Shown here piece by piece: positions 1 to 64,000 of a stretch of 64,000 nucleotides of DNA (positions are counted from its first letter, which is position 1; every line of letters starts with the position of its first letter). The translations under genes and the position numbers were made by a program. Source of the stretch: a virus (lineage: Duplodnaviria > Caudoviricetes); IMG/VR virus record IMGVR_UViG_3300005326_000040, positions 96,001 to 160,000 of that record; one strand, written 5' to 3'. The notes under the pieces are model-generated. The model made no database searches. It was not told where the DNA came from and saw nothing but the letters and a program-made list of their open reading frames with translations.

Positions 1-54
1 AACGGTTTGAAACTGAGCGCAATGAGTACCACTGGTACAGGAGGAATGAAGAAC

Positions 55-387
55 ATGGCAGCGAAGATTGAGTTCCAATCACAACCACCGTACACGACTT
101 GGTTTCTTTCGGTAGTAGTTGAACAGGCAGAAAGTGAATCTGTGATTCCTTTCTTGAAGGAGTTGGATGCCGCTGGATGGAACAAGTTGGATGGAGTTGA
201 AATTCCGAATGAACCAACGGAGATGAAGGTATTTGCTCCGGGTTCTCGTGAAGATGGCTCCTGGGGAGATGGAGAAGCCCAGAAGTTCATGGGACGAGCG
301 CGACATATCTTGGCCCAGCATGGGTTCAAGACCGTTCACAAGCGAAAGCTTGCGAAGCCCAGGGTGGAAGCTCCTGAAGGGCATTGA
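55..387 (+). CDS. hypothetical protein
   Basis: ORF; GGAGGA 9 nt upstream of ATG55. Confidence 0.7.
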   Translation: MAAKIEFQSQPPYTTWFLSVVVEQAESESVIPFLKELDAAGWNKLDGVEIPNEPTEMKVFAPGSREDGSWGDGEAQKFMGRARHILAQHGFKTVHKRKLAKPRVEAPEGH

Positions 388-396
388 ATGAAACCT

Positions 397-486
397 GGGT
401 TGTAACATAAAGCGTTAGTTCAAAAGGCTTTTGAGCGCCCTGGTGGCGCTCAAGAGCCGCAGCGCTTGATAAAACTTTTGTAACCC
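397..486 (+). other. long imperfect hairpin (14-bp core 426-439/445-458 plus outer stems)
   Basis: GGCTTTTGAGCGCC-CTGGT-GGCGCTCAAGAGCC, flanked by AAGCGTT/AGCGCTT and GGGTTGTAA/TTGTAACCC. Confidence 0.65.
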
Positions 487-505
487 CAATGAAAGTAGGT
501 GTCCC

Positions 506-736
506 ATGCAGCATTATGATAGCGTGGTGCAGTTTCTGAAAACCCAGGGATTTTCCACAACCAAAGCAACGAGGATAGCAAGAGAAGCGAGACGGCATTT
601 TCGCATTGAAGAAGCCAATGTTCTTCTTGCTCTTAGGTTGGAATCACAGGACGGGTGGACGATTGTTGATTTGGATTCCAACGGAAGGGTAACGTTTGGG
701 GCGTTGAAGCAGGCTCTTGTAGACGCTAAGAACTAA
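506..736 (+). CDS. hypothetical protein
   Basis: ORF in co-directional run. Confidence 0.7.
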   Translation: MQHYDSVVQFLKTQGFSTTKATRIAREARRHFRIEEANVLLALRLESQDGWTIVDLDSNGRVTFGALKQALVDAKN

Positions 737-991
737 ATGAAAGAAAAAAGCAACAAGAAGTCTCGGGTGTTTACTCGGCTCGTTACGATTGCTGCTGTTT
801 ACCCTTTGCCCCGATGGCCAAGAGAAATCGCAGCAATTGAAAAAGAGATAAAGGAGGTATATCCAAAAGAGTATTCCATCTTTGAAAAGGCGATGAAACG
901 ATGGGAGGTAAAGGAAAGCGCATACAATGAAAGCTTTCCAGCCTTCGGGTTGATGTTGGATACGGGTGTTGTTGCATTCAGAAAGAACTAG
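737..991 (+). CDS. hypothetical protein
   Basis: abuts previous stop. Confidence 0.7.
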   Translation: MKEKSNKKSRVFTRLVTIAAVYPLPRWPREIAAIEKEIKEVYPKEYSIFEKAMKRWEVKESAYNESFPAFGLMLDTGVVAFRKN

Positions 992-997
992 GAGTTT

Positions 998-1258
998 ATG
1001 TCATCAAAGAAACTATTGTCTGGCTATGTCAGGCAGCTACTTGTAGTTGAGAAAGGAGAAGAAACAAGGGTTGTTACTTTGTATACGCGAGAGCCTGATA
1101 GGGTAAAGTGGGCAAGGCGTAAGGTCAGGAATCTTGGTTGGAATATCTATCAGGAAGAAGTAGTAAACGTTTCGGTTGAAAAAGCAAGAGCGGGAATTGC
1201 TCGCCTTCGTGATTCGGGCCGAAGCAACATCACCAAGTTTTTGAACGAATCGTATTAA
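998..1258 (+). CDS. hypothetical protein
   Basis: AGGAG RBS. Confidence 0.75.
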   Translation: MSSKKLLSGYVRQLLVVEKGEETRVVTLYTREPDRVKWARRKVRNLGWNIYQEEVVNVSVEKARAGIARLRDSGRSNITKFLNESY

Positions 1259-1279
1259 CGTTGTAACTAGGAGAATAGA

Positions 1280-1666
1280 ATGATTCGTGTTTGTCATACC
1301 GTCATCGACGCTGAGTTCCCTGTTTCTGACGCGTCTCGCACGACAATCTCCAAGGCGAATACGTTCATCCAGCTTGTGGATGAGCCTTTCTACGATGTGA
1401 CCGTTGAGGCTAGTAGCGAATATGACGAAGACAAATATGCTCAGCTGAAGTTTGTTGGGCGGCGCAAGCAGGCTCAATCGACAGTCAAGGGTGAGTTTTA
1501 TGAGCCGTCAAGGTATCATCGCAGCGCCCGGCATGATTGTTGGAAGAAGGGTCGAAAGGTTCAGTATCGCATTTCTCTGGAAGAGAAGTCCTTTGTTACT
1601 GGAAGGACGCCAGTAATGATGGATGGGTACTGGGAAGACGGGCGATTCTATCCGTACTTTGAGTAG
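1280..1666 (+). CDS. hypothetical protein
   Basis: AGGAGA RBS. Confidence 0.8.
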   Translation: MIRVCHTVIDAEFPVSDASRTTISKANTFIQLVDEPFYDVTVEASSEYDEDKYAQLKFVGRRKQAQSTVKGEFYEPSRYHRSARHDCWKKGRKVQYRISLEEKSFVTGRTPVMMDGYWEDGRFYPYFE

Positions 1667-1998
1667 GCTTTACTGCGTGTGAGCAGGATAAACCCATCAC
1701 ATTCCGCTAGAGAGTAGGGATATTCTTTAGCGGGCAAGGTTGTAATGACTCCGAACGACGTTCTAGAGCCCTGATAGCCAATAGGCAAATCAAAGAACTT
1801 CTTTGTTGGAAGCATTCCGAATTAGGAATGAGTGATAATAAGGGCGAAGTCGAACGAGTAAGATATAATTCTTGTGGGACATGGTGTCTCATAGGGGTTG
1901 TAACTAGGGTGGTCTTTTGTGCGGACCATTCCGAAAGGTTTGCCTTGATAGGCAAATTGTAGGGCACAACAAGTAAACACATCGAAAGGGATTTTATC
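1667..1998 (+). ncRNA. candidate structured ncRNA / long 5' leader
   Basis: 332-nt gap with many hairpins (1704-1733, 1864-1902, CATTCC/GGAATG, TGGTC/GACCA, TTTGCCT/AGGCAAA). Confidence 0.4.
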
Positions 1999-2994
1999 AT
2001 GTCGAAGAACTCCAGCCGTCGCAACGTCTCCGCTGCTCGCGCCGCCGCCATCGTCTCGGGCAAGCCCGAGCGGTTTGATGCAGCCATGATCCAGAAGCGT
2101 TCTGCTGAAGAAGCTGCGCGTCTTGCCACGATCAACATCGGTCGCGACCCGCAGAACAATCGCATCGTGTATTCCATTTGGGATGCAACGCTGCGCGGCT
2201 CGTTGACTGCGGCTCTCACTGGCGCCATCTTGAAGCTCGGACTGGAGCATGAGCTTCTGAAGGTGACGGTGGATGATGGCAAGTTCCAGTTGGTTCCCAA
2301 TGTCGATATGGAGAGTTTCCAGAGCCGTTACACCTACCACCGGGTGTTCGAGGCTGTGGAAATGAAGTGGCGTGCTGCGCTTCATGCCATTGGGCATCGG
2401 GTGGCTTTGATGGACGAGCAGACGGGGCGTCCTGTCATCGAGCAGCAGAAGGATCGCAACGGCAATCTGATGTGGCGTGACAGCGCACAGACGGTTCCGT
2501 TCATGGGAACGTCGTACAAGAAGGATGAAAAGGGCCGCGATGTGTGGGAAGGCACCAAGAAGTTCGAGGGTGCTGTGTTCAATGAGATGACCGGCGATTT
2601 CGAGACGGTGGTTCTCGATGCGCCGACGTGGCGGCATTGCGGCGCGCTTCAGGATGGTGCTCGTCAGACTTGGGAAAAGAGTCTGATTCGGAAGGCGGAG
2701 TTGGAGCAGCAGGCTGCCCATAGGGCAGCGCGTCAGCAGCAGACCACCATGCAGACTCAGAGTCGCGCTCTGGCGGAAGTGGCGAAGCCTTTGAGTCGTG
2801 TGGACGAAGCGAGCCCGGACGAGATTCGCGAGTTCAAGACTGGACAGGAGTTGGGCTTGGGCAATACGCCCTTTGCTACCGCACTTGCGGGAAAGGAAGC
2901 GGCGTTCAAGCTCGACAGGCTCGGCCGCAAGCAGCCGACGCACAAGAAGGTTCGTGCTTCGAAGAAGGCTGCTGAAAAGGCTGCTGAGAAGTAA
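1999..2994 (+). CDS. hypothetical Ala/Lys-rich protein, GC-richer codon usage
   Basis: 331-aa ORF, AAGGGA RBS. Confidence 0.9.
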   Translation: MSKNSSRRNVSAARAAAIVSGKPERFDAAMIQKRSAEEAARLATINIGRDPQNNRIVYSIWDATLRGSLTAALTGAILKLGLEHELLKVTVDDGKFQLVPNVDMESFQSRYTYHRVFEAVEMKWRAALHAIGHRVALMDEQTGRPVIEQQKDRNGNLMWRDSAQTVPFMGTSYKKDEKGRDVWEGTKKFEGAVFNEMTGDFETVVLDAPTWRHCGALQDGARQTWEKSLIRKAELEQQAAHRAARQQQTTMQTQSRALAEVAKPLSRVDEASPDEIREFKTGQELGLGNTPFATALAGKEAAFKLDRLGRKQPTHKKVRASKKAAEKAAEK

Positions 2995-3009
2995 GACATT
3001 TCACACGAG

Positions 3010-3063
3010 CTTCACTAAATGCTTTGGCTTGACCCATGGGTCAAGTTGGGGTATTTAGTGAAG
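3010..3063 (+). repeat. 27-bp inverted repeat with perfect 18-nt palindromic core
   Basis: CTTCACTAAATGCTTTGGCTTGACCCA / TGGGTCAAGTTGGGGTATTTAGTGAAG; 6 G.U pairs. Confidence 0.85.
3029..3057 (+). promoter_or_regulatory. sigma70-like promoter
   Basis: TTGACC-17nt-TATTTA, ending 17 nt upstream of tRNA-like RNA A. Confidence 0.55.
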
Positions 3064-3074
3064 TCCTACCAACA

Positions 3075-3145
3075 AGACGAAAAGCTCCGGTGAGCCTGTG
3101 ACCTTTCGGTCATGGAGGGTGGTTCAACTCCACCTTCGTCTGCCA
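3075..3145 (+). ncRNA. tRNA-like RNA A (non-canonical anticodon arm, encoded CCA)
   Basis: acceptor AGACGAA/TTCGTCT+G+CCA, D stem GCTC/GAGC, T arm GGTGG-TTCAACT-CCACC, anticodon arm closing a 4-nt TTTC loop. Confidence 0.75.
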
Positions 3146-3166
3146 ATGCTTTGCCGGGAGTAATTC

Positions 3167-3370
3167 ATGGGAAAGAACACAAACGATCGAAAACTGACGC
3201 TCGAAGAAGAAAATAGAATTAAAGAACAACTGGAAGTCGCGGGAGCAAAAATAAGAGTTCTTATTTTTGTCGCTTCTAACGGAACTCCGTGTATTCCTTG
3301 GGCGGATAAAGATAAGGAAATAGTTCATAAGCTGCCAAGGACACGACCCAGATATGAGGAGTGGAAATAA
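3167..3370 (+). CDS. hypothetical protein
   Basis: GGGAG RBS. Confidence 0.7.
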   Translation: MGKNTNDRKLTLEEENRIKEQLEVAGAKIRVLIFVASNGTPCIPWADKDKEIVHKLPRTRPRYEEWK

Positions 3371-3382
3371 AACAAGAAACCA

Positions 3383-3820
3383 ATGACATACAAAACCTGG
3401 CAAGAGATGAAGGACGTAGAAATCATTCAAAAGAACTGGGAAGATATCCCAGAAAAGGAAAGGCAAGAATCTCATTCGTGGCAGATTGCTTGGCAAGTAG
3501 CAACGCCAGAACAGCTTGTTGTTCTTAAGAAAATTCGTGAAGAGTTTATGGCTAGTGTTCCTCCAGGGCATTACTGGCTGGTAGAAGGCGACGACGATTG
3601 TACTGCCTTTGCTGAGGAAACTAAGGTGCTTGTTCTTGCTCAGGAAGCATATCTTGCTCGCGTTTTTGGTTGGACAGGAACGGTAGAAGAAATTCGTCAG
3701 AAAGCAATTGATTTACATATAGCGGATGAAGACGCCGTGGATAATATCGTTCCTGGTTGGATGATGGATTACTCCTGTTACATGGAAGATGTTCGCCGCG
3801 AACATCAATTCAAGCTATAA
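3383..3820 (+). CDS. hypothetical protein
   Basis: 145-aa ORF in run. Confidence 0.8.
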   Translation: MTYKTWQEMKDVEIIQKNWEDIPEKERQESHSWQIAWQVATPEQLVVLKKIREEFMASVPPGHYWLVEGDDDCTAFAEETKVLVLAQEAYLARVFGWTGTVEEIRQKAIDLHIADEDAVDNIVPGWMMDYSCYMEDVRREHQFKL

Positions 3821-3840
3821 TTGTTGAAAGGAAAATCAAC

Positions 3841-4560
3841 ATGCCGATTCGCGAAGTATACATTGACAAAGTGTTGAGAGAAATTGAGCATAGGGATAGT
3901 TCCAACATGCTGCATAATAATTCTGGCCCAGCGGTTATACATTATTGGCCAGATGGAACTATTATGCTGATGGAATACTATATTTCTGGTGGGCTGCACA
4001 AGGATGGAGCGCCCGCATCTTTAAGGTATTTTTCAACCGGCGTAAAAGAGCAGGAGGTTTATTTTCAAAACGACAGATGTCATCGTGATGAAAAAGACGG
4101 ACCTGCGTTATTTGCTTATTACCGATCTGGCGTGCTATCATTTGCATCCTACCAAACAAATGGACGGATACATCGTTCTGTTGGTCCGGCAGAAATCGCA
4201 TATTATGAAGACGGCACCATAAAAGAAGAGATTTATTACAAGCGCGGTAACACACACAATCTAAACGGACCAGCTTTTGTTCGATACGATAGCAGCGGAA
4301 AAGTTGAGCGAGAAGTTTTTTATTTGGATGGCTTGCTTTATACTAAATCCAGCTGGCAAACGGAGGTTGCCAGCCGTATTGCTCAAGCGCCAGCCCCAGC
4401 TACACCATCGAACAATCATGGGCAAGTAGCTTTGCCCAATAACGTTCCGGCTGCAACATCTCAAGTTTGTTGTTTATGCGGGCTGTTTGATAAGTTTGCG
4501 GACCCTCAAAAGGACGGGAAGATTTACTGCTATCTTCATGTAGATAGAGCGCCAAAATAA
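3841..4560 (+). CDS. MORN-like (HRxDGPA) repeat protein with C-terminal CxxC..CxxH finger
   Basis: repeats LHKDGAPA, HRDEKDGPA, HRSVGPA, HNLNGPA; tail CCLCGLFDKFADPQKDGKIYCYLH. Confidence 0.8.
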   Translation: MPIREVYIDKVLREIEHRDSSNMLHNNSGPAVIHYWPDGTIMLMEYYISGGLHKDGAPASLRYFSTGVKEQEVYFQNDRCHRDEKDGPALFAYYRSGVLSFASYQTNGRIHRSVGPAEIAYYEDGTIKEEIYYKRGNTHNLNGPAFVRYDSSGKVEREVFYLDGLLYTKSSWQTEVASRIAQAPAPATPSNNHGQVALPNNVPAATSQVCCLCGLFDKFADPQKDGKIYCYLHVDRAPK

Positions 4561-4570
4561 GGGCAAAGAA

Positions 4571-5278
4571 ATGGATTTGAAAGAAACTTATCTCAACGGT
4601 GTTCTTATTCAACGAATCATTTACAAGAAAGGAACGCGCAACTATCATTGTACAACCGGGCCTGCTTACGAAGAGTTTTACGATATCGGAGCGCTTAAAA
4701 CGCGCGGATATTGGGTTGACAATAAGCGACATAATGATAATGGTCCGGCATTAACCTCTTATCACGAAAACGGAATCACAAGACAGGAATTATGGTATCA
4801 CGATAACTACCTCGATAGAGATGAAAAAGACGGCCCATCTTTCATGTCGTATTATGAAACTGGAATTAGATCTCAAATTGAGTACCATAAAAGGGGCCTT
4901 TTCCACAGGTCGAATGGCCCGGCAGCAATACTATATTATGAAAATGGGAATGTAAAAAGAGAAGCGTTCTACGAAAATAATTATCTTCACAATGAAAATG
5001 GTCCAGCCATAATTACGTACGACGATACCGGAAAGGTTACTTCGGAGTCATATTACCTACATAATAACCTTCATCCCACCAAAACAGACTGGCAGCATGC
5101 GTTGGCAATTTTGGCGGCAAAAACTGCCGCTGCTGCTTCTTCAACAGCAGTTGGTTCGCAACAACAGAATGGTTGTCAACAGAACTGTTGTATCTGTAAT
5201 TTGTTTGACATGTATGCTGAGCCTCAAAAGGATGGTAAGATTTATTGCTACGTCCATTTGGACAAAGCTCCTAAGTAA
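4571..5278 (+). CDS. MORN-like repeat protein, paralogue of 3841-4560
   Basis: HNDNGPA, HRSNGPA, HNENGPA repeats; near-identical tail. Confidence 0.8.
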   Translation: MDLKETYLNGVLIQRIIYKKGTRNYHCTTGPAYEEFYDIGALKTRGYWVDNKRHNDNGPALTSYHENGITRQELWYHDNYLDRDEKDGPSFMSYYETGIRSQIEYHKRGLFHRSNGPAAILYYENGNVKREAFYENNYLHNENGPAIITYDDTGKVTSESYYLHNNLHPTKTDWQHALAILAAKTAAAASSTAVGSQQQNGCQQNCCICNLFDMYAEPQKDGKIYCYVHLDKAPK

Positions 5279-5284
5279 AGGGGA

Positions 5285-5554
5285 ATGCTCATGAGCGAAA
5301 AGTTTACTCCTCGGCAAACGATTCGAGATTTTGTTGCGCCAGAAGAAGACCCACACACTGCATATTATTACAATCTAAATGATGATATGCTTTATCCCTA
5401 TTGGGAATATGGGGAAGAGCTTCTTCCATATTTGGATGAGGAAGAAGAATTGATGACGGAACCTGATAACGATTACTTTTCTTTTTCTCCAGAAATCGTA
5501 CACCTGATGACAATTCGGGAAACAAGAACAACGAACGAAGTTTTCGTTTGCTAA
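5285..5554 (+). CDS. acidic hypothetical protein
   Basis: ORF in run. Confidence 0.65.
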   Translation: MLMSEKFTPRQTIRDFVAPEEDPHTAYYYNLNDDMLYPYWEYGEELLPYLDEEEELMTEPDNDYFSFSPEIVHLMTIRETRTTNEVFVC

Positions 5555-5583
5555 GCATATAACAGCGGCAAAGAAGGACAAAA

Positions 5584-5802
5584 ATGACATACCAGGAATT
5601 GCTGGAACAATTGAGTGGTCTTTCAAAGGAACAGCTTCAACAAGATGTAACGATTGTAGCTCTTGGTTTGGCTGAAGCTCTTCCTATTTTGGATTGTGTT
5701 ACGACGTGGCATGTTGAAGAAAAGGATATTGAGCCTTTGGGAATTAATATTGCTGAAAACATTTTGGATAAAGATAGCGTATATTTGACAATTGACATCT
5801 AA
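5584..5802 (+). CDS. small phage protein (MTxxEL..L type)
   Basis: AAGGA RBS; N-terminus similar to 6043 and 8119. Confidence 0.7.
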   Translation: MTYQELLEQLSGLSKEQLQQDVTIVALGLAEALPILDCVTTWHVEEKDIEPLGINIAENILDKDSVYLTIDI

Positions 5803-5812
5803 AAGGTCTAAT

Positions 5813-6046
5813 ATGGCGAGCTTCATCTTTCTGACGACAAAGCCTTTGCGCATTGAGGATGGGGATGAGGAGAAGATGTACACGGTCAAGCGGCTTGGAG
5901 AGGCAAAGAAATCCGAGCTAGGGATGCATGATTCCGTATACTTCAAGTTTGAAATGGACAACATGAAGTTCCAGGATTTGGGAACAGTTCGGACGTACCT
6001 GATGATGAAGTGCGGCCGAAGGGTTGTGAAAACGGAAGAAGAATGA
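5813..6046 (+). CDS. hypothetical protein
   Basis: ORF in run. Confidence 0.7.
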   Translation: MASFIFLTTKPLRIEDGDEEKMYTVKRLGEAKKSELGMHDSVYFKFEMDNMKFQDLGTVRTYLMMKCGRRVVKTEEE

Positions 6047-6261
6047 ACAAAAACGAATTGATTGCGCTGCTGGATAAGGTTCCTGATGACGCTGAGATTT
6101 ACGTTTGTGTGAACGGGGAAGATTGTTACCCCGCCAAGGTAAACGGATTTTACGAAGCTGCGGTTGATATAACCGTTATTTATTTCCATCCTAAGTCTGG
6201 CACCGGCAACCATTTGAATTTTCCCAAGGAACGATTGGGAAGAGTGGTGAAGGTTCTATAG
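6043..6261 (+). CDS. small phage protein (MNKNELIALLDKVPDDAEI)
   Basis: ATGA overlap with previous gene. Confidence 0.75.
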   Translation: MNKNELIALLDKVPDDAEIYVCVNGEDCYPAKVNGFYEAAVDITVIYFHPKSGTGNHLNFPKERLGRVVKVL

Positions 6262-6280
6262 TAAGTTTTTTCAGGAGAAC

Positions 6281-6727
6281 ATGACCATGGAAAACAACTT
6301 CAAAAGCAAGTTCAATTTCGACTTCCCTTTCCAGGCAGAGCTTAAAGTTGTAAAGGCCCGAAGGTTTATGAAGATTGCTTGGAACCCTGACAATACGGTT
6401 CCTTTCAATGTCTATGCAACTTATCCTTCAGCGGTCAATATTATTCAGTGCCTTTGCCCTCGATGCAAGAACGAAACTGGCATCACAAAGTTTGGTCAGG
6501 AAAAAGCCTGCAAGCATTGTGGGCTCTCGATCGGTCTGGGCTATGATCACAACATGGAGAGTTTTGTTTTCACCACCGAGGAGTGTAACGAAAGAGAAAT
6601 GGAGAGGCGCGAAAAGGCAAAGCTTCGAGATCAACGCAAGGCGATGATTGTTAATGAAACCAAGGCGGCAATTATTCAATTGGCGAAGCAAGTTGAGCAA
6701 CGGCAGGAGTTTTTGAGGGTAAGCTGA
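6281..6727 (+). CDS. CxxC/CxxC zinc-ribbon protein
   Basis: CPRC...CKHC; AGGAGA RBS. Confidence 0.75.
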   Translation: MTMENNFKSKFNFDFPFQAELKVVKARRFMKIAWNPDNTVPFNVYATYPSAVNIIQCLCPRCKNETGITKFGQEKACKHCGLSIGLGYDHNMESFVFTTEECNEREMERREKAKLRDQRKAMIVNETKAAIIQLAKQVEQRQEFLRVS

Positions 6728-6916
6728 ATGAATGAAGAGGAGCTTCGTAATCTTCTAGCTGACATCTTCGGGCATTTGCCGCCGGTTACAGACAAAACCA
6801 TGGCGGTTCGGATGGATAAGGTCGGCGATCAGAAGTTTCATTGGGAAAATGGCGTTGATGTTCGGGTGAGCATCAAGCAGCTTCGGATGATTCAGGAATT
6901 GATTTCGTCCAAATAG
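6728..6916 (+). CDS. hypothetical protein
   Basis: abuts previous stop. Confidence 0.65.
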   Translation: MNEEELRNLLADIFGHLPPVTDKTMAVRMDKVGDQKFHWENGVDVRVSIKQLRMIQELISSK

Positions 6917-6925
6917 GAGACAGAC

Positions 6926-7351
6926 ATGAGCGTACTCAACAGACTTCGATACGACGTTCGGCGGGAAATGAACAATCTTTCCAAGCGCATTGTTGCCGCT
7001 GTGAAGCTGGTTGTTCTTGGTCCTGAGCCTGTGGTTAATACTCAGCTTGGAAAGCTGGACAAGATTGATAGGGGTTGTTGTCCTATTTGTTCGGCGAAAG
7101 CGCAATCGTTTCTCAAGAAGGAACAACATACTTGTGGGGATTGGAATGAGTATGTTCAGTACCGTTGCGGCGCTGAGCTTCATTACAGTCCCAATTACGG
7201 CAGGGTTGAGTTTGAACGTTCCTGTCCAGAATTCAAAACGATTCTTGACAAGACCATCAATCATTTTGGTGGGCAAGAGAAGTTGTTCAAGACGATTGGA
7301 TACAAGCCTTCAAGCCTTGTGACCCGTTACGTACGGTCGTATTATATTTGA
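6926..7351 (+). CDS. Cys-containing hypothetical protein
   Basis: AGGAGA RBS; CCPIC motif. Confidence 0.75.
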   Translation: MSVLNRLRYDVRREMNNLSKRIVAAVKLVVLGPEPVVNTQLGKLDKIDRGCCPICSAKAQSFLKKEQHTCGDWNEYVQYRCGAELHYSPNYGRVEFERSCPEFKTILDKTINHFGGQEKLFKTIGYKPSSLVTRYVRSYYI

Positions 7352-7364
7352 TTGAAAATCATTT

Positions 7365-7393
7365 TTGACATTTTGCGAAGGCGAAAATATAAT
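7365..7393 (+). promoter_or_regulatory. consensus sigma70 promoter
   Basis: TTGACA-17nt-TATAAT, perfect consensus. Confidence 0.85.
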
Positions 7394-7784
7394 GCCAAGA
7401 ACATTTCAGAAAATGAACAAGGTTCTTGCAGATAGAATCATTGCCAGATTGCGCGCAAAAGAAATACAAAAACAACGAGAAGAATCATTTACATGTCTTG
7501 CGTTGGTTCTTCAGGTTAATGGTTTCCCTGGTGCCGTAGATTATGTTGATATAGACAAAAGAGGCAAGAATCGAATTCTTCCTTCCGCTGTATGTTTTGC
7601 CCAAAATAGTGAACAAGGACTTGAAACGCTAAAGAAAATGCGGGAGTTGGCTTGGGACAATATGGGCGGATACCATTTCCGCATCGCTAAAGTAAAGGTT
7701 GTTGTTCAAGAACAAGAGTCTTTGAAAGAAATGTACGAGGCTGTGGATGCTTTGAATAAACGACGCAGAGCCGAAAAGGATTGA
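7392..7784 (+). CDS. hypothetical protein (true start may be ATG7413)
   Basis: ORF; first ATG overlaps the -10 box. Confidence 0.7.
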   Translation: MPRTFQKMNKVLADRIIARLRAKEIQKQREESFTCLALVLQVNGFPGAVDYVDIDKRGKNRILPSAVCFAQNSEQGLETLKKMRELAWDNMGGYHFRIAKVKVVVQEQESLKEMYEAVDALNKRRRAEKD

Positions 7785-7795
7785 GGAAAAAATCA

Positions 7796-8122
7796 ATGAA
7801 CACACATCCTCCATGGTGGCCCAGTCAATTACAAGGGGAGCCATGGGATTGCATTACGCTCAACTCCATTGAAATGGTAGGCGGGCCTAATGATGCTGAC
7901 CGGTTTGCGTCTGAAATTGCGGAAGAAAACACCAGTGACCATGAAGTATGGGAGTTGATTCCATCAAGCGACGAGCTTTATAAACCGGCAATTGCTGAGA
8001 TGCGTAGACGTTTTGCGTCTGATAACGGTGGTTGCAAAATAGACGACGATGGACGTATACAATTCAGCGACGGCGTAGTAGCATGGTTACGTTTGTTGCG
8101 GTTTAGAAAGGTTTACAAATGA
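7796..8122 (+). CDS. hypothetical protein
   Basis: GAGGA RBS. Confidence 0.7.
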   Translation: MNTHPPWWPSQLQGEPWDCITLNSIEMVGGPNDADRFASEIAEENTSDHEVWELIPSSDELYKPAIAEMRRRFASDNGGCKIDDDGRIQFSDGVVAWLRLLRFRKVYK

Positions 8123-8319
8123 ACGTACGAGAAGCCATCGAACTCTTGAGCAAGCAAAGCCCTGAAGCTATTCTCGTGGCATATAACGAGGATGATTCAA
8201 GGTTTGTTGAGTGCAATAATATTTTTACCGTAGGCTCAGATAGAGATGTTCTTTTGAAAAACCCCAACACATCTGGGTCTACAACTTGCGTATGTTTTGA
8301 TACAATTTATCCTTATTGA
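8119..8319 (+). CDS. small phage protein
   Basis: ATGA overlap. Confidence 0.7.
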   Translation: MNVREAIELLSKQSPEAILVAYNEDDSRFVECNNIFTVGSDRDVLLKNPNTSGSTTCVCFDTIYPY

Positions 8320-8361
8320 TTTCGGCAGGTACGAATGTTTACACCACATGAAGAGGAATAA

Positions 8362-8658
8362 ATGCCAGACGATTACAAAGAGGAACTAAACAAACACAAG
8401 GAAGCTCGTCAAGCTCCCGCTGAAAATGAGGAACCCAAACGTCTTGGTAAGAAAGACACCAAGAGATGGTGTAAGGGAAAGGTTGGGCGGGAGCATGAAA
8501 CTGTTTGCATGACATATGGTGAGATGAAAGGAGAAAGCAATTACTTTGGTTTCTTTTCAAACTGGTACTATTTGGTCTGTAAGAAGTGTGGAAAGGAACT
8601 TGAGTCCTGGAGTCCTAGAAGCAAGAAACGAAAAGCAAAGCCTGATTGGGTGAAGTGA
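8362..8658 (+). CDS. basic Cys-containing protein (KKDTKRWCKGK..CKKC)
   Basis: GAGGA RBS. Confidence 0.75.
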   Translation: MPDDYKEELNKHKEARQAPAENEEPKRLGKKDTKRWCKGKVGREHETVCMTYGEMKGESNYFGFFSNWYYLVCKKCGKELESWSPRSKKRKAKPDWVK

Positions 8659-8694
8659 TTTTCAAAGGAGAAGCCATGAACGAAAGAGGATTAG

Positions 8695-9081
8695 ATGATA
8701 GAGTATCCCACTCTTTTTGCATTATCTAAGTTTGCTGATGAACCCCCTGTTCGATGCTTGAGGTTGTCCTTTTCTAATAACGATTGGACTTGCAGAGTGT
8801 ATAGTGCCAAGGGTTCTATAGTGCCTAGAATCCCTATGGATTCAGATAAAAAATTCAACATATATATTAACCGATTTATCCATGGTGGCAAACACAATAT
8901 ATTTGATTCTACACCGGCATATGTTGCGGCTAAACCTATGCTTCAGTTTTTGTTTGATTCCACATATCCTGACTCCGAAGTCAGAAAGATAGCCGCTCAT
9001 CTTATTGTTTCAAAGTGCGTTCTTTATCGTGTATTGATTACAATATTTCCTGAAATCTTTGAAAAGGCAGCGGCGCTATGA
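8695..9081 (+). CDS. YPxL...C.LYRVL..FP paralogue family, member 1
   Basis: shared N- and C-terminal motifs with 9977-11966. Confidence 0.8.
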   Translation: MIEYPTLFALSKFADEPPVRCLRLSFSNNDWTCRVYSAKGSIVPRIPMDSDKKFNIYINRFIHGGKHNIFDSTPAYVAAKPMLQFLFDSTYPDSEVRKIAAHLIVSKCVLYRVLITIFPEIFEKAAAL

Positions 9082-9317
9082 GTTATCGAGGAGAACTAGA
9101 GAATAAGTATACGGTTATTTGTCGGCGATGCGGTAGAAAAAGTATTGACGCGAACAGACATCCCGCTCAAAAGTATGCAAAGGATTGTCCTTACGGCTGT
9201 ATGAAGCCTGAGGTTTGCCCCAAATGTTTGAAGCGCAATACGCACCAGCATGACCCGAAGAATCCGACGTTGCATGAGTGTTATGATTGTGGAAAAGAGT
9301 ATAGCGTCAAGCAGTAA
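9078..9317 (+). CDS. small Cys-rich zinc-finger protein
   Basis: CRRC, CPYGC, CPKC, CYDC. Confidence 0.75.
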   Translation: MSYRGELENKYTVICRRCGRKSIDANRHPAQKYAKDCPYGCMKPEVCPKCLKRNTHQHDPKNPTLHECYDCGKEYSVKQ

Positions 9318-9362
9318 GTTGTTTTCTAATTATTAAAATGTTAGTTACAAAAGGAAAACATC

Positions 9363-9746
9363 ATGAACTCCAATAAGACCATCATTCTCACGACGGCTTT
9401 TGCTATTCTTCCCTTGGTTGCGGCAATTGCGCTGGTGATTACGAATGGAAGTGTTGTTTCTGAACGGTTGACTACGGTAGCTCAGAGCATCAATCGTCCC
9501 GAAGCAGTTCTTCCTGAGCCTATTGTTTTCGCCGAGGCTCCTGTTTTCTATCTTCCTGAGATGGTAATTGTTGGACAGGCGCCGCAGCAGAAGAAGGTTG
9601 AGCCTCAGCTGGTTGTCACTTCTGTGTATGCCTGCGGTGATTTTCGTAAGGAAAAGCTTGTGCCTGGGATGGTAAAGGAATGTGAATGGGTTGACCTCAC
9701 CTTCCTTGAGCCTATGGAAGGAACGGTTGTTTCTTCAAGAAAGTAA
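9363..9746 (+). CDS. membrane-anchored/secreted hypothetical protein
   Basis: N-terminal hydrophobic helix; AAGGA RBS. Confidence 0.75.
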   Translation: MNSNKTIILTTAFAILPLVAAIALVITNGSVVSERLTTVAQSINRPEAVLPEPIVFAEAPVFYLPEMVIVGQAPQQKKVEPQLVVTSVYACGDFRKEKLVPGMVKECEWVDLTFLEPMEGTVVSSRK

Positions 9747-9747
9747 T

Positions 9748-9948
9748 ATGCTAAGTCCTAGCGAGATTATAAATCAATTGATTGGGTCAACGGAAGGGCA
9801 AGTCGCAAACATTCTTCAAGGAGCAGGTTATTTTTGTATGGTGGTTAATCGAGACGGAATGTTTTATCCTACAGTAAATGATTTCAACATCAGTAGGATA
9901 AAAATTCACGTAGTAAATGGCGTTGTAACTAAAGCAAAGATTGGTTAA
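9748..9948 (+). CDS. peptidase inhibitor I78/potato-I-like small protein
   Basis: LIG...TVNDFNISRIKIHVVNGVVTKAKIG pattern. Confidence 0.55.
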   Translation: MLSPSEIINQLIGSTEGQVANILQGAGYFCMVVNRDGMFYPTVNDFNISRIKIHVVNGVVTKAKIG

Positions 9949-9976
9949 AACAAACTCCAACATTCAGTTATCCATA

Positions 9977-10324
9977 ATGGCGGACTACCCTTTTTTGGAT
10001 GATATATTTAGTGGCAGAAACCACCTAAGAAATGCGCAGTGGGAAATAGAGGCTTATCCAGACGTAGCAAAAGGCTTAGACCATAGCCTAAACAAAGCAA
10101 CCGCTGTTATTATTTACATCAGGCTAAACTATAACAGAAGCGACTATGTAAACGTCTTGTTTTGTCCCTCGCAATTCCGGTCTAAAGCCAAAGAAATAGT
10201 TTTTATATTGGAGAAGCAGGTTTCCAATAAAGCTTATCTCGCACTGTCTGTATGCGATTTCTATCGAGTATTAAGAGTAACATTTCCTGAGAAATTCAAA
10301 GACTTTAACAAAGAGGAAAAATAA
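9977..10324 (+). CDS. YPxL family member 2
   Basis: MADYPFL...SVCDFYRVLRVTFPE. Confidence 0.8.
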   Translation: MADYPFLDDIFSGRNHLRNAQWEIEAYPDVAKGLDHSLNKATAVIIYIRLNYNRSDYVNVLFCPSQFRSKAKEIVFILEKQVSNKAYLALSVCDFYRVLRVTFPEKFKDFNKEEK

Positions 10325-10676
10325 TTATGGCGGACTACCCATTTTTAAACGATATATTTGGTGGTGGAGTCCATATCAGAAATGCGCAGTGGGAAATAGA
10401 GATTGGCGTAAACCCATACGGTTGCAGTAATCTAAACAAAGCAACAACCATTATTGCTTATATCAGACAAAACCACAAAGATAAGCACGAAAGAAACAAT
10501 TATGTAAACATCTTGTTTTGTCCTGAGCGATTTCGTGATTGTGCTAAGGAACTAGCTTTTATATTAGACAAGCAGGTGCCAAACAATCCATTTCTCGCAT
10601 TGTCTGTGTGCGATTTCTACCGAGTATTAAGAGTAACATTTCCTGAGAAATTCAAAGACTTTGACAAAGAGGAAAA
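10237..10676 (+). repeat. 84-nt direct repeat (10237-10320 and 10593-10676), 4 mismatches
   Basis: 3' ends of members 2 and 3 read directly. Confidence 0.85.
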
Positions 10677-10689
10677 TAATCATGGCTAA
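10327..10689 (+). CDS. YPxL family member 3
   Basis: recent duplicate of 9977-10324. Confidence 0.85.
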   Translation: MADYPFLNDIFGGGVHIRNAQWEIEIGVNPYGCSNLNKATTIIAYIRQNHKDKHERNNYVNILFCPERFRDCAKELAFILDKQVPNNPFLALSVCDFYRVLRVTFPEKFKDFDKEENNHG

Positions 10690-10894
10690 CTGCAATACCT
10701 GTAACGACACTGGTTTCATCAAGGTTGACAATGGTTCTCACGTAAAATGCACCTGCATTATTGCTCGGCTTCAAACGGTCGAGTATCGTCAAAACATTAT
10801 GCTTCGAGCCTGCGGTGTGTTGCTTAAGAACTTTGGCGCTTTTGTTCCGAAGAATCAGGCGTTTGATGATTTGGTAAAGGAAATCAACAAATAG
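10682..10894 (+). CDS. small protein with CxxCxxxG...CxC motif
   Basis: CNTCNDTGF...CTC. Confidence 0.7.
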   Translation: MANCNTCNDTGFIKVDNGSHVKCTCIIARLQTVEYRQNIMLRACGVLLKNFGAFVPKNQAFDDLVKEINK

Positions 10895-10896
10895 AC

Positions 10897-11244
10897 ATGG
10901 GGTATTATCCATCACTTAGCGAACTTTTCAAACAGAATCAGGCTTTCAAACATAACAATAACTGGAAAGTAACTGTATTTTCTCACAGAGAAAACCCACA
11001 TAAATTATTTCAGCTAGCAACAGACGCCACTGAAAAGTTTGATATATTTATTGAACAACGTCAGTCTTCTTCGAGACTTTATACGAATGTCATTGACAAT
11101 GTGCCGCCAGTATTAAAGTTTCTTCTTGACCCAAATAACGCCACGATAGATTCTTTACATTTTGCTGTAAACAAATGTATGCTCTATCGAGTTCTAAAGG
11201 TTTGTTTCCCCGATGACGTTATAGAAAGAGAAGAAGATGGGTGA
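10897..11244 (+). CDS. YPxL family member 4
   Basis: MGYYPSLSELF...NKCMLYRVLKVCFPD. Confidence 0.8.
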   Translation: MGYYPSLSELFKQNQAFKHNNNWKVTVFSHRENPHKLFQLATDATEKFDIFIEQRQSSSRLYTNVIDNVPPVLKFLLDPNNATIDSLHFAVNKCMLYRVLKVCFPDDVIEREEDG

Positions 11245-11605
11245 TTATCCTCTATTGAGTTCGTTGTTTGTAGGAACAGGTTGTATTTCCAACGAACTAT
11301 GGCAAGTTCAAGCAATGAACAAGAGTGTGGCGGCCGATTTTCCATCTGATAAGGAAACGATTTTTGCAATATGTATTCGAAGAATGACTAGTGTTGATGG
11401 ACATCGAGCGTTTTACAATATCAAACGTTGCAAGAAAGCTTATATAGAAGTTCTAGAATCTAAGGTATTAGATTTCTTTTTCGAAACTATAGAAAAAGAT
11501 AAGGAGAAGAGTCGCCCTTTAAGTTCGTATTACTTTATTGACAAATGTATGCTGTATAAAGTTTTGAATACCTTATTTCCAGAGCGCGTTTGTATAGAAC
11601 CATAG
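11237..11605 (+). CDS. YPxL family member 5
   Basis: MGDYPLLSSLF...DKCMLYKVLNTLFPE. Confidence 0.8.
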   Translation: MGDYPLLSSLFVGTGCISNELWQVQAMNKSVAADFPSDKETIFAICIRRMTSVDGHRAFYNIKRCKKAYIEVLESKVLDFFFETIEKDKEKSRPLSSYYFIDKCMLYKVLNTLFPERVCIEP

Positions 11606-11612
11606 GAAAAAC

Positions 11613-11966
11613 ATGGGTGATTATCCCTTATTGAAAGTGTTGTTTAATGAAAGAACTTATATTGGAAATGATTTCTGGCAAATTCAAGTAATGAATAGAA
11701 ATTTGAGCGCAGATTTTCCGGCTGATGAAGAAAAGGAATTTGTAGTATATATTAGAAGGCGAGTTTTTATTGATGGACATTTTGAAACCCACAATATTAA
11801 ACGTAACGACAAAGCTTATGAAGAAGCTCAAAAGGAAAAAGCATTGGAGTTTCTTTTTGGCCTTGACTTGATGAAAACCTTTTCGTCATTTATCGTTGTT
11901 GACAAATGTATGTTGTACAAAATCTTGAACGCCGTATTCCCGGATATTGTTTACGTAAAGGATTAG
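11613..11966 (+). CDS. YPxL family member 6
   Basis: MGDYPLLKVLF...DKCMLYKILNAVFPD. Confidence 0.8.
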   Translation: MGDYPLLKVLFNERTYIGNDFWQIQVMNRNLSADFPADEEKEFVVYIRRRVFIDGHFETHNIKRNDKAYEEAQKEKALEFLFGLDLMKTFSSFIVVDKCMLYKILNAVFPDIVYVKD

Positions 11967-11970
11967 TGCA

Positions 11971-12183
11971 ATGAGCAGACATGTTTATAAAGCAAAAGAC
12001 TTCAAAATCGGAAAGTTTGCTTATGATTTTGAGCATGTGCCTGACATCAAGACCGACAAAGTAATATCTATTACGCCCGGCATTTATCTAAACAAAAAGG
12101 TGATTCACGTCAATGGCGCTGTTACCTTTTTGAAATTTGTGCTTAGTTTTGATTTAGCAGTTGGACCGGGTTACAAGGAATAG
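11971..12183 (+). CDS. hypothetical protein
   Basis: ORF in run. Confidence 0.65.
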   Translation: MSRHVYKAKDFKIGKFAYDFEHVPDIKTDKVISITPGIYLNKKVIHVNGAVTFLKFVLSFDLAVGPGYKE

Positions 12184-12189
12184 TCCGTC

Positions 12190-12318
12190 ATGAAACCTAG
12201 TTCATTGGTTTATGGGGTGGGATTTATGGTTGGAGCCATTGGACTTACTATTACCTACGTTGGAGCATACTGTTTGACTACAGGAATTATGATAACATAC
12301 AAGGCACTAAAGCCATGA
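12190..12318 (+). CDS. small membrane protein (42 aa, not in ORF track)
   Basis: MKPSSLVYGVGFMVGAIGLTITYVGAYCLTTGIMITYKALKP. Confidence 0.5.
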   Translation: MKPSSLVYGVGFMVGAIGLTITYVGAYCLTTGIMITYKALKP

Positions 12319-12581
12319 ACGTTGAAAGATGTTCTTCTCAATCATTGACCGACCGAGCGCGCTTCTGTTGTTTGTTTTTTATAATGGCTCGGTGGGGAAA
12401 TAATCCTATTGGTAAAACTCCGCTACGAGTTACTGTAATCTCTTCTGATCAGCAATTTGAATCAAGATATCTTTATACGGATTTGTATTCGCAAGCTCTT
12501 GAATGCCATCCTCTTTTTTCTTGTTATCCTCCTATGAATTGGATTGCCCAGGAAAGGAATGAACATGAACGCTTTCAATAG
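12315..12581 (+). CDS. hypothetical protein (start uncertain)
   Basis: fills gap in run. Confidence 0.4.
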   Translation: MNVERCSSQSLTDRARFCCLFFIMARWGNNPIGKTPLRVTVISSDQQFESRYLYTDLYSQALECHPLFSCYPPMNWIAQERNEHERFQ

Positions 12582-12780
12582 TTTTTTCAATTGGTTGGTT
12601 TGTTTGTTTTTCCCCCGGAGTATTTGGGGAGACTTGTTGACGCCGAAGGTGAACGTAGAGCCTGTGTTGGAGCCGGTAAAGATCAACAAGCTAAGGTGTC
12701 GTTCTGAATACATGAACAGTCGCTCGACCCATAGGCTGTTTCGTGATAACTATAGCGCCAAGATGAAGTATTATCACTGA
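12565..12780 (+). CDS. hypothetical protein
   Basis: AAGGA RBS. Confidence 0.65.
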   Translation: MNAFNSFFNWLVCLFFPRSIWGDLLTPKVNVEPVLEPVKINKLRCRSEYMNSRSTHRLFRDNYSAKMKYYH

Positions 12781-12788
12781 GGAATACC

Positions 12789-13028
12789 ATGAAACTTCCC
12801 TTTGGATTTCAACTCAATAAAACCGTTTTCAATAATTCACGATATCTTGATGTTGTTTTGCGCCAAGGCACCAAAGCATTTGCTTTTTTCTCTGTGGGGA
12901 GGGAGCCGAAGATGAAGGTTCATTCGGCTTTGATTGATATTACCGTTGGTTCTTTTACATTGTACTTGGAAGTTCCAAGAAAGACATATCGTTGCGATTA
13001 TAAATTGCCAATCAAACCCTTGAAGTAA
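12789..13028 (+). CDS. hypothetical protein
   Basis: GAGGA RBS. Confidence 0.7.
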   Translation: MKLPFGFQLNKTVFNNSRYLDVVLRQGTKAFAFFSVGREPKMKVHSALIDITVGSFTLYLEVPRKTYRCDYKLPIKPLK

Positions 13029-13038
13029 TTTAGGAACA

Positions 13039-13344
13039 ATGAAAGAGTTTTGTTTTTGCGGCAAAATAGCCCACTGGAGATATCTTCCGGCAGATAGCGA
13101 GATGTGCGAAGAGGTTCGTTGTGAAGACCATGTTCCTCGGGGTTGTTCTTGTAACATAATTGACCCTGATGACCCCAACAGCGAAGAAGAAACTGACCAG
13201 AACGGTCGTCTTCTGCCGTGTTGTGAGTGGGATTACAACGAATATGGAATTGATGAATACGATGATTATCTGACAGAAGAAAGAATTTTTGAATTGGAAG
13301 AAGCGGAAGCGGCTTTCCAAAAGCCGCAAAAGAGTGGTAAATGA
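13039..13344 (+). CDS. Cys-rich acidic phage protein (CFCG..CEDHVPRGCSC..LPCCEW)
   Basis: ORF with AGGA RBS. Confidence 0.75.
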   Translation: MKEFCFCGKIAHWRYLPADSEMCEEVRCEDHVPRGCSCNIIDPDDPNSEEETDQNGRLLPCCEWDYNEYGIDEYDDYLTEERIFELEEAEAAFQKPQKSGK

Positions 13345-13745
13345 ATACATACAAACCTCCTGTCGTAAAGGCTGTTTTCCTTGCCAATAAGGACAGCCAA
13401 CCTACAGTTGTTCAAATTCCATGGGAAGGCTGTAATGTTTCTAGGTTTATTCCTGACCGGGTAACAGTGTATCGTAAAAGACATTTTGGAAAAAATCTGT
13501 TTTTGTTTGTTAATTTTTCAGACAATCCATGTGAGACATACGCCCATCTGGAAAGACCCAAGGAAACAACAAATCTGTTTGGTTTGAACGGTCCTATTTT
13601 GTTTGTTAAACATGTTCCTCCATATGGAGATGTTGGATCTTTTGTTTGCGATGAGATTGCAGAGATTTTCGATGTTATTGAACGGCAACAAATCAGACTT
13701 GCTATTAGAAAGGATAAGAAGAAGAGTGAAACTGTGGCTGGATGA
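13341..13745 (+). CDS. DUF3846-like protein
   Basis: VKAVFL...PTVVQI...GPILFVK...SFVCDEIAEIF. Confidence 0.5.
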   Translation: MNTYKPPVVKAVFLANKDSQPTVVQIPWEGCNVSRFIPDRVTVYRKRHFGKNLFLFVNFSDNPCETYAHLERPKETTNLFGLNGPILFVKHVPPYGDVGSFVCDEIAEIFDVIERQQIRLAIRKDKKKSETVAG

Positions 13746-14052
13746 TCAGATTGATGACCCGAACACTCCTATGAGGCATCCTCCTGCTGGGTGGTTTGGT
13801 GTAAAGACCCCCAAGCAGGCTATCAAGCTCCTCAAGGCTGGAGGAGTTTCGGAGATTGAGCTTGACCATGACCTTGGGAATAATGTTTTGGGGGACGGAG
13901 CGACGGTCCTGAAGTATATTCAGAAGAGGGTTGTTTGGGACAAGAGTTTTATTCCGCCCAAGATGTTTGTTCATTCCGCAAATCCTGGTGAGGCGGACAT
14001 GATGAGAAAGATGATTAAAAGTATCGAGAGAATTATTGCTGAAAGGTGTTGA
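13726..14052 (+). CDS. cyclic-phosphate processing receiver (cREC-like) domain protein
   Basis: LWLDD..R.PP.GW....ELDHDLG...G..VL...HSANP pattern; GTG start. Confidence 0.75.
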   Translation: MKLWLDDQIDDPNTPMRHPPAGWFGVKTPKQAIKLLKAGGVSEIELDHDLGNNVLGDGATVLKYIQKRVVWDKSFIPPKMFVHSANPGEADMMRKMIKSIERIIAERC

Positions 14053-14055
14053 GAG

Positions 14056-14409
14056 ATGAGCGTTTATCGAGACAAGGCGGAGAACAATGGTTTTCCTGAT
14101 GCCCCTAAACCTCCTCCGCCGCAACCTCAGCCTGACCCACTTGCTAATCTGAGATGGCAACTAGCAACACTTGCACTTAGTCTTAAACCTTATTCTCATT
14201 TTTCGTATGATGAAGCCTTTGACGTAGCTATTTCTATTACAGACCCCCGATGCTGCGTTCTATATAAGTTCGACCATTTGCGCGATAAAATGTTTGAGCG
14301 CCTAGATGAAATTATGGAACAAGAAGAAACTCGAAAGCTTGCCAATGCTCCTGAGCCACGAAATATAGCTTACAGTAAATATAGAAAGGGATTGAGATTC
14401 AAGTGGTAG
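14056..14409 (+). CDS. hypothetical protein
   Basis: ORF in run. Confidence 0.7.
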   Translation: MSVYRDKAENNGFPDAPKPPPPQPQPDPLANLRWQLATLALSLKPYSHFSYDEAFDVAISITDPRCCVLYKFDHLRDKMFERLDEIMEQEETRKLANAPEPRNIAYSKYRKGLRFKW

Positions 14410-14582
14410 AAGTCGAGGACATTAACGATTGTATAAATTGCCACACCAAACGTGAAATTGTTTTATGGCACGAGACAATTAGAAAGTATTTCTTTCGATG
14501 TCTAATGTGTGGAAAGATTGGTCGTCGCGGCAAAACGATTGAAGAAGCTGTGGAGTGTTGGAATAAGGAAAATAGAGGTTGA
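14403..14582 (+). CDS. Lar-like (restriction alleviation family) zinc-ribbon protein, 59 aa, not in ORF track
   Basis: CINC...CLMCG..GKTIEEAVECWN; GTG start. Confidence 0.55.
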   Translation: MVEVEDINDCINCHTKREIVLWHETIRKYFFRCLMCGKIGRRGKTIEEAVECWNKENRG

Positions 14583-14651
14583 GCAGATAGCTTAAAGGAA
14601 GAGCGTCAACAAGGTTGATGGTTGTAGGTTCAAATCCTGCTCTGCTCACTA
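14581..14651 (+). ncRNA. tRNA-like RNA B (3-nt anticodon loop, A-CUA end)
   Basis: GAGCAGA TA GCTT AAAGGAA GAGC G TCAAC AAG GTTGA TGGTT GTAGG TTCAAAT CCTGC TCTGCTC A CTA. Confidence 0.8.
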
Positions 14652-14749
14652 GCATAGTTGTTGCTCGTCATAATAGTTTGGCGCACAGCAATTGTGTGAA
14701 TGCCCGTCCCCAGCGGATTAAATCTGGGTTTGGAAGGAAGAAAAGAAAC

Positions 14750-15583
14750 ATGACTACTTCTCCTGCGTCTTCTCCTGCATCCTCGATCTCTACTGAAGTT
14801 TTTGCCTCTATTTTTGCTGCGGCTGCCGCTGTTCCTGTTGCTACGACTGTTGCTGCGTCTCCTGTTGTCAAGCCTTTGCGAGTTCGTTCTTCTGGAAAGA
14901 AGGGTCAGAAGAAGGGACAGCAGCAGGCTCCTCAGCAGACCGCTCCTGTTGCGCCTTCTATCCCTGGGATTACGGCGCCGCAGGCTCAGTCGTGTTTGGT
15001 TGAGGCAATTGCCACCGTCGTGAAGGCTACATATCCTACCTTGTCGCCTGAAAAGCATCAGGAAGCGGTCGGCGCTGTATGCCACCTTCTGAGTGTATGT
15101 AAGCTGGACCCTGTTCCTGCATACATTAACTCTTATGCTCCTGTGGCTGATTTTGTCAAGGGGAAGTTGGTTTCGGTAACGCAGGCTGCTACACCTGTGG
15201 TACAGCAGCAGGTTTCATCTCAGGTTGTTGTTGCTCCGGTGTTGGGGTACTATCACCAGTTCAATAGCAACGGAGAAAATACGAAGTATCTTCCTGCTCA
15301 GTATCACATTCTTGCTTCAAATGAAACCCCGGTGAAGTCGGCGTCTGTGGTTATCGTTGTTGAGCATTGGGCGGCGACTGACAAGTATCCTTCGCCCTCG
15401 ATCAAGGTAAAGGCTCTTCCGGTTGTTGTCAGGCAGCTTCCTGATAACCGTATTGGTGGCTTGATGATGTCTGGACAGTATAAAACGCTGCATGAAGTTT
15501 CGATCAAGTCCATTGATGATGGACCGAAGGCTGTGGCAGCGATGAAGGTTCTGCTGGAGATTTCCGGCAAGTGGGCGCAGTAA
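14750..15583 (+). CDS. Ala/Pro/Gln-rich hypothetical protein
   Basis: AAGGAAG RBS; GQKKGQQQAP motif shared with 36848. Confidence 0.85.
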   Translation: MTTSPASSPASSISTEVFASIFAAAAAVPVATTVAASPVVKPLRVRSSGKKGQKKGQQQAPQQTAPVAPSIPGITAPQAQSCLVEAIATVVKATYPTLSPEKHQEAVGAVCHLLSVCKLDPVPAYINSYAPVADFVKGKLVSVTQAATPVVQQQVSSQVVVAPVLGYYHQFNSNGENTKYLPAQYHILASNETPVKSASVVIVVEHWAATDKYPSPSIKVKALPVVVRQLPDNRIGGLMMSGQYKTLHEVSIKSIDDGPKAVAAMKVLLEISGKWAQ

Positions 15584-15620
15584 ACCTATAAACCAGCATA
15601 AAGATATATAATAGGAGGTA

Positions 15621-15650
15621 ATGTTGCCATACCCTAATTGGTTTCATTAG
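15621..15650 (+). CDS. micro-ORF / leader peptide MLPYPNWFH
   Basis: AGGAGG RBS; sequence conserved with 15869-15895 through synonymous changes. Confidence 0.65.
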   Translation: MLPYPNWFH

Positions 15651-15672
15651 TTTCTCTAACAAGGAGATGCTA

Positions 15673-15861
15673 ATGGAATACGTGAGCAACAAAACATCGG
15701 GTCGTAGTTTGAGTCATAGTTATCTTAGGTACTTGACGCGCAAGCAGAAGACAGACTTGAAGCGTCAATGTAATAAGAGACGAAGGCTTCTAGCTAAGAA
15801 GGCCCTCCGGGCTGGAAAAGAAATCAAGCCCTATCGCATGTCGGCTGAATACTGGGACTGA
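15673..15861 (+). CDS. small basic (R/K-rich) protein 1
   Basis: AAGGAG RBS; KRQCNKRRR...SAEYWD. Confidence 0.8.
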   Translation: MEYVSNKTSGRSLSHSYLRYLTRKQKTDLKRQCNKRRRLLAKKALRAGKEIKPYRMSAEYWD

Positions 15862-15868
15862 GAGGAAG

Positions 15869-15895
15869 ATGCCATATCCTAACTGGTTCCTTTAG
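15869..15895 (+). CDS. micro-ORF / leader peptide MPYPNWFL
   Basis: GAGGA RBS; second copy. Confidence 0.65.
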   Translation: MPYPNWFL

Positions 15896-15915
15896 TTACC
15901 ATAAGGAGGTAGCTA

Positions 15916-16113
15916 ATGGAACGAATCAGTGTGAAGTATCAACCCATCCGTCACGATAAGCTTGACAAACGGATGACCCGTGGTCTTCCATGCAAGAGCG
16001 ATAACCTGCGCGAAGCCAACAGAAGGTTCCGTAGGGAAATGAAACGAATGCTAAAGGACTACGAAGATGATGCTGATGACCTTACTTGGGTATCAGCGGA
16101 CTGGATGTACTAA
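15916..16113 (+). CDS. small basic protein 2
   Basis: AAGGAGGT RBS; REANRRFRREMK...SADWMY. Confidence 0.8.
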   Translation: MERISVKYQPIRHDKLDKRMTRGLPCKSDNLREANRRFRREMKRMLKDYEDDADDLTWVSADWMY

Positions 16114-16115
16114 CT

Positions 16116-16186
16116 GACTCGTTCGTGGTAGTTGAGTCCTTGATTGTGCTCCGAAGACAAACGAACATCCTCGGAGCAAAGGGGAA
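16116..16186 (+). promoter_or_regulatory. two hairpins with complementary loops (possible kissing-loop element)
   Basis: GACTC/GAGTC loop has GTTCGT; TGCTCCGA/TCGGAGCA loop has ACGAAC. Confidence 0.4.
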
Positions 16187-16188
16187 AT

Positions 16189-25048: not shown

Positions 25049-25830
25049 GAATCATTTCCAAGTTCTTTGACTACTATGACAAGGCTTTGGCTCATGGTAT
25101 CGACCCTAAGCTAGTATACGTGAGGGAAACTAAGCAGGTCGATGTCGGATCTATTTCTTACAAGGAATCAAACAAACACAACCTGCGAACAAATTCGGAA
25201 GTTTTTCGATTGGCTGACACTATTGGCAACGCTTTCAATTTTGTGTGCCAAGAAGTTTGTCTGGTTGTATGTTTTTGTGGGCGAATGTATCCTGTTTACA
25301 ACTTCAACTTCGGTCATTCTGAATCGTTGAAGGGCTACAAGCATTATTACTCGATTGAATCGTTGCGTGCTGATGTATTTAGCAAAGCTTTTGAAGATAA
25401 ACTCTTTGAAGACTTTGGTTATGACGGAACAGCTTATACCCTTAGCGATTTGCGCAAAGTTTTAAACAATGAAAAGAACCATCTTTATTGGGGCGACAGT
25501 GTAAAGATCGAGGAGTTCGATAGTTATATTGGCAAAGAGATTGGGGATGACATCTTCCGTCATTTTGATGTTCCTATTCTGGCGATTCCTGCGAAGGGAA
25601 GAAGCCGAGATATCAAGGTAACTCTCAATCCTCGGCTCAACGAAATTGATTTCATCAAGGTTGTGGATCCTGTAACGGCATTTCAAGAAATCTCTATGTA
25701 CCTTGGGAGCAATCTAGCAAAACAAAAAGACCCTGACGTAAAGCTATCTGATGAAGTGAAGGCAGAAATTCACGGGTTTGATAAGTGGAGCTTTCGTCGG
25801 CCCAAGGATACTCGAAAGAGAAAAAGGTAA
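25045..25830 (+). CDS. phage protein of unknown function (MRIISKFFDYYD...FQEISMYL...HGFDKWSF)
   Basis: 261-aa ORF, ATGA overlap. Confidence 0.85.
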   Translation: MRIISKFFDYYDKALAHGIDPKLVYVRETKQVDVGSISYKESNKHNLRTNSEVFRLADTIGNAFNFVCQEVCLVVCFCGRMYPVYNFNFGHSESLKGYKHYYSIESLRADVFSKAFEDKLFEDFGYDGTAYTLSDLRKVLNNEKNHLYWGDSVKIEEFDSYIGKEIGDDIFRHFDVPILAIPAKGRSRDIKVTLNPRLNEIDFIKVVDPVTAFQEISMYLGSNLAKQKDPDVKLSDEVKAEIHGFDKWSFRRPKDTRKRKR

Positions 25831-25835
25831 GAAGC

Positions 25836-26165
25836 ATGTATAACGTTAATACTGATTTAGAAAAGGAATTCGATTGTCGCTGGGGTCCAACAGCGTTTCA
25901 TGGCAAGAAAATTGGAAGATGGTTTCTTTGTGTCTGGCCTGAGCCTGATAACAAAACGGTAAATGAAGCTGGTCGTTTTTATTATGAGATTCGTTATCAT
26001 TGTGCAAGAATGGAATTTGGAAGAGTAATTATGGATGCCAAAGACAACCAAATTCTGATAGAAAAAATGATTCCCAAAACAGGTCTCGCACATAAACCTG
26101 AGCTTATCAATGTGATGAATCAGTTGAATGCTATTGCAGAACAAGAATCACAACAATCTAAATAA
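25836..26165 (+). CDS. hypothetical protein, paralogue of 24677
   Basis: see 24677. Confidence 0.75.
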   Translation: MYNVNTDLEKEFDCRWGPTAFHGKKIGRWFLCVWPEPDNKTVNEAGRFYYEIRYHCARMEFGRVIMDAKDNQILIEKMIPKTGLAHKPELINVMNQLNAIAEQESQQSK

Positions 26166-26172
26166 GGCAATC

Positions 26173-26673
26173 ATGGGACAATGTCTTTTCTGTGGCAAAG
26201 AGACTCCGGATGGGTCCAACTATTGTAGCAGCGAATGTCACATCAATGCCGCTAAGGATTGCGGTGGAGAAGAAATTCGTCCCAATGGTCTTCCAATTAC
26301 ATGTATTAAGGCCAACGGGGATATGTTGGAGCATCCTGATGCTGACCATCCTGATTATAAGTTTCCCGTTGACGTAGAGTTTTGTGGAACGCAGGCACAA
26401 AAAGAAGAAATGTTTTCTTTGCACTCTCCCGGCGGCGAGGTAATTATTGATGAAAAGTTCATGAGCATGATGTGTCATCAAAATCATGCTCTAATTTATA
26501 GCGATGGGAATATTGCGATTACCATTTATGAGGCTCGATATTATATGTGGTTTCTAAAGAGAGGAACTTTTGACGGAGGGCCACATTGGGATACTGAAAG
26601 GAAAATGTGGAAACTGTCAGAAGAATCTCGTCTAAAGATTTTGAGCAAGTACAAGAGAGATAGAAATGTGTAA
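26173..26673 (+). CDS. hypothetical protein with N-terminal CxxC..YCSSEC finger
   Basis: AAGG RBS. Confidence 0.8.
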   Translation: MGQCLFCGKETPDGSNYCSSECHINAAKDCGGEEIRPNGLPITCIKANGDMLEHPDADHPDYKFPVDVEFCGTQAQKEEMFSLHSPGGEVIIDEKFMSMMCHQNHALIYSDGNIAITIYEARYYMWFLKRGTFDGGPHWDTERKMWKLSEESRLKILSKYKRDRNV

Positions 26674-26851
26674 CAAAAATACAAGGTTGCAGCCTGTTGC
26701 TTGTCCGCATTGTAACGGTAGCAATACAACTTGTCTTGAGTTGGAGACCAAGACATACTCTTGCAATGAATGTGGAAAGACTTTTGTGCCGAGATGTAAA
26801 GGATGCACTCGTTGCACATGCCGAGAGAAGAGAGATAACAATGAATGTTGA
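26666..26851 (+). CDS. small Cys-rich zinc-ribbon protein
   Basis: CPHC, CNEC, CKGCTRCTC. Confidence 0.6.
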   Translation: MCNKNTRLQPVACPHCNGSNTTCLELETKTYSCNECGKTFVPRCKGCTRCTCREKRDNNEC

Positions 26852-27077
26852 GGCTGAAATAGTACGATGTGACGAAGCTGTCTGTAAGCGTGAATTCTAT
26901 ACTTATTCGGTAGCTTCAATTGTGCGAGATATTATCATCGACGATGGCGGGATTGCTGAAATTCATAATTGTTTTTGTGGGGCAGATTCTATTTTTATTG
27001 TGGAGATGAAAAAAGCTGGAAGAAAATTCAAAACCCTTCGGTCAGCATTGTTGGATTCAATGATTCTACTGAGGTAA
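26841..27077 (+). CDS. hypothetical protein
   Basis: ORF in run. Confidence 0.6.
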   Translation: MNVEAEIVRCDEAVCKREFYTYSVASIVRDIIIDDGGIAEIHNCFCGADSIFIVEMKKAGRKFKTLRSALLDSMILLR

Positions 27078-27080
27078 GTT

Positions 27081-27416
27081 ATGCCCAAGGACAATAGAAT
27101 TACAATTAAGGTTGTGTTATGCACACTTAATGAAAAACCTGTTGTAAAGGTTTTATGTACTGACCACGAAAACGTCGTGAAGCAGTTTGCAGAAATTATT
27201 GGCGGGGCTGCTAACGGTATGGACTATTTCTACCCAGAACATTTTAGCCCTTATCGAATTATTTATGCTCTGGGTTCACCTTTCCCTAAGGGGTTTCTTG
27301 GTATACGTGGGTCATTTATTATCGTGAACACTAATACCGGAACTCACGGATGGGGTTTGAATTGTACAGACATTACAAGAATCTTCACCATGTTGCAGGA
27401 AAAAGGAAGACTATAA
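27081..27416 (+). CDS. DUF3846-like protein
   Basis: IKVVL...KPVVK...GSFIIV...LNCTDITRIF. Confidence 0.55.
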   Translation: MPKDNRITIKVVLCTLNEKPVVKVLCTDHENVVKQFAEIIGGAANGMDYFYPEHFSPYRIIYALGSPFPKGFLGIRGSFIIVNTNTGTHGWGLNCTDITRIFTMLQEKGRL

Positions 27417-27770
27417 ATGGACATTAAAACAAAAGCGATACGGGTAATTATATGTAAACCAAAAGAGGAACCCAAGGTAGTCGATACCAAATTTGAAGAT
27501 GCCGCTTTGGACAATCTTATTGGCGGCTATTTCCAACTCCAAGCGACATCAACTACTCGTTATTATTTGCCTTCGCCGTATCATCTTATTTATGATGGCC
27601 ATTACCGTGACCCTACTAAAAATGTGTTCGGACGTTTAGGAACAATAATCATTGTGAAACGAGATCCATTATCAGACGCTTATATTTCTATGAATTGCAA
27701 TGATATCGCCGCGCTGTTTGATAAGATTGCTGAAGCTCAAAAAAAAGGAAAAATAGATGCTGATTCTTGA
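27417..27770 (+). CDS. DUF3846-like protein
   Basis: IRVIICKPKEEPKVVD...LIGGYFQ...GTIIIVK...SMNCNDI. Confidence 0.65.
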   Translation: MDIKTKAIRVIICKPKEEPKVVDTKFEDAALDNLIGGYFQLQATSTTRYYLPSPYHLIYDGHYRDPTKNVFGRLGTIIIVKRDPLSDAYISMNCNDIAALFDKIAEAQKKGKIDADS

Positions 27771-28488
27771 ACGGGATAGAATGTTGGTTCGGAATGGCAT
27801 TCTGCGCCATAGTCTTCTTGCTAAAAGGCTAGAGCAGCACGCAAATCGAAACGAATACGTTCATAAGTTGTTTGGAATTGACGCGCACAAAAGCGACGGA
27901 AGTTGTGAAAAGAAGCATGGTGGAACAGGTGGTTTGGAGTATAGTCCAACTTACGTAGAAGTTATTCTTTATATGGTTGATAAGCTTCACCTGACGCCCA
28001 AAGATACTTTTTATGATTTGGGTTCGGGCAGAGGCTTGGTTACCAATCTCGTTGGTTTGCTGACAAAAGCTCAGGTCAAAGGTATTGAACCTGTTCCTGA
28101 ATACGTAGACAATGCTCGTCGCGTTTCACGAGACCTTGGCATCACGAATGTTCGGACGATTCAACTCAAGGCTGATGAAGCTGACTATACAGATGGAACC
28201 GTATTTTATTGTTACAAGCCTTTTACGTATAATGTAATCAAAAAGGTTGCGGAAAAAATTAGACTAGAAACGCTGGGCAAGAACATTCGTATTGTTACCT
28301 TTCAAAATGATTTTGAATGGGTTCAGCTTGGATGGTTGCGTCGAACCAACAGCGCCTTCTTTAGACCTCCAGGTGACCCATTGGACGAAATGCTCAGTGT
28401 GTTCCAACCCAGGACGCCATCTGAACATGACCTCCCTAATCATCGTCCTCAATTGAAGAACAAAATTATTTATCCTAGCAAGAAATAG
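27757..28488 (+). CDS. class I SAM-dependent methyltransferase, DOT1-like
   Basis: YSPT..., FYDLGSGRG motif I, GIEP motif II, VFYCYKPF. Confidence 0.75.
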   Translation: MLILERDRMLVRNGILRHSLLAKRLEQHANRNEYVHKLFGIDAHKSDGSCEKKHGGTGGLEYSPTYVEVILYMVDKLHLTPKDTFYDLGSGRGLVTNLVGLLTKAQVKGIEPVPEYVDNARRVSRDLGITNVRTIQLKADEADYTDGTVFYCYKPFTYNVIKKVAEKIRLETLGKNIRIVTFQNDFEWVQLGWLRRTNSAFFRPPGDPLDEMLSVFQPRTPSEHDLPNHRPQLKNKIIYPSKK

Positions 28489-28505
28489 ATAAAAGAAATC
28501 CAAAT

Positions 28506-28534
28506 TTGACATTGAAAATAGGTTCAAGTATAAA
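28506..28534 (+). promoter_or_regulatory. sigma70 promoter driving the CPGPWMT array
   Basis: TTGACA-17nt-TATAAA. Confidence 0.75.
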
Positions 28535-28554
28535 AACCACCAACGGATATTTGC

Positions 28555-28905
28555 ATGAACCTAAATGAATTGTTTGCAGATCAATGCTCAAGGTACTATA
28601 CTTTAGACCTACCAAAAATTGGTACAATTAAAATTTGGTATGGCAATACAGCCTTTAGCCGTTGTTTGAATAAGCGTGACCTAAACACTTATGAAACTTT
28701 TGAGTTTGTAGTTACTTGGCGTAGTTTTTCCCCTCGCATTAAACTTGAAAAAACAGGTTATTATTTTATGGACGATGCTGAACATCTTCATTGTTTGTGC
28801 GTGCCAAAAGAAATGTTTTTACAATATTTACGCAAGTTGATGCGATTGAGCGGAATGTGTCCTGGTCCTTGGATGACCGAAGAGGAAAGGCTACTAGACG
28901 AATGA
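28555..28905 (+). CDS. CPGPWMT-tail array member 1
   Basis: LNELF...MCPGPWMTEEE. Confidence 0.85.
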   Translation: MNLNELFADQCSRYYTLDLPKIGTIKIWYGNTAFSRCLNKRDLNTYETFEFVVTWRSFSPRIKLEKTGYYFMDDAEHLHCLCVPKEMFLQYLRKLMRLSGMCPGPWMTEEERLLDE

Positions 28906-29354
28906 AACTGTCCCAATTGTTTGAGCATAGTTCTCATCAACATCGTTTGGATATCAAGGCTGAAGAAGGCGTAAATCCTTCAAGCGGAAGATTCAATGTT
29001 AGAATTACTCTGTTTGCAAGGTCTGGTTATCGTTGCGATCTGAAACCGGGCAGAAAGATTACTTCTACTAGACTTACTGACTATCGAACATATGAAGTTG
29101 TTTTTGCTGTTATCACCGGTTTAACTGAACTAGAAAAAAAGTATTGTGTTCAAATTACGGATTATTTGAATTCTCCAAAATGCGCAATACGGGAATATAA
29201 ATTCAACGCTAATCATTATGCCCGCGTTCCAAGAGAAAATATATGTAAAGCAATTATTGATTTGATGCGCATCTGTAGGGTTTGTCCTGGCCCTTGGATG
29301 ACAGAAAAAGAATTGAAGGAAGAAGAAGATAAGCTTGCTGGAGTCAAAAGTTGA
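28902..29354 (+). CDS. CPGPWMT-tail array member 2
   Basis: LSQLF...VCPGPWMTEKE. Confidence 0.85.
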   Translation: MKLSQLFEHSSHQHRLDIKAEEGVNPSSGRFNVRITLFARSGYRCDLKPGRKITSTRLTDYRTYEVVFAVITGLTELEKKYCVQITDYLNSPKCAIREYKFNANHYARVPRENICKAIIDLMRICRVCPGPWMTEKELKEEEDKLAGVKS

Positions 29355-29845
29355 ATCTAGAAAAACTCTTTGTAAAGCGGTCTGATACTATGGGCACGCA
29401 TTGTGTGTGCATTCGGAAAGCTACAAAAAATAAACGAGCTACTATCTCTCAAGATTATAATAGCTTCTCTTCTGTAAGATTGTTTATTTATACTAGCGCG
29501 CATTATAAGTCTAAACCTACTGAACAAAATCCTCGTTGCATTAAGCATATGCTTAGTGACTATGTTGATTTTGAGGTTTTGATTCAGTATTTTGATTATG
29601 ATGGAGAATCGTCTGTACCAGGGAACGCAGAACTTTCTGACAACAATTGTTGGCACGATATCACTATTAGGAATATACTAAACGCCCCACAATATGCGCC
29701 TTATAAGCATTCTTCCAGGCGCTTTTACAATATGCCTAGGGTTTATGTTGAGAACTTTGTAACTGATGTTTTGAGGGCGTTTGGAATTTGCCCTGGGCCT
29801 TGGATGACAGAAGAAGAAAAGGCGGCATCAAATGTTCCTACATAA
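29351..29845 (+). CDS. CPGPWMT-tail array member 3
   Basis: LEKLF...ICPGPWMTEEE; TTG start. Confidence 0.8.
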   Translation: MNLEKLFVKRSDTMGTHCVCIRKATKNKRATISQDYNSFSSVRLFIYTSAHYKSKPTEQNPRCIKHMLSDYVDFEVLIQYFDYDGESSVPGNAELSDNNCWHDITIRNILNAPQYAPYKHSSRRFYNMPRVYVENFVTDVLRAFGICPGPWMTEEEKAASNVPT

Positions 29846-30239
29846 GCTATTCAAGCGTAGTAGTTATGCTGATTCTTGTAGAGATTTGGTAATTCCTCAG
29901 TGTTGTACTATTAGACTTTGGTTTAGTGACACATTAGCTATACAAGAGCCGGGCGGGCATAGAGAAGATTTGGAGGCTTATACACATTTTGAAGTTCAAA
30001 TTACACCATCATATATGATTGGAAATACATTTCCGGATGATTTTCCTACGCTAGCCAAAGAGTACTGGTTCTATAGTTTTTTGAAAAAAAATGAACATTA
30101 TTACAAATTGGTCCCAAGAGAAATATTGGAAGGTTTTATTATGGATTTGATGAGAGCAAACAATATGTGCCCTGGGCCTTGGATGACAAGAGAAGAAAAG
30201 GAAGCATCAAATGCTCCTAAACAAGCTATTCAAGAGTAG
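29832..30239 (+). CDS. CPGPWMT-tail array member 4
   Basis: LHKLF...MCPGPWMTREE. Confidence 0.85.
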   Translation: MFLHKLFKRSSYADSCRDLVIPQCCTIRLWFSDTLAIQEPGGHREDLEAYTHFEVQITPSYMIGNTFPDDFPTLAKEYWFYSFLKKNEHYYKLVPREILEGFIMDLMRANNMCPGPWMTREEKEASNAPKQAIQE

Positions 30240-30603
30240 CAATTATTCTGATTCTTGTAGAGAATTGTTAATTCCTCGTTTGTGTATCATTAGACTTTGG
30301 TTTGGCGACGCTTTGGTTATACGAAAGCCGGATGGGAATAGAACAAACCTTGATGATTACACACATTTTGAAGCTCAAGTTGTGCCAGCACCTGGGACTA
30401 AAAATAGGTTTCCGGATGGTTTTCCTATACTATTGAAAGAGTTCTGGTTTAGTAATCAGTTATACAACGATGAACATTATTACAAATTGGTCCCAAGAGA
30501 AATCTTGGAACGCTTTATTGTGGATTTAATGAGAGCAAATAATATGTGTCCAGGACCTTGGATGACTGAAGAAGAAAAGGGAGCACCAAATGTTCCTTGC
30601 TAA
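30211..30603 (+). CDS. CPGPWMT-tail array member 5
   Basis: LNKLF...MCPGPWMTEEE. Confidence 0.85.
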   Translation: MLLNKLFKSSNYSDSCRELLIPRLCIIRLWFGDALVIRKPDGNRTNLDDYTHFEAQVVPAPGTKNRFPDGFPILLKEFWFSNQLYNDEHYYKLVPREILERFIVDLMRANNMCPGPWMTEEEKGAPNVPC

Positions 30604-30952
30604 GTTATTTAAACACAGCGATTATTCTAGTTCTTGTAGAGATTTGGTAATTCCTCAGTGTTGTATTATTAGACTTTGGTTTGGCACATCTTTGGTTAGA
30701 CGCAAACCCGACAGCGACAGAACGTGTTTGGATAATTATACGCATTTTGAAGCTCAAATTTTAGGAATTGGCGGGAAGCGGTTACCAGAAAATTTTCCTA
30801 CACTCCCGCCAAAATATAAGTATGACAATACGGACCAACGTTATTACAGCTTAGTCCCAAGAGAAATATTGGAACGTTTTATCATAGACTTGATGCGAAA
30901 ACACAATATGTGTCCAGGCCCTTGGATGACAGAAGAAGAGAAAGGAAAGTGA
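30590..30952 (+). CDS. CPGPWMT-tail array member 6
   Basis: LAKLF...MCPGPWMTEEE. Confidence 0.85.
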   Translation: MFLAKLFKHSDYSSSCRDLVIPQCCIIRLWFGTSLVRRKPDSDRTCLDNYTHFEAQILGIGGKRLPENFPTLPPKYKYDNTDQRYYSLVPREILERFIIDLMRKHNMCPGPWMTEEEKGK

Positions 30953-30953
30953 A

Positions 30954-31091
30954 ATGCCTTTTCATTTTTGTGGCGATGAACTGATGGCGCTTTTGGCAAT
31001 GTTTCCGTTCCTTGGAGTAATCTATTTGAAGCTTCGTTCTTATTTTGGCAAGAAGAAGCTATGTAAGAAGTGTGACCATGAGCACAACTAA
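30954..31091 (+). CDS. small membrane protein MPFHFCGDELMALL (45 aa, not in ORF track)
   Basis: AAGGA RBS; TM segment plus basic/Cys-His tail. Confidence 0.55.
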   Translation: MPFHFCGDELMALLAMFPFLGVIYLKLRSYFGKKKLCKKCDHEHN

Positions 31092-31497
31092 ACAAGTTAT
31101 TGTGGTAAGGAAAGACCTTAAAATGAAACATGGGAAATTTGCCGCCCAGGTTTCACATGCTGCTATGGCTTTCCTTACAAGGCAAATTAAAGAAGGCCAT
31201 AGAGGTAACCAACCTGTTCTCTATGGTGACGGTAATTCTTCTGTTCTAATTAATATTTGGGCGCCAGAATATCAGTGGATACAAGAGTCTTATGTCAAGG
31301 TTGTTCTTGCTGCCAAGGATGAGCAAGAACTACGAGAAGTAATGGATGCTGGGAAAGCTGCCGGACTAGAAGTCCACGGTATTATTGATGAAGGCCGGAC
31401 AGTTTTCAACGGTGTTCCAACACTAACCTGCGCTAGTTTTGGCCCGGATGAAAATGAGAAGATTGATAAAGTAACAGGACATCTTCCGCTTTATTAA
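31078..31497 (+). CDS. pth2: peptidyl-tRNA hydrolase type 2
   Basis: KQVIVVRKDLKM..GK.AAQVSHA...KVVL...DEGRT...TC...GP..KIDKVTGHLPL. Confidence 0.92.
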   Translation: MSTTKQVIVVRKDLKMKHGKFAAQVSHAAMAFLTRQIKEGHRGNQPVLYGDGNSSVLINIWAPEYQWIQESYVKVVLAAKDEQELREVMDAGKAAGLEVHGIIDEGRTVFNGVPTLTCASFGPDENEKIDKVTGHLPLY

Positions 31498-31523
31498 AAG
31501 ACAAAAACAAAAGGTAAATCATC

Positions 31524-31664
31524 ATGAAGTTTCTTGGTAAGCTTCTTGTTTTCTTTTTTATCTACGCCGTTATCTTTTTTACTCTTAAGCTTTTTTGGAT
31601 GCCTACGTTGATCGCTTTTATTCTTGCGGTTCTCGTAGCGTTTTGGTGTGCTAAGCAGGTGTAA
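31524..31664 (+). CDS. small two-TM membrane protein (46 aa, not in ORF track)
   Basis: hydrophobic ORF after AAGG. Confidence 0.55.
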   Translation: MKFLGKLLVFFFIYAVIFFTLKLFWMPTLIAFILAVLVAFWCAKQV

Positions 31665-31666
31665 AA

Positions 31667-32107
31667 ATGGCTAGGGTTATTCTTCAAGAGCATACGGTAA
31701 GAAAAGTAGACATTCTATATCCTGCTGCGATGGAAGAGATGTCGATTCTTTGTGAACAATTGATGAAACAACCTGACCCTAGAATTGTAAAGGTTGTTCG
31801 TTTTTCTAAAAAGGGGCAAGTGTTTTCTCATACGATGGAGCTTCTTCATCACCTTGCTGAACGAGAAAGAATACTAGCTGATATTTTTTATGGTTTGAAT
31901 AAGAAGCATGATTTTTTGAATTTGGATATGGACCTAAGGAAATTTGTAAAGTTTCTTTTTTCCATCTCCGATTTTTATCTTGATATTCACAGCGGAAATA
32001 TTATGAAAGATTCTCAAGGAAACTATAAGATTATTGATTTGGAAAGTATTGACTTTTACAAATATATGAAGAGTTTATCTACAAAAGCCAAAGGTTCATC
32101 TAACTGA
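31667..32107 (+). CDS. minimal protein-kinase-fold protein
   Basis: LDIHSGNIM catalytic loop and KIIDLE Mg-binding motif. Confidence 0.65.
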   Translation: MARVILQEHTVRKVDILYPAAMEEMSILCEQLMKQPDPRIVKVVRFSKKGQVFSHTMELLHHLAERERILADIFYGLNKKHDFLNLDMDLRKFVKFLFSISDFYLDIHSGNIMKDSQGNYKIIDLESIDFYKYMKSLSTKAKGSSN

Positions 32108-32305
32108 AATTTGATTTTGTTTTCATATTTTTGGGCTACAATCTTCCTACTGTACACTAGAAGGTCTACCAAGCTCGCTTCGCTCGCTTGGCAAAGATCA
32201 AAGATCCTACAAGGATCTTTAATTTAACCTGAAAGAAAAGTTTTGAATTAAAAATCGTATATGGTCATACACATTTGTAAGATAATGTAGGATAAGGAGA
32301 TTAAC
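32108..32305. other. AT-rich intergenic with two hairpins
   Basis: CCAAGC/GCTTGG (32169-32191), AAAGATCCT/AGGATCTTT (32200-32220). Confidence 0.45.
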
Positions 32306-32626
32306 ATGTCACGTATGTACGCTGAAGATCACTCGGTTCTAAGTTCGGTAATCATTGGTATTGTAATGTTTGCCATTATTGGTGTGTTTGTAAGTCTTAG
32401 AGGCGGCTGCGTTGATAATTCTGTGGCACTAAAGGCGGCTAGGGTGAACGGCTTCACGGAGGCGAAAATTTTAGATAAGCGAAGTATGTTCCCGGCTTGG
32501 GAGGGATGCGCTGAATCGGATGCTGTAGCCTTCAAGATGCAAGCAAAGAATCCTGTAGGACAGCAAGTGAACTTTACCGTGTGTGCTGGCTGGCCATTTA
32601 AAGGTGCAACCATCAGAGTACCGTAG
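32306..32626 (+). CDS. membrane-anchored phage protein (GF...GC..SD..F.A.NP.G....VC.G..KG.TIR)
   Basis: AAGGAG RBS; N-terminal TM. Confidence 0.8.
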   Translation: MSRMYAEDHSVLSSVIIGIVMFAIIGVFVSLRGGCVDNSVALKAARVNGFTEAKILDKRSMFPAWEGCAESDAVAFKMQAKNPVGQQVNFTVCAGWPFKGATIRVP

Positions 32627-32628
32627 CT

Positions 32629-33081
32629 ATGCCTCAACCAAGAGAATTTAATCTCATTTCAAGTCCTCTAAGAGGATATTATGCGAGATTTATTTGCCCA
32701 ATTGTTAAGGGCGAGCTTAAAGGACAACTAGTTATAGTTATTGCTTCTCTGAAAACAGACGTAGGCTATCCTTTTGAATGTTATGATGTTTGCTCACAGA
32801 CATTTTGTCTTAATATAGATTCAAAAAGTCGTGATTTTTATCTAAGCCTTGGTATTTCAGGCTTTAACATTGCGTATAGTAGTTTTAGCAACAAATATAT
32901 AGTGCAAGGATTGCACAGAGATTATTTGGGAGAGCTTTTGGAAAAGCTAGACTGCGAAAGGAAGCCAGAAAAGACATACGATAAGGGCGGAATTTGCGCT
33001 ACCTGCGGAGAGTATGATGAATTTGCTGCGTTTTATCCTAATTATCGACAGACGCGGTGTACTAAGCACGCCTCCAAATAA
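32629..33081 (+). CDS. hypothetical protein with C-terminal CxxC..YD.FA..CxxH finger
   Basis: tail GICATCGEYDEFA...RCTKH. Confidence 0.75.
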   Translation: MPQPREFNLISSPLRGYYARFICPIVKGELKGQLVIVIASLKTDVGYPFECYDVCSQTFCLNIDSKSRDFYLSLGISGFNIAYSSFSNKYIVQGLHRDYLGELLEKLDCERKPEKTYDKGGICATCGEYDEFAAFYPNYRQTRCTKHASK

Positions 33082-33099
33082 GAAAGAAAAGGAACTATC

Positions 33100-33282
33100 A
33101 TGTCATCCATCTTTGGTCTCGTAATGTTTGCCTTTCTCGCTGTTGTGTACTTCGTTCCGAGCATCATCGCAGCAAGCAAGAACAAGAGCAACGTGGCAGC
33201 TATCGCTTGTTTGAACTTCTTGCTTGGTTGGACGATTATTGGTTGGGTTGTTTGTTTTATTTGGGCGGCAATGGATGATTGA
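33100..33282 (+). CDS. superinfection immunity protein (T4 Imm-like)
   Basis: YFVPSIIA...I..LN.LLGWTIIGWVV..IWA. Confidence 0.88.
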   Translation: MSSIFGLVMFAFLAVVYFVPSIIAASKNKSNVAAIACLNFLLGWTIIGWVVCFIWAAMDD

Positions 33283-33328
33283 ATTGTATTAGAAGAAGGA
33301 ATTAATCCAACCATAAAGAAAGAAACGA

Positions 33329-33706
33329 ATGGGGTCCATCATTCGGGTTGTTGGTTACGATTCAATCGCAGAAAAATTGGAGGTTATGGATATCAATCAA
33401 ATAGAAGGCTTTCGTGAGTTTTTTAAAGGCGACTGGGACAGACAGAGTTACTGGCTGTATCTCCCAGGTAGCAATGACATATCTTATTCTATTTGCTATT
33501 ATGTGGGCTCTGTAACTAATCTCAAGCGAACACCATTTAGGATTAATAGCTGGGGTAGTTATCTTGTTGGCAATATTATTATCACCAAAGAAGTAAGGAA
33601 TTCCGGACGCGCTTATTCTTCAATGCAGTGTTCTGATATTTCATTTATCTTTCAAAGGTTTGAGGATTACAAAAAGGAATTTGATCGGCGTAGACCAAAT
33701 GGATAA
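33329..33706 (+). CDS. DUF3846-like protein
   Basis: IRVVG..LEVMDI...GNIIITK...SMQCSDI. Confidence 0.55.
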   Translation: MGSIIRVVGYDSIAEKLEVMDINQIEGFREFFKGDWDRQSYWLYLPGSNDISYSICYYVGSVTNLKRTPFRINSWGSYLVGNIIITKEVRNSGRAYSSMQCSDISFIFQRFEDYKKEFDRRRPNG

Positions 33707-34040
33707 AAAATATCCTACCATACGCGTTATTATTTTGGCTCCCGGTAAACAATTGGAAGTAAAGGATATTGAAAACACATGGATGAGTTTTGAAAGAATC
33801 GTTGGGTCTAATTATACTGCGATACGGTATTCTCAAGGTAAAAATCACTATAACATTTACAGCATGAATTATAATGACTTAGAACGTCAGCCCAAAAACA
33901 TTTTAGGAAACAAAGGAATTAATATTATTGTTAGGTATGAAGGGGGAAGAGGGTCTACAAATATAGGATGCGAAGACGTAAATTTTTTCCTTGCAGAAAT
34001 TGCCGCGAAGGAAGAAAATGTTAAAGCCAAAGCCAAATAA
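33699..34040 (+). CDS. DUF3846-like protein
   Basis: IRVIILAPGKQLEVKDIENTWMSFERIVG. Confidence 0.7.
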   Translation: MDKKYPTIRVIILAPGKQLEVKDIENTWMSFERIVGSNYTAIRYSQGKNHYNIYSMNYNDLERQPKNILGNKGINIIVRYEGGRGSTNIGCEDVNFFLAEIAAKEENVKAKAK

Positions 34041-34347
34041 TTTAGTCCGCGTAATTTTTTATCAACCTGACAAAGGGTTGTCGGTTATAGATATAGAGAA
34101 TTTGCGTCCGCCGTTTGAAGTCTTACTTGGACGTTATTATATTGGGACGGACTGGACAAGGCCCCCATCTAAAAGTAAATTTGTATATAGAATTTGTCAC
34201 AAAAGTGATGATGAGTTTTTTGGTAAACATAATTGTATTGTTGGAAAATTGGACACATATGCTGGCGCATTTGTTTCGATGAAGTGTGATGATATTACCT
34301 TTGTTTATGCTGAATTTGAAAAGCTTAAGCAGCGAGAGGGATCATAG
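34018..34347 (+). CDS. DUF3846-like protein
   Basis: VRVIFYQPDKGLSVIDIEN...FVSMKCDDI. Confidence 0.6.
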   Translation: MLKPKPNNLVRVIFYQPDKGLSVIDIENLRPPFEVLLGRYYIGTDWTRPPSKSKFVYRICHKSDDEFFGKHNCIVGKLDTYAGAFVSMKCDDITFVYAEFEKLKQREGS

Positions 34348-34356
34348 GGTAATAAT

Positions 34357-34851
34357 ATGGAAACTCTTCTGATGAGTTCTTGTTTGACAAAGAGTATGTA
34401 TGGGACCGAGCTTACTCCAATCAAATCAATGTTTGGATTTAAGACGGGGCAACTGAAAGTTCAAGAGCGTTTTCCAAAGGCTGGGTGGTATAACCTACAC
34501 GGTGAACGCTTGGGCTGGGGAGACTTGACGGACGCTGACCTGGAAATGGTAAGCCGCAAGATTCCCGAGAAAGAAGTCTTCATTATCTTGTCCGAGTGGA
34601 ATTCTCATTGGAATACTGTTGCAGGTCGTCCTGCTCAGGAAAATGATGCTCCTGGTAAGGAATACATTTTTGAACATCTCTTGTGCTTTATTGTAGCCGG
34701 AGCAATTTATACCGTATCTCCATATCAACATCTTGAACCCGTACTGGAAGAAGTTCGCGGGTGGTTGAATGTAAGTCTCCCAGTATATCACATTGATCGA
34801 GAATCAGCGGTAGCTTTGATTGAAAAATTGATTTCCGCTGGTGAAAATTGA
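34357..34851 (+). CDS. hypothetical protein (GWYNLHGERLGWGDL)
   Basis: 164-aa ORF. Confidence 0.8.
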   Translation: METLLMSSCLTKSMYGTELTPIKSMFGFKTGQLKVQERFPKAGWYNLHGERLGWGDLTDADLEMVSRKIPEKEVFIILSEWNSHWNTVAGRPAQENDAPGKEYIFEHLLCFIVAGAIYTVSPYQHLEPVLEEVRGWLNVSLPVYHIDRESAVALIEKLISAGEN

Positions 34852-34998
34852 AAAGCCTGTAATTTAGAATAAGAACCAAAAATACGTTCGTCTTGTAGCG
34901 GCTAAAGGGGATTGTGTTCTTTTAGGTCCGGTGGTATTAAGGGCATCCTTGATGCACAAACCAACTGAACCAAAAAGAATATCAAGTGGGGGTCAATC

Positions 34999-35241
34999 GT
35001 GAAGTACAACGTGTTTCAACTCGCATCGTTCAATGTAGATGTTCTGGGTTGTAACGACAATGGTCCAACAGTGAACAAAAAGTATCTTCAGGAAATCCAA
35101 GTTAATGTGGAGGCTAAGGATATCAATGAACTTCTAATTAAATTTGATGCTCATATTGGGACTGTGGTCGTCGATGAATATAAAGAGGCTTGTATCTTTA
35201 GTGCTGTCGGTTGGACCAAAATAGAAATCGTAGGGCAATAA
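34999..35241 (+). CDS. hypothetical protein
   Basis: GTG start after GGGGG. Confidence 0.55.
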   Translation: MKYNVFQLASFNVDVLGCNDNGPTVNKKYLQEIQVNVEAKDINELLIKFDAHIGTVVVDEYKEACIFSAVGWTKIEIVGQ

Positions 35242-35699
35242 TGAGTAATCCTGACTTTTCAAGTTTTTCTCCTTTCGTGACAGCAACGGTAACTTCGGGC
35301 AGAGCCAAGCAACGCTCCTTTTCAAATATCGGGTTTAGTGTCCGTGTGTTTCTAACGGACAACAATATTGATTTTGAACGCAACACGCTTTACAATCTCG
35401 ACATTCATTATCTTCAGCCTGGGGCTGCTAAATCAAGGCACATCAATAAGATTAGTGAGCCAGAAAGGACAACGCTCAAAAAGAAAATCAACGAATCAAT
35501 TGTGGAGCCTTATCTTAGTGCTGTTACTTATTATAATGTTCCTGCTGATGTACTGAATAGTTTTATCCTTAATTTGATTGCGCTTGATGAAGGCAAAACT
35601 TTTCATGAAAACGAAAAGCCTTGTAAGCTTTGTAAGCGTAAGAATTATTCTTATGAAAAGATGTGTTGGTGGTGTGGTATTTCTGACCCTGTTGAGTAA
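35241..35699 (+). CDS. hypothetical protein with C-terminal zinc ribbon
   Basis: CKLC..CWWC; YYNVPADVLNSFI resembles CPGPWMT core. Confidence 0.75.
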   Translation: MSNPDFSSFSPFVTATVTSGRAKQRSFSNIGFSVRVFLTDNNIDFERNTLYNLDIHYLQPGAAKSRHINKISEPERTTLKKKINESIVEPYLSAVTYYNVPADVLNSFILNLIALDEGKTFHENEKPCKLCKRKNYSYEKMCWWCGISDPVE

Positions 35700-35722
35700 C
35701 TCAAAGTGAGAATAAGAATATC

Positions 35723-36199
35723 ATGAAGACAAGCGTAATGACTCTTGGTATGGTTGTCGATGAGTTGGCAGATGCTCTTCGAGATGACACTAATGTTCAA
35801 GCCATTGGAATGAAGCAAGCGGCTGATGTGCTTGTTATTTATCTCAATCAAAATCATCCAAGTAATAGCACGCCATATCCGAACCGTTTTAAAGGATATG
35901 ATGTTGAAGTGATTGTTTTGGGCCAGATGTCTCCCGCTGCTGATAGTACCCCTCGACTTCGCGAATATATTTTGTCGGTGGCAGAATATCATCGTCAAAA
36001 CTATAAAGTTGACGCTATTTCTCTTAGGGAAGCTGTAAAGAAATTTGAAGCAGGAGAAAGTGAGACTTTGGATGATGCTTTGGAATATGTAAGTGTTGAT
36101 GATACCAGAGGGTATAACGGAATTATTGAAGCTGAAACAGTTGTTGACGAACAGGTTGTTCATTATTTCACTGATGACATTCGCAAGGTAATGACATGA
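35723..36199 (+). CDS. hypothetical protein
   Basis: 158-aa ORF. Confidence 0.8.
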   Translation: MKTSVMTLGMVVDELADALRDDTNVQAIGMKQAADVLVIYLNQNHPSNSTPYPNRFKGYDVEVIVLGQMSPAADSTPRLREYILSVAEYHRQNYKVDAISLREAVKKFEAGESETLDDALEYVSVDDTRGYNGIIEAETVVDEQVVHYFTDDIRKVMT

Positions 36200-36717
36200 G
36201 TGACCTATTGTCGGTTCCGTGGAAGCCTGAGTATACGGCAGTTACGGATATTCCTCCTGGTAAGCAAATGGCTTTTGTTGGTTTCTCCGGGATGGTTGGC
36301 AAATATACATTTAGATTGCATGTGCGGCACACTGCAAACCTGCTTCATTTTCATTTGCCTTTTGACACCTGGGATAAGGTAGAAAGATTCTTCAACGTAT
36401 CTGTTGAAGAAAAGAACTACAATTACAAGAGAAGTTTCAGAGAGCACAGATTCGAGTGTGAAATAACTGATTCTGGCGCCAATTTGGATCCTACCAAAGA
36501 AGCAATTGTAATTCCGGCGCCTCATGTTGTGCCATACGCTTGCCTTAGTAGAGATAATTTGGCTTCGTTTATTAGATATGTTGTTGGTGAAATCGAATGG
36601 GGATTTTTGAAGGCTGATGGCCGAGGCGGATTTTGTGAAAAGTGCAAGCTATATGACCGATATGCTAGTAGAAACAAAATTGGTCAAGTAGTTTGTTACC
36701 GATGTTTTGATCGATGA
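36196..36717 (+). CDS. hypothetical protein with C-terminal CxxC..YD.YA..CYxC finger
   Basis: tail GFCEKCKLYDRYA...VCYRC. Confidence 0.8.
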   Translation: MSDLLSVPWKPEYTAVTDIPPGKQMAFVGFSGMVGKYTFRLHVRHTANLLHFHLPFDTWDKVERFFNVSVEEKNYNYKRSFREHRFECEITDSGANLDPTKEAIVIPAPHVVPYACLSRDNLASFIRYVVGEIEWGFLKADGRGGFCEKCKLYDRYASRNKIGQVVCYRCFDR

Positions 36718-36847
36718 ATATTTGCCAGCGATCTTATAGGACGCTAGGCATGATAAGATCGGGAATGGAGTTGTCAGCCGCATTGTATTTCGATATTTGA
36801 TTTTGATAAGTGTTATTAACTTGTTCGGATAAATGCGAGAGAAAACA

Positions 36848-37405
36848 ATGAATCGGTCTACCAACGTTTCCAAGTCCAAGTCACAGTCTGTTCCTCCTGT
36901 TGTTCCTGCTGTGGACCCTGCTTTGGTTGCTGCTGTTGCAGCGACGCTTCAGGTCATGCAGGCTTCTGGGCAATTCAATGTGTTCCAGGGGGTTGCTGCG
37001 GCTCCTCCCATTCCTTCTGTTCCTTCTATTGCTGCGCCGAAGTTGACGGGGCAGAAGAAGCAGCAGCAGAAGAAGCAGGCAGCGCCGCGAAGCGTTGCTG
37101 GGAAGGAGGAGCTTGTGTTGACGCCTTACTTCCACGCCAATGAAGGCGAAAGCCGTTTGGCAATTCTTGCTCCGGTTGGAAGGGGTAAGGCTCTTGTGCC
37201 GTCGCATCTTACGGAAGCGCACCATCAGAATGGGAAGGTGTTGACCTTGGAACGCTTCCGAAAGAATTCTGTTTGGTACTTGAACATCAGGCCGCTGGTC
37301 GTGGTCAACGGTGTTCAGGCCCTGGGGCTTCGGTTGATTGACAATGTTGTGGTGACAAATGCAAATATGAATGCTGAATTTGCAAGAGTAAAGAAGATGA
37401 TGTAG
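36848..37405 (+). CDS. Ala/Pro/Gln-rich hypothetical protein
   Basis: GQKKQQQKKQAAP motif, cf. 14750. Confidence 0.85.
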   Translation: MNRSTNVSKSKSQSVPPVVPAVDPALVAAVAATLQVMQASGQFNVFQGVAAAPPIPSVPSIAAPKLTGQKKQQQKKQAAPRSVAGKEELVLTPYFHANEGESRLAILAPVGRGKALVPSHLTEAHHQNGKVLTLERFRKNSVWYLNIRPLVVVNGVQALGLRLIDNVVVTNANMNAEFARVKKMM

Positions 37406-37418
37406 GCTTCAACGAAGC

Positions 37419-37455
37419 GGGGGAAGCGCTGGGTTCAGTGCTTCCCCTTGTCTTC
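37419..37455 (+). terminator. intrinsic terminator
   Basis: GGGGAAGCGCTG-GGTT-CAGTGCTTCCCC then TTGTCTTCT. Confidence 0.7.
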
Positions 37456-37481
37456 TGGCGAATCTTTGTGTGGAGAATAAA

Positions 37482-37907
37482 ATGTCTAAAGATAATTGGC
37501 ATAAATATTCTGCTTTGAACGGGCATATTTATAAGAAGTCTAAGGATTGTTTTGCTTCCGAATTCGGTCCATCCAAGACGAATCCGAACATTAACGTTTT
37601 CAAGGTTATCGGTGTGAAATGTCTTCGATGCGGTCATACCTTGACAGAATGTAAGGAACCAAACGACATTGTAAATTGTAAAGAGTGTGGCCTACGTGTA
37701 TGGCTTTCTGAGTGCGGGGATTTTCTTTGGGGGAAAGAATCCGATGAGCGGATTGCTTACTTCAAAGAAGTCAACAGCAGAATCGAACGAGAGAACCAGG
37801 AAAGAGCGGACGTTCAAGAAGAAGCAAGAAGTTTGTTTGCGAAGCTGACGCGCGAAAAAGCCGAATATATTTCCAAATATAACTACATGATTCGGACAAA
37901 CAATTAG
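37482..37907 (+). CDS. zinc-ribbon protein (CLRC..CKEC), resembles 6281
   Basis: GGAGA RBS. Confidence 0.75.
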   Translation: MSKDNWHKYSALNGHIYKKSKDCFASEFGPSKTNPNINVFKVIGVKCLRCGHTLTECKEPNDIVNCKECGLRVWLSECGDFLWGKESDERIAYFKEVNSRIERENQERADVQEEARSLFAKLTREKAEYISKYNYMIRTNN

Positions 37908-37975
37908 GAAGGCAAGATGCAACCAATAGGTTACAGAATCAGAACGCCTCCTACTAACGATACGGGATAGGATAG

Positions 37976-38269
37976 ATGCGCCAACTGGAAAAGCAAGTGT
38001 CTGAAATTCTGTTTTCACATGACCCCATGAAACGATGCTCTAAGAATTCAACAGAGTATCGTAACGAAGCCTATGAAATTGTAAATCTACTCAACAAGGA
38101 AGACACTGTTGATGAAGTTCTAGAGAAGCTTCATTCAGTTCTTGTGAAGTTTTTCGATCATAGCTTCGACTTGAGAAGTGATAAGATTGTTTTCGTTGGT
38201 GGCAATGTTGTTTCCAAAAATCATTATTTGGAAATCGCTAAAGCTATCCACACAGTAATGAGTGCTTGA
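37976..38269 (+). CDS. DUF1871-like protein
   Basis: HDPM....EYRNEAYEIV...F..SF. Confidence 0.6.
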   Translation: MRQLEKQVSEILFSHDPMKRCSKNSTEYRNEAYEIVNLLNKEDTVDEVLEKLHSVLVKFFDHSFDLRSDKIVFVGGNVVSKNHYLEIAKAIHTVMSA

Positions 38270-38302
38270 TTTTTTACAGAAGAAAGGGAGAGCAGAAATG
38301 TC

Positions 38303-38812
38303 ATGGCAGAAGAATATTCATTTCCTGAGGGAATTCATGACGCCTGTGAGCTAGCGTTAAGTCGGGGCTATCTCGGTAAGAGACTTTCGGAACTGGTCAA
38401 AGACGAAATCTTTGACGGGACACAAGATATCTTTTGTTGCTTCTGCAAGAGAACGCTAAGTAGAACAGAAGCTTCTATTGAACACGTTACGCCAAAGTCC
38501 GAAGCAGACTACGTTATCAAGAACCATCTTGATAATCTTGCAATATCTTGCAAGAGATGTAACAGCGAGCGAGCAGTTGCTGACTTTCATCTCTTCAAGC
38601 GTTATGCGCAAAGCAATTCAAAGTTCGACCCGCCAGAAGGTTGCAAGGAATATTCTAAGCAAAAGAAGCTAGAGCAGCTTACTATCCATACAGTTGGCGT
38701 AATTTACAATATGTATACTGATGATGGGAAAACTGTCGCTGAAATTGCAGACAAACTAAATATAAGTAAGAAGACAGTAAAAAGAGTTCTTTACGCCTAC
38801 GGCGTGATTTAA
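38303..38812 (+). CDS. HNH endonuclease with C-terminal HTH
   Basis: CCFC...IEHVTPKS...NLAISCKRCNSER; TVAEIADKLNISKKTV. Confidence 0.85.
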   Translation: MAEEYSFPEGIHDACELALSRGYLGKRLSELVKDEIFDGTQDIFCCFCKRTLSRTEASIEHVTPKSEADYVIKNHLDNLAISCKRCNSERAVADFHLFKRYAQSNSKFDPPEGCKEYSKQKKLEQLTIHTVGVIYNMYTDDGKTVAEIADKLNISKKTVKRVLYAYGVI

Positions 38813-38840
38813 TTTCTAAACATCTACGCAGGCAGTCATC

Positions 38841-39464
38841 ATGAGCAATACACACATCATCCAACAGTTTGCTTCGGTTGCAGGGCAGAGTGATATCGAT
38901 AGAGTTATTGCCAGTAAGGAAATGGTAGAAGCCGCTAAGTCGGCCTTCCATCAAGGCATGGCCGGGCTAATTCGTTCTTTTCTTCAGCAGGTTGGAGGAA
39001 TGAACGAAAACGATATGGCCGAATTCGTGAAGAACTATTTGATTTCAAACGAATCGCCTGTTGCCGCAGCCATCACAACGGCTCTTGCTCAGCAGCAGAC
39101 CTCACAGGTTTCTCAAACGACTGAGACGAGAACGCACACAAATTCCAATGGCGTTGAACTGTTTGAGTCAACCAGTGGAAGGAAATTTCCGTGGATTCAG
39201 GATAGGACGGTTATGGCTACAGCGTCTGACCTTAATGGGATTGTGGTTCCGCCAGTTATTCGAGAGCGAGCAATTGCTGCTCTGTCAAGTCGAGACGGGC
39301 TGGAACTAGGTGAAGTTATTTCTGCCGTTGGTTTGGATGTCCAAAGCAATACCGATAAGCAATTGGTTCGAGCGTGTCTCCGGAGTCTTGCCAGAGACGG
39401 TAAGATTCAAGGCACTGAGGGTATGCGCCGAGGCAAGCGGTATCGACTTGTGGTTCAGTCATAA
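38841..39464 (+). CDS. protein with C-terminal winged-helix DNA-binding domain
   Basis: IAALSSRDGLELGEV...LRSLARDGKIQGTEGMRRGKRY. Confidence 0.6.
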   Translation: MSNTHIIQQFASVAGQSDIDRVIASKEMVEAAKSAFHQGMAGLIRSFLQQVGGMNENDMAEFVKNYLISNESPVAAAITTALAQQQTSQVSQTTETRTHTNSNGVELFESTSGRKFPWIQDRTVMATASDLNGIVVPPVIRERAIAALSSRDGLELGEVISAVGLDVQSNTDKQLVRACLRSLARDGKIQGTEGMRRGKRYRLVVQS

Positions 39465-39504
39465 TTGAAAATTCAAAACTGATAGCCGCAACAAAGGTAT
39501 AGTA

Positions 39505-40179
39505 ATGCCTAATACTCAAAATCTTCCTGTTGTTGAACTTCAACAGGCTCTCGACTCTTGTCTCGATGCGTTGATGGCAACTGGAGTAGAGGTAGAGTCT
39601 TACGAGCTTTTCCACCATCTCAATGATACGTCAGTAGCTCGATTCTTTAGAATGGTGCAGATTGAAGGAGAAGAGGCGCCCGTTCATAGGACGCCTATTG
39701 TTAAGTACAAGCATCATACCGAAGATTATTTTGAGCGCGCAGGCATGGAGCTTCGCTCTGCTCCTTATAAGGATTACACCGAAAAGGAAAATGCGGAGCC
39801 GGAGCTTCAGGAAGGAACGCATTCTTTCGCGGATGTTTGTGCGATGTTTGAGCTTTATTGTAGATGCATGTTTGTTTCCGGGCGAAACAAGTGGGCAGAA
39901 TTTTCAGCCATTCGGCGGCGCTATCGTCGGCGGTTGGAATCCATGATCGTTCCCGTAATTCTTTTCAAGCAGTTGGAAAGAGAAGCTCTTTTCAAAAACA
40001 AGAATGGAAACAGCGCGGAATTCAAGAGGCGGCAAAAGATTATGTATATTCCTGACATCGGGGATAGACTGTATCATACGCCGCTAGTTGTGCTTCAAGC
40101 ATTTGATTTCGGCATGACCGACGAAGACGCCAAGGCAAAGACCCAGGAGATTTGGGCGGAGGCAAGAAAAAGTAAATAG
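39505..40179 (+). CDS. hypothetical protein
   Basis: 224-aa ORF. Confidence 0.85.
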   Translation: MPNTQNLPVVELQQALDSCLDALMATGVEVESYELFHHLNDTSVARFFRMVQIEGEEAPVHRTPIVKYKHHTEDYFERAGMELRSAPYKDYTEKENAEPELQEGTHSFADVCAMFELYCRCMFVSGRNKWAEFSAIRRRYRRRLESMIVPVILFKQLEREALFKNKNGNSAEFKRRQKIMYIPDIGDRLYHTPLVVLQAFDFGMTDEDAKAKTQEIWAEARKSK

Positions 40180-40263
40180 ATCTTTTTGGAGTTGAAAAAC
40201 TTCGGTGTAGGGTGGCTTCGTGACCGTCGTTGAGGATATTATAACCTTGAGCTGAGGTTAATT

Positions 40264-41835
40264 TTGAAATTAACAAGACATTCTAAAGGTATGGTGTATT
40301 GGACAAATGCGGCTGGGTATACCTATCGATTAAATACAATTAAGTTTCCTGCGTCCAGTACTTATTGGCTGCTTGATAATTGTTTGACTTGGTTGAGTTC
40401 GTCTCCTTCTCTTAAGAACTTTCATATTTATTTAGATGTATTCATCAAGAATCTTAATGACATTGTAAATGCTAGGAGTTCAGAGCAGGAACGTGCTTTG
40501 CCTGATTTTGTCGGTTACTATATAAATGCAATTGATAAAATATGTCATCAACCCCAACTTCATTTTACGGCGGTTGACATCAAAGAAATTGATGATAAGC
40601 TCGAATCATTCTTGCGGCCATTTAGTTCTACAGTTAATGTTCTCGAAGAAAAAGTAGAAACCGTTGAACTACAAAAAAAAGGGGCAACGGTTGCAACAGA
40701 TTATAATAAGGCTGGAGTAAAAAAGGAAAAGAAAATGCCAGACGCTTCAACGAGGCTCTTCAAGCTAGAAAGAGACTCATATACTAGTAAGTATGTTTAT
40801 ACGAATCCTGCCACGAGGGAAAAGGCAGCGACAAGAGGTTTTGTCAAAACTGTTCCTGATACGGAAAAAACGACAAAGATGGCGGATCGTTTTTTCGAAC
40901 ACATTGCTAACAATAAACCGACTCAGTGGAATCCTGTCATCAATGAATTGATGGGATACTTGGCAAGATTTGAACGTCCGTTGACGCCTGCTCTGATGGA
41001 TGTTATCCATGAGATTGCAGTCAAGAGACCTGACGGGAAGTATGATGAGGCGTTGCTCAATGCTGTCAGATTGAGTGAAAATTACTATGCGCCTTATATT
41101 AGTAAGCCGCCTTCGGATGAAACAGAAGACGGACCTAAGCCTATTTCTGTTCCATCGTTTGTTAGTGCTGCTGCGCCTGTTGCTGTTGCTGCCGCCGCTG
41201 CTGCTCCTATTGCTGCTAAGGTTGCCCCTATGCCTGCGAAGAAGGAAGAAAATACCATGCCTAATAATACTACTGCTACCGGCTCCTCCACTCTCATGAA
41301 TCGCGTTTGGGAAGAAGCCAAGAAGAATGCTGCGGACGGTGCTTGGCAGACGGCTGCTCACCAGACGGTGCTGACTCTTCGTGAGCCGACGATCGCTGCT
41401 CTCGAAGCTAAGTTCGGTTCGTCCATCGTTGCTGGAATCTTGGGCGAAGCGTTGAAGACGGAGATTGGCGAAGCTGGTTTCGCCCTTCTTCTGGGAACTG
41501 CGATCAGTGGTCTTTCGACGCAGCTTCCGCCGTCGGTCGGTAAGAACCCGAAGGTGATCAGGCTTGCCGCAGAACTGCGCAAGTTTGGTTTCTACAAGGG
41601 CAGCTTGTTCATGACTGAACTGCTTATGCTGCCGCTTCGCAGCAAGATCCTTGAACTGCTGAAGGATCTTCCCGAAGTGGAAGAGCAGACCGAAGAGCAG
41701 GAGCATCAGTTGAACATGGGCTCGGTGAGGGTCGGCGCGAGCAGTGGGGAATACGAAGCCATGCGTTCCGCTCAGGCTGAACGAGAAGCAGAAATGGAGA
41801 GGATGGCGGCGCCGAAGAAGACTGCCACCATGTAA
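40264..41835 (+). CDS. 523-aa composite hypothetical protein (possible internal starts 40735, 41257)
   Basis: TTG start with GAGG; AT-rich 5' part, GC-richer 3' part. Confidence 0.8.
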   Translation: MKLTRHSKGMVYWTNAAGYTYRLNTIKFPASSTYWLLDNCLTWLSSSPSLKNFHIYLDVFIKNLNDIVNARSSEQERALPDFVGYYINAIDKICHQPQLHFTAVDIKEIDDKLESFLRPFSSTVNVLEEKVETVELQKKGATVATDYNKAGVKKEKKMPDASTRLFKLERDSYTSKYVYTNPATREKAATRGFVKTVPDTEKTTKMADRFFEHIANNKPTQWNPVINELMGYLARFERPLTPALMDVIHEIAVKRPDGKYDEALLNAVRLSENYYAPYISKPPSDETEDGPKPISVPSFVSAAAPVAVAAAAAAPIAAKVAPMPAKKEENTMPNNTTATGSSTLMNRVWEEAKKNAADGAWQTAAHQTVLTLREPTIAALEAKFGSSIVAGILGEALKTEIGEAGFALLLGTAISGLSTQLPPSVGKNPKVIRLAAELRKFGFYKGSLFMTELLMLPLRSKILELLKDLPEVEEQTEEQEHQLNMGSVRVGASSGEYEAMRSAQAEREAEMERMAAPKKTATM

Positions 41836-41838
41836 CAA

Positions 41839-42198
41839 ATGCCGCTTCCAACGCTTGACGAATTTATCACGAAATTGTTAGCGGTAGGGAAGTGGACTTC
41901 GCCTAACAATTCGTGGGTTAGGGCCTCTGGGTTCACGGGCTTCTATGCCCGTGTTACCCAGAGGGTTATTGAAAACAAAATGTGTTGGCCTGTCCTAGAT
42001 ATTGCCAACATCGAGGTTGCGCGTAAAGGAAAGGGAACTTTTACCAACCTCATCCTGCGGCTTCGTAAGGACTACCCGGCACTTACTATCTACGTTGAAT
42101 GTGTAATGACGGAGAAATTCTGTCAGCATTTGCGGAAGATGGGGTTCAAGGAAGTGCCGGGTACTCCGAACAGTTTCTATATGCTTCCAGATAAATAA
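41839..42198 (+). CDS. GNAT-like protein
   Basis: LDIANIEVARKGKGTF...LRKMGF. Confidence 0.6.
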   Translation: MPLPTLDEFITKLLAVGKWTSPNNSWVRASGFTGFYARVTQRVIENKMCWPVLDIANIEVARKGKGTFTNLILRLRKDYPALTIYVECVMTEKFCQHLRKMGFKEVPGTPNSFYMLPDK

Positions 42199-42251
42199 GA
42201 GGTCACGTATTAGATAATGTTTGACTTTGAGCATTTTAGATAGGAACTGTC

Positions 42252-43391
42252 ATGGCTGAAGACAAAAAGCAAAAAGGTAATTCACCGTCTACTCTTGCAA
42301 CCGGTGTATTTTTCACCGAATTTGTAAGAGAACTTTGGGCGGAAAATCATATGCCTGCTAAGGCGCTTGCCTTGCTGACTGAAGATCTTAATATTGATGA
42401 GCTTGATGCTATTGAAATTCTTACTGGCACGCTGAAAATTGCGGGAGATAATGGTCAGTATAGTTTGGTGGATGACAACTCAACAAAGAGTCCGAATGGA
42501 ATTGACCTTCCTTCCGTTCTTGAAATGTTTCAGTATGTAGAAAGCGAAAAGAAAAACAAGAAAGAGAAGGAAAAGGAAAAGGAAAAGGAAAAGGAGAGCA
42601 AGCCAGACTTGTTCACCTGTGAGGATTGCGGACATGACATTATGCAGCACGGTGGCTCCTGGGGCTCTATGTGCTTCATCAGGCATTGTTCCTGTGACGG
42701 ATTCAGGGCGGAACTTAATAGAAAAGAAAAGAAAGGAGCTAGTTCGAGCAGCACTGCTAGTAGCACAACAACCAGTCAACAGTCATCGGTGGTGCAAACT
42801 GTGACTCATACAACCAAGCCTGCTTCGCAGCCTTCTACGGCTGTTTCGACAACCGCTGCAAAGACTCCACCAAAGCCTAGGGGGCTCAGGTTGGTAGAGA
42901 CTTTTGATGACCATGGAAATCCTGCGCCCAATCGTGTTGGGAATGTCGCGGCAACAAGCTGCTGGGTTGAGACTAGTGGCGGATATGTCCTGAGGTTCAA
43001 AGGAGATATTCCGAGCAACTATAATTATTCCAGCGGCGCTGGGGCTTCTCAGTACTATGGCAGCTATAGCGGATATACTGAACCGAAACCGGACCCGAAA
43101 CATCCACCAGAAGCAATATGTAAGTGTGGACACAGCTACGAACGACACTCGCCGTACACCAACGCTTGGTGTCGAGAAGTAAAGTGTCCTTGCAATCGTT
43201 TCGACTTGAAGCCGCAGGAGCCTACAACAGCGACTGCTCCCGCTACTGCTACAACGCCGCTGTTGCCAGCAACCACTTCATCTCAAGAAGAAGTGACACA
43301 GGAAATCACAATTCCTACGACTATTCCTGCTCCTCCTCCAGTCGAGGACAAGGAACCTTCTGTTGTTGATGCGACAGCAGCATTGAAGTAA
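42252..43391 (+). CDS. low-complexity protein with two CxCxH..HxxxC..CxC fingers
   Basis: CEDCGH..H...C..CSC and CKCGH..H...C..CPC; KE repeat. Confidence 0.85.
   Translation: MAEDKKQKGNSPSTLATGVFFTEFVRELWAENHMPAKALALLTEDLNIDELDAIEILTGTLKIAGDNGQYSLVDDNSTKSPNGIDLPSVLEMFQYVESEKKNKKEKEKEKEKEKESKPDLFTCEDCGHDIMQHGGSWGSMCFIRHCSCDGFRAELNRKEKKGASSSSTASSTTTSQQSSVVQTVTHTTKPASQPSTAVSTTAAKTPPKPRGLRLVETFDDHGNPAPNRVGNVAATSCWVETSGGYVLRFKGDIPSNYNYSSGAGASQYYGSYSGYTEPKPDPKHPPEAICKCGHSYERHSPYTNAWCREVKCPCNRFDLKPQEPTTATAPATATTPLLPATTSSQEEVTQEITIPTTIPAPPPVEDKEPSVVDATAALK
42567..42595 (+). repeat. (AAGGAA)n microsatellite encoding KEKEKE
   Basis: about 5 units read directly. Confidence 0.85.
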
Positions 43392-43400
43392 TCTGGCTGG

Positions 43401-43461
43401 TGCAATTATGCAGGTGGTGAGTCTTGGTTTCACACGAGGCTCATCATCTGCATAATCTGCA
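43401..43461 (+). other. 22-bp hairpin with 4 G.U pairs (processing site or terminator)
   Basis: ATTATGCAGGTGGTGAGTCTTG-GTTTCACA-CGAGGCTCATCATCTGCATAAT. Confidence 0.75.
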
Positions 43462-43514
43462 TTTGCTCATTCAATCTTTTTGCCCATATAAATTCAAGAT
43501 GATAGCGTTCAGTC

Positions 43515-43961
43515 ATGAGCGCGATAACTATTTCAAAAAAGAAGATCGCCGATATTCTTGAAGATAAAGAGTTGCTTTCAGAAATTTACAAATTGACTCT
43601 TCAACCTTCTGATGGTGGTCATGGTTCAATGATGCGAAAGCATCTCTATAGGTGGAAAGACCAGAAGAATCCACCTAAGAAAACCGTGGCATTTCTTATC
43701 AGCGATGATGATAGGTTGATTGGCTGGAGTTTGTTGACGGGTTATGGTTGGTTCCAAGTATACGTTGAACAAACTTATAGGCAGCAAGGAGTTGGTACAT
43801 CGCTGGTAAAGTTTGCGAAGGACTATTGTAAACAACACAATCGTAATTTCTACGTTACGCCATGGGATGAGCGGTCAAGAATGTTTTTTGAAAACCTTGG
43901 CTTTGAACTGGCGGGCAAAAATTGTAGAGATTTACTTAAGTATAAGGAGAAACAATTATGA
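43515..43961 (+). CDS. GNAT-family acetyltransferase
   Basis: VYVEQTYRQQGVGTSLV...FFENLGF. Confidence 0.8.
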   Translation: MSAITISKKKIADILEDKELLSEIYKLTLQPSDGGHGSMMRKHLYRWKDQKNPPKKTVAFLISDDDRLIGWSLLTGYGWFQVYVEQTYRQQGVGTSLVKFAKDYCKQHNRNFYVTPWDERSRMFFENLGFELAGKNCRDLLKYKEKQL

Positions 43962-44059
43962 GTCTAGCTAAGCTAGAGTCAATTGGGATATCGGTTTTGA
44001 TTCTGTCAATTACTTTGCTTCTCATCCTGCTGGGTGCATCTTTTATTATGGCAGTATAA
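43958..44059 (+). CDS. 33-aa membrane peptide (not in ORF track)
   Basis: AAGGAG RBS; single TM. Confidence 0.5.
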   Translation: MSLAKLESIGISVLILSITLLLILLGASFIMAV

Positions 44060-44066
44060 GGTTCAA

Positions 44067-44564
44067 ATGGAAATTCAAAATATTAAGCTGTGCGATAGAC
44101 AAGTATTTATTATGAGGGGATTGAGTGGGTCAGGTAAATCCACTTTCATATCAGCGCTCAAGAAAGATTATCCTGACAAAACAATTACAATTGCAAGCGC
44201 CGATCATTTCTTTATGAAGGATGGCGTCTATAGTTTTGATGCTTCAAAGCTAGGGCAGGCTCACAAACAATCTCTAGAAGTTTTTGAAAGGGCTTTGGAG
44301 AAGAAGGTTGATATCATCTTTGTGGACAACACAAATATCAACTGGCGCGAGATGAAGCCGTACATTGAGAAGGCTAAAGCGGCTGAATATAACTGGAATA
44401 TCATTCAGGTAGAAACTCCTTTGGATGTCATCTTGGAAAGACAGAAGACAAACAAGAATGTGCCTGAGGAGAAGATAAGAGAAAAATCAATACAGATGAA
44501 GACGGCAACGTTTTCCGCTGATATTAAAAACAAAATGATTTTCATCAACGGAAACAAGACTTAG
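44067..44564 (+). CDS. AAA_33/N4BP2-like P-loop (polynucleotide) kinase
   Basis: MRGLSGSGKST, SADHFF, VDNTN. Confidence 0.85.
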   Translation: MEIQNIKLCDRQVFIMRGLSGSGKSTFISALKKDYPDKTITIASADHFFMKDGVYSFDASKLGQAHKQSLEVFERALEKKVDIIFVDNTNINWREMKPYIEKAKAAEYNWNIIQVETPLDVILERQKTNKNVPEEKIREKSIQMKTATFSADIKNKMIFINGNKT

Positions 44565-44621
44565 AAAACAACATTGAAGAGTCGATAACGCTCTTGTTCT
44601 AACAAAGAGGCAGACATTGTT

Positions 44622-44984
44622 ATGCCATCGACTTCGCGCCTCAATAAACTTCTCAAAGTAATAACAAAAGCTAGCAAGAAACGCTATCAAGCTATTGGTG
44701 AAATCTGGAATTACAAATACCAAGCAGCGTGCGGAAGCAAAGATGTAGCCCAATCGCCTAGTGTTTTGGCAAAAATTAAAGAAGCAGAAAATAGAATAGC
44801 TTTTCGTACCAAGCAGTTCAATGAGGCTTACGAAAAACTAATAAGCGCTGGTATCCCAATAGACTATATTGAGGAAAGGCTTTTCTATAACGTTTCTGAA
44901 TTTGGCGGCGGCAGACCAATTCCTAAAGATTTCTATTCTAAAGAACAAGAAGACGAGAATCAACATGACGACCAAGATGTATAA
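44622..44984 (+). CDS. hypothetical protein
   Basis: GAGG RBS. Confidence 0.7.
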   Translation: MPSTSRLNKLLKVITKASKKRYQAIGEIWNYKYQAACGSKDVAQSPSVLAKIKEAENRIAFRTKQFNEAYEKLISAGIPIDYIEERLFYNVSEFGGGRPIPKDFYSKEQEDENQHDDQDV

Positions 44985-45834
44985 CGCGCTTCGAGTTATT
45001 AAGAATTACCTTGTGGCTCACAATGCTACCGCAGCTTTCAAGCCGAAGTATACGAGCTTCCGAATGGGCTCGACGTTTGATGATAAGATTTTGCCCGAAG
45101 ACGGCGGCGAACCGTATGAGCAATTCTTTCACTATGAGCTTGAACGCGGAGAAAAGATTGAATGGGTAAAGGTTGAAACGTATGACCGTTTCCTTTTTGA
45201 TGAGCATGCTCAAGCTATCGTAAGTCTTTTGAATGCAAATGGATTCAATGCTTACTACCAGCCCGCTTGGTACTGGCAGGAAGGAAAGCAGAAGTCTGGA
45301 TGGGAACTGTATATTACGGCCATCGTTCCAAGCAAGCCGAAGCATGACGCCAGTATTTCCAGTGCTTGTGTTTTTCGGGCGCCTTGGTGCCATTCTGGTG
45401 AAAGCACTGTGGAGTGTGAGCCTGCGCGATTGATTCCTGAACTGTTCAAGATGCCGGTTGTTTGTCTTAGCTCCGACCCGCGAGCAGACTTAAATCTTTT
45501 TGACATTATGAAAGCCGGAGGAGTAAAGGGAGCGGCAGTTCAATACGAGTGGACGAGGGATGGTTTCAATGCTTACGTAAATAACAGAACCGACGCCTTT
45601 GATATCAGGAAGGCTTTTCCTGATTGCGAAGCTAAGGTAATCAAGGAAGACAACAATTACACCAGAAGAATTGAAGTGAAATTTCCTGACCCTAACAATC
45701 CTACTCCTGTTGTGTGTTCTGATGAAGAAATCGTTGCGGCAGACTTGAAGAAGGCAACGACTGAAAGCAGCACTACCACACCCAAAGCTGATGAAGGCAA
45801 TGGTGTTCCATTGACCCACAAGCTTTATGAATAA
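44965..45834 (+). CDS. hypothetical protein
   Basis: 289-aa ORF. Confidence 0.8.
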   Translation: MTTKMYNALRVIKNYLVAHNATAAFKPKYTSFRMGSTFDDKILPEDGGEPYEQFFHYELERGEKIEWVKVETYDRFLFDEHAQAIVSLLNANGFNAYYQPAWYWQEGKQKSGWELYITAIVPSKPKHDASISSACVFRAPWCHSGESTVECEPARLIPELFKMPVVCLSSDPRADLNLFDIMKAGGVKGAAVQYEWTRDGFNAYVNNRTDAFDIRKAFPDCEAKVIKEDNNYTRRIEVKFPDPNNPTPVVCSDEEIVAADLKKATTESSTTTPKADEGNGVPLTHKLYE

Positions 45835-45836
45835 AC

Positions 45837-46670
45837 ATGTTCAATCCAGCAAAAGATGTAAAAATTTACCCTGATGGGATTCTTATTAATGCTGGGTTTC
45901 CTGACTTGGAAGTGATGGATTTTCTTAAAAAGATTTTGGGTAACAATAGGTTCCCGCTGACAATTGCTGATGGACCGTATGGAAACATTGTAGAAGACAA
46001 TTACGATCGGTATCAATCGGTCGATGTTTTAGTAGCAGAAATGGTGAGAGATGTAATTGCCATTGCGGAATTCACCCATCCTGGCGGAGCGCTGTACTTC
46101 TGGGGCGGAGCAGGAAAACCTAATTTCCGTCCATTCTTTCGGTTTCAAAGCGTTGTAGAAAACGCTACGCCTTGGATAATTGCTATGCCTATTGTCTGGG
46201 CCAAGAAACGAGCTTACGGTACACAAACTAACTATCTGTATACCAGAGAGGAGCTTGCTTACTTGTGTTTGGGCGACCCAAAGAAACCCAGGCTCTTCAA
46301 TGTTCCTTACTTGGAAGAGAAGAGAGGGTATGCCGGATACAATCAACAGTACCCGGCCAAGTCAGAGTTCTTGCGGCGCACAAATGTTTGGACGGACATT
46401 ACAGAAATCTTCCGTGGCAAGCTGGTGACAGCCCAAAAGCCAGAGAAGCTATATAGAATTCCTATTGAAACTCATACGGTTCCTGGTGAGATTGTATTTG
46501 ATCCATACTGTGGCTCCGCAACGACAGGGGTTGTTTGTCGAGATACGGGTAGAAAGTTTATTCTAATTGAAAAAGACCAAGAAACTTTTGAGCTTGCTGA
46601 CAAAGTATTGCGACATCATAAGGCTGGAATGACTAGATTGAGACTTGAACATTTTAGACTAATGACGTAA
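45837..46670 (+). CDS. orphan DNA N6-adenine/N4-cytosine methyltransferase (beta class)
   Basis: IADGPYG motif IV, QKPEKL, VFDPYCGSATT motif I, FILIEKD. Confidence 0.85.
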   Translation: MFNPAKDVKIYPDGILINAGFPDLEVMDFLKKILGNNRFPLTIADGPYGNIVEDNYDRYQSVDVLVAEMVRDVIAIAEFTHPGGALYFWGGAGKPNFRPFFRFQSVVENATPWIIAMPIVWAKKRAYGTQTNYLYTREELAYLCLGDPKKPRLFNVPYLEEKRGYAGYNQQYPAKSEFLRRTNVWTDITEIFRGKLVTAQKPEKLYRIPIETHTVPGEIVFDPYCGSATTGVVCRDTGRKFILIEKDQETFELADKVLRHHKAGMTRLRLEHFRLMT

Positions 46671-46680
46671 TGGAGCCTGT

Positions 46681-47226
46681 ATGCTCGCAGATAACGCTGA
46701 ACTCATAGTTAGTACTCTTTTTGAGGTTTGGCCTTCGATGTATGTTTATGAACATGATGTATTTCAAAAGATTTTCTTTAAAGAATACACAAATTTCTCT
46801 TGGGTAGTGGAGGCTGATTCACATACATTGGTATTATTTGATGATCATATTTCGATTAAAGAAAGAAAAGATCAGGCAAAGTATTATTATGGTGTTTCAA
46901 AGAAGAAGATAACATTATGTGACCGTCGTCGCACTCGTCTTGAAGACATGAAATTCAGGGCGGAAAGATATCCAAAAGAAGAGTTTTTTCTTACGGAAGA
47001 CAATGAAGTTGGTATATATATTGACCCTGGTCCCGGCTCTAATATCTCAAAGGTTCCGCTTAATGTAAGGGCCGATTGGTTAATCGTAGCTAAAAGAGCA
47101 CTAGACTTTACTAGCTCAAAGCAATGCAGAGTTAAAACTGGTCGTGGAACAACCTGGTTATTGCGCGCTAAAGAGAAAATCCTAGCCGCAGCACAAAAAA
47201 AAGGTCTTGCGTGGGAAAATACATAG
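46681..47226 (+). CDS. hypothetical protein
   Basis: GGAG RBS. Confidence 0.75.
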   Translation: MLADNAELIVSTLFEVWPSMYVYEHDVFQKIFFKEYTNFSWVVEADSHTLVLFDDHISIKERKDQAKYYYGVSKKKITLCDRRRTRLEDMKFRAERYPKEEFFLTEDNEVGIYIDPGPGSNISKVPLNVRADWLIVAKRALDFTSSKQCRVKTGRGTTWLLRAKEKILAAAQKKGLAWENT

Positions 47227-47522
47227 TTTTGAGTATTGCTTTCCTCTTAGCTGTAGTCTTGTGGATTAGTGCTGTCTTAGTTTATGCTAAACAGGACCAA
47301 CGAGAAGCCACCATTCGAGAAGATGAAATGACTGTTCAGCTTCGTGAGCTTGGGTTCAATCTCACGGCGCCACCAATTGAAACAAATGACAAATGGTACG
47401 GCGTTTATTACGTGCAAGATAAATACAAGAATTGTTTTGTGGTTCTATCTAGCTGGGCGGGCGCAAGAAAGAGAGTCGTATCTTTAACCCGCGTTGCTTG
47501 TGAAGAAAAGAAGAACGAATGA
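47211..47522 (+). CDS. membrane-anchored protein, paralogue of 47519
   Basis: TM + L.ELG...APP...W...YV.D..N.F.VL. Confidence 0.7.
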   Translation: MGKYIVLSIAFLLAVVLWISAVLVYAKQDQREATIREDEMTVQLRELGFNLTAPPIETNDKWYGVYYVQDKYKNCFVVLSSWAGARKRVVSLTRVACEEKKNE

Positions 47523-47800
47523 ACACCGCCGATATGATTGTTATAGCAGCAATTACTGTGGTCGCTTTGTTAGTAAGCGTCGGTTTTATTATCTGGATGG
47601 TGGTTGCGGGTAAGAAAGAAAACCATTACGATTGGACAGACAAACTTGAAGAGCTTGGGTTGAGACGAATTGCTCCGCCCAAGAAAGACAAAAACAACTG
47701 GATGGTAATCCATTACGTTGAGGATGACCATAACAATCGTTTCATGGTGTTGTGTAATCCATATAGGATTATTTCAATCGCTCGCGTCGAGGAAACATAG
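47519..47800 (+). CDS. membrane-anchored protein, paralogue of 47211
   Basis: same motif; ATGA overlap. Confidence 0.75.
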   Translation: MNTADMIVIAAITVVALLVSVGFIIWMVVAGKKENHYDWTDKLEELGLRRIAPPKKDKNNWMVIHYVEDDHNNRFMVLCNPYRIISIARVEET

Positions 47801-47831
47801 AGCATTTTAATTAGCAAAGGAAATTATTACA

Positions 47832-48578
47832 ATGAATTGTCGTACTATTTGTATTGGGGATGTTCATGCTTGTCGAGATGAACTGGCAGACCTCCTAGAT
47901 AAGCTTCAGATTACCAGCAGTGATAGTATTTATTTCGTAGGTGACCTTAGCGATAAAGGGCCGAATCTAAAGGGCTGTTTGGATATTGTCCTTTCTTTGC
48001 CTAATGCTTGCTCTTGCAGAGGGAACCACGATGATAAGTTTAGAAGGTTCCAGTATCATGAGACTAGGAGAAAGCAAAAAGGCATTGCTAATCCAATGAC
48101 ATCTGTCTGTCCGGAAGATGTTGAACAGTACAACCAATTGGATGAGGTTCAATCTGCTTGGCTTGCTAATCTTCCGGTTAGTATAGATATTCCTAAACAT
48201 AACGCCATTGTTGTTCACGGGGGTTTGCTTCCGGGGAAATCAATCAAGACTCAAATTAACAAACATGCTGGAGAAGTTATGCGGCTTCGGTATGTTAATG
48301 AGGATGGCGACTTCGTTGGCTTAATGAACGGCCCTGATCAACCCGCTAACACTTTGCTATGGAGCGAAGTTTATGATGGGCCATGCAATGTAATCTATGG
48401 TCATATCTCTCACAGCTTAGAACAGCCTCGTATCGATAAGAGAGCGGACGGTATTGAATGTATTGGTTTGGATACAGGTTGTGTGACTGGTGGCCGTCTT
48501 ACAGCTTACATTCTAGAAACCAAAGAGATTGTCCAAGTTCAAGCAAGAAAGAAGTATGCGGAACCATGGAAGCTCTAA
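47832..48578 (+). CDS. calcineurin-like metallophosphoesterase (PrpE/ApaH/Pnkp-phosphatase-like)
   Basis: IGDVH, VGDLSDKGP, RGNHD, VHGG, YGH, LDTGC. Confidence 0.9.
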   Translation: MNCRTICIGDVHACRDELADLLDKLQITSSDSIYFVGDLSDKGPNLKGCLDIVLSLPNACSCRGNHDDKFRRFQYHETRRKQKGIANPMTSVCPEDVEQYNQLDEVQSAWLANLPVSIDIPKHNAIVVHGGLLPGKSIKTQINKHAGEVMRLRYVNEDGDFVGLMNGPDQPANTLLWSEVYDGPCNVIYGHISHSLEQPRIDKRADGIECIGLDTGCVTGGRLTAYILETKEIVQVQARKKYAEPWKL

Positions 48579-48590
48579 TGAGGAGAAATC

Positions 48591-48878
48591 ATGATTCTTA
48601 ATGTAATTCAGTTTGCAGCAATTTCTGTTTTCTTATTTGTGATTGTAACGGGCGCGATTTTGTCGTATCATTATCGTCAACATCGTCGCCGTATTTTGCA
48701 AGAGGAAGCTGAAATTGAAAAGCAGCATCAAGAGAAGCTGGCTGAGATCGAACGGATACGCCAAGAAGGGATAACGCTTGAGCAGGACTTTGCACAAAAC
48801 GTTATCAATGAAGATGAGTACGTAGGGCGCATGAATAAGCTCTTTAATCGTGCGCTCGATAGTAGCGCGCGGAATTAA
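48591..48878 (+). CDS. membrane-anchored coiled-coil protein
   Basis: AGGAGA RBS; TM helix. Confidence 0.75.
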   Translation: MILNVIQFAAISVFLFVIVTGAILSYHYRQHRRRILQEEAEIEKQHQEKLAEIERIRQEGITLEQDFAQNVINEDEYVGRMNKLFNRALDSSARN

Positions 48879-49020
48879 TTCCATCGGTGGTTAGAAGGCG
48901 CAAGCCTTCAACTTACTTCCTCACACATTGTAGCTTCTGTAAAGAGCGGACCTTTCGCTCACCCATTAAATTTCGCTTTCTTGTCTTTTGAAAAAGACAC
49001 GCGATTTCGTTCAGTTACAC
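48879..49020. other. hairpin-rich intergenic region
   Basis: GAAGGC-GCAA-GCCTTC, GAGCG/CGCTC, TGTCTTT/AAAGACA. Confidence 0.4.
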
Positions 49021-49127
49021 TAAATCGTCAGGTACCCAATAGATTTTCATTTGACAGCTGTGGTTATTCGTTTTAGATCATTATTCACCGCAGTGAACAA
49101 CACGTTAGACCTCGGAGAACACACATC

Positions 49128-49955
49128 ATGGCTACTACTCAGAACGCTCAGCCCACCGGAAACATCGTTGAAATCGCCGCGCAGTTCGTTGCATCCAGCA
49201 AGACTCTCCTCGACGCTAGGAGCCGCCTTCGTGCGCATTTCCCGAACCTGGATGATGTCAGGCTCGCGGAAATCGCAAAGGTCTTGGCAGACAGTGAAGC
49301 AACGCCTCAGGCTGTTCCGCCCGCTCAGCCTGTTGCAGTCGCTCCGACCGCTGCGTCCGCAACCCCCAAGCAGAAGGGTGAACGCACTCGTCCCCGCACG
49401 CTCATGGTGAAGTTGCCTGACGGCAAGGAAATTACGATGGCTAAGGCTGTCCAGAAGATTCTGGGCAAGAAGGCGATGACCGTCCCTGAAATCGAAAAGC
49501 ATTTCGAAGAGAAGGGATGGGTGACCAATTCGCACGCTGATGCCAAGGTTCAGCATTCGATCTATGTTACCTTGAACGGAAAGACCGGGCTGTTCCAGAA
49601 GCTCCCCGGAGAGAATCAGAAGAAGACGACTTACAAGAACATTGCTGCCGACGCAAATGGAGAAGCGGCGAGGCCGGAGAAGCCCAGCAAGGCAAGCAAG
49701 AAGGTTCAGGTACAGGTGACTCAGGCTGAAGGTCGTGCTCCTTCCCCTGATAAGATGTTCGAAGTTATTTCGTCCAAGTTTGGACTGAATGAGAAGTTCT
49801 TCCTGCGTGATGTTGCTTCGGTGCTTGGCGTACCTGCCAAGGTTCTTTCTGTGAACATGCAGAACCTCCAGGCCGCAGGCAAGGTGAAGGTTGTTGCAAC
49901 CGCTAAACCTGAGGGAGCGTCTGTTCCGGCGAAGCTTTATGCCCGCGTGCAGTAA
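49128..49955 (+). CDS. DNA-binding protein with HARE-HTH-like and second winged-helix domain
   Basis: TMAKAVQKIL..AMTVPEI...F.K...; FFLRDVASVLGV...LQAAGKV; GGAGA RBS. Confidence 0.6.
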   Translation: MATTQNAQPTGNIVEIAAQFVASSKTLLDARSRLRAHFPNLDDVRLAEIAKVLADSEATPQAVPPAQPVAVAPTAASATPKQKGERTRPRTLMVKLPDGKEITMAKAVQKILGKKAMTVPEIEKHFEEKGWVTNSHADAKVQHSIYVTLNGKTGLFQKLPGENQKKTTYKNIAADANGEAARPEKPSKASKKVQVQVTQAEGRAPSPDKMFEVISSKFGLNEKFFLRDVASVLGVPAKVLSVNMQNLQAAGKVKVVATAKPEGASVPAKLYARVQ

Positions 49956-49982
49956 CAATTTGAAATAGTTTTGATAAAACAA

Positions 49983-50010
49983 TTGACTGCAAATCTAGTT
50001 CGGAGATAAT
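49983..50010 (+). promoter_or_regulatory. sigma70-like promoter
   Basis: TTGACT-16nt-GATAAT. Confidence 0.45.
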
Positions 50011-50016
50011 CAACAC

Positions 50017-51024
50017 ATGGCTTCTAAAGAAGATGCAAACACGGCAAGCTCCAAAGAACAACTCTTGGATAACATCGCTGGTGTTTTTGCGATGATTGAC
50101 CCTCAGAAGACTGCTGCACCCAAGCCTGGGAAGACTTCAGCAGCCGCAATCGCAACGGCTTCGGTTGCAACTCCGCCGCCTATTCCGGATGTTGCACCGG
50201 CCATCCCTACGTTGGATGCTGCTGCTGCTGATGAGGATACCGATGAAGGCGATGATGATGACGCGGACATCCAAGCTGGTGCTATTGATGATATTGATGA
50301 CGGCGATATGGATGATGATGAGAAAGAGGAAGCGGTTGAATATCCGGAAGGAACTCCGGATATTGTCGCCAACGTTCTCAATACCATCCAGAGCGCCAAG
50401 AAGGCTGCCAGCCAGCTTTTGAAGGAAGCCAAGGACCATCCGGAAGTCAAGGCATGGGCTGAGAGGCCCGGAAACAAGGGTAGGGTGAAGGCTGTTCTTC
50501 AGAAGTACGCAGACGTGAAGAAGATCCTTCGGAAGCATTATCATATCAAGCCCGGTGGTGTTCGGCCGACGACAACGCCTTCTGCTGAAACGGCCGCAAA
50601 GAACATCGCTATCGCGTCTGATGTCATGGATGCCGTTACTTCTTCTCCGGTGGAAGCGCAGCCTACTGCGCTCAATCCGGACACAGAAGAGTCCGGCAAT
50701 GCTATCCTCGCAGCCATGACTCCTGGTACTACACCTAAGGCCCGCATCACGAACAAGAAGACCGGCGAAGTCTTCATGATGTGGTCCGACTTTCTCGCTA
50801 TCAAGGTCAAGGACTATGAGCTTCGCTTCCGCAAGTTCACTGCGGGAGAATCGAGTAAGCTTGGAGCCAGCAAGAGTCCGTCAGCTTACTTGATGAAGGA
50901 AGACAGGGTGCTTGCGGCCCTGAGTCCGGAAGAGTTCATTGTCGTTGTCAACATGGTCGGCAGGCTTACCCAGCAGGGTTCCCTCAAGGATATCCTGTCT
51001 GCGCTCGTAGCTCTCGCCAAGTAA
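50017..51024 (+). CDS. Ala-rich protein with long acidic patch
   Basis: 335-aa ORF; DEDTDEGDDDD...DDDEKEE. Confidence 0.9.
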   Translation: MASKEDANTASSKEQLLDNIAGVFAMIDPQKTAAPKPGKTSAAAIATASVATPPPIPDVAPAIPTLDAAAADEDTDEGDDDDADIQAGAIDDIDDGDMDDDEKEEAVEYPEGTPDIVANVLNTIQSAKKAASQLLKEAKDHPEVKAWAERPGNKGRVKAVLQKYADVKKILRKHYHIKPGGVRPTTTPSAETAAKNIAIASDVMDAVTSSPVEAQPTALNPDTEESGNAILAAMTPGTTPKARITNKKTGEVFMMWSDFLAIKVKDYELRFRKFTAGESSKLGASKSPSAYLMKEDRVLAALSPEEFIVVVNMVGRLTQQGSLKDILSALVALAK

Positions 51025-51048
51025 CAATTCCAACCAGACAAGAAATGC

Positions 51049-51088
51049 AAAAGGCGAGGGGCTTCGGCCCTTCGTCTTTTGTGTTTCA
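51049..51088 (+). terminator. intrinsic terminator with cUUCGg loop
   Basis: AAAAGGCGAGGGGC-TTCG-GCCCTTCGTCTTTT then GTGTTT. Confidence 0.85.
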
Positions 51089-51112
51089 CCCCTCCAAAGA
51101 TAGACGCTTAAA

Positions 51113-51397
51113 ATGCCCATAAATAAAGTTAAAGCAATTGTGGAGATTGAAGACTTTGAGGACGGGCGAATAATTGTCACCTTACGTCATCCAAAACATG
51201 GTGGGCAATGGTTGAAGATGCAAATTGCAAATGGCGGCAGCGTTGTAACTCGCGCTGTAGAAGCTGTTTATGGTTCTGAGCAAGCTGGTGATGCAGACGC
51301 TTTTTTGAAAGCATATGGAATGTCGGATGCAGAAGCTTTCAACGCTGAAACGTGGACAAGAAAGAAATCTTTTAGCTTACCAAGGCAAAAGAAATGA
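51113..51397 (+). CDS. hypothetical protein
   Basis: ORF in run. Confidence 0.7.
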   Translation: MPINKVKAIVEIEDFEDGRIIVTLRHPKHGGQWLKMQIANGGSVVTRAVEAVYGSEQAGDADAFLKAYGMSDAEAFNAETWTRKKSFSLPRQKK

Positions 51398-51666
51398 AGC
51401 CTAAAAAACTTTCAGACCGGCGCATGTATACAGTGTTGACTCGATTGTTTCGTCGAGTAGCTTCCATAGATCCCGGAACATCGCAGATGGTAGTTATATC
51501 GACCTTAGATACTTGCCGTGATCATTATCCTCAGGCGAAAGAGCTTTCTCGTTTCGGTCTTATTTGTGAGATTGGCTTTGGTTATTTTAAAGGTGTTGAT
51601 GAGCCTGAGGTAAAAGCTCACGTAGAAAAACTTATAAAAGATTTTGAAAAAGAAAACAATATTTGA
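51394..51666 (+). CDS. hypothetical protein
   Basis: ATGA overlap. Confidence 0.7.
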   Translation: MKPKKLSDRRMYTVLTRLFRRVASIDPGTSQMVVISTLDTCRDHYPQAKELSRFGLICEIGFGYFKGVDEPEVKAHVEKLIKDFEKENNI

Positions 51667-51690
51667 CATCTAATTTTTTTCATCTATGGT
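51663..51690 (+). promoter_or_regulatory. sigma70-like promoter
   Basis: TTGACA-16nt-TATGGT. Confidence 0.5.
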
Positions 51691-51696
51691 GGCGGT

Positions 51697-51960
51697 ATGA
51701 AAATCAGAGAAGATAACTTTACCGTTCCGCCATTTTCCATTGACGTTGTTTGTGGAGAATGTCTATCTAAACTTACTCTTGATTCTGTTGATGATTTGTG
51801 TGCTGGCGAAGCACAAGAATCTGACTGTCGTGAAACGTATGCTGTAGTGCGATTGTATTTTACATGTCCATTGTGCTGTCATTATGATAAGCTTTCCGAG
51901 CACGAGGAAAAGCAGCTTCCTATGGCCGTTAAGAAAGCAATAACGCGAAGGAGATCTTAA
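51697..51960 (+). CDS. zinc-ribbon protein (CGEC..CPLC)
   Basis: two CxxC. Confidence 0.7.
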   Translation: MKIREDNFTVPPFSIDVVCGECLSKLTLDSVDDLCAGEAQESDCRETYAVVRLYFTCPLCCHYDKLSEHEEKQLPMAVKKAITRRRS

Positions 51961-51966
51961 AAGACA

Positions 51967-52107
51967 ATGGCAAAGATAATTGAATCAAAGCCAGCTTTTA
52001 TATTTCTTATTGGCTTGGCTTTAGGCTTTGCAATTAATCATGCTATACTTTATAAATACTATTCCAATTTGACTGAACAGTCGTTGAATACGTCTTGTCA
52101 AAAATAG
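51967..52107 (+). CDS. small membrane protein (46 aa, not in ORF track)
   Basis: hydrophobic ORF after AGGAG. Confidence 0.45.
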   Translation: MAKIIESKPAFIFLIGLALGFAINHAILYKYYSNLTEQSLNTSCQK

Positions 52108-52118
52108 GAAAACAAACA

Positions 52119-52847
52119 ATGTCTTCTACCACTGCTGCAACTGCTGTTGTTTCTAATCCTTCTGCTGCTCCCGCTAACAGCAATGTGTACTTCAAAATTG
52201 ACTCGGGCGAAGGTGACTGTCATGAAATGGATGAGAATATTTATTATCCTGATTTGACTTTGGGGGCAGACGCTCATTTTGAACAAAATCATTTTAGTGA
52301 TATTGATAAAGCAGTATATCCCCCCGAAGATATTAGGTCATTTAAATTCCACACACAACAAGAGGCCATTGATGCCTTGCTTGAAGTCTTGAATTCAAAT
52401 TTGAAGGAAGCTTTGCTTGTGGCTTATTGTGGCAAGGATGCGGACGAAAAGGTCGAGCGAAATTGGAGCGGAGATCGTAAGATTCGGTTGTCGCGGCCTG
52501 ATGTTTCACGAGCGGCAATTACTGTGCATGAATGCGAAGACGACGACAATTTTAATGAAGACGGTATGTATGTTCGTGTGTCGGCTCCTATTGTTGAATG
52601 CGAAGCAACAACAAAAAAGGAAAAGGTTGTTATTTTTGTTGAGGGGAAAGAGTATTCTCGAATGGAAGAAAGAATTACTAGAACGCCATGGACAGATAAG
52701 GGAGAGGAGGTTGTAAAGAGAATTGACATCCTTCAATTCAAAGAAGAACCTTGGGCTACTCCTGAAACTAAGTTTTCTAATTTTGTAAAGACAGAGAAGC
52801 CTAAGAAGGAAAAGAAGGAAAAGAAGACGAGCAAGAAGAGGAGATAA
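52119..52847 (+). CDS. acidic hypothetical protein with basic tail
   Basis: AGGA RBS. Confidence 0.85.
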   Translation: MSSTTAATAVVSNPSAAPANSNVYFKIDSGEGDCHEMDENIYYPDLTLGADAHFEQNHFSDIDKAVYPPEDIRSFKFHTQQEAIDALLEVLNSNLKEALLVAYCGKDADEKVERNWSGDRKIRLSRPDVSRAAITVHECEDDDNFNEDGMYVRVSAPIVECEATTKKEKVVIFVEGKEYSRMEERITRTPWTDKGEEVVKRIDILQFKEEPWATPETKFSNFVKTEKPKKEKKEKKTSKKRR

Positions 52848-52849
52848 AC

Positions 52850-53680
52850 ATGAGAGATAAAGACGACACATTTGGCGCGCGTATGAAGCAATACGAAGCG
52901 CTTACTGACGCTCAACTGATGCGTCGCTTGCCCGTAATTGTTCGTTGCGATGGAAAAGGTTTTCATCAGGTAACAAAAAATCTCCCGAAGCCTTGTTATG
53001 ATTTTGCTTATGTGATGGCTTCGGCCATGGTAACGGTGGCAAAAGGTGCCGAAGGTTGCGTGTTTGGATATACGCAATCAGACGAAGTTACCTTTGTGTT
53101 GAAGAATGATCAATCAATTATGTCGCAACCGTTGTTTGACAACCGAGTGCAGAAGCTTTGTTCTACTTTTGCTTCGGCGATGACATACTGGTTCAATAGA
53201 TTTTGGTGCAACACATCTGAATGTGTGCTTATTGGTGACTATGAAGTGGCAAAGAAGACTGATTTGCCGCCAGCAACTTTTGATGCCAGAGTATATACGG
53301 TTCCCAACATCGTAGAGTTGATGAATGTTATTTGGTGGCGGCAAAAAGACTGCACAAGAAATGCGGTTTCTCTTGTGGCTTATGCTGAGTTTGGGCGCAA
53401 GTATGGCAAAAAGACAGCGCAAACAGAACTCTACAAAAAGAAGACTAATCAAAAACTTGAGTTGCTGTTTCAAGAATTCGGGATTGATTTCTACACGGAT
53501 TATCCAAAGCATTTCCAACGAGGATATGCTTGTTACAAGAAGGACAAAGAAGTAAACGGAACCATGCGATCTCGGTGGACCCTTGATGGTAATCTTCCTT
53601 TGATTGGAAAAGAGCCTGATATTTTGCTTGATGCTTACGAACCATTTGATGAGGAAGATAAAAAGCAAAGCGAGCAATAA
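52850..53680 (+). CDS. thg1: tRNA(His) guanylyltransferase / Thg1-like 3'-5' polymerase
   Basis: RMKQYE, IVRCDGKGFH, YTQSDE, RVQKL.S..AS, FDARV, WRQKDC.RN. Confidence 0.92.
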   Translation: MRDKDDTFGARMKQYEALTDAQLMRRLPVIVRCDGKGFHQVTKNLPKPCYDFAYVMASAMVTVAKGAEGCVFGYTQSDEVTFVLKNDQSIMSQPLFDNRVQKLCSTFASAMTYWFNRFWCNTSECVLIGDYEVAKKTDLPPATFDARVYTVPNIVELMNVIWWRQKDCTRNAVSLVAYAEFGRKYGKKTAQTELYKKKTNQKLELLFQEFGIDFYTDYPKHFQRGYACYKKDKEVNGTMRSRWTLDGNLPLIGKEPDILLDAYEPFDEEDKKQSEQ

Positions 53681-53684
53681 CTTT

Positions 53685-54248
53685 ATGGGCGCTGATGGTG
53701 GCGTGAATTGGGTTAAATTAAGAGATGACAATCCGGAAACGCGAGCAGAATTTGTAAAGCTAATTGAGTTTTTAGGTTTATGGTGGCGCAATTATCACGA
53801 GGATGAACATCACGAATGGTTGGACAGCGAAGACGCCAGCTTCTTGAACAAAGGAAGCTATTATTTCTCTACGTATGGAACCGATCAATACGACGACGGC
53901 AACGGAATGGAAACGTTGCAGGAAATTCTGTCAGAATGTGACAACTGCACTGATGACACAATAACATTTGTGGACATTCTGTGGGGTGCGTTGACTGATC
54001 CTTTCCCTTCTGATGGTTTTGGTTATGGCGGGCCATGTCCAACCTTAGGCGCAAAGCTAAAATACTTAGTTAAATTTTATAGTTTGATTACATTTGGAGG
54101 CAAATCTTTTGAAAAGAACTTAGACAAAGCTGTTGATGACTTTGTTCAAGCCAATCCAATCATGAATATGAGCGTAGTGGAATGGAAAAATAAGGTTTAT
54201 AAGTTGATTGTAAAGAATAGTTTCGGCGAACAAGAAACCTGGACATAA
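53685..54248 (+). CDS. hypothetical protein (MGADGG)
   Basis: ORF in run. Confidence 0.75.
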   Translation: MGADGGVNWVKLRDDNPETRAEFVKLIEFLGLWWRNYHEDEHHEWLDSEDASFLNKGSYYFSTYGTDQYDDGNGMETLQEILSECDNCTDDTITFVDILWGALTDPFPSDGFGYGGPCPTLGAKLKYLVKFYSLITFGGKSFEKNLDKAVDDFVQANPIMNMSVVEWKNKVYKLIVKNSFGEQETWT

Positions 54249-54538
54249 TGGATAAGCTTCACATCGGAACACATAGAGCGCACTGTTGTAGAAAACATGG
54301 GTGCAAATATGGAAATGATGACTGCCCTGTGGTTTCTGGAGCGGTAAAGCAATTGTATTCATGTGAAAGAGGCAATATTAATGATGATGATTGTTACCAT
54401 AAAACTATTGTAGCAGCTAAGCTGAATGAAAAGCAATGTAGTCTTGATATTACTTTTGATGACGGGTCTGGGTTTTCTCTAGTATTGACTACCGGTGCGT
54501 TTGACTTGCTTAAAGAAAAACTGCGCCTGGAGAAGTGA
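54248..54538 (+). CDS. Cys/His-rich phage protein (HCCRKHGCKYG...CPV)
   Basis: TAATG overlap. Confidence 0.75.
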   Translation: MDKLHIGTHRAHCCRKHGCKYGNDDCPVVSGAVKQLYSCERGNINDDDCYHKTIVAAKLNEKQCSLDITFDDGSGFSLVLTTGAFDLLKEKLRLEK

Positions 54539-54541
54539 ACA

Positions 54542-54787
54542 ATGGTTTCTCTTCTAGAAGAAGTCATTCATATTCTATCTAAGACTGAGGGCGATGTACA
54601 AGCTCAAGCGCGAGAGCTAATTGAATATCTCAACCTGCGCCCCATAAAAAACGACGAAGAACATTTTGTAGCTTTGAGGGAAGTTGAAAGATTGTGGGAA
54701 TCAGAATCAGGAACACCTGAGGGTGACCGTTTTGAGACGCTTTCCATTCTGATTGATGAATATGAAAAGAAGACTTTCCCCATGTAA
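54542..54787 (+). CDS. HigA-like antitoxin N-terminal domain only (no HTH)
   Basis: RPIKNDEEH..AL.EVE.LW....GTPEGDRFE.L..LIDEYEKKTFP then stop. Confidence 0.7.
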   Translation: MVSLLEEVIHILSKTEGDVQAQARELIEYLNLRPIKNDEEHFVALREVERLWESESGTPEGDRFETLSILIDEYEKKTFPM

Positions 54788-54802
54788 CCTGGATGATGAA
54801 TC

Positions 54803-55222
54803 TTGCAAAAACAAAAGCAAATAAAAGTTATTGGCTTAGAGCCTGAGCAAGAGCCTATAGTTAAATACATCGACGAGAATGATGAGTGTTTTCACGGCAG
54901 AAGAATACTGTCTTATCATATTGCGAAGTATGAGTCTAAGCGCGATATTTATTTGCTCACTGAAAATTCTATTTGGTTTGATGCGGGAACGCCACTGCGA
55001 AGCAATTATTACTTTACAATTTTTTCATACACGGAAAATATTCTACGTGAAATGAAAAAAGCAAGCGGAACGATTGTGGTTTGGGATAAAAATTCAACAA
55101 GCAATAACCCACACTTTAATATATGTATTGGATGGTCATCTTTGACGTGTCAAGATATCGAATTTTTGTTCAACTTGATTTCTAAGATACACCCAAAAAA
55201 CCCAGATAGTTCTGTCGGGTAG
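54803..55222 (+). CDS. DUF3846-like protein
   Basis: IKVIGLEPEQEPIVKYID...GTIVV...SLTCQDI; TTG start. Confidence 0.55.
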   Translation: MQKQKQIKVIGLEPEQEPIVKYIDENDECFHGRRILSYHIAKYESKRDIYLLTENSIWFDAGTPLRSNYYFTIFSYTENILREMKKASGTIVVWDKNSTSNNPHFNICIGWSSLTCQDIEFLFNLISKIHPKNPDSSVG

Positions 55223-55249
55223 ATATTACGTTTCTAATATCGTTCTTAT

Positions 55250-56302
55250 ATGGAACGAAAATTAGCTTCAATTCAAAAAGTATCTGAATTATTTCCAATT
55301 GAGGGCGCAGATAAAATCGAAGGATGTAGCGTCCTAGGTTGGCAATGTGTTGTTCAAAAAGGTGAATTCAAGCCTGGAGATATAGGAGTCTACTTTGAAA
55401 TAGACTCTGTTCTCCCTAGCGATAAACCTGAGTTTGCTTTTCTTGAGCCTAGAAAATATAGAATTCGCACTATCCGTTTACGCAAGCAAATTGCCCAGGG
55501 CTTAATGCTTCCCCTGAGCAAAATCACTTACGCCGATCTATCTTCCTTTCAAGAAGGCGATGACGTAACAGAATTGCTTGGGGTTCAGAAGTATGAACCA
55601 CCAGAAGAGAGTGAAGACGGAGCCAACTTCCGTTCTCGTCGGCGAGGAGTCTTTCCTTCTTTCCTTAGAAAGACTGATGAATTAAGAATTCAAAGTGTTC
55701 CAGGTTTTCTAGACCGTCATCGTGGTAAGACTTTTTATGCTACTGAAAAGGTGGATGGAAGCTCAGTTACGCTTTTCTATCTTCAAGATGCTTTATACGG
55801 GAAAGAGTCGGGATACTTTGGCGTTTGTTCTCGTAACATGGAAGTAATGAAAGATGACGGCGACTCTTATCGCAATGCTTTTTGGGAAGCCGTAGAGAAT
55901 TTTGATTTGGAAAACAAGATAAAATCCCTTGGTGCAAACATTTGTGTACAAGGCGAGCTTGTAGGTACAGGTATTCAAAAAAACAAATACAAGCTAACAG
56001 ATAGAAAGATTTTCTTATACAGTGCTTATGACGTTGTAACACAACGTTACATCAATCGCGATAGCTTGGTGCAGATAGCAAACGCTTTAGGTCTTGACAC
56101 GGTTCCGATGTTGGGTGAATTTGTTTTGAATCATACGGTTTCAGAGCTTGTGGAGATGTCTAGAGGATATAGCAAGCTCAATCCTGCAACGTTGCGAGAA
56201 GGAATTGTTTGTCGGCCTATTGAGGAATGCGGTGACCCTGAAACTGGACGAGCCAGTTTCAAAGCTATCCAGCCAGAATTTCTTTTAAAGTACGCTGAAT
56301 GA
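55250..56302 (+). CDS. RNA ligase, DRB0094/Rnl2 family
   Basis: RKLASIQ...IEGAD.I, TEKVDGSS, CSRN, QGELVG.GIQ.N.Y, REG.V, FKAI. Confidence 0.92.
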   Translation: MERKLASIQKVSELFPIEGADKIEGCSVLGWQCVVQKGEFKPGDIGVYFEIDSVLPSDKPEFAFLEPRKYRIRTIRLRKQIAQGLMLPLSKITYADLSSFQEGDDVTELLGVQKYEPPEESEDGANFRSRRRGVFPSFLRKTDELRIQSVPGFLDRHRGKTFYATEKVDGSSVTLFYLQDALYGKESGYFGVCSRNMEVMKDDGDSYRNAFWEAVENFDLENKIKSLGANICVQGELVGTGIQKNKYKLTDRKIFLYSAYDVVTQRYINRDSLVQIANALGLDTVPMLGEFVLNHTVSELVEMSRGYSKLNPATLREGIVCRPIEECGDPETGRASFKAIQPEFLLKYAE

Positions 56303-56308
56303 AAAACA

Positions 56309-56554
56309 ATGACAACAACTGGAACAATAGTTGTGATAGCTGTTTGTTTGCTGATAGGCTTTCCTATCCTATTGTTTTTGTTGTATGATGCGTATTGTCT
56401 ATTGAAGAATAAATCAAAACGTTGTTCAGCGTGTGCTCGTTGGCGACGACCAAATAATCCCGAGTATCCTTTTTGTTCAGAATTTTGCAGATATCGTTTC
56501 GAGCGAATCAGGGGATATAAACATCCTGATTACAAAGCTTCTGACGCTGGTTAA
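56309..56554 (+). CDS. membrane protein with CxxC..FCSEFC (DNA gyrase inhibitor YacG-like) finger
   Basis: TM then CSAC...YPFCSEFC. Confidence 0.55.
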   Translation: MTTTGTIVVIAVCLLIGFPILLFLLYDAYCLLKNKSKRCSACARWRRPNNPEYPFCSEFCRYRFERIRGYKHPDYKASDAG

Positions 56555-56558
56555 ATAG

Positions 56559-56861
56559 ATGAATCCTACAAGACGCGAAGCTCTTTTGGCTATGGGATAT
56601 CGTGAGGTTCAACCTAAACGCTGGCTAAAGCCAGTAGGGTACGTTTGTTTTAGTTATACTGAAAGTAGTAACGAGTGGGCCAACTGGTTTCTTGATGCTC
56701 AAGGAAAGATAGCCTGTTGGGAAAGAAAATCATTTGAAGATAATCCAGAGCGTTATGGATATTACATTCACCAACTAAAAGAATTTGAATGTTGGACCAG
56801 AATGAGTGATTTCTATATTAATGGTAATTCGCAATTCCATCTTCGCGCAATAGATATTTAG
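56559..56861 (+). CDS. hypothetical protein
   Basis: ORF in run. Confidence 0.75.
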   Translation: MNPTRREALLAMGYREVQPKRWLKPVGYVCFSYTESSNEWANWFLDAQGKIACWERKSFEDNPERYGYYIHQLKEFECWTRMSDFYINGNSQFHLRAIDI

Positions 56862-56887
56862 TTAGCATTTCTTAGGAACACATTGGG

Positions 56888-57403
56888 ATGTCCAAAGATT
56901 TCAAAATTAAACGTTCAGGTGTAGCGATTGCGATGTTGCATACGTGCAAGAGTGTATTTTTTCACGACAAAAGAGAACCGCGCGGAGGTTCAGTGAATAC
57001 ACTAGAAGAGTTGAAGGCAGAAGTCGTCAAGCAAACTACAGAGCAATTGTTGATTGACGCAATGAATTTTGCAATTTCTAAGGGTGTTCGCATCAATCGT
57101 GGTGGAGCAATCTTTCATCGTAATAATGATTGGAAGATTGTAAGTTGTAATGCTCTTGGGGCTGTGCTTTGTTTGATTGGCGCGGAAGATTTGGTCAAGG
57201 AGGAATTCAATCCTGACTGGAGAACAGCCGTTCTTTCTTATCTAGGCGAAGATGAGATGTGGCTTTGGAGATTTATTTCCGGATTTGATTACGGCGTTGA
57301 GTTGACATTTATTTCAGAATGTCCCGGTCATTCCCACGAAGAAAAGGATAAGGTTTCTCGACTTGGGAATAAATTGGGAAAGAAGTTTGTACCGGTAGGA
57401 TAA
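56888..57403 (+). CDS. hypothetical protein
   Basis: 171-aa ORF. Confidence 0.8.
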   Translation: MSKDFKIKRSGVAIAMLHTCKSVFFHDKREPRGGSVNTLEELKAEVVKQTTEQLLIDAMNFAISKGVRINRGGAIFHRNNDWKIVSCNALGAVLCLIGAEDLVKEEFNPDWRTAVLSYLGEDEMWLWRFISGFDYGVELTFISECPGHSHEEKDKVSRLGNKLGKKFVPVG

Positions 57404-57404
57404 A

Positions 57405-57596
57405 ATGGAAATCAAATCACAATCATCCAATCCTGATACGCGGAATATGCGTTATGTTACAGTTCACGGAACAGTTTATTTCCGAGCCGAAGATGTTATT
57501 AGTTACATTATGGATATTGCAAGCACAGAAGAGACTGACGTGAAAAATCGTTTTGAGTTGGCGGCAAAAAAAATCCAAGCAATGATTACCAAGTAG
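57405..57596 (+). CDS. hypothetical protein
   Basis: AGGA RBS. Confidence 0.7.
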   Translation: MEIKSQSSNPDTRNMRYVTVHGTVYFRAEDVISYIMDIASTEETDVKNRFELAAKKIQAMITK

Positions 57597-57603
57597 ATTG
57601 TAA

Positions 57604-58047
57604 ATGACCGACGCTATTACATTATTCCGAGGCAAGCACTTCTTCCTTTCCAATTTCTATCCCGAGCCTATGGTTTTTGAAGGGATAGAATACGCCTCCT
57701 CTGAACATGCTTATCAAGCTCAAAAGACTACGACGAAACGTGAGCGAGATATGGTTCGTAAGGAACCTCATCCCGCTGGGGCGAAGAAGCTTGCTTTATT
57801 TATAGATAAGAGAGAAGATTGGAAAGATGTAAGATTAGACATTATGCGTAGGATTCTACGCGCTAAGTTTTCCAATCCAGTATTGAGGCAGATGTTGCTC
57901 GACACTGGAGATGCGGAAATCATTCATAATAACAAACATAAAGAATTTTTCTGGGGCGTTTGTAATGAACATGGATTGAATATGTTAGGAAAGCTTTTGA
58001 TGGAGCTTCGACAAGAGATTAGAGATTCTCCGGAAGAGGAATGGTAA
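57604..58047 (+). CDS. NADAR (YbiA-like) ADP-ribosyl/N-glycosidase
   Basis: FLSNFY, SEHAYQAQK, W..VR..IM...KF...L..LL.TG, FWG, N.LGKLLMELR. Confidence 0.9.
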   Translation: MTDAITLFRGKHFFLSNFYPEPMVFEGIEYASSEHAYQAQKTTTKRERDMVRKEPHPAGAKKLALFIDKREDWKDVRLDIMRRILRAKFSNPVLRQMLLDTGDAEIIHNNKHKEFFWGVCNEHGLNMLGKLLMELRQEIRDSPEEEW

Positions 58048-58051
58048 AGAT

Positions 58052-58513
58052 ATGATCAAATATCTCAAAGGCGATGCAACTTATCCTCAAGGCGAAGGTA
58101 ATAAAATTATCGCGCATGTTTGTAATGACCAGGGAGGCTGGGGACGCGGGTTCGTTCTTGCTGTTTCAAAAAGATGGAAGGAGCCCGAGAAAACATATAG
58201 ACATTTGTTTCAAAATGGTTACGCGTATCTTGGTCAAGTTCAAAGCGTTAAGGTTGAACCAGATATTTGGGTAATGAATATGTTTGCCCAACGCGGATAC
58301 AAGACAACAAATAATCCTGTGCCGCTTTCTTATATCGCTCTTGAAGAATGCCTTACAACTGTTTGTGCTTCTTCTGTTAGTTTGAAGGCGACTGTTCACA
58401 TGCCTCGAATCGGGGCTGGGCTTGGGGGTGCCGACTGGAGTAGAATTGAAGCGATAATCAACGATATCTTCCGAGACGTTGATGTCTTTGTATATGACTT
58501 CCAGCCGAGATAA
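58052..58513 (+). CDS. macrodomain (Poa1p/TARG1-like) ADP-ribose hydrolase
   Basis: KGDAT, IAHVCND.GGWGRGF, HMPRIGAGLGGADW. Confidence 0.9.
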   Translation: MIKYLKGDATYPQGEGNKIIAHVCNDQGGWGRGFVLAVSKRWKEPEKTYRHLFQNGYAYLGQVQSVKVEPDIWVMNMFAQRGYKTTNNPVPLSYIALEECLTTVCASSVSLKATVHMPRIGAGLGGADWSRIEAIINDIFRDVDVFVYDFQPR

Positions 58514-58580
58514 ATAAATTCAACAATTTTTGCAACCCTAAGAACTTGGGCTAGGGTGTTGGAGAGATCGGGAAAATTCT

Positions 58581-59513
58581 ATGCGAATTGCCTGGATAAC
58601 GGACCCACATTTACTTTTTCTCTCAGAAGAAGTGCAGGAACAAAATGCAAATGAAATCTCTTTTCTCTACGGCCAAGGTCTCAAAAATGATCTTTCTCTT
58701 CTGGTTGCGGAGAAAAATGCAGAAATTCTGGCCCACAAAATAAATGACAGGAAAGTAGATTGCGCTATCATTACGGGAGATATCTCAGAGTTTCCACAAC
58801 TCGAAAAGATTTTCGAGACGTTCAATAGAATCGTAACCGTTCCTGTATACTACGTTCACGGGAATCACGACGCCTATCATGCCTCATTTGAAAAGCTTTA
58901 TCATCTATCTAATTCGCATCCTTTTTCCAAAGTAATTTGGGCGCAAAAAGGAATTTTCAAACTGTCAGATAAGATTTGTTTGACAGGACATGATGGGTTT
59001 TATGATGGACGTTTTGGTGATTTTTTTGGTGTTCGTCACGGTGGGTGGGCTATGGGGGGTGATAACACCTTCACCATGCCTGATTGGACACAGATCGAAG
59101 AGATGGCGGCACTCAAAGGAAATCGAGAACTAATCTACGATTTCATTACCCGTAAAGGGGATGACGCCGCTCAACATCTAAAGGACGTGGTAAGGAAAGC
59201 TGCGCAGACCTACGACACTATCATACATATTACCCATGTTCCTCCGTTTCAGCAATGTTCTAGAACCGATAATGGTGATGTTTCCCCTCAAAACAGTTTG
59301 CCTTTCTTTTCTTGCAAAGCAACAACGGATGCTTTGTTAGACTTGGTTGATGAGTTTCCGGACAAAAAGATTATTGTGTTTGCCGGGCACACTCATGCAC
59401 AAGCAGCGCTTATGTTAGAAAACATTGAGGTATATGTAGCTGGCGCTATATACTATGAGCCAGACGTATACTGTACTGTCGAAATTGACGAAGACGGGAC
59501 TGTCCGTTTCTAG
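58581..59513 (+). CDS. CpdA/Icc-like metallophosphoesterase
   Basis: ITDPH, ITGDIS, GNHD, THVPP, GHTH. Confidence 0.85.
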   Translation: MRIAWITDPHLLFLSEEVQEQNANEISFLYGQGLKNDLSLLVAEKNAEILAHKINDRKVDCAIITGDISEFPQLEKIFETFNRIVTVPVYYVHGNHDAYHASFEKLYHLSNSHPFSKVIWAQKGIFKLSDKICLTGHDGFYDGRFGDFFGVRHGGWAMGGDNTFTMPDWTQIEEMAALKGNRELIYDFITRKGDDAAQHLKDVVRKAAQTYDTIIHITHVPPFQQCSRTDNGDVSPQNSLPFFSCKATTDALLDLVDEFPDKKIIVFAGHTHAQAALMLENIEVYVAGAIYYEPDVYCTVEIDEDGTVRF

Positions 59514-59528
59514 ACTATAAGATATAAC

Positions 59529-59900
59529 ATGAACATATGGAATTGTTTCAAGGAAGCTTTTTCTGTAGCGGTGGCTAAGGAAGACCATCGAGGCTTCTTG
59601 ATTGGTGCGCTAGGAATTAGAAGTGACGGAGTTAAGGTCATGAGCGCTAATGGGCCTGTTCTTATTAGCGATAAATGTAAACACAAGAATACTTATCGGC
59701 GCGCTCACGCAGAATATAGGCTCTGTCAAAAGATTGACAAGGGCGCTACAATTTTTGTAGTGCGCATTGGTAAGAGCGATGGTAAGTATAAGCTGGCAAA
59801 GCCTTGTCCGGCTTGTCAAATTGTACTTAGAAGCAAGCAAGTAGCGAAAGTGTATTACACCATCAGTGAAAACGAATATGGTGTAATGGAATTTGATTAA
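59529..59900 (+). CDS. zinc-dependent cytidine-deaminase-fold protein
   Basis: HAE ... PCPAC ... VYYT. Confidence 0.85.
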   Translation: MNIWNCFKEAFSVAVAKEDHRGFLIGALGIRSDGVKVMSANGPVLISDKCKHKNTYRRAHAEYRLCQKIDKGATIFVVRIGKSDGKYKLAKPCPACQIVLRSKQVAKVYYTISENEYGVMEFD

Positions 59901-59978
59901 TGGCAGCGAAAATTTCCGCGCTGAAATAGAACTTCGACCCAAAAATCTGTAGCTTTTTCGCGGCTTACGCCATCTTGC

Positions 59979-60006
59979 TTGACAATCAAAATGAGAAATG
60001 GATAAT
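59979..60006 (+). promoter_or_regulatory. sigma70-like promoter
   Basis: TTGACA-16nt-GATAAT. Confidence 0.55.
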
Positions 60007-60140
60007 GAGCCATGAGTCAGGCTGTCGTTTATTTTATGATGCGAATGATGAAAATCATCAAGAGAGGAGTTGAACAATACAGCAAGGGGTAGAGATGATT
60101 TACGTTATTTTTCTGAAGGCTGTGAAGAAAGAAAAGTTCA

Positions 60141-61658
60141 ATGATGAACCGTGATGATCTGTATAATAAGCTTATTTGTCTTCTTTGGATGTCATCTCCG
60201 TATCCTGGTGAACGTGAAGTAATCGAAGAGGATCTCCCCGCTGGTGGTGAGTGGGATGAATTTGGCAACTATATTATCAATCAAATGGGTACAGCAGAAA
60301 ATCCGTCCAAGACTCTTTTTGCGTGCCATATGGATACGGTTGGTTCAACCAGCTTGTTTGTAAACCCAACTTACGATCAAGGGTTTTTGAAGGTTGGAAG
60401 TTCTCACGCCGCGTGTCTGGGCGGAGACGACCGTTGTGGTATCCTTGTTCTTAGCGCTTTGATTGACGCGGGAGTTCCGGGCTACTATATCTTCCATAAG
60501 GGAGAAGAAAGGGGCAAGCTTGGGGCTGAGTATATTGCGAAGTCCACTGACCTTACTTGCTTTGACCGAGCCATTGAATTTGATCGACGTGGCGTTAGCT
60601 CGGTCATTACAGAGATGATGAGCGGTCAGGTTTGTAGCCCTGAGTTTGCAACTGCGCTTTGCGCGGAGTTGAATCTGAACTTGCCGGAGAAGGCTCGACG
60701 TTTTGCGCCGGACCCTACTGGAAGTTATACGGACGTTGTCGAATACAAGAAGATGGTTGCAGAAGTAACCAACGTGTCTGTTGGATATTTCAGCGAGCAT
60801 TCGGCAAAAGAAGAAATCAATGTTCTTTGGCTTATTGATTGTTTGATTCCTGCGCTTTTGAAAGTTCGCTGGGAAGACCTTCCGACGAGGCGTGACCCAA
60901 AAGCCGTGACGAATTTTGGGACTGGCTCGGGGCATACTAGATATTCCGGACATTCCGGACATTATGGAGGATATACCGGAGGAAGCAACTATAGCAGTAG
61001 TTCAAGCGCTTCCTCTTCGTCGAAGCAGTCGTCAACAACTCAGAGCCCCACTCAGCACGGAGGTAGTGGTCAGAAGACCTCCAACAAAAGTAAGCACAGC
61101 AAGCATGACACTCGTGCCAGCGCGCGAAGTTCAAAAGAGCATGAGCGAGACTACACTTACTTGTCCGCCTCGAAGATGTGGGTTCCAAAAGTTCATAAGC
61201 AAGATGCTTACGTTTCTTGGGATGACATCGACCTAAATGGGGCTGCGCATGATCGGTGGGCGGCAAATGACAGCGACGCGCCCACGAACGAGCATATTGA
61301 CACTGGTGATAATGCAGCCAGTTTCGCAGCGTGCAGCAGATGTAAGAAAGAAGATTTTGTGTATGAGTACTCAAGCGTTGTTGACCCGTTAGGTCTTCTT
61401 ACAGCGGAAGGCGGGCCAACGTTGCTTTGCGAAGATTGTTATGTTGCACAGTTGACAGAAGATGAAGAAGAAGAAATTAAAGAACTAAACGCTAAAGCGG
61501 ACAAAGAAGAAGCTGAGATTAACAAAGAAGCCGCAGCAGAAGCCAAAGCTGACGGTGGCGAAGAAGTGCCCGTGCTTGGGCTCAATGATATTGCTGAGGC
61601 GGAATCTGCTTGGATCAAAGAAGCACAAGACGCCGATTGTTCTGACTTTGTTCACTAA
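60141..61658 (+). CDS. M28/M20-like zinc peptidase with low-complexity acidic C-terminus
   Basis: HMDTV, LGGDDRCG, GEERG, FDRRG, YTD, NVSVGY..EH. Confidence 0.8.
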   Translation: MMNRDDLYNKLICLLWMSSPYPGEREVIEEDLPAGGEWDEFGNYIINQMGTAENPSKTLFACHMDTVGSTSLFVNPTYDQGFLKVGSSHAACLGGDDRCGILVLSALIDAGVPGYYIFHKGEERGKLGAEYIAKSTDLTCFDRAIEFDRRGVSSVITEMMSGQVCSPEFATALCAELNLNLPEKARRFAPDPTGSYTDVVEYKKMVAEVTNVSVGYFSEHSAKEEINVLWLIDCLIPALLKVRWEDLPTRRDPKAVTNFGTGSGHTRYSGHSGHYGGYTGGSNYSSSSSASSSSKQSSTTQSPTQHGGSGQKTSNKSKHSKHDTRASARSSKEHERDYTYLSASKMWVPKVHKQDAYVSWDDIDLNGAAHDRWAANDSDAPTNEHIDTGDNAASFAACSRCKKEDFVYEYSSVVDPLGLLTAEGGPTLLCEDCYVAQLTEDEEEEIKELNAKADKEEAEINKEAAAEAKADGGEEVPVLGLNDIAEAESAWIKEAQDADCSDFVH

Positions 61659-61690
61659 TATGTGCTGAAACAAAGCAAGGAAAGAATACC

Positions 61691-63133
61691 ATGAATAAGC
61701 TTTTGAAGGATCGTGTTCGTCTTGTTCGCGGGATGGTTATTGGTTTGGATGTTCTTGCTACAGATACTTGTTTGGCTTCTACTTATAAAGACAAGCATAA
61801 TGAATACGTAACTCACTTTGTTGATGCGGTCAAAGCCGTTCGTAAGGATGAGGCCGGTCATTTCCTCTCAGTTTCGCACGAAGCTGAATGTCAGATTTCG
61901 TATGCTCGGCGTCCCGAGGATAAGTATCATGACATGAGGCGTGTACGCTCAAGCCTCGGTCGTTATTTCAGGAGGAATTTCAACTTCGAAAATATTCCTG
62001 ACGCTGTTTTGGATAAGTTTGTCAGTGTCGTATGGGCTGAGACAGACCATTATCTGGTTGACCCTAAGTTTTATTACGGTCAGCAGATTACTGAGTGGTA
62101 CAAGAATTTCGGAAGTTCCGATCGAAAGTCTTGTATGACGGGCGCTGAAAGCGTAAAGACTGAAATTTACGCTAAGAACCCTGATAAGGTAGCTTTGTTG
62201 ATTTGGAGTGGATTGCGCGCTCTTCTTTGGACTTGCGATGACGGCACGAAGGTGTTGGATCGTACGTATCCTAGCGGTCACGGGAAGATTCCGACCCTTC
62301 GTCAGTGGGCTAGCAAGAAGGGCTATGTGTTGAGGGTCAATCCCGATAAGTTGGAGGATAGGGATACCATTCAGTTGAGCGATAATAGTATTCGTCAGGT
62401 TACTCTGAACAAGCCGGAGCTTTATCCTTATATTGATACCTTCCCTTATGGCAAGATTAAGGGAGATAAGGTTGTGTTGACGAATGCGCGAAATGGCGCA
62501 GACATGTTTGCTCATCAGACCAACGGGTCTGTTGTTTATTACAACTCCAGGCGCTGTCATCATTGTGACAATGACGTGCGCAGCGGCACCGGAGAGCATG
62601 AGTTTGCTGGGCGCATCTACTGTGGTCACTGCATTAACGTTGTAAGCGGAATGTGCAGCCATTGTGGCGGGCGGTTCCGGACGCGTGAGTTGGTAGGTGT
62701 TGACGGCCACAATTATTGTTCTTCTTGTCTTTCAGAAGAATGTGGGACGTGTCCTCGTTGTGAGGAAACTCATACCCTTGATAACATGATTAGGAATCAG
62801 GATACGGAAGATTACTATTGCGAAAATTGTGCCGAAGAACATCTTGGACATTGTAATGCGTGTGGAAACCACATGAATCGCGATAGCCTCGTTCAGAATG
62901 CGGACGATTTGGATCAGCGTCTTTGTGGCGAATGTAGAATGACTTGCAGAGAGTGCGACCATATTATTGAATATGTTGAAGGCGGCGGAATCTGTCAGCG
63001 CTGCGAAAACGGTCACTCTATTGAAACGCCTGCTGCTGTTCAAGAGCCAACAGCCACTCAGGTTTCTGCTGCGCTTAACGCGCTTATTGTAGCAGCAACG
63101 TCGAATCCAGACACCGAAAATGAGGTATTCTAG
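61691..63133 (+). CDS. SCM..NP..RALLW..DR.Y domain protein with multi-CxxC zinc-ribbon array
   Basis: KSCMTG...YAKNPDKV...RALLW...LDRTY; more than 8 CxxC. Confidence 0.85.
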   Translation: MNKLLKDRVRLVRGMVIGLDVLATDTCLASTYKDKHNEYVTHFVDAVKAVRKDEAGHFLSVSHEAECQISYARRPEDKYHDMRRVRSSLGRYFRRNFNFENIPDAVLDKFVSVVWAETDHYLVDPKFYYGQQITEWYKNFGSSDRKSCMTGAESVKTEIYAKNPDKVALLIWSGLRALLWTCDDGTKVLDRTYPSGHGKIPTLRQWASKKGYVLRVNPDKLEDRDTIQLSDNSIRQVTLNKPELYPYIDTFPYGKIKGDKVVLTNARNGADMFAHQTNGSVVYYNSRRCHHCDNDVRSGTGEHEFAGRIYCGHCINVVSGMCSHCGGRFRTRELVGVDGHNYCSSCLSEECGTCPRCEETHTLDNMIRNQDTEDYYCENCAEEHLGHCNACGNHMNRDSLVQNADDLDQRLCGECRMTCRECDHIIEYVEGGGICQRCENGHSIETPAAVQEPTATQVSAALNALIVAATSNPDTENEVF

Positions 63134-63158
63134 TTAAATTCTTTCCAAGAGAAAAGCC

Positions 63159-64000
63159 ATGAACAAGCTTTTGAAGGACCGCGTTTACCTTATTCGTGCG
63201 ATGGAAAATGCTATTAAGGTTTTGAAGGCGGGCAACTATATTGACGCGAGGCTGCTCAATGTTTTGGGTAGCATTGTTTCTTCGATTCGCGCAAATGCTA
63301 ACGGACATTTTCTTTCTCTTTCGCAGGAAGTTAGCATGGGCGTTTCGTACGCCAAGTCTCCTGAGACGAAGTATGATTCTCAGAGAAGAATTAGAACAAC
63401 TCTGGGCAAGTATATTCAGCGGCATTTTATCAAGGTTCATTTTGCGGAGCACAATATTCCTGATAGAATGTTGACTGAATTTGTAAGTAAGGTAACCGCA
63501 ATTCTGGCTTCTTCAACATTGAAGCCAGTTATTGTGACCGGACAAGAGATTGTAGAACAGTACCGAAGCGCCTTTGGTCGTAAATCTCAGTCGTGTATGA
63601 CCGGAGAAGCTTCCAAGTATACTGAGTTTTACGCTAAGAACCCTGATAAGGTTGCTTTGGTATTGTGGAATGGATTGCGTGCCCTTCTTTGGACGTGTGA
63701 TGACGGCACAAAGGTATTGGATAGAATTTATCCGGTAGGGCATGGATTGACAGAAACCCTTCGGTCTTGGGCTACAAGTAAGGGTTATGTAGTGCGCGGC
63801 GTTCCGCCATACATTGACTCTTATGAATTGAGCGACCGTAGCAAGCGCTGTGTTACGATGAAGCGCACTATGTATATTCCTTATTTGGATACCTTTAGGA
63901 CTGGGACGTATAAGGATGATTCAAATAAGCGGTATATGGTCATTACAAACAATGATAATGCAGTTCCGCAAGGTAGGAGATTGTATCTTCATTGCACTGA
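63159..64000 (+). CDS. paralogue of 61691-63133, truncated by window end
   Basis: MNKLLKDRV...SCMTG...YAKNPDKVALVLWNGLRALLWTCDDGTKVLDRIY; open to 64000. Confidence 0.85.
   Translation, partial: MNKLLKDRVYLIRAMENAIKVLKAGNYIDARLLNVLGSIVSSIRANANGHFLSLSQEVSMGVSYAKSPETKYDSQRRIRTTLGKYIQRHFIKVHFAEHNIPDRMLTEFVSKVTAILASSTLKPVIVTGQEIVEQYRSAFGRKSQSCMTGEASKYTEFYAKNPDKVALVLWNGLRALLWTCDDGTKVLDRIYPVGHGLTETLRSWATSKGYVVRGVPPYIDSYELSDRSKRCVTMKRTMYIPYLDTFRTGTYKDDSNKRYMVITNNDNAVPQGRRLYLHCT

What the first reader, a model, noticed from the sequence alone, without database searches (positions are those of the whole stretch)
3075..3145. tRNA-like RNA A: CCA-ended cloverleaf without a 7-nt anticodon loop
It has a perfect 7-bp acceptor stem, G discriminator plus encoded CCA, a canonical T arm (TTCAACT) and a mini D loop (CGGT). 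The anticodon arm is extended to 7-8 bp around TTTC; the widest possible loop is 6 nt (CTTTCG, which contains TTC, the Glu anticodon). It sits about 10 nt after a predicted TSS, consistent with RNase P-type maturation. Inference: it is unlikely to decode normally and may be a decoy or a non-ribosomal aminoacyl carrier.
Basis: partly seen in the sequence, partly recalled or inferred. Interest (0 to 1): 0.75.

Follow-up and report, generated by a model that had tools for sequence, protein, structure and literature searches.

The report
Anticodon-sealed tRNA look-alike in jumbo phage
A 338-kb uncultured groundwater phage carries a real 71-base gene shaped like a tRNA whose codon-reading loop is zipped shut, so it cannot decode; it most likely marks where host tRNA-trimming enzymes cut a long phage messenger RNA, though a role as a free tRNA mimic is not excluded.

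Summary
Window 3075-3145 (+) folds as its minimum-energy structure into a cloverleaf. It has a perfect 7-bp acceptor stem, G73 and an encoded CCA. It has a 5-bp T stem with the loop TTCAACT and a 4-bp D stem with the 4-nt loop CGGT. The anticodon arm is an 8-bp helix capped by C(UUUC)G.

It is not chance: a descriptor asking only for acceptor stem, T arm and NCCA finds 3 sites in the genome and none in 30 shuffles. It is not an assembly slip either. It is one of six elements in this phage that share the same sealed cap. A model built from four siblings, without this element, scores it 39.6 bits, like the phage's true tRNAs. Across the six, 98% of stem cells pair and 16 of 21 pairs change on both sides.

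Its hexamers lie inside a 26-bp, G·U-rich hairpin that forms fully only in + strand RNA, 10 nt upstream. The element sits 21 nt before an SD and ATG, as do several true tRNAs of this phage.

No orthologue, no homologue of a flanking gene and no RNA data were found.

Best reading: a non-decoding, tRNA-derived processing signal (0.45). Rivals: trans-acting mimic or decoy (0.28), inert relic (0.12). This scan had already noted the family on neighbouring windows of the same genome.

The parts
1999..2994 (+). Upstream 331-aa ORF. It is GC-rich (58.6% over 2001-3000 against about 42% around it) and would be the upstream cistron of the proposed transcript.
   Evidence: ORF list; composition; no Pfam or PHROG family; no homologue among 5.8 billion protein clusters.
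3009..3064 (+). 26-bp RNA hairpin with loop CAUG, specific to the + strand. Proposed role: 3' stabiliser or RNase III-type site for the upstream mRNA.
   Evidence: The + strand gives -35.7 kcal/mol, z = -8.35, with 26 continuous pairs including 7 G·U. The - strand gives -21.9 with a 7x7 internal loop. No T tract follows it.
3075..3145 (+). tRNA-like RNA A, 71 nt including the encoded CCA. Acceptor 3075-3081 with 3135-3141; A8 A9; D arm 3084-3095; sealed anticodon arm 3096-3115; AG linker; T arm 3118-3134; G73 at 3142; CCA 3143-3145.
   Evidence: Model R2, built without this element, scores it 39.6 bits with E = 2e-9 per genome.
3104..3107 (+). UUUC tetraloop closed by C3103-G3108. It is the family's shared C(NUUC)G cap in place of a 7-nt anticodon loop.
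   Evidence: The closing C-G pair is invariant in 6 of 6 family members.
3156..3169 (+). Shine-Dalgarno-like GGGAG (3156-3160) and the ATG (3167-3169) of the downstream ORF. The ATG begins 21 nt after the CCA end.
   Evidence: Sequence; spacing table for all tRNAs and mimics.
3167..3370 (+). Downstream 67-aa ORF, the first cistron after the element.
   Evidence: no Pfam or PHROG family.
14581..14649 (+). Sibling B. ARAGORN and Rfam call it tRNA-Leu(AAG) at 69 nt, but loop ACAAGGU can close to an AAG triloop. It ends N73-C-TAG.
   Evidence: 81.8 bits with R2 (training member).
16577..16645 (+). Sibling C. A 5-bp anticodon stem with cap C(AUUC)G; ends A-C-TAG; SD and ATG follow 18 nt downstream.
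   Evidence: (training member).

Best explanation
Element A is a genuine tRNA-derived RNA kept under selection for structure, and it has lost the ability to decode. Its anticodon arm is sealed into an 8-bp helix with a C(UUUC)G cap.

Proposed mechanism:
1. It is transcribed on the + strand as part of a long polycistronic phage transcript, not from its own promoter.
2. It serves mainly as a processing ('punctuation') signal. Host RNase P cuts at its 5' end, position 3075.
3. Host 3' tRNA-maturation activities trim to, or cut after, the encoded CCA at 3145.
4. The upstream 331-aa mRNA is left with the 26-bp hairpin as a 3' cap.
5. The downstream mRNA is freed with a 21-nt leader that holds little beyond its ribosome-binding site.
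6. The released 71-nt RNA may be a by-product or may have a second role.

Shown here: the structure, its non-random nature, family membership, strand, intergenic position and spacing, and the absence of a convincing promoter.

Inferred: transcription through the region, cleavage by RNase P and the 3' enzymes, and the biological purpose.
For: 1. The cloverleaf is real. Its 12-bp acceptor plus T-arm stack and its RCCA end match what bacterial RNase P and the CCA and 3'-end enzymes recognise (established knowledge)..

2. The structure is under constraint. Across the six elements, 98.3% of stem cells pair, 16 of 21 pairs change on both sides, and slid controls pair at only 37-50%. The capping C-G pair is invariant.

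3. R2, built from four siblings, scores A at 39.6 bits. That lies within the range of the phage's true tRNAs, 33-52 bits.

4. A is intergenic and on the same strand as its neighbours. No frame reads through it.

5. Its 3' end lies 21 nt before an SD and ATG. Three other mimics (E1, E3, C) and four true tRNAs (Gln-UUG, Thr, Leu-UAA, Ile-GAU) sit 9-20 nt before a start codon, so tRNA-shaped units abut ribosome-binding sites throughout this phage.

6. The mimics share the 3' trailers of the true tRNAs. These are either an encoded CCA or N73-C-TA(A/G). This indicates one common maturation route.

7. A + strand-specific 26-bp hairpin lies 10 nt upstream, where a 3' stabiliser for the upstream fragment would be needed.

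8. Intergenic gaps from 71 to 99 kb are unusually structured; many have z <= -4. No TGNTATAWW motif occurs on the + strand from 54 to 106 kb. Both fit long, processed transcripts.

9. A's tertiary core is degraded compared with its siblings: A8 in place of U8, and a 4-nt D loop with no A14 or R15. This suits a minihelix-type cleavage signal better than a faithful whole-tRNA mimic.

10. The phage encodes no RNase Z-like, RNase III or HARP enzyme, so the host's enzymes would do the cutting.
Against: - There are no RNA data. Transcription, RNA ends and cleavage are all unobserved.
- RNase P and RNase Z do not need an anticodon arm. A long perfect helix with a cap motif conserved across unrelated stem sequences therefore suggests something reads that arm or the whole body, which processing alone does not explain.
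- The hairpin-plus-mimic layout is not seen at the siblings. The E2 gap, for example, has z = -0.5.
- No orthologue exists to show conservation through time.
- tRNA punctuation has not been reported for phages in the library searched.
- The phage also carries PTH2, an RNA ligase and a CCA-type nucleotidyltransferase. Investment in tRNA ends goes beyond what simple cutting requires.
Confidence: 0.45

Rival explanations
1. Trans-acting tRNA mimic. After release, the stable 71-nt CCA-ended RNA works on its own. It could be a decoy or sponge for host factors that read the tRNA body or 3' end, such as tRNA-directed defence nucleases, 3'-end toxins, the CCA enzyme or RNase P. It could also be a non-ribosomal carrier. 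The sealed loop makes it immune to anticodon nucleases and keeps it off the ribosome.
For: - The same C(NUUC)G cap sits on at least four unrelated stem sequences, and the closing pair is invariant. This suggests selection on the arm itself.
- A's 8-bp helix plus tetraloop restores roughly the length of a normal anticodon arm (inference).
- The CCA is encoded.
- The phage invests in tRNA and RNA-end enzymes: PTH2 at window 31078-31497, an RNA ligase at 55250-56302, and a PolyA_pol/CCA-type nucleotidyltransferase at genome 296282-296665.
- Phage tRNAs are an established counter-defence against tRNA nucleases (PMC11464382, PMC11555353, PMC12445682).
Against: - In the cases read, the phage tRNA rescue relies on decoding-competent, cleavage-resistant tRNAs. 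The two papers opened (PMC13056530, PMC12445682) contain no mention of a decoy.
- A 4-nt loop is not a substrate mimic for anticodon-loop nucleases.
- A lacks the identity elements for anticodon-independent charging (sequence, compared with textbook rules).
- The phage has no synthetase of the families tested.
- None of these enzymes is adjacent to A. Its neighbours are ORFans and MORN-repeat proteins.
Confidence: 0.28
2. Inert relic: a former tRNA gene that lost its anticodon loop and persists without function.
For: - No orthologues were found.
- tRNA detectors do not call it at default settings.
- The core is degraded: A8 and a 4-nt D loop.
- A weak, non-folding A-like stretch at genome 73597-73663 may be a decayed copy: 23.9 bits, fold z = 0.06.
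Against: - All 24 stem pairs are intact with no mismatch.
- Six elements share one specific cap, with extensive compensatory change.
- The arm is lengthened with perfect pairing rather than eroded.
- Phage genomes are compact; this one is 90% coding by crude calls.
Confidence: 0.12
3. An unconventional decoder. Either a tRNA-Glu-like molecule reading GAA/GAG from a 6-nt loop (CUUUCG), or a quadruplet reader using the 8-nt loop CCUUUCGG (anticodon UUUC).
For: - UUC is present in five of six caps, and the phage has no tRNA-Glu among its 19 ARAGORN calls.
- With a canonical 5-bp stem, A's loop has the 2+4+2 layout of engineered quadruplet tRNAs (sequence).
Against: - C32-G38 and C33-G37 would be Watson-Crick pairs, and the fold closes them.
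- There is no U33 in the 8-nt reading, and no purine-37 / A38 context.
- The siblings have 14-nt arms that leave only 4 nt, and sibling B has AAG.
- The E. coli tRNA-Glu identity elements are absent (my knowledge).
Confidence: 0.03
4. Sequencing or assembly indel in an ordinary tRNA gene.
For: Low coverage: word depth 3.6 in the only run that holds it. The loop contains a T run.
Against: - An independent assembly is identical.
- Adding one base would not give a canonical loop.
- Six loci share the feature with different loop letters (ATTC, GTTC, TTTC, AAG).
Confidence: 0.01

Closest known systems
Canonical phage tRNA genes co-transcribed with mRNAs, including this phage's own 19 tRNAs (Rfam RF00005)
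   Same: 7-bp acceptor stem, 5-bp T stem with a T54-Psi55-C56-R57-A58-type loop, GG in the D loop, and N73-CCA. It has the same 3' trailers and the same placement just upstream of SD and ATG as the phage's true tRNAs.
   Different: No 7-nt anticodon loop and no U33. A8 replaces U8. The D loop has 4 nt and the variable region 2-3 nt. It is below the Rfam gathering score and is not called by ARAGORN at default settings.
Mitochondrial tRNA punctuation and plant-mitochondrial t-elements
   Same: A non-decoding tRNA-shaped module lies between cistrons of one strand, immediately next to the mRNA ends. A stem-loop lies nearby that could cap the upstream 3' end.
   Different: This is a bacteriophage, not an organelle. 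Cleavage has not been shown. The full four-arm cloverleaf is kept, with a conserved cap motif. No report in phages was found in the library.
Phage T7 early-mRNA RNase III sites (intergenic hairpins that are cut and then stabilise the upstream mRNA; established knowledge)
   Same: The 26-bp intergenic hairpin at 3009-3064 is long enough to be an RNase III substrate. It sits at a cistron boundary.
   Different: Here it is paired with a tRNA-like module. It has no internal loop. Cleavage is untested, and the phage has no RNase III of its own.
Other tRNA mimics: YrlA Y RNA, the predicted b7a-tRNA, the tmRNA tRNA-like domain and the TYMV TLS (bioRxiv 10.1101/312249)
   Same: An L-shape-compatible tRNA-like fold without a functional anticodon loop. 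Like tmRNA and the TLS, it has a free CCA end.
   Different: - YrlA has a closed acceptor end and lies next to Rsr.
- b7a-tRNA is defined by adjacency to Band-7 and RtcB, and both are absent from this phage.
- It has no tmRNA features.
- The Tymo_tRNA-like model scores only 16.6 bits against a 40-bit cut-off.
tRNA-Sec (RF01852), the best Rfam match
   Same: A 4-nt D loop and a longer-than-normal anticodon stem.
   Different: It scores 25.2 bits against a 47-bit cut-off. It has no UCA anticodon, no long variable arm and no 8/5 acceptor/T geometry.

Membership tests
Canonical tRNA (RF00005) | 7-bp acceptor stem plus 5-bp T stem, with a 7-nt T loop carrying T54, Psi55, C56, R57 and A58 | tested here: met
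   3075-3081 with 3135-3141; GGTGG / TTCAACT / CCACC.
Canonical tRNA (RF00005) | 7-nt anticodon loop with U33 and a purine at 37 | tested here: not met
   A 4-nt cap, UUUC, on an 8-bp helix. ARAGORN can open at most 6 nt.
Canonical tRNA (RF00005) | Tertiary-core nucleotides U8, A14, R15 and G18-G19 | tested here: not met
   A8 is present. The D loop is only CGGU, so GG is present but A14 and R15 have no counterpart.
Canonical tRNA (RF00005) | Score at or above the Rfam gathering threshold, or a default ARAGORN call | tested here: not met
   Not listed at gathering thresholds. The best clan member is tRNA-Sec at 25.2 bits, under its 47-bit cut-off. ARAGORN calls it only at -ps80 or -ps85.
This phage's family of anticodon-sealed tRNA-likes (six members) | Cloverleaf with a C-G-closed 3-4-nt cap (C-NUUC-G or a triloop) in place of the anticodon loop; + strand; intergenic | tested here: met
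   R2, built without A, gives 39.6 bits with E = 2e-9. The closing C-G is found in 6 of 6, and 98.3% of cells pair. A differs in having a 7-8-bp rather than a 5-6-bp arm, a mini D loop and an encoded CCA.
tRNA punctuation / t-element type processing signal | tRNA-like structure placed between cistrons of one transcript | tested here: met
   80 nt after the upstream stop codon and 21 nt before the next ATG. It is on the same strand as its neighbours, with no ORF running through it.
tRNA punctuation / t-element type processing signal | Cleavage by RNase P and RNase Z (or 3' trimming) that generates the mRNA ends | not testable with these tools
   No RNA run holds the region.
b7a-tRNA (RNA-repair-linked tRNA-like) | Encoded next to a Band-7 protein and an RtcB ligase | tested here: not met
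   No RtcB (PF01139) and no Band_7 (PF01145) anywhere in the 338-kb record.
tRNA-Glu | UUC anticodon in a 7-nt loop with A37, plus the bacterial GluRS identity set (G1:C72, U2:A71, U11:A24, augmented D helix; my knowledge) | tested here: not met
   UUC is present only inside the cap. The element has A1:U72, G2:C71 and C11:G24.
Anticodon-independent aminoacylation substrates (Ala, Ser, Leu, His) | G3:U70 (Ala); long variable arm plus G73 (Ser); A73 (Leu); G-1:C73 (His). Textbook rules, my knowledge. | tested here: not met
   A3:U70; a single arm between D and T; G73; A at position -1. Actual charging was not tested.

The most novel reading that the evidence does not exclude
Element A and its five siblings form a deliberate phage system of decoding-dead, anticodon-nuclease-proof tRNA bodies. 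Released from early transcripts, they would act in trans. They might jam or soak up host tRNA-directed immune nucleases or 3'-end toxins, or occupy tRNA-handling enzymes. That would be an RNA-decoy form of counter-defence, distinct from the known 'resistant replacement tRNA' strategy. A weaker but still new variant: this is the first tRNA-punctuation system for mRNA maturation described in a virus of bacteria.
Probability: 0.2. Interest if true: 0.85.

Novelty: new variant of a known kind. Interest (0 to 1): 0.6.

Why it matters
Phage tRNA genes are usually explained by codon supply or, more recently, by escape from tRNA-cleaving defence systems. Both explanations need a working anticodon. A conserved-shape tRNA that cannot decode separates the 'tRNA body' functions from decoding. 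Those functions are processing signals, enzyme recognition and possibly decoy action.

If the processing model holds, jumbo phages use organelle-style tRNA punctuation to mature long transcripts. If the decoy model holds, it is a new class of RNA anti-defence.

There is also a practical point. Such genes are discarded as 'tRNA-???' or pseudo-tRNAs, or are not called at all, so they are under-counted in phage annotation.

Tried and rejected
Searches for an orthologue of A, all negative:
- An acceptor-anchored scan of IMG/VR gave 21 hits. Twenty do not fold as tRNA-like cloverleafs, and one is an ordinary phage tRNA-Trp that shares the acceptor stem by construction.
- A pattern specifying A's D arm, cap and T loop gave 1 hit, which is not tRNA-like.
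- A loops-only, fixed-spacing pattern (23 specified bases, stems free) gave 0 hits in metagenome, viral and genome collections.
In the 84 where a perfect 7-bp acceptor partner could be placed, the span is 79-93 nt (class II tRNA size), so the hairpin would be the variable arm. None spans 76 nt or less, and 36 could not be placed.

Sibling-type patterns (C-NTTC-G with shortened spacing):
- No sealed cloverleaf turned up elsewhere.
- The unshortened pattern was swamped by normal tRNA-Arg(UCG).

Synteny route:
- The 145-aa downstream protein has no relative in IMG/VR.
- The 331-aa upstream protein has no homologue at all.

Relatives found through the terminase gene:
- Four contigs were found. The three small ones have no R1 or R2 match.
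- The 244-kb relative (IMGVR_UViG_3300028735_000004) is not held and was not searched.

Expression:
- No RNA holder is listed for window 2000-6000.

Other results:
- A second R1 hit, at genome 73597-73663 (23.9 bits), does not fold as a cloverleaf (z = 0.06). I do not count it as a member.
- The promoter reading is rejected.
- The - strand ORF 3110-3571 overlaps two + strand ORFs and the element. I treat it as spurious.
- No phage RNase Z-like, RNase III, HARP, RtcB, Band-7, GluRS/GlnRS or class IIa synthetase genes were found.
- I considered whether A is a class II tRNA that lost its anticodon arm, because C(UUUC)G-capped variable arms are common. I set this aside: the 0-1-nt D-to-hairpin junction and the siblings' architecture fit an anticodon-arm position. 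Its origin remains open.

Full report
**Setting**

The window is bases 96,001-160,000 of a 338,055-bp IMG/VR virus record that is estimated 97% complete. The only sequencing run that holds the region is labelled groundwater metagenome. Most genes lie on the + strand.

ARAGORN finds 19 tRNA genes in the whole record. They include a UUA-anticodon suppressor and one 'tRNA-???'. Inside the window, ARAGORN and Rfam at default settings report a single tRNA, at 14581-14649. Neither reports anything at 3075-3145.

Read directly, window 3075-3145 has these parts:
- a perfect 7-bp acceptor stem (3075-3081 with 3135-3141);
- A8 and A9;
- a D arm, GCTC / CGGT / GAGC;
- an 8-bp helix (3096-3103 with 3108-3115, two pairs G·U) capped by UUUC;
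- a 2-nt linker;
- a T arm, GGTGG / TTCAACT / CCACC;
- G73 and CCA.

This cloverleaf is the minimum-energy fold: -29.9 kcal/mol, z = -3.35, with no shuffle folding as well. ARAGORN calls it tRNA-?(tt) with a 6-nt loop once its threshold is lowered. The best Rfam match is tRNA-Sec at 25.2 bits against a 47-bit cut-off.

If the canonical 5-bp stem is imposed, the 'loop' is 8 nt, CCUUUCGG. Its outer two pairs are Watson-Crick, so it seals.

A minimal descriptor (7-bp acceptor stem, 5-bp T stem with a TTCRANY loop, NCCA) finds three sites in the genome: tRNA-Thr, tRNA-His and this element. It finds none in 30 shuffled genomes.

An independent assembly of the holding run is identical across 2900-3300. 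That run is probably the source sample and its depth is low.

**It belongs to a family**

Relaxed ARAGORN calls, folding and inspection show five more + strand intergenic cloverleafs with a shrunken anticodon loop.

| Element | Genome position | Window position | Cap |
|---|---|---|---|
| E1 | 83771-83845 | outside | C-AUUC-G |
| E2 | 87933-88004 | outside | C-GUUC-G |
| E3 | 88388-88455 | outside | C-AUUC-G |
| A | 99075-99145 | 3075-3145 | C-UUUC-G |
| B | 110581-110649 | 14581-14649 | AAG triloop possible |
| C | 112577-112645 | 16577-16645 | C-AUUC-G |

None lies in an open frame.

A covariance model built from E2, E3, B and C only (R2) scores A at 39.6 bits, with E = 2e-9 per genome. The phage's true tRNAs score 33-52 bits on the same model.

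On the model-guided alignment of all six:
- 98.3% of stem cells pair, against 37-50% when partners are slid;
- 16 of 21 pairs show changes on both sides;
- the C-G pair closing the cap is invariant.

That alignment is fitted to the model, and the sequences are paralogues in one genome. This is therefore evidence for structural constraint, not for conservation through time.

A is the outlier of the family. Its arm is 7-8 bp rather than 5-6 bp. Its D loop has 4 nt. It has A8 in place of U8, a 2-3-nt variable region and an encoded CCA.

**The promoter reading fails**

They sit in the two arms of a hairpin spanning 3009-3064.

As + strand RNA, the hairpin forms 26 uninterrupted pairs, seven of them G·U, at -35.7 kcal/mol (z = -8.35). 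The - strand version has a 7x7 internal loop and reaches only -21.9 kcal/mol. G·U pairs that become C·A mismatches on the other strand mark a structure selected at the RNA level on the + strand. The hairpin must therefore be transcribed, which a start site 10 nt before the element would prevent.

The sigma-70 scan lists nothing there. The most recurrent intergenic 9-mer of the phage is TGATATATA. It may be an extended -10 type promoter, which is my reading and is untested. It and its TGNTATAWW variants are absent from the + strand between genome 54,234 and 106,000, a stretch that holds E1, E2, E3 and A.

Intergenic gaps between 71 and 99 kb are unusually structured, with many at z <= -4. The gap 98,995-99,166, which holds the hairpin and A, has z = -4.8.

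**Context shared with the true tRNAs**

A's CCA end lies 21 nt before the ATG of a 67-aa ORF, with GGGAG between them. Three other mimics (E1, E3, C) and four true tRNAs (Gln-UUG, Thr, Leu-UAA, Ile-GAU) sit 9-20 nt before a start codon.

The 'N73-C-TA(A/G)' trailer of the other mimics is not special to them. Several true tRNAs of the phage end the same way (Gln, Lys, Arg-CCU, Arg-ACG; also Met with TAT). Six true tRNAs encode CCA as A does.

So apart from the anticodon arm, the mimics are laid out and presumably matured exactly like the phage's tRNAs.

The phage has no RNase Z-like, RNase III or HARP gene. It does have:
- a PolyA_pol/CCA-type nucleotidyltransferase at genome 296282-296665;
- a PTH2 hydrolase at window 31078-31497;
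- an RNA ligase at window 55250-56302.

None of these is near A. A's neighbours are ORFans and two MORN-repeat paralogues.

**No orthologues**

- Scans anchored on the acceptor stem, on the D arm plus cap plus T loop, and on loops alone with free stems found nothing tRNA-like of this design in viral, metagenome or genome collections.
- A cap-plus-T-arm pattern returned only class II tRNA-sized hits where the span could be placed. The capped hairpin would be their variable arm, and none spans 76 nt or less.
- The flanking proteins have no detectable homologues.
- Terminase relatives are few, and the one large relative could not be searched.
The paralogues answer it in the opposite sense, because all of them are sealed.
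- One unrelated viral contig held, by accident of a scan, a 72-nt cloverleaf with a 6-bp stem and a UUCG cap (L070 5030-5101). ARAGORN calls it 'tRNA-???'. Sealed tRNA look-alikes are thus not confined to this phage, although the NUUC form was not found elsewhere.

**Interpretation**

That the element is real, tRNA-derived and non-decoding is well supported; I put this at about 0.85. What it does is inference.

I favour a processing signal, at 0.45. The supporting points are:
- The acceptor plus T-arm stack and the RCCA end are what RNase P and the 3'-end enzymes read (established knowledge).
- The element sits exactly at a cistron boundary, with a minimal leader downstream.
- A strand-specific long hairpin sits where the upstream fragment would need a 3' cap. 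This resembles the intergenic RNase III hairpins of T7 early mRNAs.
- A's degraded tertiary core suits a minihelix-type signal.

The main weakness is that processing does not require an anticodon arm. Yet the family keeps a perfect arm with one specific cap on unrelated stems. That points to something reading the arm or the whole body, and it keeps a trans-acting mimic or decoy role alive at 0.28.

In the phage tRNA counter-defence papers I opened, the rescuing tRNAs decode, and no decoy is mentioned. A decoy would therefore be new.

Lower-ranked readings:
- An inert relic (0.12) is hard to square with 24 intact pairs and the family covariation.
- Unconventional decoding (0.03) is contradicted by the Watson-Crick closure and by the siblings.
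- An assembly error (0.01) is contradicted by six loci with different loop letters.

**Comparison with known systems**

The element works most like mitochondrial tRNA punctuation and plant t-elements. It is built like the phage's own tRNAs.

- It is not a member of RF00005, because the anticodon loop, the core nucleotides and the score all fail.
- It is not tRNA-Sec, tmRNA or a TYMV-type TLS.
- It is not YrlA, and it is not b7a-tRNA, because the phage has no RtcB or Band-7.

I found no report of tRNA punctuation or of anticodon-sealed tRNA mimics in phages in the library searched. That library excludes most subscription journals.

This scan had already flagged the six-member family and the punctuation idea on neighbouring windows. 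I re-derived the family, the spacing and the enzyme inventory independently.

I add four points:
- the strand-specific hairpin, which removes the proposed promoter;
- the finding that the C-TA(A/G) trailers and the abutment to ribosome-binding sites are shared with true tRNAs;
- the 8-nt-loop reading of the arm;
- the negative orthologue searches specific to A.

Noticed in passing
genome 28046-28121 (outside the window): ARAGORN calls a tRNA with anticodon UUA, which would read the stop codon UAA. It sits directly after tRNA-Lys in a Pro-Asp-Lys-Sup cluster. This may indicate stop-codon suppression or recoding in part of the phage.
   Followed up: no
window 3009-3064: A 26-bp intergenic hairpin with 7 G·U pairs that forms fully only in + strand RNA. 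No sequence-similar copy exists elsewhere in the genome (blastn), but many other 71-99-kb intergenic gaps are equally structured.
   Followed up: partly
L151 990-1065 and 1365-1432 (genome about 73,086-73,161 and 73,461-73,528): Two copies of a GC-rich structured intergenic repeat, bounded by CCGCCGATG ... CGGCGGTTAA. Each lies just before an SD and start codon.
   Followed up: no
genome 73597-73663 (L151 1501-1567): A weak look-alike of element A: 23.9 bits with R1, the same CTTTCG hexamer, the T loop TTCAATT, and an ending of GGCA. It does not fold as a cloverleaf (z = 0.06) and may be a decayed copy.
   Followed up: partly
window 1999-2994: A 331-aa ORF with 58.6% GC in a roughly 42% GC phage. 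It has no Pfam or PHROG family and no homologue among 5.8 billion protein clusters.
   Followed up: partly
window 3757-4560 and 4571-5278: Two tandem paralogues with MORN_2 repeats. They share a Cys-rich C-terminal motif (CC.C.LFD..A.PQKDGKIYCY.H.D.APK).
   Followed up: no
window 31078-31497; 55250-56302; 58581-59513: A PTH2 peptidyl-tRNA hydrolase (E = 5.9e-29), an RNA ligase with a PHA02142 OB domain (E = 3e-30 / 2e-25), and a calcineurin-like phosphoesterase. Together they look like a tRNA/RNA-end toolkit in the same window.
   Followed up: partly
whole genome, e.g. 1345, 5276, 27409, 162377, 163871 (+ strand): The motif TGATATATA (TGNTATAWW) is the most recurrent intergenic 9-mer, possibly an extended -10 promoter (my reading, untested). 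It precedes tRNA-Met and tRNA-Ile(UAU) by about 12-20 nt. It is absent from the + strand between 54 and 106 kb.
   Followed up: partly
L070 5030-5101 (IMGVR_UViG_3300020036_006147): An unrelated viral contig carries a 72-nt cloverleaf with a 6-bp anticodon stem and a UUCG cap. ARAGORN calls it tRNA-??? with a 6-nt loop. Sealed tRNA look-alikes therefore occur outside this phage.
   Followed up: partly
genome 88023-88046 (after element E2): A 7-codon mini-ORF (ATG ... TAG) with a strong SD follows E2 by 18 nt. It may be a leader peptide or a chance occurrence.
   Followed up: no
genome 162397-162469: The phage tRNA-Met starts with an unpaired C1/A72, the mark of a bacterial initiator tRNA.
   Followed up: no
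L292 / L293 (IMGVR_UViG_3300037420_001231 and 3300037423_000853): GC-rich viral contigs with a tandem run of degenerate tRNA-like units that ARAGORN does not call.
   Followed up: no

Follow-up and report, generated by a model that had tools for sequence, protein, structure and literature searches.

Genomic context of the locus

Two small genes for basic proteins stand in tandem in a 338,055-bp phage genome from IMG/VR (estimated completeness, 97%), and each is preceded by a micro-ORF and by a predicted hairpin that reaches over the start of the gene (Table 1). The window analyzed here is a stretch of 64,000 nucleotides, bases 96001-160000 of that record, and positions are those of the window except where genome positions are named. 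The genome has a GC content of 41.6%, carries nearly all of its genes on the + strand and includes terminase and portal genes. No close cultured relative was found: TerL shares at most about 24% identity with Bacillus phage terminases, and megablast against cultured phages gave no match. The source DNA sample, a groundwater metagenome, is the sole public run with the locus, and at its low depth this run contains no variants there.

The standard code (code 11) applies to the phage. Stop-to-stop frames of at least 100 codons fill about 90% of each 20-kb segment under code 11, and TAG is the terminal codon of 106 of 436 long ORFs (24%); on these grounds stop-codon recoding was rejected. ARAGORN reports a tRNA with anticodon UUA (an ochre suppressor, "tRNA-Stop") outside the window at genome positions 28046-28121, as one of a cluster of tRNA genes (Pro, Asp, Lys, Sup); even so, code 11 fits well in each 20-kb segment. 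In both micro-ORFs an in-frame TAA lies two codons past the TAG.

Several features of the surrounding region suggest a theme of RNA repair or processing. These include a cREC_REC domain (cyclic-phosphate processing receiver; 13603-14052, E 3e-20), a weak Lar-like zinc-finger match (14403-14582), an RNA ligase with a PHA02142 OB fold (55250-56302, E 3e-30) and a tRNA-like gene (14581-14649) that scores 54.5 bits with the Rfam tRNA model and is called by ARAGORN as a 69-nt tRNA-Leu(aag). The leader module follows 1 kb downstream of the tRNA-like gene, and the variable codon of the second micro-ORF is CTT.

Table 1. Features of the two leader units, with positions in the window.
Feature	Position	Strand	Description
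GATATATAAT, promoter-like -10 box (tentative)	15603..15612	+	directly before the SD of micro-ORF 1
SD of micro-ORF 1	15613..15618	+	AGGAGG, followed by TA and then ATG; read from the sequence
Micro-ORF 1	15621..15650	+	ATG TTG CCA TAC CCT AAT TGG TTT CAT TAG (MLPYPNWFH; from TTG 15624, MPYPNWFH)
Hairpin 1 (predicted)	15641..15679	+	16 pairs, -17.9 kcal/mol
Gene 1	15673..15861	+	62 aa, pI 10.5, predicted long helix at residues 15-47
SD-like run of micro-ORF 2	15862..15868	+	GAGGAAG (GAGG at 15862-15865); read from the sequence
Micro-ORF 2	15869..15895	+	ATG CCA TAT CCT AAC TGG TTC CTT TAG (MPYPNWFL)
Hairpin 2 (predicted)	15886..15922	+	14 core pairs, about -19.3 to -19.6 kcal/mol
Gene 2	15916..16113	+	65 aa, pI 9.25, predicted long helix at residues 28-64

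Two related micro-ORFs precede the basic genes

A first-pass annotation of this DNA had described two tandem micro-ORFs that encode PYPNWF, differ within it by synonymous changes, end in TAG and lie close to the starts of small basic genes with strong ribosome-binding sites. Direct reading of the sequence bears this out. The three differences inside PYPNWF are third-position C/T exchanges and all synonymous, while a fourth, CAT to CTT, replaces His by Leu. Both frames end in TAG, 22 nt before the ATG at 15673 and 20 nt before the ATG at 15916, and the downstream genes have strong SD sequences at a spacing of 6 nt (AAGGAG, 15661-15666, for gene 1; a perfect TAAGGAGGT, 15902-15910, for gene 2). 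The SD of micro-ORF 2 follows directly on the TGA of gene 1 (15859-15861), and the frame itself starts 7 nt past that stop.

In the 338-kb genome the motif is present at these two places only, with no third copy even in a fuzzy six-frame search of the full sequence; 0.26 matches with at most three mismatches are expected in the window. Nucleotide similarity between the two units is limited to the 28-nt leader (86%, E 0.003) and a co-linear 10-mer, GCTAATGGAA, and the coding regions of the units share none. The two proteins have borderline similarity (P = 0.014-0.028 against shuffles), and both are predicted to be single long basic helices with aromatic and acidic C-termini. The arrangement would reflect either an old duplication or two separate recruitments of the leader; whichever holds, coding similarity is lost while the leader is kept, and we therefore consider the leader to be under constraint.

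The alignment of the two leaders places the ATG of copy 2 opposite TTG 15624 of copy 1, and not opposite ATG 15621. This TTG stands 6 nt from GGAG, a spacing typical for the genome (the genome-wide peak is 5-9 nt after GGAG), and 5 nt from the end of AGGAGG, while ATG 15621 and ATG 15869 are only 2-3 nt from their SD cores. Each micro-ORF has a putative ribosome-binding site of its own, as cat/erm-type leaders do, with a spacing that is sub-optimal except for TTG 15624. The similarity between the copies sets in exactly at the aligned start codon (TTG/ATG), and an SD-like purine run is present upstream in both, in flanks that otherwise cannot be aligned. From the aligned start, both copies have eight sense codons, an intact frame and the same stop position. 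Under loose criteria, 56 of 334 genes have an SD-preceded short ORF near their start, a common, chance-level occurrence and a count inflated by the C-termini of upstream genes.

The 8-mer GATATATA is found at 15603-15610 and at 37 more genomic sites, upstream of candidate genes and tRNAs. It is enriched 7.5-fold in the 85 nt upstream of the 334 candidate genes (12 of the 38 genomic copies), and some copies follow TTGACA at about 13-17 nt, several with CTAGG between. We conclude that GATATATA is likely a -10 motif of phage promoters. At GATATATAAT itself no good -35 was found, and the site was not called in a simple sigma-70 scan. Because the GATATATAAT box adjoins the SD of micro-ORF 1 and the 8-mer is enriched upstream of genes, the transcript of unit 1 may, tentatively, begin with this unit.

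Predicted hairpins over the downstream starts

In both units the second half of the micro-ORF is predicted to pair with the start of the basic gene. The 5' arm of hairpin 1 consists of the G of TGG, TTT, CAT, TAG and 7 more nt, and its 3' arm of GGAGA (SD) and GCUAAUGGAAU; the AUG of gene 1 lies within the stem, with a pairing probability of 1.0 in the predicted fold. Hairpin 2 has the arms GG TTC CTT TAG TTACC (5') and GGUAGCUAAUGGAAC (3'), and the 45-nt fold adds an outlying U-A pair, 15884-15924. Here the fold places the AAGGA of the SD in the loop and pairs only two nucleotides of the AUG, its A and its G, leaving the U unpaired. With most of the SD in the loop and the U free, locking of copy 2 as modeled may be incomplete.

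The layout is common to the two copies. The 5' arm runs from the G of TGG through TT(T/C), C(A/T)T and TAG and then for 5-7 nt, and the 3' arm comprises the SD region and GCUAAUGGAA(U/C), which is the start and second codon of the basic gene. The TAG itself is predicted to pair with the CUA just before the downstream AUG. The register is identical as well: the nucleotide at x from the T of TAG pairs with the nucleotide at (-1-x) from the A of AUG, despite the 2-nt difference in the distance from TAG to AUG. A pair-by-pair comparison of the copies shows compensatory changes on both sides of two pairs (+5/-6, U-A to A-U; +7/-8, U-A to C-G), changes on one side that preserve the pair in two others (G-U to G-C, U-G to C-G), one pair lost (A-U to U.U, through CAT to CTT) and one gained. 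What the analysis itself shows is the sequences, the predicted fold that both copies conserve, and its geometry.

The two elements (43-45 nt) each have a z-score of -5.8 against shuffles, none of which was equally stable. When the 334 SD-bearing candidate starts of the genome were folded from -38 to +10 (mean -6.0, sd 3.5 kcal/mol), hairpins 2 and 1 ranked second (-19.6 kcal/mol) and third (-17.9 kcal/mol) in stability. The first-pass annotation had proposed a pairing of TTCCTT with AAGGAG in copy 2; at -4.0 kcal/mol, against -19.6 for the predicted hairpin, this pairing is not dominant. Placing a ribosome-footprint mask on the last codons of the micro-ORF in constrained folds left only weak alternative structure near the downstream start. 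Rfam holds no match at the element at E values up to 1.

Other roles for a structure at this position were considered and rejected. An intrinsic terminator is disfavored, as the hairpins lack a U tract behind them and no terminator was called there, and no promoter-like motif lies between the hairpin arms that would make a late promoter like those of T4 e and soc. A short coding stretch whose stop codon directly follows at the foot of a stem-loop recalls the T4 gene 60 bypass and the prfB +1 site, and the CUU UAG of copy 2 resembles the prfB frameshift site, CUU UGA. By sequence reading there is no matching landing codon in range for a bypass of the gene 60 type. A +1/-1 frameshift fusion was likewise discarded: the frame of gene 2 is closed by TAG 15910, copy 1 reads CAU UAG, and no fusion is available in both copies.

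Structured starts were also seen elsewhere in the genome, outside the window. At genome positions 239650-239700, 222640-222690 and 73720-73770, small genes (67-78 aa) have their SD in an anti-SD hairpin (UCCUCC...GGAGG and similar), none with a comparable micro-ORF; the first of these hairpins is the most stable start structure in the genome. At genome positions 255361-255400, a GATATATA box is followed at once by the hairpin CCAUACGAA-GGAGAUUU-UUCGUAUGG, whose loop contains the SD and whose stem includes the AUG; no micro-ORF is present. The gene behind it encodes a very basic protein of 105 aa (RRRRKQR...), another structured start before a basic protein.

Homologue searches

The search for PYPNWF micro-ORFs in other genomes that the first-pass annotation had suggested returned only chance matches from the viral (IMG/VR) and metagenome collections. 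A degenerate PYPNWF pattern gave four chance matches inside longer frames among the viral contigs, and three matches among the metagenome contigs: one at the C-terminal end of a long ORF, one in a remnant of that end, and one by chance. The long ORF ends in ...KGLPYPNWF* in metagenome contig L007 (120-145), with the remnant in contig L009 (3327-3352); from its sequence it is taken to be cysteine-synthase-like, and we judge its PYPNWF end to be a chance match unrelated to the phage element. A scan with a hairpin-based pattern produced 23 chance matches inside coding regions.

The basic proteins are orphans in the collections searched. Both were compared with related loci, with an index of 5.8 billion proteins and, by tblastn, with cultured phages, and these searches returned the query itself or nothing. 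A phmmer search of 1.84 billion representatives found no homologue of the gene 1 protein, and no relatives were found for the flanking proteins of 277 aa and 122 aa. Relatives of TerL are encoded on four contigs (51-60% identity), three of which are short fragments without the module; the only sizeable one is a 244-kb contig whose TerL is 51% identical.

A candidate translational switch

In both copies, the SD and start of the basic gene are predicted to be sequestered by a stem-loop, and the leader overlaps the 5' arm, which begins at the G of TGG and contains the TAG. Both are features of cat/erm-type leaders. The occluding structure is combined with a short distance from stop to start (22 and 20 nt), the stop lying inside the stem, as is expected of translationally coupled genes. 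This conserved hairpin, together with a layout of the coupling or attenuation kind, is why we read the unit as a putative switch that depends on its leader ORF and was duplicated with its gene. With moderate confidence, and on the basis of the modeled folds, we favor the view that each unit is a leader-ORF translational switch in which translation of the micro-ORF would unlock the next basic gene.

On the naked mRNA, the SD and AUG of the basic gene would be locked in the 3' arm of the hairpin. A ribosome with its P site at the last two codons of the micro-ORF would cover or unwind the whole 5' arm, and the opened SD and AUG, 20-22 nt away, could then serve a new 30S subunit or the terminated ribosome as it re-initiates. 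The basic proteins would thus be made only when, and in proportion as, the leader is translated. We infer here both that the micro-ORFs are translated and that their translation opens the hairpin. Because micro-ORF 2 begins 7 nt past the stop of gene 1, the four frames could form a relay from micro-ORF 1 to gene 1, micro-ORF 2 and gene 2. In copy 2, translation of gene 1 alone could in principle do the unlocking with no micro-ORF.

Both routes have precedent. Coupling by RNA unfolding and coupling by re-initiation are established, unfolding has been explicitly likened to translation attenuation, and distances of 22 and 20 nt from stop to start are within the range where both operate (reviewed in PMC12548453). 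The first-pass annotation had seen in the micro-ORF a ribosome-sensing leader peptide that switches on the basic proteins. The part of that proposal in which a short upstream ORF controls the basic gene in cis is backed by the conserved hairpin over the SD and AUG, while peptide-specific sensing found no support.

Comparison with known systems

Much is known of leader-ORF switches in bacterial resistance and amino-acid operons; in large phages they are, to our knowledge, rarely documented. The leader of cat-86 has nine codons. In cat-86 and ermC, a short leader ORF is combined with a stem-loop that sequesters the RBS and has its 5' arm inside the leader (as summarized in PMC4191407). The phage leader resembles those of cat-86, cmlA and ermC in overlapping the 5' arm, where a ribosome that is held frees the RBS (PMC4191407, PMC12548453). 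Whereas the cat/erm systems are defined by an inducer and a stall, the phage leader is known here from its sequence and predicted fold. Its peptide is unrelated to theirs, its stop codon lies inside the stem, and it occurs in a jumbo phage, in two tandem copies with orphan basic proteins downstream. In contrast to the four-segment design of ermC, it has a single hairpin.

A second likeness is to coupled genes such as MS2 coat-lysis, f1 genes VII-IX and rpmI-rplT, in which a start is silenced by a structure that includes upstream coding sequence (PMC12548453). As in coupled genes, the stop lies a short way before the next start and the downstream gene has an SD (PMC12548453). In coupled protein genes the upstream cistron encodes a protein, whereas here it is a frame of 8-9 codons that seemingly serves coupling only, and its sequence is conserved between the copies beyond the needs of the hairpin.

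With TnaC and PepNL the phage leader shares a short upstream ORF, Trp and aromatic residues near the C-terminus and a stop that is possibly regulatory (PMC11890864; PMC8450073). Described termination-arrest peptides stall at UGA with RF2 (PMC11890864), whereas the phage stop is UAG, which is explained by base pairing, and the penultimate position is not conserved. The type of control proposed here is therefore already known; what would be new is a member in a phage, in two diverged copies with compensatory changes.

Alternative explanations

How much of the leader the hairpin explains bears on whether the peptide matters. The hairpin accounts for conservation from the G of TGG onward, the TAG included, and TTT to TTC, a synonymous change, also turns a U-G pair into C-G. 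Outside the stem it leaves 15-17 nt unexplained, (A/T)TG CCA TAY CCT AAY TG, where the copies differ at two third positions only. In an arrest-peptide explanation, nascent MPYPNWF(H/L) stalls the ribosome late in the ORF or at the RF1-read TAG, and the hairpin is held open so that the basic protein is induced, as in control of the cat-86, cmlA, ermC or TnaC/PepNL type; possible triggers would be a ligand, the supply of tRNAs, the activity of RF1 or a host defense aimed at ribosomes. The geometry would allow this: the footprint of a ribosome whose P site holds the Asn or Trp codon would mask the outer portion of the 5' arm, the one paired to the AUG, and would still leave 7-10 nt (copy 1) or 4-7 nt (copy 2) between its leading edge and the SD. 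Arrest is known for peptides of 5-14 residues (PepNL, 14 aa, PMC11890864; the cat-86 leader, PMC4191407), Pro, Trp and other aromatic residues are abundant in this peptide, and the 15 nt for PYPNW, which lie outside the hairpin, are 87% conserved with all changes synonymous.

The same nucleotides also speak against it. Four random substitutions (3 transitions, 1 transversion) in 24 nt leave the frame intact with at most one amino-acid change at P of about 0.04, a value for a frame picked post hoc from six, and selection on the micropeptide sequence is thus weakly supported. The four-fold Pro sites are identical in both copies, which hints at constraint on the nucleotides and not on the peptide. 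W and F are common to the two sequences at hand, while the residue adjoining the stop is His in one and Leu in the other. The first-pass annotation had stressed that both frames end in a codon read by RF1 only; the TAG is accounted for by its pairing with CUA, so its conservation needs no RF1 logic, and TAG also ends 24% of long ORFs. The peptide has no similarity to any described arrest peptide, and PYPNWF is absent from the literature searched. The phage tRNA set covers 7 of the 8 residue types of the micro-ORF, which is not a significant link (hypergeometric P ~0.1). We regard arrest by the nascent peptide as unlikely. Its fuller form, a very short arrest peptide that senses the translation state of the host, be it the activity of RF1, a small molecule, the supply of tRNAs or a defense directed at ribosomes, and that unlocks two basic effectors in relay, seems quite unlikely.

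It is similarly doubtful that the element is an untranslated RNA operator, in which the hairpin represses and the 5' box CCAUAYCCUAAYUGG binds a protein or RNA that opens or stabilizes it, for instance the basic helical proteins themselves (autoregulation). The support for the hairpin is independent of translation, both four-fold Pro codons are unchanged, the SD spacing of the micro-ORFs is sub-optimal, and nucleic-acid binding is plausible for products modeled as small, basic single helices. An operator of this kind would leave unexplained, however, that similarity sets in exactly at the start codon, that neither copy has lost its start, frame, length or stop, and that the SD-like run is retained in otherwise unalignable flanks. 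The changes in the 5' box are all on third codon positions, and no further copy of the box occurs in the genome to hint at a regulon.

We consider it very improbable that the micropeptide is itself the product, signaling or inhibitory, with an incidental hairpin. The synonymous pattern of changes would fit such a peptide, but 8-9 residues cannot hold an export or processing signal, no homologues occur in the collections searched, and half of the ORF takes part in a structure that includes the next gene's start codon; a trans-acting bioactive peptide is without support. That the similarity is a functionless, neutral remnant of a recent tandem duplication, or chance, is hardly credible: there are only two copies and they are adjacent, yet downstream coding similarity is all lost against 86% in the leader, compensatory changes maintain the hairpins, and these are extreme outliers in the genome.

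Implications

What a leader-dependent switch at this locus would represent depends on the peptide. Should its sequence be irrelevant, the units would be an ordinary coupling device, and the main gain would be in annotation, with two unannotated micro-ORFs and a regulatory hairpin; should it have a role of its own, they would contain a new minimal arrest sequence. The architecture, with a stop codon in the stem and the next start in the other arm, can be read in two diverged copies. The locus may be a compact example of a jumbo phage gating small orphan basic proteins on ongoing translation.
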